A stretch of 30,648 bases of DNA from a virus (taxonomy: Duplodnaviria; Caudoviricetes), in IMG/VR virus record IMGVR_UViG_3300020042_000947, positions 1-30,648 of that record, one strand, 5' to 3'. Below are positions 1-30,648 of the stretch, one piece after another (positions within the stretch are counted from its first letter, which is position 1; each line of letters begins with the position of its first letter). Position numbers and translations under genes: made by a program. Under the pieces are notes generated by a model. That model was not told where the DNA came from, made no database searches, and saw nothing but the letters and a program-made list of their open reading frames with translations.

Positions 1-2
1 AA

Positions 3-3000
3 GTGATCCAGCATAAATGCAATTGCGCTTTCACGAGAAGTCTTAGTCTCTTTGCTATCGCGGCCCCACAGATCATTCAAACCAATACGGGAACCAATGT
101 CGTAGCCAGTGATTGCGTTCAGTGGGCCACGGTCAACAATGTCGCTTACAGGTACGCCGCCGATCGTGACGTCACCCAACTTCTCAGGCAAGAACACAGT
201 GCGGAACCAAGTCTCAAAATCAAGGCCTTTAAGTTCTTCAGGCCAATCATCGTCAAGCCCTAACTGACCCCAAGCCCAACCCATTAGCCCCATGATAGGG
301 CTGAACAAAGCCATGTTTGCCGCACCAGCAAGAAGGAAAGAAGTGCCTGCCATACCAAAGAACTTAGTAGCTGCTTCTTTTTTGCCCTCTTTATTAAGGA
401 AGGGGAGCATCTTCTTAAAGTTAGTTAACAACAGCAGAGACATCTGCAGTGGATACGTCTTAAACTGGAACGCAATCTTACCGATACCCTGTTGCATAAA
501 GCGTGGGCGATTAGTAATGTCGTAGTTACCAAGCGCTTCGTTAGTAGAGTCAACTGCTTTTTGAACAGCGTCGTCGTAGCTAAGCCCTTGTTTCTTACCC
601 AAGCGATACGCAGCTAGGTACACCGCCTCACGGCTTAAGCGTTCTGTGTTGTGCATCAGAGCGCCGACCATCAAGTTTGCAAGACGCTTACCTTTACCTG
701 CAACACCTTCAAACTGTTCGGTGGACATGCTCTTGTAGCCCCACACCAAAGAGGCATAGGTAGACTCAGACACACCACGGGCTGTCATTTCACTGACGGC
801 CTTGCGCTCATCTTCAGGAATAGATTTGCTGTTAGCAATACTTGGCGCAGTGATAGAAGTTGTGCCGTCCACGTTAGTGCGGAACACACTGTATTGATTG
901 ACCAAGGTGGTCATCTTTGCGAGCTCAGTAGCCGCGCCTGTAGCGTTGTTGTAGTTACCAGCAAGCACGGGCAAGCCAGAAATGAATACGCTAGAAGGCT
1001 GAATCAAAGCCGACGCAGCAGAAGACAAGTACCAGAAATAAGATGCCTTGTTTGCAATTCCAGCAACAGACTCACTCAAAGAGCCATGATCGCCAGACAA
1101 CGCCATGTCAATACGTTTCTCAGCTTCTTGCACAAACGGAGACAACTCTTCGCGCTCAGTAATAGAATCGCGTGCAGACGACATTGATCTGCGGAGTAGC
1201 GGTGCGTACTTCAAGCGTGCCAACTGAATGGATTGCTTAGAAGCAGTAGTTGCAATGTTGCGCTGCAAGTCTGTGCTAAAACCAGCCCGACCTTTACGAT
1301 GCGTAAACTGCCTGCGGAATGATTGCTCTGGCATTGTGGTCAGATAGATTTGATAGATTGCGTCTTTCAAACCTTCTTTAGCCGAGGGGGAGCCCATGTC
1401 TTTGGCATCAATTGCTTCAAAGACTTTTTTAAGCATCTCACTAGAGTTCTGTGATGCGGCGCGTAATGTTTTTAAGTCATTACCCTGCACAAACTCTTGA
1501 CGGAACAATACATCTTCGTAGTCTTCTCCACGTTTTTCAGCCAACTCTTTGGCCTTTGCATTACGCTCTGCACGTGTTTCAAACAAATAGAATATACGTT
1601 GGTCGTCTTTGCCAATTGCCAGCCAGTAGTCGCCACGGCGCACCAATGGGAAGAAGGGCTTGATCCGTGCATCGGCTTCAAAAGTCTTACGCAAGACAGC
1701 CATCAGAGTTTTCTTCTCTTCCGGAGCCATGCCCGGGATGCTATTGATCTGCTCATCTAACAGGTCAGAGTACAACTCAATGATTGACTCGTAGTAGTCC
1801 CGCAACTGCTTGTACATACGCTGACCGACAGGGCCAAGCGCTTTGTAGTCGGCGGCAAGGGTAGTTGTTTTTGGTGCAGGCTTAGCACCCTTTTTAGTTT
1901 TTTTCTCTTTGCGCTCCACCTCTACTTCACGTGCATTTGGATCGGAAGGGTCAACCTCTGCCAACGTAGTAGCGTACACAAAGTCTGAAAACTTCTCGCG
2001 GCTAAGATTAGGGTCTTCTTTAAAACCACGATTAAGTGAACCAATAACTTGCTCGGCACCAGCTAAGAACTGCTGAGACATACCCAGCATACGTTGCAGT
2101 TGTGTGTTTGCTTGATTCAATGCAGGGATGCCAGCATCAGCGGCCCACTTAGCCAAGAAGTCAAACGTAGGTAGGCGTACTGTAGCCTGCAGTTTGGCGT
2201 ACCCTAGATCACTAGTTACGTTAGCTAAAATTTGGCGCACTGCTTTAGGGTCACGCAAATTCTGCATGAACCCAACGTTCTTAGCTTCTTCGCCTTCACG
2301 AGACAGACGCACTTTTTCTTTTGCGATCCTTACTTCTCTAGCCAACTGAAGCGCAGTACGTTTTGCTTTGAGGTCGGCTTCTTCGTCAAACTCAGGGGGA
2401 GTGAACTTACCCTTCTGTTGGAGTGCGCCACCTTTTGTATCAACTGGGGTTAACCTTGTGCCAAGCATCTTGTCGGTAATGTCGACCAGATCGGTAAACG
2501 CAGTAGCGTCACCTTGTTTAACACCAAACAGATCACGGATACTGTCAACAAATCCAGAGAAACCTGTGCCGCGCTTACCCTGCACGCTCATCAAGAACTT
2601 CTGGAACTGAGGGCTAGACATGCCATAAGCTAAGAACTCATGGGGGTCGGAGAACACACCAATAGATACTTTGCCCGTTCTGTCGCGGTCAGTAGTGCCT
2701 TCAATCATTTCTTGCACTTCTGGAGATAGCTCGCCAAACAGCACGCCTTCTTCATACGCTTCTTGCGTACGCTTCATCAGGCTTTCCATCTCACGCATAA
2801 ACTTCTGCAAGCTAGCGTTCTTAAACCCTTTGAATAGACCTGCGTCAATACGACTAGCCGTCGCTGCGTGCAGCAATTCGTGCAACACTGTTATAACGTT
2901 TATACCTTGTTGGTCTCCGAAGCTACTACCACGCACGTATATGGTACGTTCTTTAGATCCGGGTGTATAAACAAACAAACCACGCGCACCGCTTAGCTGA

Positions 3001-6000
3001 GCCGGTACTGGATCGCCCTTCTCAACAACCACAAACTTAACGTTGACTACAAAGTTACGGATGCGTTGAGCCACAAAACGCTGGAACAAATTACCAGTCT
3101 TAATAATGTGCGCAATCGCTTGTGAGCCGTTAGTTAGCCCGCTGAATCCTTTGTCGGCTTTAGCTACTTTTGCTTCAGAAGAACGTAGCTTTTTAGGGAT
3201 GTCCTTGGGGTCAATATCTTCCTCAAGCATCTGCTTGGCACGTTCACGTACCACCTTTGGCGCGGTAGGATCATTTGCAACTTCGCTAATATACATTGCT
3301 GCATTAGCTACACTGTCTTTTCCTACGGGTGAGTTGTACGTTTCAAGCGCCGACTCCAAAGCGTCAAGCTCTACTTTGTCTTCTCGGCTCAGTTCTTCAA
3401 CACCGTCTTTTGACGGAGCTTTAGGTGGTCGGCCTCGCCCCGTAGACTTAAGTGCTGCATCTAGTTTTTCTTGATTCTTAGCAATTAGTGCAGCATCGCC
3501 TTTATCTTTAGACCTTGCCAGATTAACAGCCGCAATAGCTTGCTTTTTATTTGCGTACGTTGCAGTTACTTCACCATCTGTAACGTGGTCAAACCCACCT
3601 TCGGAGTTTTCTGTAACTACGTGGCGTTGCTGAACAGGTGGCCGACCACGTTTACCTTTGCTTAATGCTCCGGCTGGTGGTGCTTCTTGTCCTTCTTGCG
3701 TTGTTTCGATGGTTTCAGAGGTTTGAGAGCCACTAGTAGTTCCTTTTAGTTTATTAACTTCATCATCAAATGCACGATCTGCTGCATCACGTAAAGCTTC
3801 AAAGTCTGGGTCATCTTTTAGCCCTTGCTCTAATAACGTATCTACAACATTTTGGCGGTAGTCATCAACTGCCAAATTAATATCGCCACCGTAATCAGGA
3901 TCATTTGCTTGGTCAAAAGCAGCACGTGCATTAGTTCGGGCAATACCTTCAACTTTTGTTTTATTAGTTTGAAAGGTTTCTGCTCTAGCTTTATCCGCAA
4001 ATTCTTGGTCTTGTGCTTTTTCTAACTTTGCCGTTTCTTCGTAGGAGGGGCGTCGTTGGTTAGGTATATCGCGGATAGCGTTAGCAAAATCTGTATCACC
4101 CGCTTGTTCGTAACGGTCAGCAACACGTTTGATACGAGCGTCAGTGTCGTTGTATGCAGGGGCTGTTGGGTCGTCTTTGATACGCTCGGCGTATGCGGCT
4201 TCAGACGTAGTATCTGTTTTTGGTGGGGTAGATTTTGCAGGGGTAACTATTGTGTTGCTTGCAAATGACGATTTATTATTTCGTTGCGCCACCAATTGCT
4301 CATCAGTGTTTGCAGCCGCTCTAGAAGGCGGAAGTAAAACGGGGTCGTTACCTTCTACACTAGACACAACTGTCCAGCCGCCATCCATACGCACTACTTT
4401 ATATTGCGCGCTTGCCCTTGTAAATAATCTATTACCTTCTAGGTCTGTATCGGTTTCGTCATAGGTGACTGTGTATATTTTACCGGGGGCACTAGCGCCT
4501 TCTTTTGTTTTGGCGCGTAATTCTTCAAAGGGAAGACTTTGTGTTTCTGCTGCGCTTTTCTTATCTAGCTCTTCTTCCGCCGCTAATGCAGCCTGCTGTG
4601 TTCTTTCTCCAGCAGTAGCTCCTGTAGCATCCTGTCCAGTAGAAACCACTCCACTTGTGTCAACTCCAGCAGTTCCTCCGGCGGGGGGTTCTGCACTGGG
4701 CTGTCCAGCCACGCTAACGCTTTCTCCACTTGGAGTACTGATAGGTTCAGCAACATTTGCTGTTCCTCCTGTTTCTGTCTGCGCAAGCTCATCTGCTTGT
4801 GCCTCCTCTCGGGCTAAGTTTTGGGCGTCAATCTTTGCCTGTTGTGGTGGAACTCCAACCGCAATCAGTTCTTGCGTAATCTGTTCAACACGACCTGCAG
4901 GTATCTTAATAGCAGCAGTCTTAGCTTCGGCCTTTAACTCTGCATCGACTTTGCGTGCGGCAATATTTCCAGCGTTTTCTGCGGGTATACCTTGTTGGAT
5001 ATAAACTTTGGTAAGCGCATCAATCCGCTCGGCACGGACTTGTTCAGGAGTTCCAGCAGGTAGCTCACCTTTTTTCTCAGCCGCAAGCTCGGCGTTAATA
5101 GTAGCTTCTTGCTCAGCCATCCGAGCGTCACGCAAGTTAGAGCGTGCTTCAATAGGGGCAGTTACGCCTTCTGCTATGGCTTCAAGTAACACGTCGGCGG
5201 GTTTGTTTTCGCCCGTAGCTGTTTGTGCGGCAAGTTCACCACCCGCACCGCCACCCATTTGTAAGGCAAGCTCTTTACCCCACGCCGCCATCGTAGCTTT
5301 TTTAGCCGCAGTACCAGCAAGTTTGCCTTCGGCAATAAGAGCCTGTGCGGGCTTCAAGAATCTACCAGCCATGCCCATAGACAGAGCATCAAACGCACCA
5401 ATAATCAAACCACGCTTAGCACCTTTTTCTTTGATCTCGTCCATGATCTTGGGGTTAGACAAGGCTCTGGATATTGCGTTTGCGTCCAGCATGTTGACGC
5501 CTTTGTCTTGCAAGACATCAGCCATGACCGAGCCGTATTCAATACCGCCAGAACTAAGACCAGCCGCAGTTGAACGCGCCACAACCCCAGCGGGGCCGAG
5601 CACTAGGGAAGGAACCATGCCGGGCAAAGATACAGCCAAAGATTCCACCAACATCGTAAATGTTGCGCGTGGGTTAGAAGCCAGAGCAGTAATAGCTTCA
5701 CCGTATGTTTCGGAGTTACCAATTTCTTCCATACCCGCACGAATAGCTTGTGATGGGGCTGCGGCGGATCTTTGTTTTGCGTTGCGTGCCAATACACGTC
5801 CGGCAGCATCTGCGTCGGTTACGCCTGTCTGAAATAAATAACTTGTGGCTATGTCCCCTAGGCTTGCGTCTACGCGCTTAAACATATTGCCGGTTGCTTC
5901 GGTGGTGTACTGGTAAGGAGACTCAGTAAATTTAGTTTCGGGCGTAGCTTTAATTTCGCCAGCGGGTTCGGCCCTAGCGCGGGGTGGCGCAGGTGTAGCC

Positions 6001-6467
6001 ATTGGTGCTTGCTGTTTGAAGTAAGGACTACCTCGCTGCTGCCCGTGCTTAATTACGTCTTCAAACTTAACGCCCATGCTTTGAAGAGATTGTTTTAATT
6101 TCTCTTGGTTAGCACCTTCTTCAAGGAGGTTGACGGCATCGTCAAGCATCTCCAACCGATTTTTATATGGAGCGCGTTTAGGTGGCTCAGGTTCTTTTGC
6201 TACTATGGGTGCAGGTTTGGTTTCTTCTGCACTAGTTCCCATTGGCAGACCAACGTTAAACTCACTAGACAACGCAGATGGCGCAGGTTTCTGTGCCACA
6301 GGCGCAGGTTTAGCTACCGGGGTGTCATCTACTAGCCATTCGCTACCTACCAAGTACGCTTTAGCGCCAGCTTTATTTGTAGCTGTTCGGGCAATTGGTT
6401 GCCATTCGCCGCCGACCAAGGCGACACGCTCCCCCGTCTGGGGATTGGTAGCTGTTTGAATTGCCAT
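3..6467 (-). CDS. Giant (>2,150 aa, 3'-truncated by window edge) polyvalent virion/ejection protein with zincin HExxH domain, PLxRFG-like motif and AT-hooks
   Basis: ATG at 6465-6467 gives MAIQTATNPQTGERVALVGGEWQP. Spot translations in the same frame give VLHELLHAAT (HELLH at 2868-2882), SDPHEFLAYGMSSPQFQKFL (~2590-2650), PFFPLVRRGDYWL (~1620-1658) and ...ETKTSRESAIAFMLDH at the edge. The ORF track has no stop-terminated ORF in this frame, consistent with it being open off the window edge. Confidence 0.9.
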   Translation of the reverse strand, partial: MAIQTATNPQTGERVALVGGEWQPIARTATNKAGAKAYLVGSEWLVDDTPVAKPAPVAQKPAPSALSSEFNVGLPMGTSAEETKPAPIVAKEPEPPKRAPYKNRLEMLDDAVNLLEEGANQEKLKQSLQSMGVKFEDVIKHGQQRGSPYFKQQAPMATPAPPRARAEPAGEIKATPETKFTESPYQYTTEATGNMFKRVDASLGDIATSYLFQTGVTDADAAGRVLARNAKQRSAAAPSQAIRAGMEEIGNSETYGEAITALASNPRATFTMLVESLAVSLPGMVPSLVLGPAGVVARSTAAGLSSGGIEYGSVMADVLQDKGVNMLDANAISRALSNPKIMDEIKEKGAKRGLIIGAFDALSMGMAGRFLKPAQALIAEGKLAGTAAKKATMAAWGKELALQMGGGAGGELAAQTATGENKPADVLLEAIAEGVTAPIEARSNLRDARMAEQEATINAELAAEKKGELPAGTPEQVRAERIDALTKVYIQQGIPAENAGNIAARKVDAELKAEAKTAAIKIPAGRVEQITQELIAVGVPPQQAKIDAQNLAREEAQADELAQTETGGTANVAEPISTPSGESVSVAGQPSAEPPAGGTAGVDTSGVVSTGQDATGATAGERTQQAALAAEEELDKKSAAETQSLPFEELRAKTKEGASAPGKIYTVTYDETDTDLEGNRLFTRASAQYKVVRMDGGWTVVSSVEGNDPVLLPPSRAAANTDEQLVAQRNNKSSFASNTIVTPAKSTPPKTDTTSEAAYAERIKDDPTAPAYNDTDARIKRVADRYEQAGDTDFANAIRDIPNQRRPSYEETAKLEKAQDQEFADKARAETFQTNKTKVEGIARTNARAAFDQANDPDYGGDINLAVDDYRQNVVDTLLEQGLKDDPDFEALRDAADRAFDDEVNKLKGTTSGSQTSETIETTQEGQEAPPAGALSKGKRGRPPVQQRHVVTENSEGGFDHVTDGEVTATYANKKQAIAAVNLARSKDKGDAALIAKNQEKLDAALKSTGRGRPPKAPSKDGVEELSREDKVELDALESALETYNSPVGKDSVANAAMYISEVANDPTAPKVVRERAKQMLEEDIDPKDIPKKLRSSEAKVAKADKGFSGLTNGSQAIAHIIKTGNLFQRFVAQRIRNFVVNVKFVVVEKGDPVPAQLSGARGLFVYTPGSKERTIYVRGSSFGDQQGINVITVLHELLHAATASRIDAGLFKGFKNASLQKFMREMESLMKRTQEAYEEGVLFGELSPEVQEMIEGTTDRDRTGKVSIGVFSDPHEFLAYGMSSPQFQKFLMSVQGKRGTGFSGFVDSIRDLFGVKQGDATAFTDLVDITDKMLGTRLTPVDTKGGALQQKGKFTPPEFDEEADLKAKRTALQLAREVRIAKEKVRLSREGEEAKNVGFMQNLRDPKAVRQILANVTSDLGYAKLQATVRLPTFDFLAKWAADAGIPALNQANTQLQRMLGMSQQFLAGAEQVIGSLNRGFKEDPNLSREKFSDFVYATTLAEVDPSDPNAREVEVERKEKKTKKGAKPAPKTTTLAADYKALGPVGQRMYKQLRDYYESIIELYSDLLDEQINSIPGMAPEEKKTLMAVLRKTFEADARIKPFFPLVRRGDYWLAIGKDDQRIFYLFETRAERNAKAKELAEKRGEDYEDVLFRQEFVQGNDLKTLRAASQNSSEMLKKVFEAIDAKDMGSPSAKEGLKDAIYQIYLTTMPEQSFRRQFTHRKGRAGFSTDLQRNIATTASKQSIQLARLKYAPLLRRSMSSARDSITEREELSPFVQEAEKRIDMALSGDHGSLSESVAGIANKASYFWYLSSAASALIQPSSVFISGLPVLAGNYNNATGAATELAKMTTLVNQYSVFRTNVDGTTSITAPSIANSKSIPEDERKAVSEMTARGVSESTYASLVWGYKSMSTEQFEGVAGKGKRLANLMVGALMHNTERLSREAVYLAAYRLGKKQGLSYDDAVQKAVDSTNEALGNYDITNRPRFMQQGIGKIAFQFKTYPLQMSLLLLTNFKKMLPFLNKEGKKEAATKFFGMAGTSFLLAGAANMALFSPIMGLMGWAWGQLGLDDDWPEELKGLDFETWFRTVFLPEKLGDVTIGGVPVSDIVDRGPLNAITGYDIGSRIGLNDLWGRDSKETKTSRESAIAFMLDH
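3662..3733 (-). CDS. Candidate nested out-of-frame 23-aa basic peptide (MALKPLKPSKQRKKDKKHHQPEH)
   Basis: AAAGGA SD (3741-3746), 7-nt spacer, GTG start and TAA stop. It is in the same alternative frame as the nested ORF at 4583-4756. Confidence 0.3.
   Translation of the reverse strand: MALKPLKPSKQRKKDKKHHQPEH
4583..4756 (-). CDS. Candidate nested out-of-frame 57-aa helical protein (MLLNLSVLQVEKALAWLDSPVQNPPPEELLELTQVEWFLLDRMLQELLLEKEHSRLH)
   Basis: Strong SD AGGAGGA (4764-4770) 7 nt before ATG. The product looks amphipathic and helical, while the main frame here is a low-complexity linker. Confidence 0.55.
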   Translation of the reverse strand: MLLNLSVLQVEKALAWLDSPVQNPPPEELLELTQVEWFLLDRMLQELLLEKEHSRLH

Positions 6468-6472
6468 ATTTC

Positions 6473-8002
6473 TTAGCCATTATCAGGTAGGAACCCAGCG
6501 GGTGGTGCTGGCATTGTGCCAGTATTTCGGGGTTTTGTGCTACCCCCGCCGCCTGCGGCAGCTTCTGATCTTGTGAAGATTTCGCGCTGTTTTTTCTCTT
6601 CAGCATCCCAAAGCCGTTTCATTTCGGTCTTGTCGCCTTTACGCTCCGCCGCTGAATATGCTCTGTTCATAATTGGGAAGTTCTTCATAGCGTCAGCAAC
6701 CTTGGCGTCAATACGTTCTTGTACAGGTGCCAAAGTTGCAGCTTGTTTGTTAGGCGCATTCTCACTTGTAGAGAACGAAGTCTTTAACTGAGCTGCTGTT
6801 ATGTCACTAGCCTGCTTGCGTACCCGCGCATCAAACGCTTCAGGGCTCTCACCTTCTTTTGGCTTCAGCGTTGTCTTTAAGTAGTCTATGTTGCTTTGAA
6901 GCACTTGCTCTTGCCATTTAGGGCCAGAACCCGCGCCTTTATTAGCCTGTCGGTTATAGCCAATAGTACGTGCTGAGATATCCGCAGCATAGCGAAGCTT
7001 ATCACCCTCGGCTCTATTTGCATCTTGTTGGAATTTACGAGCCTCTGCCAAAGCAGCTTGAGCGCCACGAGCATCCCCCATACGTTCTTTACGCTGAGCA
7101 TCCTTAAGCAAAAACTGCGCCCTTGCGTTAGCAGTTTTTGCGGCTTGGTCAAGTTTCTCAACCTCATTTATTGCACTGCCATATGCTGGCAACGCCTCAC
7201 TAGCACCTTCTGCTAGATTACGACCTTTAAGAATTTTTCCAGCGGCAGTGAAATACGCACCGGCCTCACCAACTCGTCTTGCTTTGGCTCTGTCGGCTTC
7301 ATCCTGCGCACCGCGAGCAATTTCTGGAGCATATATGTCTTCTCCTCCAGCTTTTTTTACACGCGCCATGTATCTGTCTAAGAACGCTTCTTGTTCCGCA
7401 GCAGTCATTTCTTTAGGTACAAAGCTCATGTACTTATTAAGCGCTTCATCTGCTCTGCCTATTGCCGTTGAGTCCGCTGCGCCACCCCATCCGGGTTCTT
7501 GTTCAGTGCCGTAATCCGCACGTCGCTTGTCATCCGCAATTGCGTCAAGAATTCTTTGTGTGGGGTCTTCTACTTGCTGATTACCAGAGGCTCCGCTAAA
7601 CGCAATAATGCCGCCTTCAGCATAGTCTTCTTCGGGGGTGTACATACCAGCCAAACCGCCAGAAGCGGCTTGCATAGTGGGCTGTGGCATTGGAGCTCGT
7701 TGTTGTGGAGCTTGGCCTTGTGGCATACCTTGACCACCCATTGCACCGGGCACCATTGCGCCTAGACCTTGCATCATAGGATTAGGGGCTAAGTTTTGCG
7801 CAACGATAGAGGGGGACGAAGTTGGCTGTTGTGCTTGACCCGCCATGTCCATCATGTCGGCTTCTTTAACCAAACGCAATGCGTTCAATGCAGTATAAGA
7901 GTCTAACTTGGGGTCAGGACTTTGGCCCATTACCGCAGCACGGAGCATGTCGGGTTGTTTTCTATACCGTGCGGCATAGACAGATGCCATATCAATTGCC
8001 AT
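6473..8002 (-). CDS. Putative internal virion/DNA ejection protein (509 aa, helical, Ala/Gln/Lys-rich)
   Basis: Long ORF with AAGGA SD, positioned between a pilot-like protein and the giant protein. Carries AASGG and YAEGG motifs after a Pro/Gln/Met-rich N-terminal segment. Confidence 0.75.
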   Translation of the reverse strand: MAIDMASVYAARYRKQPDMLRAAVMGQSPDPKLDSYTALNALRLVKEADMMDMAGQAQQPTSSPSIVAQNLAPNPMMQGLGAMVPGAMGGQGMPQGQAPQQRAPMPQPTMQAASGGLAGMYTPEEDYAEGGIIAFSGASGNQQVEDPTQRILDAIADDKRRADYGTEQEPGWGGAADSTAIGRADEALNKYMSFVPKEMTAAEQEAFLDRYMARVKKAGGEDIYAPEIARGAQDEADRAKARRVGEAGAYFTAAGKILKGRNLAEGASEALPAYGSAINEVEKLDQAAKTANARAQFLLKDAQRKERMGDARGAQAALAEARKFQQDANRAEGDKLRYAADISARTIGYNRQANKGAGSGPKWQEQVLQSNIDYLKTTLKPKEGESPEAFDARVRKQASDITAAQLKTSFSTSENAPNKQAATLAPVQERIDAKVADAMKNFPIMNRAYSAAERKGDKTEMKRLWDAEEKKQREIFTRSEAAAGGGGSTKPRNTGTMPAPPAGFLPDNG

Positions 8003-8012
8003 GATATTTTCC

Positions 8013-9101
8013 TTAGACCAAGTTGTTCAGAGCAAGTGCGCCGAGACCGCCGCCGTTAGACATAGCCACGCCACCGTTAGCGCCACCCCATAGTTTACTG
8101 ACACCCGCCGCGCCAAGACCTAACGAAGCAATATTTTGTGCAGTGGAAGGAGGGGCTTGGTACACAGTAGAACCTGTAGCACTCAATGGTACACCACGAA
8201 TAATGTCCGACATAAAGCTAAGTTGCTTGTATGGATAGTTTTGCGCAGACATAAAGTCACCGTACTTGGTGTCAATATCTTTTTGCATCTGTGCTTGTTG
8301 TTGCAGGCCGTATTGGTTTTGCAACGCATTGATACCCATGTTTTGTTGGTACTGCATACCACCCAAAGTACCAAGGTTCTGAGCAGCTTGAAGGCCAGTC
8401 TGTAAACCTTGAAGGCCAAGACCCGCACCAAACTGACCTTGTTGAGCGTTCAACTGAGCCGCCGCTTGCTTTTGAGCTTGCTCTTGGTTGAACTGTTGCT
8501 GTGCTTGCGTATAAGCATTCTGTAGTCCAGTAGCCGCAATATCGCCTTTTTGACGGGCTAAATTACCCGCCATCTGGCTACGCATTAAATAGTCACCGCT
8601 ACCACCAAAAGCACCAGCACGAGCAGCTTGAGCGCCTTGAGTTTGACGAGCAATGTCAGCCTGACGCTGAGCGTCGGCTTGTTGTCTTGCAACAACTTCA
8701 CCCATATAGGGAGACATGTACTGACTAGAGGTGCCTGTACCGGGTACAAATTTACCAGTAGCTTGATCGTACGACCCTTGCGTGCCGCCAGTAAAAGACT
8801 GTGGGTCTAGTGGGTTATAAGTAAAGCTGGTGTTCATCGCACCAAGGCCAGCCAAACCCGCCATAGCAGTTGCATCTTGCAACTGGGGTTGAGTCTGCAT
8901 TAAAGCCGCATTTTCATACGACATTTGCTGCAGTGGGGAGAACTGTGCAACACGCTCACCCTGATACTGCATGTACGGGTTGTATTCAACGTCAGTCAGC
9001 GCTTGCGCTTGACCTAGTAAGCTTTCTGCATAGGGTGCAACTTCCGGCGCAAAGCCGTAGTTTGTTTGCGTAATTTGTGTTGGGGTCGAGCTTGTAGCCA
9101 T
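8013..9101 (-). CDS. Putative DNA pilot/ejection protein (362 aa, Gln/Ala/Gly-rich)
   Basis: Q/A/G-rich coiled-coil composition, 'YMSPY...V' and 'AGAFGGS' motifs and a hydrophobic Gly-rich C-terminus typical of podophage ejection proteins. AAGGA SD present. Confidence 0.75.
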   Translation of the reverse strand: MATSSTPTQITQTNYGFAPEVAPYAESLLGQAQALTDVEYNPYMQYQGERVAQFSPLQQMSYENAALMQTQPQLQDATAMAGLAGLGAMNTSFTYNPLDPQSFTGGTQGSYDQATGKFVPGTGTSSQYMSPYMGEVVARQQADAQRQADIARQTQGAQAARAGAFGGSGDYLMRSQMAGNLARQKGDIAATGLQNAYTQAQQQFNQEQAQKQAAAQLNAQQGQFGAGLGLQGLQTGLQAAQNLGTLGGMQYQQNMGINALQNQYGLQQQAQMQKDIDTKYGDFMSAQNYPYKQLSFMSDIIRGVPLSATGSTVYQAPPSTAQNIASLGLGAAGVSKLWGGANGGVAMSNGGGLGALALNNLV

Positions 9102-9110
9102 GTCTATTCC

Positions 9111-11879
9111 TTATGCGGGAAGATATTTGTCGGAGCGGCTATTCTTTGCCACTTTGCCTTTGCCGACAGTGCCTCGGCGGGCTTTTTGTACACGATCCAT
9201 CATTGCGTAGAGTTTACGTGCACCAGCTTCAGTTGAGCCATTACCCAACTCAGACACGATGCGTGCAGGGACTACAAATTCACCGTCGGCCAAACGAGCA
9301 GGGCGCTTGCCACCAATCGTTGCAGGGATGGAGTCAGACACACCATCACCGGGGCCACGAAGCAATCTACCGCCGTCGGAGTAACCGCCAAGATCAAACT
9401 GACCACCACCAGCCATAGTCAAAGCAGCTAAGCCGCCACCGGCCATCAAACCACCGTTGGCATCACCACCACCACCCGCAATTACTTCGGTGTTATTACT
9501 ACTGCTACCACCAATATCTTGGGCTTCCCACTTCTTATCTACAGAGTTCCATACCCATTTCTTACCAGCACCGGGGTTATCAACGGGTTCTTTGTCTTGG
9601 TTAGACAGAGCCGCAGCCTTTTCGCCAGCAAGTACGTAAGAAGGTTTTACATAATCAGGGTTAAGCTGATATTTTCCATCTACGTATACGTACTTTTTAG
9701 CAGCTCGGTTCTCTGGGAATCGACCAACAGACTCCCAATATGGCTTTTGAATTTCGCCAGTAGGCGTATATGGGGTAGGTGAGTAAGGGGTTTTGCCCAT
9801 CAAGTAGTCAAGAGCAGCTTTAGAACCACCTGTGGTTTTGTACTTGGCATTAAACTCATCAATTGTTTTTGGTGTGTAAGGGATGTAACCCAAACTGCCA
9901 CCGCCCTTTGTATACGCATTGCGCAAGTCAGTCATACCCGTAAAACCACCTTCGGGGATACCGGGGATGTTGGGACGAGTTGTGATTGTGCCGTTAGGAT
10001 TAACAGTTGTAATACCCGCACCACTTACGCCGGGGGGCAATGCTGTTCCCAATACATCTTCAAGACGGCCTGTGTAACCCGAACCACCTGTGCCGTAACC
10101 AACTTGAGTATTAGTGCCGCCACCGCCAGTATTTGTGCCGCCAATATTGACGTACTTAGTCTCTGTTTTCTTTTCAGCGGCTTTAACTCTGTTGTAGCGG
10201 TCTGTAACGTCTTTAATAGACAAACCAAGAGCTTGCGCCATGTCATTGGCATCGTAGTCGTTGTCGTCCATAAACTTAACCCACTGCTTGTCATAACCAA
10301 ACACGGGGTCTGCAACTACTTTGTCTCTTTCAATTTGTTTAGAAAGATCCAACGCGCCACCAGTCAACGAGTACCCTCTGTTAATCATGTCCTTAGTCCA
10401 ACCGCCATATTTAGGGTCGTTTGCCAAGGCTGCGGCGTAGTACTCATCAGGGCTAATACCTTTTTCAACAAATTGGTTATAAATACCAATCGTGCCTGAA
10501 CCACCTTTGTCCCATGTAGAACCAACAAATGGACTTGCCATACTAGCAATATAACGATTGACAGCCGCAGGATCAGCATTTGTGTCTTTGATTGCTTTGC
10601 CAAGATCTATGTCTTTGTTAACGGGGTCTGATAAGAAACTGCCCATTTGGTCTTCGGTGTAATAAGTGTATGTAGGGGTTGTTACTGCGGTTTGCGCTTG
10701 GGTTGCTGGGGGAGCAGCATATTGAATGTTGCTCATGTCACCTGCGTAACCTAAGTTCTTTGCCACAGTTGCAGCATCTGCTTGACTTAAACCATATTTG
10801 CTTACAACATCTTGTGCATTCATGCCCGCTTTAGCAAGTAGGTCGCTAGCATCTTTGTATCTTCCTTGTTGATACGCTTCAAGAGCTGCATCGCCACCAA
10901 CTAAACTACCCTCGTTACCAGCGTACCCAGCAATACCGCCACGCGCCATACGCACAACGGGCTCACTGCGTTGGGCAAAATCATACATGCCGCCTTGCGC
11001 CATGCCGTTTTGTCTGGGAACATCGTCACCATCACCGTAACCCGCTATACCACCAGCGGCTAGACCCATCAGGCCACCACCTGCTGCTTTAGTAGGCATA
11101 GCTTCGTATGGAGTACCTGCAGTGTATGTACCGCCATAGGGGTCGTAAGAATAGGGGCGAATGTATCCGGGTTTAGTTGCCGTAACGGGCAATTTAGACG
11201 TAACTGCTTGGTCGGCGAGGATAGGTGCAGCGGCTGCCGCTGCGTATTTAAAGTTATCTTTGGTGAGCAGACTTGAGGGGTTATTCTTAGCCGCATCAAA
11301 TCCAGCAGATAATTTATCCATTGGGGAGGCTGCGGCTACACGTTCTGCCACCTGTTGTTGTAGCGCCTGATTAGCTGCTTCTACATTTCCTAAACTCTGA
11401 ATACCAGCATCCGTTACGCCAGCATCCGCTAAGTTAAACGCCATGTCACCAGTAAGTCCGGCCCCAGCTTTAGCAGCCTCACTACCAATAGCTCCCGCCC
11501 CAGCAGTAGCCAAACCTGCCTGCAACCCAGCACCACCATAAGCGCCAAGACCTGCTTGGATACCCTTACCAATATCGCCCGTACGTAAGGCTTGAAGACC
11601 GCCTACAGTCAAAGCCGACGCCATAGGAGTTGCGCCTAGGAAAGCCAAAGACGTGCCCGCAGTCATCGGGGCTAAAGCAAAGCCAATAATTGCTGGAAGC
11701 AACTTATCTAAGATGCCCGCTTCGGGTAGACCCGTCTCAGGATTAATCGTAAGGGAGCCGCCGTGGTTCTCGGCCAAAGCTTGTAGCCCCTGCACTTCAC
11801 GTGGGGACATGTGGATAAGCATCGAGTCAGGGCCGCGACCCTTGGATGCCATGTGGTCGGCTAGTACAGCAAGGCTCAT
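9111..11879 (-). CDS. Putative internal virion (core) protein, 922 aa, with multiple AxGG motifs and C-terminal GPGDGVSDSIPA...LADGEFVVPA domain
   Basis: GAGAGG SD. N-terminal 'GRGPDSMLIH..PREV...GGSLTINPETGLPE' module, a hydrophobic Gly/Ala segment, and a C-terminal module resembling tape-measure protein C-termini. Confidence 0.75.
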   Translation of the reverse strand: MSLAVLADHMASKGRGPDSMLIHMSPREVQGLQALAENHGGSLTINPETGLPEAGILDKLLPAIIGFALAPMTAGTSLAFLGATPMASALTVGGLQALRTGDIGKGIQAGLGAYGGAGLQAGLATAGAGAIGSEAAKAGAGLTGDMAFNLADAGVTDAGIQSLGNVEAANQALQQQVAERVAAASPMDKLSAGFDAAKNNPSSLLTKDNFKYAAAAAAPILADQAVTSKLPVTATKPGYIRPYSYDPYGGTYTAGTPYEAMPTKAAGGGLMGLAAGGIAGYGDGDDVPRQNGMAQGGMYDFAQRSEPVVRMARGGIAGYAGNEGSLVGGDAALEAYQQGRYKDASDLLAKAGMNAQDVVSKYGLSQADAATVAKNLGYAGDMSNIQYAAPPATQAQTAVTTPTYTYYTEDQMGSFLSDPVNKDIDLGKAIKDTNADPAAVNRYIASMASPFVGSTWDKGGSGTIGIYNQFVEKGISPDEYYAAALANDPKYGGWTKDMINRGYSLTGGALDLSKQIERDKVVADPVFGYDKQWVKFMDDNDYDANDMAQALGLSIKDVTDRYNRVKAAEKKTETKYVNIGGTNTGGGGTNTQVGYGTGGSGYTGRLEDVLGTALPPGVSGAGITTVNPNGTITTRPNIPGIPEGGFTGMTDLRNAYTKGGGSLGYIPYTPKTIDEFNAKYKTTGGSKAALDYLMGKTPYSPTPYTPTGEIQKPYWESVGRFPENRAAKKYVYVDGKYQLNPDYVKPSYVLAGEKAAALSNQDKEPVDNPGAGKKWVWNSVDKKWEAQDIGGSSSNNTEVIAGGGGDANGGLMAGGGLAALTMAGGGQFDLGGYSDGGRLLRGPGDGVSDSIPATIGGKRPARLADGEFVVPARIVSELGNGSTEAGARKLYAMMDRVQKARRGTVGKGKVAKNSRSDKYLPA

Positions 11880-11907
11880 GGTTGCCTCTCAAAATGGGGG
11901 TTGTTTG

Positions 11908-11936
11908 ATAATATCATGCTGGGAGCGCAGACACAA
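11908..11936 (-). promoter_or_regulatory. Putative sigma70-type promoter for the ejection-protein module
   Basis: TTGTGT (11936-11931), 17-nt spacer, TATTAT (11913-11908), with an extended -10 TGn. It lies about 30 nt upstream of the 922-aa gene start. Confidence 0.5.
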
Positions 11937-12555
11937 ATGAAAGTGTGGCTACGACGGATTGCGTAGAAGGCTTAGTAGGCGTGCCGGAAGCGGCAAGGTG
12001 CTGGATAGTTACAGCAACGTTAGGCACAGACCAGTAAATCTCAACGTGGTCACCTGCTGCCATATTTAAAAAATAGTTCCAGCCAACAATTGCGTGTCCG
12101 TCCGTGCCAGCGTGTCTGTTTGGGATAGACACAAAACCTGTTGAGCCTGTAATGTCTTCGCCGTTTTGACGTAGCCAGATGTAGACATCTTGGAAGGCTG
12201 TGTCTGTGTTTCTAAACTGAGCGCTGAACTGCAGGTTGTATATACCAGCGTACTCCACAGTAATTTCAGAGTTGACGATCCTTACGCTATCAGCAAAGTC
12301 AGTGGTGTTGAACGTCATCAACGTAGCAGTGTTTGCTACAGCCGTCTGGTCTTGGTCGCTGGAAAACGCTCCGTATGGGTTCGCCACATACTTGCCACCC
12401 GTCGGGCCAAACAACTCACCAAACGCATTTTGCAGTTGGTTAAAGTAAAGACGCAAGACGTTCGTAAACTGATCCTGATACCTGCGCTCGTACTGATCCG
12501 TGCCCAGTGGTAAGTTGGGCGGTGCAGGGGTAAGAATTCTGTTCTTGGATGTCAT
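11914..12555 (-). CDS. Virion protein with C-terminal C1q/TNF-like (BclA-CTD-like) beta-sandwich, 213 aa
   Basis: N-terminal helical 'APPNLP...YQDQFTNVLRLYFNQL'. C-terminal pattern 'ITVEYAGIYNLQFSAQF...AAGDHVEIYW' resembles C1q-like domains. Coupled to the upstream gene by TGATG. Confidence 0.65.
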   Translation of the reverse strand: MTSKNRILTPAPPNLPLGTDQYERRYQDQFTNVLRLYFNQLQNAFGELFGPTGGKYVANPYGAFSSDQDQTAVANTATLMTFNTTDFADSVRIVNSEITVEYAGIYNLQFSAQFRNTDTAFQDVYIWLRQNGEDITGSTGFVSIPNRHAGTDGHAIVGWNYFLNMAAGDHVEIYWSVPNVAVTIQHLAASGTPTKPSTQSVVATLSFVSALPA

Positions 12556-14615
12556 CAGCGCCTACCGTCAGGACGAATATCTATACGCGGCGCACCCAAC
12601 TGCCAGACTGTGTTGATCTGATTAGAGCTAATCTTAAAGATCATCTGGCGACCGCGCATGCGCGTGAAGATCATGCCGGTAAACTGCTCAGTAATCACGT
12701 ACGTACTGCTCTTGGCCACAGGTTGTGAGGCAGAACTTGTAACCCCAGACCCAGAATTAGCCAAGCCGTACAGCGTCATGTCCACAGAAGGCACGGCTCC
12801 CGTGGGTGAGTTCTCAGCGTTCTCAAAGGTCAGATCAGGAAGGACGCGCCACACAAAACCAAAATTATGTCCATCACCAATGTCAAACTCTGAGGATGAA
12901 ATGTAGGCATCAATAGCGGTAGTTGTTCCTGTTTCATTGTTGTTTAGCCCATTCTCGTGGAACACCAAGTTGTTGCTGTACGTAGCCGCTAAGGGGTAAT
13001 CAAGCAAGCCAGAATCTAACCACGCTGTCCGTGCCATCGTGCCAAAGTACCAGATTTTTTCTAGGTAGTTGTAAATTACGTAACGGTCAATGGTGAATGA
13101 GTTGGCAGAGCAATAGAACCACCAAACTTCGTTAAAGCCTTCGTTCGTACCAGCAAACACCTGCGCGGCTTGGGATTGATTAAAGTCTCCAAATATGTGG
13201 CGACGCAGGTCGCAGTTAAGCGTTTGCACACGGCCATCGTAGGAGTAGAACTTGTCCACGCCCATCCAGTACACAATACCAGAGGCAATCACAGCGGCGT
13301 TGGGGCCTTCGATAGAGATGTTGTCACTCATCAATTGGGGTGCCCAGACGTAAGGGGGCCCGAGGTATTGCAGTGAATACACAGCCGAGTCGGTAAACAT
13401 CAACACCTCTTGACGGGTCTGAACTGTGGCCACAATTTCAGAGCCGTGGGACACCCGTACAAAACCTGCTTGGTTAGTCGGGTCAGGCGTCCAGTTGTAC
13501 GGGTCATCCTGCGCTGACCAGCGAATCAGCATGGGGTCAAGAGTTGCACTGCCGTAGTCGTTGCAACCAAACACAATAATAAAACGAGAAGAGTCCGACA
13601 CAATTATGCTGTTCTGAACAGTCGGCACGTCAACAATAGTGGACACAGAGCCCGTGCCTGAAGAAGTTGTGTTAACAACCGCACCTGAGCCATCTAGTAA
13701 CTTAAACGTCAAGCCATTTACTTCAAACACATAGTAAGTAGTGCCCGCAGTAATACCCGTTGGTAACGAGCCGCCAGAGAATTTAAGCGCCGCGCCTTCG
13801 GTATAGAGAACTGTTGATGTTACGACAGTAGGAGATGCGTTGGTAAACGAAACTGTGCCACCAAGGGAGTTGAGCAGTACACCGCGAGTTGTCAACCCGC
13901 CCGTTGCATCCCAGTAGTACAAGCCACCACCACGAGGGCCAAAGACCAAATCTTCACCGTAGTTAATCTGGCTCCAAAGCTGTAAGCCGGTAACAGACGT
14001 TGTACCTACACCCCAAGCACCAGCACCCCAAGCACCAGCGCCCCAACCTACAAGCGGAACAGCATACGCAGGGCCAGCATTAAGTTGGTAAGCTGCAACA
14101 ACAGCCGAGCCACCCGTTGCCCCTGCCGCAACCACAGATGATGTTGTAATTGTGTAGGAGTTGGCGTTAACAAGCGTAATCTGGAACTCGGCATTTAGAA
14201 CAGATGCGTACGTACCCGTAACGCCACTGAAAGTAACAAAAGAGCCGTCAGTTGCACCATGCGCCGTAGCCGTCACCGTGACTGTGGTTGTGCCGTTACC
14301 TGTAAAAGGGTCTGTGCCAAGCGTAACTGTTGTGCGGAGAGGCGTAATGTCGTAGTACGCACCACCATTTTGAATATAGAACTTTGTATTAGTTCCAACG
14401 CCTACTAGGTTGAGGTTGCCAAGCGTTGTCCAGTTCCAAAGAGAACGGCAAGTGCCATTAAATGTGTTCGAGGAGATGCGTTGCCAGCCACCTAAAATCT
14501 CGGGGTTGCCTTGACGGAAGCGAATTTTGTCGCAGTCATACCATCCACCCTCGGTGGTGTAGCGGGTGTTTTCTTTGTTGACCCCCGGCTTGAACAGTAT
14601 TTTTTGTAATGGCAT
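12555..14615 (-). CDS. Tail nozzle / DNA stabilization protein (P22 gp10 / T7 gp12-like role), 686 aa
   Basis: Beta-propeller-like motifs (LIRWSAQDD, VYWMGVDKFYSYDG, EVWWFY), C-terminal 'RGRQMIFKI...WQLG.PRIDIRPDGRR', and a position directly upstream of the ejection genes. Confidence 0.75.
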   Translation of the reverse strand: MPLQKILFKPGVNKENTRYTTEGGWYDCDKIRFRQGNPEILGGWQRISSNTFNGTCRSLWNWTTLGNLNLVGVGTNTKFYIQNGGAYYDITPLRTTVTLGTDPFTGNGTTTVTVTATAHGATDGSFVTFSGVTGTYASVLNAEFQITLVNANSYTITTSSVVAAGATGGSAVVAAYQLNAGPAYAVPLVGWGAGAWGAGAWGVGTTSVTGLQLWSQINYGEDLVFGPRGGGLYYWDATGGLTTRGVLLNSLGGTVSFTNASPTVVTSTVLYTEGAALKFSGGSLPTGITAGTTYYVFEVNGLTFKLLDGSGAVVNTTSSGTGSVSTIVDVPTVQNSIIVSDSSRFIIVFGCNDYGSATLDPMLIRWSAQDDPYNWTPDPTNQAGFVRVSHGSEIVATVQTRQEVLMFTDSAVYSLQYLGPPYVWAPQLMSDNISIEGPNAAVIASGIVYWMGVDKFYSYDGRVQTLNCDLRRHIFGDFNQSQAAQVFAGTNEGFNEVWWFYCSANSFTIDRYVIYNYLEKIWYFGTMARTAWLDSGLLDYPLAATYSNNLVFHENGLNNNETGTTTAIDAYISSSEFDIGDGHNFGFVWRVLPDLTFENAENSPTGAVPSVDMTLYGLANSGSGVTSSASQPVAKSSTYVITEQFTGMIFTRMRGRQMIFKISSNQINTVWQLGAPRIDIRPDGRR

Positions 14616-14618
14616 CGG

Positions 14619-15077
14619 TCAATCCAGTAAGGCGCACTCAGCCGTGCGGCGTTTTAACAAGCCCGGCAAAACCTTGCCGCCACCTTTAGTCCAGAGCATC
14701 AGTTGTTCCTTGGCCCCTTCCCAATCATTGGCGTTGATTTTCCTCTTTAACGTGCTTGTTTGCAAGCGCCCAATGCCCAAGTTGTAACAGAAATCTACGA
14801 TGGCGTTTAGCTTCCTTGGATCACCTTGAGCGGCAATCACCAGCAGGTTTGGACAATGCCTTACTGCACCGGGTGCGTAGGTGTGTAGGAGTTCTGTCAT
14901 CAACAGCGCTCTGGCTGTCGGTTCGTCCATCGGAGGGTCTTCCAATGTTACCTTGCGCCCATCGGCGTAGTAGGTGGAACCATACCCGATTGTGGCTACG
15001 TTAGCTGGACACAGGTACGGCTTGGCCCGATAGCCTTCAAACCGGCGGCACAGTTCAGCGGCTAAGTCTAGGTTCAT
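14619..15077 (-). CDS. Endolysin, GH24 phage lysozyme (muramidase), 152 aa
   Basis: FEG...YLCPANVATIGYGST catalytic region (E-x8-C-x5-T), 'AIVDFCYNLG' and 'GGKVLPGLLKRRTAE' are GH24 signatures. Confidence 0.93.
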   Translation of the reverse strand: MNLDLAAELCRRFEGYRAKPYLCPANVATIGYGSTYYADGRKVTLEDPPMDEPTARALLMTELLHTYAPGAVRHCPNLLVIAAQGDPRKLNAIVDFCYNLGIGRLQTSTLKRKINANDWEGAKEQLMLWTKGGGKVLPGLLKRRTAECALLD

Positions 15078-15568
15078 ATTCCGCGCTGTTTCAGAGTTCT
15101 ATCGAGGAACCAATAGTTAATTGTTCCAGACAGCAGGGCTGAAAAGTCAGGCGACATCATGGTTTTAAACACCTCTACTGCTGGCGCACCGGCAAGCCAT
15201 GCATTCCATGCAAACCAAACGTGCACAAAAGACCAGACAAACAATATCCAATATGTAACGACTGGACGCACGGATGCAGACAGACTAGCCGCCCAGCCAC
15301 CCGCCGCTTTGACCATCTCAGCTTGCTGATTGATTGCAGCATTAAAGGCATCCATGACACCAACGTCAATTGCAGCTTCTCTTTGAGCGCCAATCTCGGC
15401 TAACTTCTGCTGACCACGGATTTGCTCCAACTCGCACTGACGGCTAAACATTGCCATCTCATGCAAGCGCTCGTTCTTCTTGTCAAAAAACTTCAAGACT
15501 TCAGGGGCCAGACGGAAGATACCGCCAAAGACCCCGCCCAAAATACCACCGCCTAGAACTTCAAACAT
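15074..15568 (-). CDS. Putative holin (GTA 3TM-holin-like), 164 aa
   Basis: Gly-rich hydrophobic N-terminus, coiled coil, 'SVRPVVTY' followed by TM segments and '..YWFLDR' with a basic tail. Immediately upstream of the lysozyme. Confidence 0.65.
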   Translation of the reverse strand: MFEVLGGGILGGVFGGIFRLAPEVLKFFDKKNERLHEMAMFSRQCELEQIRGQQKLAEIGAQREAAIDVGVMDAFNAAINQQAEMVKAAGGWAASLSASVRPVVTYWILFVWSFVHVWFAWNAWLAGAPAVEVFKTMMSPDFSALLSGTINYWFLDRTLKQRGI

Positions 15569-16034
15569 TTGATTCCTTAATCGTAAACATTAGATTCTTA
15601 TGTGACGGGTAGTTCACAATGACTTCACCTTCTGGGCACTTGTATTTAATGTGCGCCATCAAAGTAGCAACGCCGGGCGTCACTTGTGAAGTCGTGTCTA
15701 ATTTGAACTTATACCCAAACTTATCCACTGTGTCGCTGGCTGGGCCTGAAAACGTAGCAATGCTAGGCTTGGCTGGGTGTACGACCAACTCAGAATCCCG
15801 CACTTCTAGTTTAAACGAGATAACTTCGCAATCGTCCCTGATCTTTTGCCGAGCCACTACAGCTTTAAACTCGCCGTTTGCAGGCGCATCAGATATTTGG
15901 AAGTGCTCTGGTGCCCACTTGAGAATGTCTTTATGGAACACACCAAACTTGTCGGCAAGCGTATAGCCCCCACCAATCATGGCAGTTGAGGCAGTTACTG
16001 CGCCAATAATCTTGGTGTAATACTCAAGTTCCAT
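15561..16034 (-). CDS. Membrane-anchored exported protein in lysis cassette, 157 aa
   Basis: Likely start ATG at 16034 (MELEYYTK). Weakly hydrophobic N-terminal helix followed by a beta-rich domain with two Cys. Confidence 0.7.
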   Translation of the reverse strand: MELEYYTKIIGAVTASTAMIGGGYTLADKFGVFHKDILKWAPEHFQISDAPANGEFKAVVARQKIRDDCEVISFKLEVRDSELVVHPAKPSIATFSGPASDTVDKFGYKFKLDTTSQVTPGVATLMAHIKYKCPEGEVIVNYPSHKNLMFTIKESNV

Positions 16035-16035
16035 T

Positions 16036-16128
16036 TCATCCCCAAATCCACACAAGGGTAAACGTTCCCCACACAACTAAGATGGCGATAAAGGCCGCAA
16101 CGATAAACGCTTCAGCCCAGTCACGCAT
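16036..16128 (-). CDS. 30-aa single-TM peptide (MRDWAEAFIVAAFIAILVVWGTFTLVWIWG)
   Basis: GGAG SD upstream. It fills the gap between flanking genes exactly and is almost entirely hydrophobic. Confidence 0.65.
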   Translation of the reverse strand: MRDWAEAFIVAAFIAILVVWGTFTLVWIWG

Positions 16129-16130
16129 GG

Positions 16131-16283
16131 TTACTCCGGTGCAGGCTCTTTTGGAAGTTGTGCTTCTGCCTGACCCTTGATGTTTATCAAGAGGGGGTAT
16201 GCGTTGCTCTTAGTTGGCAGGTCGCCAAGCACTTGCAATATGGCAGAGACTTCTTCCAAAGAAAGCTTCAAGTTAATTTCCAT
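16131..16283 (-). CDS. Small hypothetical protein, 50 aa (MEINLKLSLEEVSAILQVLGDLPTKSNAYPLL...)
   Basis: TGATG overlap with the upstream gene. Helical small protein of a type commonly found after tail fibre genes. Confidence 0.75.
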   Translation of the reverse strand: MEINLKLSLEEVSAILQVLGDLPTKSNAYPLLINIKGQAEAQLPKEPAPE

Positions 16284-16600
16284 CAGGCGCTCCAAGGCAG
16301 TGGCGGTGTTTGAACTGTAGGCGCAATTTGTTGTTGAATCTGTTGCTCAACAGCCGCTTCAGTTGCCGCTTTATCAACACCATTGGCATAAATCCAGCCA
16401 AGAACTTGGTCTTGAGTCAGATTGGCGTAGGGTGTAAAAGAGCCAGATGGCGCAGGCACTGAGCAGGTCGAGTACACACTGCCGTACGTGTCAGCAAAAA
16501 CACCAGAGCAAGTCCAGTGCACCGTGAAGACGACATTGTTGTTGCCGCCTTCTTGCGTGTAGCAGTCCATTGCTGTAACTGTCCAAGTAATCGTAGTCAT
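16283..16600 (-). CDS. Tail fibre-associated (assembly chaperone-like) protein, 105 aa
   Basis: 'WTVTAMDC...VVFTVHW...FTPYANLTQDQVLGWI...PLPW' pattern is common downstream of phage fibre genes. Confidence 0.7.
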   Translation of the reverse strand: MTTITWTVTAMDCYTQEGGNNNVVFTVHWTCSGVFADTYGSVYSTCSVPAPSGSFTPYANLTQDQVLGWIYANGVDKAATEAAVEQQIQQQIAPTVQTPPLPWSA

Positions 16601-16752
16601 ACTGTTTCTTCCTCTATGTTTGCGGCTTGTTTAAGTTCTTCAAGTACATCATCCCAATCGTGACCGCCCATGTCTGGGAAGTAACTGTTCTGAACACATC
16701 GTGATGCGTACTCTAAAGCGTAATAGGCTTTTTCCAATAGTTCTTTGTTCAT
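16597..16752 (-). CDS. Small hypothetical protein, 51 aa (MNKELLEKAYYALEYASRCVQNSYFPDMGGHDW...)
   Basis: AAGGA SD and ATGA overlap with the downstream gene. Below the ORF-track size cutoff. Confidence 0.7.
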   Translation of the reverse strand: MNKELLEKAYYALEYASRCVQNSYFPDMGGHDWDDVLEELKQAANIEEETV

Positions 16753-16761
16753 GCTCATCCT

Positions 16762-17112
16762 TTAAATTGCGTTTAACGCATCAAGTTTATCCCAAAAAAA
16801 GTCTGCGGCGGCGGTCGCGTTAAATGGGGTCATAGCGGGCAAGCTATTGCTTGGCTCGTATCTTGTATCAGGTGAATTCCTAATTTCTTCGACGGAAGTC
16901 AAATACAAAACTAAATCTTGTTTTGTAGAAATAACGTCAAAAGCGCCAATCGCGTCTTTTTTTGAAATCCCAAGAAGCAAAAACTCTTGTGGCGAACTGT
17001 GCGTTTTTGTGTCAACAGCATGTAGACCACATAAGCTATCTGAGTCGGAAAATACAAAATCAGGAATTGCCCCTTGTTCAGTTAAACGATATTTAATGCA
17101 TTTGTGTGCCAT
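16762..17112 (-). CDS. Hypothetical protein, 116 aa
   Basis: AAGGAG SD; tightly packed in the AT-rich cassette. Confidence 0.75.
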   Translation of the reverse strand: MAHKCIKYRLTEQGAIPDFVFSDSDSLCGLHAVDTKTHSSPQEFLLLGISKKDAIGAFDVISTKQDLVLYLTSVEEIRNSPDTRYEPSNSLPAMTPFNATAAADFFWDKLDALNAI

Positions 17113-17114
17113 GT

Positions 17115-17819
17115 TTACACTCCTTGGGAATATTGCCCAGAAAAAAGATACGACCCAAAGTGTCCAAGTTCACACCAAGGCGCGGCCCAAACTTCTCCAC
17201 CATGCTGGCGATACATATGACAAAAAAAGTAATCTTCTGACAACAACACATTGTCTATATTATTAACTTGAAAAAAATTGTAAATTTTTTCTTTATTGTT
17301 TTGGTGGGTTTTTCCGTAATACCACCCAACAGTTGGCTCAAGTTTTTTAAATACATCGCGGTGTATCAACATAAAACCCGTACCCACATGTTTAACTTGA
17401 AACGGTAAATTAACGTCAGTCATAGAATGACCTTCTAGCGGCTCGACATTAAAAATGCCAGTAAGCTTAGATAAATCGGGGTGGTTTAAAACCGCGCCTT
17501 GTCTAACACGTTTCCAATCAATCCCTTTCATTGGAACGCATCCCGCAATTACCCCTTTATCTGCTTTAATCATTTTTGCAATATCATTTGCCAAAAATTT
17601 TTGGTCGGCGTCTATAAACATTAAATAGTCAGCAGTAGACTGCAAAAAGTAATGCGCTACAGTATTTCTGGCTCTTTGAATAAGACTTTCATTGCCAAGA
17701 AAAATTCCAGTCATTTCAATGTTGCTTTTGTTACACGCATCTTTTAAAGCAAGCATTGACTGGGTGTATTCTGAGGTACACATGCCACCATACATTGGAG
17801 TGCCAATAGCAATGTGCAT
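17115..17819 (-). CDS. Glycosyltransferase, GT-A fold (GT2-like), 234 aa
   Basis: N-terminal 'IAIGTPMYGG', 'ESLIQRARN', DxD motif 'MFIDAD', 'VGTGFMLIHRDVF', 'LSEDYFFC' and 'LGHFG'. Confidence 0.82.
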   Translation of the reverse strand: MHIAIGTPMYGGMCTSEYTQSMLALKDACNKSNIEMTGIFLGNESLIQRARNTVAHYFLQSTADYLMFIDADQKFLANDIAKMIKADKGVIAGCVPMKGIDWKRVRQGAVLNHPDLSKLTGIFNVEPLEGHSMTDVNLPFQVKHVGTGFMLIHRDVFKKLEPTVGWYYGKTHQNNKEKIYNFFQVNNIDNVLLSEDYFFCHMYRQHGGEVWAAPWCELGHFGSYLFSGQYSQGV

Positions 17820-18637
17820 TATGCATTCTCCAATTTACGAGTATTTGTTAAGCTGGATTCATCCATAACGGCAAACCCCCTACGTAATGCAAATATTTGC
17901 GCATGGTCAGCAAACTTCTCAGCGCAAGCCTCAAGCCACTGCATAGTTGCCTCGTGGGTTGGTGCTCTACCCGATGCAAGTAAATCAGCTTCCACTTGTA
18001 AATACGCAAACATTTCAGCTTGTGCTTGAGCGCCATTGATGCCAAGCTCAAATAAATAAATCATGTTGCCTTCATCAATAACGCCATTACGGGAACGAGC
18101 CGCGCACAACGCTTGTTTTAGGCAAGTCATAATGTGATACTTAGCTTCTTCACGCTCATAATCCTCTTCAGTGATTTCCGTCTTGCCAAGTTGTTTCAAC
18201 AATTGTGAATACTGGTTAACAAAAAAATTCATTTTTCGGATAGCGCCATTTACAGAATCTTGTGTTGATTCTAAATTTGTCCCAATTTCAGTAATTTCAA
18301 TTTCTAAAAGTTCTTTGTCAAAAGGATCGGTTGCTTTTTCAAGATCTCTTTCTTTACGACGCATTTCAATTTGCTTTTTCCGCGTATTTATGTACGCTTC
18401 TTGCAAAGCCAAACGTGTTCTATGAATTTCCGCCAAACTATGTTTGATAGACCTAATGGGTGTAAGCGTTGTCACATCCAATGTGACCTGCATAAATTGA
18501 GAATGTGTTTTATGGAAATTACTAGTATCACGTATAACAGCAGGCATATGCTCATCTATGTTTTTTAACATAGCGTTATATTCTGGCTTTGTATTTACCA
18601 AAGCCGCGTTTATATTACCAATAATTAAATCATTCAA
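17819..18637 (-). CDS. Coiled-coil protein of unknown function, 272 aa
   Basis: Likely TTG start at 18637 behind a GGAG SD. The ORF-track start at 18685 overlaps the upstream gene. Long charged heptad region. Confidence 0.8.
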   Translation of the reverse strand: MNDLIIGNINAALVNTKPEYNAMLKNIDEHMPAVIRDTSNFHKTHSQFMQVTLDVTTLTPIRSIKHSLAEIHRTRLALQEAYINTRKKQIEMRRKERDLEKATDPFDKELLEIEITEIGTNLESTQDSVNGAIRKMNFFVNQYSQLLKQLGKTEITEEDYEREEAKYHIMTCLKQALCAARSRNGVIDEGNMIYLFELGINGAQAQAEMFAYLQVEADLLASGRAPTHEATMQWLEACAEKFADHAQIFALRRGFAVMDESSLTNTRKLENA

Positions 18638-18650
18638 TTTAAAAACTCCA

Positions 18651-19706
18651 TTAAGAAACAGACGCAGAACAATTTGAACAACCAAATAACGTCTGTCCCG
18701 TGTTGATTAAATCACCAAAATCTGTTGCATTGCCTGTACTTGCTATAGTTATGTAGTCAATTATATTTACCCAACTTGTAGAGTACTCATTTCCACCAGC
18801 AAATAATCCTCTTGTATCAGATGCAGAACCAACTGTACCTTGCCTACCCACTGTCAAGTTACCAAAAAACAAAGAATTCCCTGTTGTAGCCATAGTAACG
18901 TATTGGATTTGAGGATTTCCGGCGTAAAATCCACCCCAAACTGCTCGTGTAGATGAGGCTAAACCACCCATAGCGTCAGTAACTCCTGTGCGTAGATTCC
19001 CAAAAAGCGTCGCATTCCCTGTGGTCGCAATTGTTACATAATCAATAACGTCACTACCTTGCGTGTTTACATTTTGGAAGCCACCAGCAAACATGCCTCG
19101 TGTTCCATTAGACGCACCGCTTTGTCCAACACTACGCCCTTGGTAAAGATCGCCAAAGGTTGTGGTGTTTCCTGTTGTTGCGGTTGTAATGTATTGAAGT
19201 AATGCAATTTGTTGGTACCCCCCACCAATAACAGTTCGTGTTGAACTAGAGAAACCACCACAACTTTCTCTTGAATTGGAGGCGTTTCCAAAAAATGTAG
19301 CGTTACCTGTGGTTGCAAACGTAACATATGAAATTACGCTTGTAGTTGTAGTTGTGTAACCTTGCGAAAAAATAGCACGTGTAGACGACGATCCCGATCC
19401 TCCGTTTCGTGTATTTACCGCAAGGTCTCCAAAATCAGTCGTATTACCCGTAGTCGCAAATGCTGTGTACTGGATAACATTGGTAGCTGGCGCGTAACCA
19501 CCAGCAAATATTCCTCTTGGAATTAGATTTGACTTCCCATAGAAGTTATTAAGTGAAATAGCTCCAGACGGAACTCCAGCCAATGTGCGAAATGCCGTGC
19601 TGTTAATTGATGCAAGCGCAGTCGCAGACACACCCAACTCAAGGTTGATCGACTGACCAGCCGTTGCGCCACCAAAGCTAATTGGGCCAGAGCTATTCAG
19701 TGCCAT
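18651..19706 (-). CDS. Putative receptor-binding adhesin: fibre-attachment N-terminus plus six Kelch-like repeats (beta-propeller), 351 aa
   Basis: N-terminal 'SGPIS...INLELG...RTLAGVPSGAISLNNFYGKS' module, then six repeats of 'R.(I/V/M/L)F.GG....I.Y.T.ATTGN...FG(D/N)L'. TAATG coupling to the tail fibre gene. Confidence 0.75.
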   Translation of the reverse strand: MALNSSGPISFGGATAGQSINLELGVSATALASINSTAFRTLAGVPSGAISLNNFYGKSNLIPRGIFAGGYAPATNVIQYTAFATTGNTTDFGDLAVNTRNGGSGSSSTRAIFSQGYTTTTTSVISYVTFATTGNATFFGNASNSRESCGGFSSSTRTVIGGGYQQIALLQYITTATTGNTTTFGDLYQGRSVGQSGASNGTRGMFAGGFQNVNTQGSDVIDYVTIATTGNATLFGNLRTGVTDAMGGLASSTRAVWGGFYAGNPQIQYVTMATTGNSLFFGNLTVGRQGTVGSASDTRGLFAGGNEYSTSWVNIIDYITIASTGNATDFGDLINTGQTLFGCSNCSASVS

Positions 19707-21685
19707 TATTTAGCCTCCAATGCCTCAACACGTTTAGTCAGCTCGACCAATGCGGCGAATGCCAGTGCGCCAAGCTTCTCGTAGTCAACAGCCAATGAGC
19801 CATCTTCACGGGTACGCACAGCGATTGGGAACACTTTCTGTACATCTTGGGCAACCACACCGAAGTCAGCCTTCTGTACAAAGTAGCCATCAGCACCGCC
19901 CTTGGACTCAATGTATTCATCAGTCCAGTCAAACAACTTACCACCAATAGCGTTCACTGTAGCCAAAGCATCAGGGATGTCACGCACGTTCTCTTTGAAC
20001 TTGATATCAGAAGAGTAGTACGCAGTGATGTTGCCAGTGGCGTAGATTGCACCAGCGCCGGGGTCTGCTGTTGTGCCTACTGAGAAACCGCCTGCGGCTG
20101 AAATTCTGGCTCGTTCTGTTGAGCCAGTTGCAAAAGTCAAAACACCGCTTGCATTTGGCACATTAATTTGATGCCCAACACCAGACAAACCAGACACGGT
20201 GAAACTGCTGAACTGCAAAGATCGTGCGCTGATAGTGCCTCCACCAGCACGGAAGTATTCACCTTCGCTTGCCCCAATGACTTCAAGACGGGTGGCGGGG
20301 CTAGTGACACCCACACCCAAATTCCCAGACGCATCTAGCGTCATTGCTTGGGTAAAGGAGATAGCGTTTCCTGCTGTGCCTGATGCGGCGTTATACCAAG
20401 CATGAACTCCATCATCCATACCATACAAATTGGCATAATCACTAACAATGTACCTAGGTGAATTTCCTGCGTTGTAAAAAACATTTGAACCAAAAGTTGC
20501 ATTGTTGTAGGTAGTTGATGAACTTATAGAAGAAGTACCAACTTGCAAAACTTTGTAAATGCTATTCCAAGCACTCGGTGTAACACCAAGACCTAGATTG
20601 CCTGCGCTACTAAACATCAACTTGGTGTCAAATGTTGAACCACCTTGAGTAGTTGATTGTTGAATTCCAAAATCACCATAGTTAGCAATATCGCTAACAA
20701 TTCGCCAATCACGGCTTGCGGCATTTGCAGGAGAATATTTGAAACGAACAGAACCGCTATTGTCAAAAAGATTTGGAACGGCAATTGTTCCATTTACATC
20801 CAATTTGTAAGCAGGCGAACTTGTCCCAATACCCAGACCTGTCGAGGTTAGGCGCATTTGTTCTGCACCATTAACAACAAAACCATAAGAGTGATTACTT
20901 CTTGTTCCTGTGTAACCTATGCCACCAAAAGTTCCAACTTCAGTAACAATTGTTCCATTTGATGCTTGGACAAAACCAGTAGTAGAACCTTGAACAGTAA
21001 GTACGCTATACCCTGCACCAAAAGACGTAGGAGTAGTTCCTACTGCCATATTAGTCCCATCAAACACAAGCGCAGAGCCACTTGTCAGAACCTTTGAGCC
21101 GTTTAGGTAAGTAACTCCGTTTGCTGTGCCTCCACCCAGAGTCAGATTCGTACCGTCAAAAGTCAGGTTGGATGAGCCAGCCAACGAGCCACTGGAGTTG
21201 TATTGCACCTGTGTATTAGAGCCGCCAGCCGCGCCAGCCGTAGCCGTACCAACAAGCTTCACATAATCCGTGCCGTTGTAATACACCCAAGCACTCTCAC
21301 CCACAGCGATAGACACACCGGTCTGACCGGATGCTTTAAACGTCACGATACCGCCAGTGGCGGCGTTGACCACCACATACGTTTTGCTATAGCTTGGAGC
21401 CGTTACCACTTTGGCTGTTGTCAGCGTACCCGTAACCCGCACGATGGCGAACTGGGCCGTAACCGTACCCGCGCCTGTCAAGCTAGATACGATGTTGGAA
21501 GCCGAGGCATCGCCTGTTGTATTGGCCAGAGTTACCGCGCCATCATTTGTTAGCGTCAGCGTGGCTGCAATAGCGATGTTGGCGTACTGCGTAATACCGT
21601 TGTTGACGGTATCGCCCCATGTGCCGGAAAGCTCGCCTTGTACTGGAAGAGCTAAACCTAGTTGTCCCGTTGCGCCTGTAGTCAT
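19706..21685 (-). CDS. Tail fibre with C-terminal intramolecular chaperone (peptidase S74-like), 659 aa
   Basis: 'AGGSNTQVQYN..G.LAGS.NLTFDG' and repeated 'M.....GNLG(L/V/I)G..P' fibre units. 'YSSDIKFKENV...GVVAQDV..VFP.AV...LAVDY..L' chaperone with terminal coiled coil. Confidence 0.88.
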   Translation of the reverse strand: MTTGATGQLGLALPVQGELSGTWGDTVNNGITQYANIAIAATLTLTNDGAVTLANTTGDASASNIVSSLTGAGTVTAQFAIVRVTGTLTTAKVVTAPSYSKTYVVVNAATGGIVTFKASGQTGVSIAVGESAWVYYNGTDYVKLVGTATAGAAGGSNTQVQYNSSGSLAGSSNLTFDGTNLTLGGGTANGVTYLNGSKVLTSGSALVFDGTNMAVGTTPTSFGAGYSVLTVQGSTTGFVQASNGTIVTEVGTFGGIGYTGTRSNHSYGFVVNGAEQMRLTSTGLGIGTSSPAYKLDVNGTIAVPNLFDNSGSVRFKYSPANAASRDWRIVSDIANYGDFGIQQSTTQGGSTFDTKLMFSSAGNLGLGVTPSAWNSIYKVLQVGTSSISSSTTYNNATFGSNVFYNAGNSPRYIVSDYANLYGMDDGVHAWYNAASGTAGNAISFTQAMTLDASGNLGVGVTSPATRLEVIGASEGEYFRAGGGTISARSLQFSSFTVSGLSGVGHQINVPNASGVLTFATGSTERARISAAGGFSVGTTADPGAGAIYATGNITAYYSSDIKFKENVRDIPDALATVNAIGGKLFDWTDEYIESKGGADGYFVQKADFGVVAQDVQKVFPIAVRTREDGSLAVDYEKLGALAFAALVELTKRVEALEAK

Positions 21686-21695
21686 TTGTTGACTC

Positions 21696-22565
21696 CTAAG
21701 TAGAAATTACCGTCCAGCCCGAAGACTGCGTATTGTTTATATTCTGCCAGTTTGCGTTCTCGCTGTCATCAATTAACGACCAATAAAACACGCCAAAACT
21801 GCCAACATTACCCATTGCTTGACTACCTGTGATAGCAATCAACCTTGCGCCAACTGACATCGTGCCAGCAGCGCCTGCTGCAGATACACCCGACAATGCG
21901 AGCGATCTAACAGGAACATCATCACCCACTAGTCCAGAGCCAGACACGCCAGTCAGCGCAACTGTAACACCCGCACTAGCAGTACCAACCGAGCCAGTGG
22001 CCTCAACGCCATCAAGCACAAACTTGCGCACCATGGTGCCCACTTCACCAGTGGCTTCAACACCCGTCAGTGCAACTGAAACTGTGCCAATTGCAACAGA
22101 ACCAACCGCTCCGCTGCCCGCAACACCTGTGAGCGCCTTGGATACAACCCCAGCAACAGTGCCAACCGCACCTGCCGCAGAAACACCTGATACAGCCGTA
22201 CTCTGCGTATTTGCAACAGAGCCTTCTAAACCTTCAGCCTGAACACCACTGACCGCTGTCTGGAACGCCCCTGCTGCTGTACCCGCAAAGCCAACTGCCT
22301 GTACGCCCGTGACTGCAACTTCTTTGACCGGAACATCCGTGCCAACCAGACCCGAGGCGTTGACACCGCTCAGAGCAACCGTTATCGCCCCAACAGCAAC
22401 TGACCCAACCGCACCCGCGCCCGCTACGCCCGTGATAGGAACTTCATAAACAACTTCCGCCGTTACAGTACCAACAGCGCCAGACGCGGCAACGCCGGAG
22501 ATTTCAGATTGCTGACCTCCCCAGCTATTGTCGCCCCACGCCCCTGCGCCCCATGCGGTTGTCAT
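21696..22565 (-). CDS. Repetitive Gly/Val/Ala/Thr-rich virion protein with ~21-aa repeats, 289 aa
   Basis: About 11 repeats of 'V.(L/V/I)(T/S)GV.A.G.VG(T/S)V'. N-terminal WGAGAWG motif and C-terminal W-containing repeats. Confidence 0.75.
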   Translation of the reverse strand: MTTAWGAGAWGDNSWGGQQSEISGVAASGAVGTVTAEVVYEVPITGVAGAGAVGSVAVGAITVALSGVNASGLVGTDVPVKEVAVTGVQAVGFAGTAAGAFQTAVSGVQAEGLEGSVANTQSTAVSGVSAAGAVGTVAGVVSKALTGVAGSGAVGSVAIGTVSVALTGVEATGEVGTMVRKFVLDGVEATGSVGTASAGVTVALTGVSGSGLVGDDVPVRSLALSGVSAAGAAGTMSVGARLIAITGSQAMGNVGSFGVFYWSLIDDSENANWQNINNTQSSGWTVIST

Positions 22566-22567
22566 GT

Positions 22568-22594
22568 CCTGCCCTCCTGTTTAGGAGGATCAGG
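22568..22594 (-). promoter_or_regulatory. SD-sequestering hairpin (translational coupling element)
   Basis: mRNA CCUG-A-UCCUCCU-AAAC-AGGAGGG-CAGG: the stem includes the upstream UGA stop and occludes the AGGAGG SD of the 289-aa gene. Confidence 0.6.
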
Positions 22595-23051
22595 TTGTAG
22601 CTAAACGCAGCAACGCAGTAGATGTTGTATTGGCAGGCATTGTCAATGTAAACGTACCGGCAGTCACAGTCTGATCGCCAAATGTGTGTACGCTGACAGC
22701 CTTGTCAGAAGCTGATGAGTTATAAATCAACACAGCATTGAACGCCGCAGAGTTAATGGTTACGTTTGTGTATGTCAAACTTGCGCCGGGTGTCCAATAC
22801 GCAACACCCGCCGTAGCAGATGAGTTTGTAGATAACGGGGATGTGCTATTAGTCACCGTCACACCGCCAGCCGTGTAGTTTGTACCTGTCACTTCGCCCG
22901 TAGTCGAGTACACGGTTGTTGCCGCATTGATTGTGGCAGAAGAGAAATACAAAGCAGCTTTAAAAGTATTGCCTGTACCTGTGGTGAAGTTGTGCGTAGC
23001 TGTCAGCAGTTCTTGCATGAACGACGTGCACATTGCTTGGGTATTTGCCAT
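22590..23051 (-). CDS. Virion structural (tail-associated) protein, 153 aa, paralog of 23250-23669
   Basis: 'TSF.QELL...HNF....FKAALY......TTVYS...EV.GT.Y.AGG..' and 'LIYN....KAVSV..FG.......GTFTLTMP'. Confidence 0.8.
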   Translation of the reverse strand: MANTQAMCTSFMQELLTATHNFTTGTGNTFKAALYFSSATINAATTVYSTTGEVTGTNYTAGGVTVTNSTSPLSTNSSATAGVAYWTPGASLTYTNVTINSAAFNAVLIYNSSASDKAVSVHTFGDQTVTAGTFTLTMPANTTSTALLRLATT

Positions 23052-23061
23052 GATTTTTCCT

Positions 23062-23253
23062 TTACTCGAAAGAAGCTGTGGAACCTGAGAGGGCCACGGA
23101 TTGTTTTAATTGAACGTGCGCGGATCTGTGCACAAGTTCGCCATCCAACCAATACTCCACCCAAGTGGTGTACTCGTTATCATTATCAACGTTGCCTTCA
23201 CGCTTTTCAAGCAGGGCTTCGTCCATGTCGCCTTTGGTTGTCGTAACAATCAA
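23062..23253 (-). CDS. Small acidic hypothetical protein, 63 aa
   Basis: AGGAG SD with TTG start overlapping the upstream TGA; 'WVEYWLDGELVHRSAHV'. Confidence 0.75.
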   Translation of the reverse strand: MIVTTTKGDMDEALLEKREGNVDNDNEYTTWVEYWLDGELVHRSAHVQLKQSVALSGSTASFE

Positions 23254-23669
23254 TTTGAACTCCTAATTAATGAAGTGGTTGGGCCATTAGTTGGCATGGT
23301 AATGGTGAACGTAGTTGTAGAAATTTTGTCTGAGCCAAAGTCCAACACAGCAACTGACTTGTTACCTTGTGTGACGTTATAAATCAAAGCGCACCTAGCC
23401 GTGATTGCGCCTGTCCAAGAGATGTTTGGGAAGCCCACGTAGGCTGTATAACCTGAAGACGCTACCGTAATTGGTGTTAACTGTGCGCCCCCAGCCACAT
23501 ACGTGCCTGTATTAGCTACTTCATCAGTTGAACTGTAAACAGTTGTGTCTTCGTTCAAATTAGCATTAGCTGTGTACAAAGCAATCTTGATAACGTCTGT
23601 CGTCAGGTCATGAATGCCTTGGTACAACTGCGCCTTGAAGCTCGTGGTCTGGGTCTGGATAATTGACAT
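23250..23669 (-). CDS. Virion structural (tail-associated) protein, 139 aa
   Basis: 'TSFKAQLYQGIHDL...IKIALYT...TTVYS..DEV..TGTYVAGG' and 'ALIYN..GNKSVAVLDFG.D....TFTITMP'. Confidence 0.8.
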   Translation of the reverse strand: MSIIQTQTTSFKAQLYQGIHDLTTDVIKIALYTANANLNEDTTVYSSTDEVANTGTYVAGGAQLTPITVASSGYTAYVGFPNISWTGAITARCALIYNVTQGNKSVAVLDFGSDKISTTTFTITMPTNGPTTSLIRSSN

Positions 23670-23670
23670 A

Positions 23671-24336
23671 TCAAGTTACCTTCTGACGGAACTGACCAGA
23701 ACGGTAAGCGTCTTGACGCTCCATACCATCACCCAGACGTTTAGCCAATGCAAGTGCTTCCATGAACTTCTGGTTGTACAGAGCCATCATGTCTTGCTCA
23801 CCCTTCATGTAGGTATAAGCCTCAACCAGAGAACCGTACAAAAGCACAGAGTCAAAGTTATCACCAAGCCATGTAGTTGAAGCGGTGACAATCGACTGAG
23901 GGTAATAGTAGTAATGCAACTCAACTGTGTAATTGGCATCTGGCTTTGGCCCCAGAATGAACGTCAACTCAGTTGTGATTGTGCTGCCGCTGACTGTTGG
24001 GCCAAACAAAGCGTAATATCTTGGCAAACCCACATCGCTAGCGCTTGGATACGCTTGACGAATAAAGTTAACGTCTTTGTTTAACAGGTACTCGTAGTTG
24101 CCAGTAGCGTCAATGACCGCCAACGAATACGTAGCTAGATAATCATCGGGCGCACTTAAATACGGTGTTGTTGTAGATACCACGCCCGTCATGTTCTTAC
24201 GAATAGACGGAAACTGAACGCTGTTGTAAATACGCTGCTCAGCTTGCTGAACGAACACGGGAATATTAGCCACGAAATCTGCTTCCGTGTTCTCCGTGTA
24301 CGCTTGAATAGCAGCGCTGAGTGCAGTGTAATTCAT
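23671..24336 (-). CDS. Head-tail adaptor-like protein, 221 aa
   Basis: 'MNY..L...IQ.Y.E....F...IP.F...AE.RI', 'G.P.YYA', 'P.PD..Y.VELHYYY.P', 'LLYGSLVEAY.YMK' adaptor-type pattern. Confidence 0.75.
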   Translation of the reverse strand: MNYTALSAAIQAYTENTEADFVANIPVFVQQAEQRIYNSVQFPSIRKNMTGVVSTTTPYLSAPDDYLATYSLAVIDATGNYEYLLNKDVNFIRQAYPSASDVGLPRYYALFGPTVSGSTITTELTFILGPKPDANYTVELHYYYYPQSIVTASTTWLGDNFDSVLLYGSLVEAYTYMKGEQDMMALYNQKFMEALALAKRLGDGMERQDAYRSGQFRQKVT

Positions 24337-24593
24337 GCCATTGGGCCTCGTGCCATCAAACCTTTGGTAGCCGCGCCTGTACCGCGAACTTTGATACCAG
24401 TTGTTTTGGTTTCATTCTGGCCGTTGTTGTAGTTACCAACACTCATCTTCATGGTGCTAAGGCTACTAATGCTGGAATCTTTGCCGGGATTAGTCGACAT
24501 CACCAAAGGCTTGCCATTCATTTTGTGCGGTGCAGCATAAGTAGCAGCGTCGCCAACTTCTTTGCCCATAACTTTTTTACTAAATTTAGCCAT
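24333..24593 (-). CDS. Small basic virion-associated protein, 86 aa
   Basis: C-terminal 'GIKVRGTGAATKGLMARGPMA'; ATGA overlap with the downstream gene. Confidence 0.75.
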   Translation of the reverse strand: MAKFSKKVMGKEVGDAATYAAPHKMNGKPLVMSTNPGKDSSISSLSTMKMSVGNYNNGQNETKTTGIKVRGTGAATKGLMARGPMA

Positions 24594-24595
24594 GA

Positions 24596-24781
24596 TTAAC
24601 CTTTCTTTTGGTTCATTGCACGGGCCATGTTGCGACCGACTTTCATCATCGCTTCGCTGGTCACGCCAGAAGACTTTTTACCGCCTCTGGGGTTTGGTGC
24701 TGTGGGGCCGCTGTTAGGGAAGATTTGAACATCTGTCTTACCTTTTTTAGCGACGCCGTCTGCTGCTTTTTTGAATCCCAT
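24596..24781 (-). CDS. Small basic protein, 61 aa, with N-terminal 'AADGVAKKGKT' motif
   Basis: AGGAG SD. Carries the motif that forms the C-terminus of the array proteins. Confidence 0.75.
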   Translation of the reverse strand: MGFKKAADGVAKKGKTDVQIFPNSGPTAPNPRGGKKSSGVTSEAMMKVGRNMARAMNQKKG

Positions 24782-24790
24782 TTTAATCTC

Positions 24791-25219
24791 CTAAGTAACT
24801 GTTACCGTAACTGTACCAACATAAGTCGTTGCCACCAAGTAGTTTGGTGTTAAAGACGCATCAAAATTACTTGATCCACCAACCGGAGCCCAGCCCCATT
24901 GAATTTCCCTAGAACCACCTGTTACAAAACCAGCCGCATTTTGGTCGGTACTGGTTGAGTTTACTATCTGCAATCCATTCGTACCTGCCGTGTAGTAAGT
25001 CGTATCTCTACGTGGGTTACGCACAGCTTGTGGGTCGTCAACTGGATACATACCAAGTAACAACTGCGGCTGATCCGGATCCCAGCACTCAGGGCAGACA
25101 AGCAGATTGTAAATCTTAGTCTTCTGAATTTCTTTACGGAGCGCCGTTAGTTTGTACTGAAAGCCACAGCGATCGCACATGGCGATACTGTTCTTACCGG
25201 AAGCAAACCTATTGCCCAT
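24791..25219 (-). CDS. Putative Zn-binding virion/neck protein (CxxC...CxxC), 142 aa
   Basis: CDRC and CPEC pairs followed by 'DPDQPQL...DPQAVRNPR'. Confidence 0.75.
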   Translation of the reverse strand: MGNRFASGKNSIAMCDRCGFQYKLTALRKEIQKTKIYNLLVCPECWDPDQPQLLLGMYPVDDPQAVRNPRRDTTYYTAGTNGLQIVNSTSTDQNAAGFVTGGSREIQWGWAPVGGSSNFDASLTPNYLVATTYVGTVTVTVT

Positions 25220-26149
25220 TTACGTACCGCTTCCAATAAACATTTGCCTTGGTACAAACCGCAAAGAAGCATGTTCTTGATCTTCGCCAGCCGCTAACTG
25301 CCAAGCTTCGTCGTATTGAGCTTTGAGGACGTCTAAACGCCCCGCCCCTTCTGGAACTTTTAACGCCAAATAGTAGGCGAGTCCAGCAACCAAGCAGGGC
25401 AAGAAACGGAAAGGTACATCCATAGTCCGAGTGCCACCACCTGCATCATCAATACGGCGCATACGCCAGTAAACGAATTGGTAGGTTTGTGATCCATCTG
25501 GGGTCGGCCAAACAGTTACGGATGGCAAGTTTTGCGAGTAGACAGCGGCGGCAGTTGAATGCGCCACTGCGGTTGTATTATTTTGGCCACGGAAGCAGTT
25601 CATCAACTGATTGCCGCTAATGTAGCCGTACTGCACAGTTTCGTTTTCAATCAATACAAAGCCTGTAGTAGCCAAACCCACAACAGAAGTTAGCGTAATC
25701 GTAGTGTCTGTTGCAGAAATACCACCATTTAATGTAGTCCCTACGGACGATGTTTGCCCATCTAAACGCTGGAACCACACCTGAATTGGGCGGGCCTGCT
25801 GCATCTTGTTGGGAATAGTCGCATAGGTAGAAACACTAATACGGGTAATTGTTAGATCAGACTGCGTAGAAGAGTTACCCGCGCCTGTACGAATTACATG
25901 TTCTAGCAAATCCACAGTGTCGTTTGGTAGCGCGTAAGTTGCCAAACCCTGAGTAAAGGTAAGCGTCCCTTGCTCAAACGTCCACATGTTAATGCCACGG
26001 TTTGCCCAGTCAGCAAACAACAGATTCAATGAACGACGGGCTGTACGCAAGTCGTAGCCCGTGCGAAGTTCGGAGCCCGCACGCTCAAACGCTTCCTCAA
26101 CAATCTCATTGAGGTCAAGATTAAACGCTGCAACTCCAGAAGTAGTCAT
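25220..26149 (-). CDS. Head-tail connector/adaptor protein with inserted beta domain, 309 aa
   Basis: 'IVEEAFER.G...GYDLRTARRSLNLLF.DWANRG.N.WT' and 'VPFRFLPCLVAGLAYYLA.K'. Insert 'TTLNGGISATDTTITL...FRGQNNTTAVAHST'. Confidence 0.75.
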   Translation of the reverse strand: MTTSGVAAFNLDLNEIVEEAFERAGSELRTGYDLRTARRSLNLLFADWANRGINMWTFEQGTLTFTQGLATYALPNDTVDLLEHVIRTGAGNSSTQSDLTITRISVSTYATIPNKMQQARPIQVWFQRLDGQTSSVGTTLNGGISATDTTITLTSVVGLATTGFVLIENETVQYGYISGNQLMNCFRGQNNTTAVAHSTAAAVYSQNLPSVTVWPTPDGSQTYQFVYWRMRRIDDAGGGTRTMDVPFRFLPCLVAGLAYYLALKVPEGAGRLDVLKAQYDEAWQLAAGEDQEHASLRFVPRQMFIGSGT

Positions 26150-26379
26150 CTAAATCCCGCCGTTTTCTTTGCAATTGTTTTTGGTTGCGCTACAAACTGC
26201 TTTCCAGCTTTCTTGCCAGCACGCTTTGCACGTGTTGTAGCGGCATATTCTGATGGTGATAAAGACTTAATAGCTGCTTCGGGCAAGTATCTCTCCCCCG
26301 TCTTACTTGACGGTTTACCAGACTTAGTGCGCCATTTCTGGTCGCCCCAGTCTTTCAGAGACTTTTGCGGAGCTTTCAA
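26146..26379 (-). CDS. Basic protein, 77 aa, resembling the C-terminal half of DUF5872-like proteins
   Basis: 'QKSLKDW..QKWRTKSGK...ERYLP'. The TTG start overlaps the upstream TGA (TTGA). Confidence 0.75.
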   Translation of the reverse strand: MKAPQKSLKDWGDQKWRTKSGKPSSKTGERYLPEAAIKSLSPSEYAATTRAKRAGKKAGKQFVAQPKTIAKKTAGFR

Positions 26380-26651
26380 TCTCTATACCCCCCACCAGAA
26401 GCTTTGTACTTTTTAGCAACAAGCTGAGCCTTGCGTGCTGACCATTGTCCTGCGCCCGTACCTTGTGTAGCTGCAGCTTTTACCTGAGCCACAATCCGCT
26501 TACGCAGACCGGGTTTTGTGTAGTTGCCAGCCGCATTTACTTTGCCGCCTTCAGCATACTGTGTAAAGTCAGTGTCATCCCGACGAGCTTTACGCTTGCC
26601 CTTGGGCATTTTGCTTGGGCTAATATCACCCATTCCACGGGATGCCATCAT
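26376..26651 (-). CDS. Basic protein, 91 aa: N-terminal peptide, YAEGG, then N-terminal half of a DUF5872-like domain
   Basis: 'NYTKPGLRKRI...GQWSARKAQLVAKKYKASGGGY'. Confidence 0.78.
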   Translation of the reverse strand: MMASRGMGDISPSKMPKGKRKARRDDTDFTQYAEGGKVNAAGNYTKPGLRKRIVAQVKAAATQGTGAGQWSARKAQLVAKKYKASGGGYRD

Positions 26652-27163
26652 ACAAACCTACCTCTGGTTTTACCCTTAGTAGCAATGCCGTCAGCGCGTT
26701 TAGAAGCGGAAGACACTTTAGAAGTCATGCCACCAGAAGCTATCTTTTTAATTTTACCGCCACGTTTGAATGCTTCAACACTCACACCTTCTTCATCAAA
26801 TCGTGGTTTACCACTACCGCCACCGCCACCGCCGCTACCACCAGCAAATTGGCCTAAGTCTCCGTATCCGGGAGCAGCAAATTCACCTTCTTCGGAACGT
26901 TTTGCTAATTCACGTTTTGCAAGTGTTGGCCCAAAACCACGCTCGGGAGTGTTGGCTAGCGTTTCTAACACCCGTGCATCAGCCACGCCATACATAGGGT
27001 CGTCAGCCCTACCGCTTGCTGTATCTTTCATAACACGTGCGCGAAGCATATCGTTATAAGCATCTGCTGCCGCCTCTTGTGTAAAGTCGTAGCGTGCTCC
27101 GGGTGTTTGAAATACGTCCGAATTTCGAGCAGTCCGCGAAGGGTAAGGTAGTTTTGTAGCCAT
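26648..27163 (-). CDS. Tagged-array protein, 171 aa (C-terminal SASKRADGIATKGKTRG)
   Basis: Unique N-terminus, poly-Gly linker, then FKRGG..IASGG..SASKRADGIATKGKTRGRFV. Confidence 0.8.
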   Translation of the reverse strand: MATKLPYPSRTARNSDVFQTPGARYDFTQEAAADAYNDMLRARVMKDTASGRADDPMYGVADARVLETLANTPERGFGPTLAKRELAKRSEEGEFAAPGYGDLGQFAGGSGGGGGGSGKPRFDEEGVSVEAFKRGGKIKKIASGGMTSKVSSASKRADGIATKGKTRGRFV

Positions 27164-27166
27164 GAT

Positions 27167-27751
27167 TTAGCACATCTTTCCACGGGTTTTACCCTTAACG
27201 GCAATGCCATCAGCACGGCGGGAGGCGGTCATACCACCAGAAGCCATCTTTGTAACCTTGCCACCACGCTTCATACCATCGCCTTTGTAGTTCTCTTCGC
27301 TGGGCAAACGAGTACCGTCTTCATAGCGACCAGAATACTCTCTGCGGGCTTTTTCGTTAGCGTCAGTTTCACGTCGATAGTTATCAACTTCTTCTTCGTC
27401 TAAACGAGCCTTAGCATCTTTGGACAATTCAACTTTGTCGCGGCGGTTTGCTGCTTTTTCAGCGGCGCTACCAAGGCCAGATTTATCAACCATCTTTTTA
27501 CCGAGACCAGTCTTTTCGTCAATCTTACGGCCAACCCCGTAACCAATTTCAAACATAACTTGACCAGCACCAGCACGGCCAACGTTACGGTTATCCGCAC
27601 GTTTGCCAGCTTCCCGAACGGCTTCTTTAGCGCCGCCAGTAAGCTTAGAAGAGTCTACATTACGGCCTTTTTTGCCTTTTGCAAAGTCTTCTTTAGCCCG
27701 CTCCACGACGTCATCTTTAAGACCGGGTAGGTTGTCCCATCTTGTAGCCAT
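27167..27751 (-). CDS. Tagged-array protein, 194 aa (C-terminal TASRRADGIAVKGKTRG)
   Basis: Unique charged N-terminus, then MKRGG..MASGG.TASRRADGIAVKGKTRGKMC. Confidence 0.8.
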   Translation of the reverse strand: MATRWDNLPGLKDDVVERAKEDFAKGKKGRNVDSSKLTGGAKEAVREAGKRADNRNVGRAGAGQVMFEIGYGVGRKIDEKTGLGKKMVDKSGLGSAAEKAANRRDKVELSKDAKARLDEEEVDNYRRETDANEKARREYSGRYEDGTRLPSEENYKGDGMKRGGKVTKMASGGMTASRRADGIAVKGKTRGKMC

Positions 27752-27753
27752 AG

Positions 27754-28038
27754 TTACACCATCTTTCCACGAGTTTTGCCTTTGGTACAGCAGCCGTCAG
27801 CACGTTTAGAAGCTGAGCCAACTGATCCACCTTTAGCCTTCTTTTCAAACATATCACCCATACTTACGCGTGAAGAAAGGTCATAAGCGGCTTCATTATT
27901 TGCAGCGGCTTTACGATCTGCAACTTCGGCTTTAGCCGCTTCCATCTTTGCACGAGTCTCAGGATATATAACTTCGTTTTGAGACTCAGGCGTGCGCCTA
28001 GGCTTGTATTTTTTAGCTGCTGCTGGTGTCATTGGCAT
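27754..28038 (-). CDS. Tagged-array protein, 94 aa (C-terminal SASKRADGCCTKGKTRG)
   Basis: AAGGA SD; KAKGGSVGSASKRADGCCTKGKTRGKMV. Confidence 0.8.
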   Translation of the reverse strand: MPMTPAAAKKYKPRRTPESQNEVIYPETRAKMEAAKAEVADRKAAANNEAAYDLSSRVSMGDMFEKKAKGGSVGSASKRADGCCTKGKTRGKMV

Positions 28039-28047
28039 GATGTTTCC

Positions 28048-28596
28048 TTAACAGGCTTTGCCGCCCATGTTCATCTTAACCATTTTGCCCTTGGTTTTAC
28101 CCTTAGTGGCAGCGCCGTTAGCAGCAGCGCGGAACGTACCGCCACCAGCCAACTTAGTCATAGGCTGACCTTTGTGCAAACGACCTTCGTGTTTGTTCAC
28201 GGCCTTCTGCATCATGGACTTGTCTTGCTTTATGTCTGCTTTAGCCATGCCGCCTTTTTTCATTGCGCCTTTACCGTCACCAATGAAAGCGGGTTTACCG
28301 TCTTTCATGGGCATAGCGCCGCCGCTGGAATATCCGCCCATGTTCATTTTCTTTGTAGCCATAGTATCACCACCTTCTTTCATGATTGACATCTTGCCAT
28401 GAAGTGTCTTGGGTTTGTTAACTTTTTGAAGGTCGGCACGGGATGTATCTGAGCCCTTACCAAACTTCATACCTTTACTTGCTCCACTAAACTCTTTTGC
28501 AACTGAAACCGGGATGCCAGCCTGTTTTGCAAACGTTGGATTATGAGCCGCTGCATCCATGAATTGCTTTTGCTTTTCACTTTTTGCTGGCATCAT
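28048..28596 (-). CDS. Lys/Met/Gly-rich protein, 182 aa, with multiple xxxGG motifs and a degenerate tag
   Basis: MKEGG, MNMGG, YSSGG, MKKGG, LAGGG..AAANGAATKGKTKGKM, MNMGG. N-terminal 'MPAKSEKQ..FM.AAAHNP.FAK..GIP.SVAKEF' module. Confidence 0.8.
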   Translation of the reverse strand: MMPAKSEKQKQFMDAAAHNPTFAKQAGIPVSVAKEFSGASKGMKFGKGSDTSRADLQKVNKPKTLHGKMSIMKEGGDTMATKKMNMGGYSSGGAMPMKDGKPAFIGDGKGAMKKGGMAKADIKQDKSMMQKAVNKHEGRLHKGQPMTKLAGGGTFRAAANGAATKGKTKGKMVKMNMGGKAC

Positions 28597-28835
28597 CGCC
28601 CCGCTTGAATAAGTTGGTCAATTTTTGCTTCAAGCTTGTTAAAGCGTTGGTCAATGTGGTTCGTAATGCGATCCACTTCTGCTTGAGTAACGTTATCACG
28701 AGCAACCTCCTCACGGGTTTTGTTCAGGAGGATTGTGACACGAGCCAATTCCCTAAACTTTTCATTCATCATGTATCCAAACAATCCCATCACAAGAGTT
28801 AGGATTGCTGACCATGCGGTGTTTAAATCTAGCAC
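28593..28835 (-). CDS. Small membrane-anchored coiled-coil protein, 80 aa
   Basis: N-terminal TM (AWSAILTLVMGLFGYMM) followed by a heptad 'IDQRFNKLEAKIDQL'. GTG start overlaps the upstream gene end. Confidence 0.7.
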   Translation of the reverse strand: MLDLNTAWSAILTLVMGLFGYMMNEKFRELARVTILLNKTREEVARDNVTQAEVDRITNHIDQRFNKLEAKIDQLIQAGR

Positions 28836-29296
28836 ATCCGGCCTTTTGTTTTTCCACGTGAAGCAATACCATCAGCGCGTTTAGAAGCAGAGGACACCTT
28901 GCCACCATCTTTGAGTCTGTCCCATATAAAAGCGTCGCGTCCATAGCTACGTTTTTGAGCGGGGGTCAACGCCCTTATTTGTGCGTCTGTCAGGTCAAAA
29001 TAGTTAGGTTTGTCTTTGGGGGGTTTGGCAACGGTACCCCGACCAGTCGGCTCTACGTACGGGTATTCTGTCTTGTTACCTTCGGTTTTAGCGTTATTCA
29101 ACGCCTCTTCACGACGGGACGCGGCAAGTTCTTTATCTTTTGCCGTTGCCTCTTTTTCGCTTTTAGAACCTTTAGTCGTGTCTATAACTTCACGCTTAAC
29201 ATTACCAGCGCTTCGGCCACCGCCACCACCGCCAGCAGGGGCAGCACCGCCACCGCCTTTTGGTTCGTCATCGTAGTAAGGTGTACTTCTTGCCAT
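28829..29296 (-). CDS. Tagged-array protein, 155 aa (C-terminal SASKRADGIASRGKTKG)
   Basis: Poly-Gly N-terminal linker; LKDGGKVSSASKRADGIASRGKTKGRMC. Confidence 0.8.
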   Translation of the reverse strand: MARSTPYYDDEPKGGGGAAPAGGGGGGRSAGNVKREVIDTTKGSKSEKEATAKDKELAASRREEALNNAKTEGNKTEYPYVEPTGRGTVAKPPKDKPNYFDLTDAQIRALTPAQKRSYGRDAFIWDRLKDGGKVSSASKRADGIASRGKTKGRMC

Positions 29297-29297
29297 A

Positions 29298-29543
29298 TCA
29301 ACACTTCCAAGCTCTAAGTGATTTGTTTATGCGTGAGTCTGGGTCTTTGGCGGTTTTGGGGGATGTCAATTTCTTTTTCATCCCTTCCATCCTCGCACAA
29401 AAAGAGTCGCGCCGGGAGCCGCCTTCTGGCTGGGGAGGTTTCAAGTTCATGCCTTGCTTTTTCGCGGAGGCGCGTCCCTTGGCATTCAAGCCACCCTTGG
29501 GATTCTTGCCTTCTTTCCTCTGCCATGCTGGACTCTTAGCCAT
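29298..29543 (-). CDS. Basic conserved phage protein, 81 aa (DUF6321-like)
   Basis: Likely start ATG at 29543: MAKSPAWQRKEGKNPKGGLNAKGRAS...RRDSFCARM...DPDSRINKSLRAWKC. Confidence 0.8.
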   Translation of the reverse strand: MAKSPAWQRKEGKNPKGGLNAKGRASAKKQGMNLKPPQPEGGSRRDSFCARMEGMKKKLTSPKTAKDPDSRINKSLRAWKC

Positions 29544-29805
29544 AGAACGCCACCGCTGCGCATGTTGCGCCAACAGAAACTACAAGACTTGTTGAACAAA
29601 TAACACCTTCGCCGGGAATCCAAATACTAGACATACCAGCAGCGCCAATTGTGAATGTAAACAACGTAGTTGAACCGTCTTTAATGACAATCGTACTAGC
29701 GCCTGTTGCGCTATACCAAAGACCTTTAAAACGGGTACGCCCTGTATACGCAGTTGTGTCAGTACTTACTGGACACGTTACGCCTTTAACGTCTGTCTGC
29801 ATCAT
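29536..29805 (-). CDS. Small beta-rich virion protein, 89 aa
   Basis: AAGGGG SD; 'MQTDVK...RTRFKG...IPGEGV'; position two genes after the capsid gene. Confidence 0.75.
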   Translation of the reverse strand: MMQTDVKGVTCPVSTDTTAYTGRTRFKGLWYSATGASTIVIKDGSTTLFTFTIGAAGMSSIWIPGEGVICSTSLVVSVGATCAAVAFYG

Positions 29806-29818
29806 AATTAATCCCCTT

Positions 29819-29839
29819 AAAAATGGGGCCGAAGCCCCC
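29819..29839 (-). terminator. Rho-independent terminator with C(UUCG)G loop
   Basis: mRNA GGGGC-UUCG-GCCCC followed by A and a U-run, just after the decoration gene stop. Confidence 0.75.
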
Positions 29840-29847
29840 TAGACTAA

Positions 29848-30333
29848 TTAGACTTGGCTGGGGTTAGCAGCGCCATCAGAGCCTTTAACGACGTACACGC
29901 ATGTAATCGTAGCAGCGCCGCCACTGGCTGTACCAGCGCAAGCGTAGATTGCTTGGACGACCAAGTCAGTTGCGCCAACATTCAAATACGTAGCGATCTG
30001 TGCGCCTGTAACAGTTGTAGTTGCGCGGCCAACAGCCAAAGGTGTAGTGGTAGCACCGCCAACGGTAGCCAAAGAGGAACCAGCGGCAGTTTGAATAGTG
30101 ATGGTGTTACCAGTAGTACCAGCGTAAGCAGTGGTAATGTCTACCAAGAATTCTAAAATTTGTGCGCCAGCGGGCAAAACAAACAAAGTGGTAGCAGTTG
30201 TGTCGCTAACAGTGGTTGCGCCTGTCTGGGTAACAACGGTTGCACCCATGTTGCGGATAGTGCCCGCAGTGGTGCCAGTAGTGTTTTTAACAGTGCCAAG
30301 CAGCCAAGGGCCAAGGTGAGTTGCGAATCCCAT
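29848..30333 (-). CDS. Putative capsid decoration / head spike protein, 161 aa
   Basis: Start MGFATHLGPW at 30333 behind an AAGGA SD. Thr/Ala/Gly-rich beta protein with 'LPAGAQI....DITTAY', directly after the capsid gene and flanked by terminators. Confidence 0.75.
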   Translation of the reverse strand: MGFATHLGPWLLGTVKNTTGTTAGTIRNMGATVVTQTGATTVSDTTATTLFVLPAGAQILEFLVDITTAYAGTTGNTITIQTAAGSSLATVGGATTTPLAVGRATTTVTGAQIATYLNVGATDLVVQAIYACAGTASGGAATITCVYVVKGSDGAANPSQV

Positions 30334-30346
30334 GATATGTGTCCTT

Positions 30347-30415
30347 ACATACAAGTTAAGTGCATCAATCTGTATGTCGTCAGCCGGGACTGTTTGATGC
30401 ACCGGAAAGCCCGGA
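30347..30415 (-). ncRNA. Pseudoknotted structured RNA, likely Mu-gpT-DE motif
   Basis: Three interleaved pairings: CCGGG/CCCGG, GUGCAUCAA/UUGAUGCAC and ACAUACA/UGUAUGU. Located about 65 nt 3' of a gpT-like capsid gene, the described context of the Mu-gpT-DE motif. Confidence 0.65.
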
Positions 30416-30423
30416 TTAAAGTC

Positions 30424-30452
30424 AATATACACCAAAAGAAAAGGGGGCACAA
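30424..30452 (-). promoter_or_regulatory. Putative sigma70-type promoter overlapping the capsid terminator
   Basis: TTGTGC (30452-30447), 17-nt spacer, TATATT (30429-30424). Predicted start site near 30416-30417, at the 5' end of the structured RNA. Confidence 0.5.
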
Positions 30453-30462
30453 GGCCCCCTTC
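30434..30462 (-). terminator. Rho-independent terminator after major capsid gene
   Basis: mRNA AAGGGGGC-CUUGU-GCCCCCUU-UUCUUUU, preceded by a second hairpin AUAUUUC-UUCG-GAAAUAU (30465-30482). Confidence 0.85.
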
Positions 30463-30481
30463 ACATATTTCCGAAGAAATA

Positions 30482-30646
30482 TTAGGCTGAACCGGGTGAA
30501 CCGAAGGTACCCAATGGATCAGACCAGCCGAAGCTATAACGCTCACGGGCTTTGTAACGAACGTTACCTGTGTCGAAGTCACCGTCCATCTTGTTCTCCA
30601 AAGGAGAGCGGATGAAATGCTTCAGACCGTTAGGCACATCAGTAGT
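30482..30646 (-). CDS. Major capsid protein C-terminus (Mu gpT-like, HK97 fold), 5'-truncated
   Basis: Manual translation TTDVPNGLKHFIRSPLENKMDGDFDTGNVRYKARERYSFGWSDPLGTFGSPGSA*, a typical gpT-like capsid C-terminus. Followed by a strong terminator. Not in the ORF track. Confidence 0.88.
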   Translation of the reverse strand, partial: TTDVPNGLKHFIRSPLENKMDGDFDTGNVRYKARERYSFGWSDPLGTFGSPGSA

Positions 30647-30648
30647 CA

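Follow-up and report, generated by a model that had tools for sequence, protein, structure and literature searches.

The question raised by this locus was whether a short stretch inside the gene for a giant, presumably virion-associated protein also encodes a second protein in another reading frame, and, if so, what that protein might do. The window, by which the whole analysed stretch of DNA is meant (30.6 kb, 30,648 nt, from a tailed phage of the Caudoviricetes), carries a late operon. An earlier note, prepared from the letters alone, had described a Shine-Dalgarno sequence AGGAGGA, a 7-nt spacer, and an ATG opening a 57-aa out-of-frame ORF within the giant gene. All of these elements were found as described, on the minus strand (which the note had not stated), and both peptides quoted there match the sequence. 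The coordinates of the features are collected in Table 1.

Table 1. Features of the nested gene and its surroundings in the window
Feature	Position	Strand	Remarks
Giant host gene, at least 2155 aa, runs off the window	3..6467	-	phrog_10089, 1.5e-42; PF18858, 4.9e-10
Two upstream late-operon genes, 509 and 362 aa	6473..9101	-	
Nested gene	4583..4756	-	57 codons, +1 frame of giant ORF 6467..<3; ATG at 4756, TAG ending at 4583
Shine-Dalgarno sequence of nested gene, AGGAGGA	4764..4770	-	encoded by host-frame Gly (GGA) codons
In-frame upstream extension	4757..4792	-	12 codons; ATG at 4792 gives a 69-aa form
Second nested micro-gene	3662..3733	-	23 codons, Lys-rich, +1 frame, AGGA site, GTG start

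The giant protein contains an LPD39 domain (PF18858), a DarB-like/PLxRFG-type C-terminal part and a HELLH motif near residue 1200, and the 362-aa gene, two places upstream, matched a DNA ejection protein family (phrog_4287, 6.9e-10). We infer that the giant protein is an internal-virion or ejection protein, in line with the LPD39 polyvalent proteins of PMC5512222; the phage polyvalent proteins described there combine LPD39 with a zincin-like peptidase, and the giant gene has both an LPD39 match and an HEXXH motif. PLxRFG/DarB-like proteins of phages Parlo, SopranoGao, PEp14 and PBC5 showed 25-30% identity to its C-terminal part. These likenesses, which include the position among late virion genes, concern the giant gene only. 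The HELLH zincin-like motif (approximately residues 1197-1201) lies in a well-conserved domain (approximately residues 1100-1350) that is named by no library. The C-terminal 520 aa of the giant protein were very divergent (L222-L266, L229) despite near-identical neighboring genes, which suggests domain swapping.

To collect relatives, the 57-aa peptide was used as a query, and 20 proteins were obtained from 24 candidates and 80 viral stretches were kept out of 110. In all 80 loci the small ORF and a long ORF overlap with an identical frame offset, and a stop follows directly after codon 57 (at codon 58) in 79 of them. In the alignment of 59 distinct sequences (two loci were dropped, one cut and one with an indel), the entropy at the three nested codon positions was 0.75/0.48/1.01, and identity was 67% in the nested frame versus 42% in the host frame. 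Because this set had been chosen by the peptide itself, sampling was repeated with the C-terminal 466 residues of the giant protein, which gave 47 loci, many of them on contigs already present in the peptide-found set. The +1-frame nested gene was present in 29 of 29 5'-complete giant-gene loci found by the host protein alone and in 5 of the 18 5'-truncated loci; the other 13 truncated loci have at most 877 upstream codons and end short of the site occupied by the nested gene in their nearest relatives. For 24 distinct ungapped sequences of this second sample, pN/pS (pairwise, non-independent counts) was 0.18-0.45 in the nested frame versus 1.37-3.07 in the host frame, and the entropy by nested codon position was 0.66/0.51/0.86. 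The host-frame values above 1 are an effect of the nested constraint and imply no positive selection. When the whole giant gene was compared across 20 relatives, nucleotide identity within the overlap at host positions 1/2/3 was 0.72/0.78/0.85, so that the third position is the best-conserved host-codon position there; elsewhere, host third positions mostly ranged over 0.40-0.64 per bin, apart from a poorly filled bin and the stretch of residues 901-950.

Thus, the comparison of dN/dS in both frames suggested by the earlier note, carried out here as pN/pS, gave low values for the nested frame and high values for the host frame, and its proposal that selection acts on what the nested frame encodes is borne out by pN/pS, codon-position entropy and third-position conservation alike. 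The two contrary patterns that it had named, namely stops or frameshifts in the nested frame of homologs or conservation in the main frame only, were not those found. Its contrast with a featureless main frame held in part: selection acts mainly on the nested frame, but the host frame too is selected, though less strongly, and is kept stop-free and hydrophilic. Random synonymous recoding of the small gene left the host frame open only 6% of the time, and order-promoting residues in the host frame were fewer than in such recodings in 115 of 115 copies. The giant-protein residues under the nested gene (571-629) are rich in Ala, Gly, Ser, Thr and Val. A "conserved" linker in a giant virion protein can therefore be the shadow of another gene.

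The small-protein family was then delimited by a profile search, which listed 150 representatives (50% clustering, E<=0.001, a few partial or spurious ones being kept in the counts) spread from freshwater to marine phages. A copy was detected in 253 of the 268 records scanned, and the 133 distinct copies comprised 116 nested and 17 free ones, a ratio that holds for the sampled loci and comes from sampling biased to nested relatives. In L220 and L221, which were reached via a marine member, the gene is free, has its own AGGAGG and lies between two late genes, and in some marine relatives the free gene sits between two genes at the slot of the upstream neighbors of the giant gene; in L222-L224, close relatives of L220/L221, it is nested. 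A 61-kb, 98%-complete genome (G001) has one copy, which is free, and a giant gene without a copy. Among 31 metagenome loci, 15 copies were nested, 4 were free upstream, 11 were free right after the stop of a long ORF (clearly the giant gene in 10 of these), and 1 was without visible neighbors; six divergent loci were all nested. Nearly all free copies thus occupy one of two sites that lie close to each other in this same late operon. Since free-standing copies exist, the product of the small gene is a protein of its own, and the unannotated small protein postulated in the earlier note is now represented both by one ORF conserved in the 29 5'-complete relatives and by these separate genes.

The initiation signals were also conserved. 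Host Gly codons situated 4-15 nt before the nested ATG were GGA in 77 of 80 cases versus 9.6% elsewhere, the GGA-to-ATG spacing was 7 nt in 62 of 74 ATG-bearing copies, and a GGAG or GAGG preceded the start in all 17 free copies and in 113 of the 116 nested ones; the nested ribosome-binding site is also selected. The main-start ATG was missing in 11 of 79 evaluable loci, most of which have an upstream in-frame Met, and the start of the 69-aa form is likely the real start in the few relatives in which the main ATG is changed to ATA, GCG or CTG. A search for a promoter-like site upstream of the nested gene found none, and the single site found was downstream and at chance level. Sequencing runs gave no sign of expression either way: none labelled as RNA was listed as containing the stretch, one RNA run yielded no contig, and the one unlabelled run that contains it may be the source of the window.

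The length of the ORF alone is unremarkable, since 5.6% of the +1 stop-free runs in these giant genes (n=12,769) reach 57 codons, and the +1 frame of such linkers would naturally be rich in Leu, Gln, Pro and Glu. Both points would suit an ORF that arose by chance, or one maintained indirectly because the host linker or a signal in the DNA or RNA is selected; it is conservation that exceeds chance, and this explanation, to which we assign practically no probability, is refuted by the constant nesting in the 29 relatives, by the pN/pS and codon-position patterns, which follow the nested frame also in the giant-protein-based sample, by third-position conservation, and by the free-standing genes among the 150 listed proteins. 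Alternatively, the +1 segment might be the frameshifted end of a shortened giant protein, as most copies have 7-48 open codons of the +1 frame before the ATG. Against such a product, which we consider very improbable, stand the conserved ribosome-binding site and spacing, the stop codon that immediately precedes the ATG in L028/L114 and L214, the joint displacement of ribosome-binding site and start in L121, L126 and L127, and again the free-standing copies. The 57-codon nested gene is almost certainly real.

The origin of the gene was addressed with trees. In the small-protein tree (56 rows, nested copies thinned at 72% identity), the free copies formed two groups in a marine clade that also holds nested ones, and a single origin of the free copies was not rejected (p-AU 0.65); in quick trees of the giant C-terminal part, downstream-free rows fell in two supported places beside nested rows. 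The root of both kinds of tree is uncertain. Nesting first, with later escape, is the simpler reading and is favored on these trees over the capture of an older free gene; the overprinted origin assumed in the earlier note is accordingly the preferred one, and is unproven, as free copies exist and the root is unfixed. For the giant C-terminal part, cultured relatives exist in which the small protein had no match, and the overlap linker itself does not align with them. Four database proteins (P0086, P0090, P0107, P0127) carry part of the small protein fused to other sequence and may be chimeric assemblies or frameshifts.

Searches outside the family gave no counterpart. A tblastn search of the 57-aa protein (P0002) and two relatives against 50,697 annotated phage records returned no match (one chance row at E=4), P0002 had no significant sequence-family match in Pfam, PHROG or PDB, and 1 of 98 family members touched Phage_TAC_7 (6.6e-5). 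Two members gave no usable match in the ESM Atlas, a viral-locus search from the distant member P0180 found none, and literature searches, judged by titles and abstract openings, listed no description of this small-protein family.

The arrangement is of a known kind. Like the lambda Rz/Rz1 embedded spanins (PMC6139136), the small gene is entirely contained in another gene of a late phage operon, in the +1 frame and with its own start, and has relatives in which the genes are separated, as related spanin architectures do. Unlike Rz1, P0002 is without Cys or a lipoprotein signal and is encoded outside a lysis cassette, within a virion-protein gene of more than 2000 aa. An Rz1-type o-spanin was rejected, since neither Cys nor a hydrophobic leader is present in P0002 or conserved in the family, and the enclosing gene encodes an LPD39 protein of at least 2155 aa and no lysis-cassette i-spanin. 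According to PMC6139136, embedded spanins were not found in one family together with overlapped or separated ones, whereas the 57-aa family has both embedded and separated members. The evidence supports well a small-protein family that is new, in a type of arrangement already known, and that unusually combines embedded and free forms; the same small gene in both states provides a rare natural series in which the direction of overlap evolution is testable. A gene at 14619-15077, about 10 kb from the nested gene, is lysozyme-like, as we presume from its sequence.

An AlphaFold2 model of the 57-aa protein (33 sequences; pLDDT 75, pTM only 0.48) contained helices at residues 7-18, 27-30 and 34-55 and supports the folded helical hairpin read from the peptide in the earlier note. 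The protein is thus predicted to be an acidic helical hairpin. Both long helices open with an L-[ST]-x-x-[QE] pattern, Leu, Trp37 and Glu50 are near-invariant in the family, and the net charge was negative in 93 of 98 members. Foldseek against viral structures gave nothing significant (best E 2.0), nor did a VIA-align fold search (best Z 5.0, rmsd 2.5, 43 aligned).

The C-terminus showed a distinct pattern. P0002 ends in S-R-L-H (Arg55, Leu56, His57), and the family consensus is S/N-x-[LVI]-[HQ]-COOH. Among the 150 listed proteins, the last residue was His in 97 and Gln in 45 (142 H or Q), the second-last was L, V or I in 141, and the fourth-last was S or N in 112; the third-last was mostly P, Q, S or R (Pro in 62, L or I in 9). 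The last codon was CAN in 116 of 116 nested copies, though its A falls on a host position with four-fold degeneracy; Gln was the last residue in 40 of these copies, and His in 17 of 17 free copies. The codon constraint, the conserved tail and the His of the free copies together indicate that the free C-terminus is functional, and the invariant tail offers a direct experimental handle on function.

By analogy, it is tentatively proposed that the small protein docks its free tail on a host protein, with Lon protease as the lead target. The nested gene would be translated from the late mRNA by internal initiation at its own ribosome-binding site, and the resulting acidic hairpin would have a binding role in the cytoplasm through tail and hairpin. 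The free S-x-[LVI]-[HQ] tail would then dock on a host protein, most likely Lon, the small protein, with its terminal His, serving as a substrate or decoy of Lon during the build-up of the large, disorder-rich ejection proteins, and docking would tune either the proteolysis of these ejection proteins or the lifetime of the small protein itself. The host frame at the overlap would be filler that must stay stop-free and hydrophilic.

According to PMC11986505, Lon recognises a C-terminal x-L/I-L/I/V-H, some verified degrons deviate at the third-last position (T, S), and in a Yersinia Lon reporter a His-to-Gln change lengthened the half-life from 152 to 402 min, Gln being no better than Asn, Thr or Phe. 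According to PMC10665427, LarA, a small Lon activator, acts through a helix and a His-ended tail. P0002 has the terminal His (His57) and an L/I/V residue at the second-last position (Leu56), but Arg55 in place of L or I at the third-last. The family resembles the Lon His-end degrons (SulA, Smg, Y2853; PMC11986505) and LarA (PMC10665427) in small size, a C-terminal helix and a short [LVI]-His tail, conserved beyond expectation; it differs in being phage-encoded, in rarely having L or I third-last and in being one third Gln-ended. Since the His-to-Gln change weakened the Yersinia degron and the third-last residue is rarely L or I, the Lon reading is weakened, and the Gln-ending third of the family argues against a plain degron. 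Moreover, the conserved body (W16, W37, E36, E50 and prolines) needs a partner and is not explained by a degron. A fuller version, in which a Lon-regulator family was born by overprinting in a disordered ejection-protein linker, dictated that linker, was later freed in marine phages and uses its tail to shield ejection proteins before packaging, appears improbable; if true, overprinting followed by escape, combined with Lon regulation, would trace a de novo gene through its entire life history.

The evidence on the host, another weak point of the Lon reading, consists of one match among GTDB genomes, to an 18.6-kb contig (L209) of a Polaromonas MAG, which may be a prophage or a mis-binned virus; the 13.9 kb examined resembles phage loci throughout. 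In 221 genes called from 282 kb of the Polaromonas MAG, a small and uninformative sample, [LVI]-His ends were not enriched (seen once versus 1.1 expected), and [LVI]-Gln ends were seen 5 times versus 2.1 expected (p 0.06). Polaromonas Lon itself ends in a His that is shared by all of 29 close relatives.

That His and Gln replace each other as the last residue is more in keeping with a binding pocket for a polar side chain than with the preference of Lon. Together with the acidity of the protein and its conservation from freshwater to marine phages, this would suit an effector made late and directed at the host, which would bind a non-Lon target through its tail and acidic surface (in lysis timing, superinfection block, shut-off or anti-defence). 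However, similarity to known effectors was seen neither by sequence nor by profile and no result names a target, and we hold this possibility to be doubtful.

A role closer to the host gene, as an assembly chaperone or adaptor that keeps ejection proteins soluble or loads them into the head, is in our estimate rather unlikely. Every copy with visible neighbors lies in or beside the ejection-gene block, the gene is kept in all 29 close relatives, and nesting ties synthesis of the small protein to the mRNA of the giant protein. However, the giant genes that carry it differ strongly in their C-terminal parts, with branch lengths of up to 2.1-2.7 changes per site, and the small-protein profile matched none of 10 cultured phages whose giant or structural proteins are distant relatives (including HTVC023P, HTVC027P, CRP-902 and Rollin), a weak argument at such distance; the two points together lean slightly away from a dedicated chaperone. 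The five cultured phages with PLxRFG/DarB-like proteins that were searched (ZX1, Mwe-JY07, 1F273_PE002, Rollin, RHph_TM3_14A) had no match to the profile, and the small genes that follow the ejection genes in the HTVC phages bear no relation to the 57-aa protein. Furthermore, an unrelated basic micro-gene occupies the same linker, so that nesting may merely reflect free coding space.

This second nested micro-gene was present in 37 of 109 host ORFs, and AGGA with a TTG or GTG start was found in all 37 copies. In these motif-picked, and hence biased, copies the entropy by its own codon position was 0.39/0.24/0.84, and selection follows its own frame; the conservation peak at giant-protein residues 901-950 corresponds to the micro-gene. 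The linker of the giant gene looks like a shared coding space for late small genes, and gene-calling programs register a single gene at a place that has at least two and probably three, in a common group of uncultured freshwater and marine podophages. Elsewhere in the window, a run of small basic genes (26376-29573, minus strand) shares a C-terminal repeat motif of the type ASKRADG..KGKT[KR]G.
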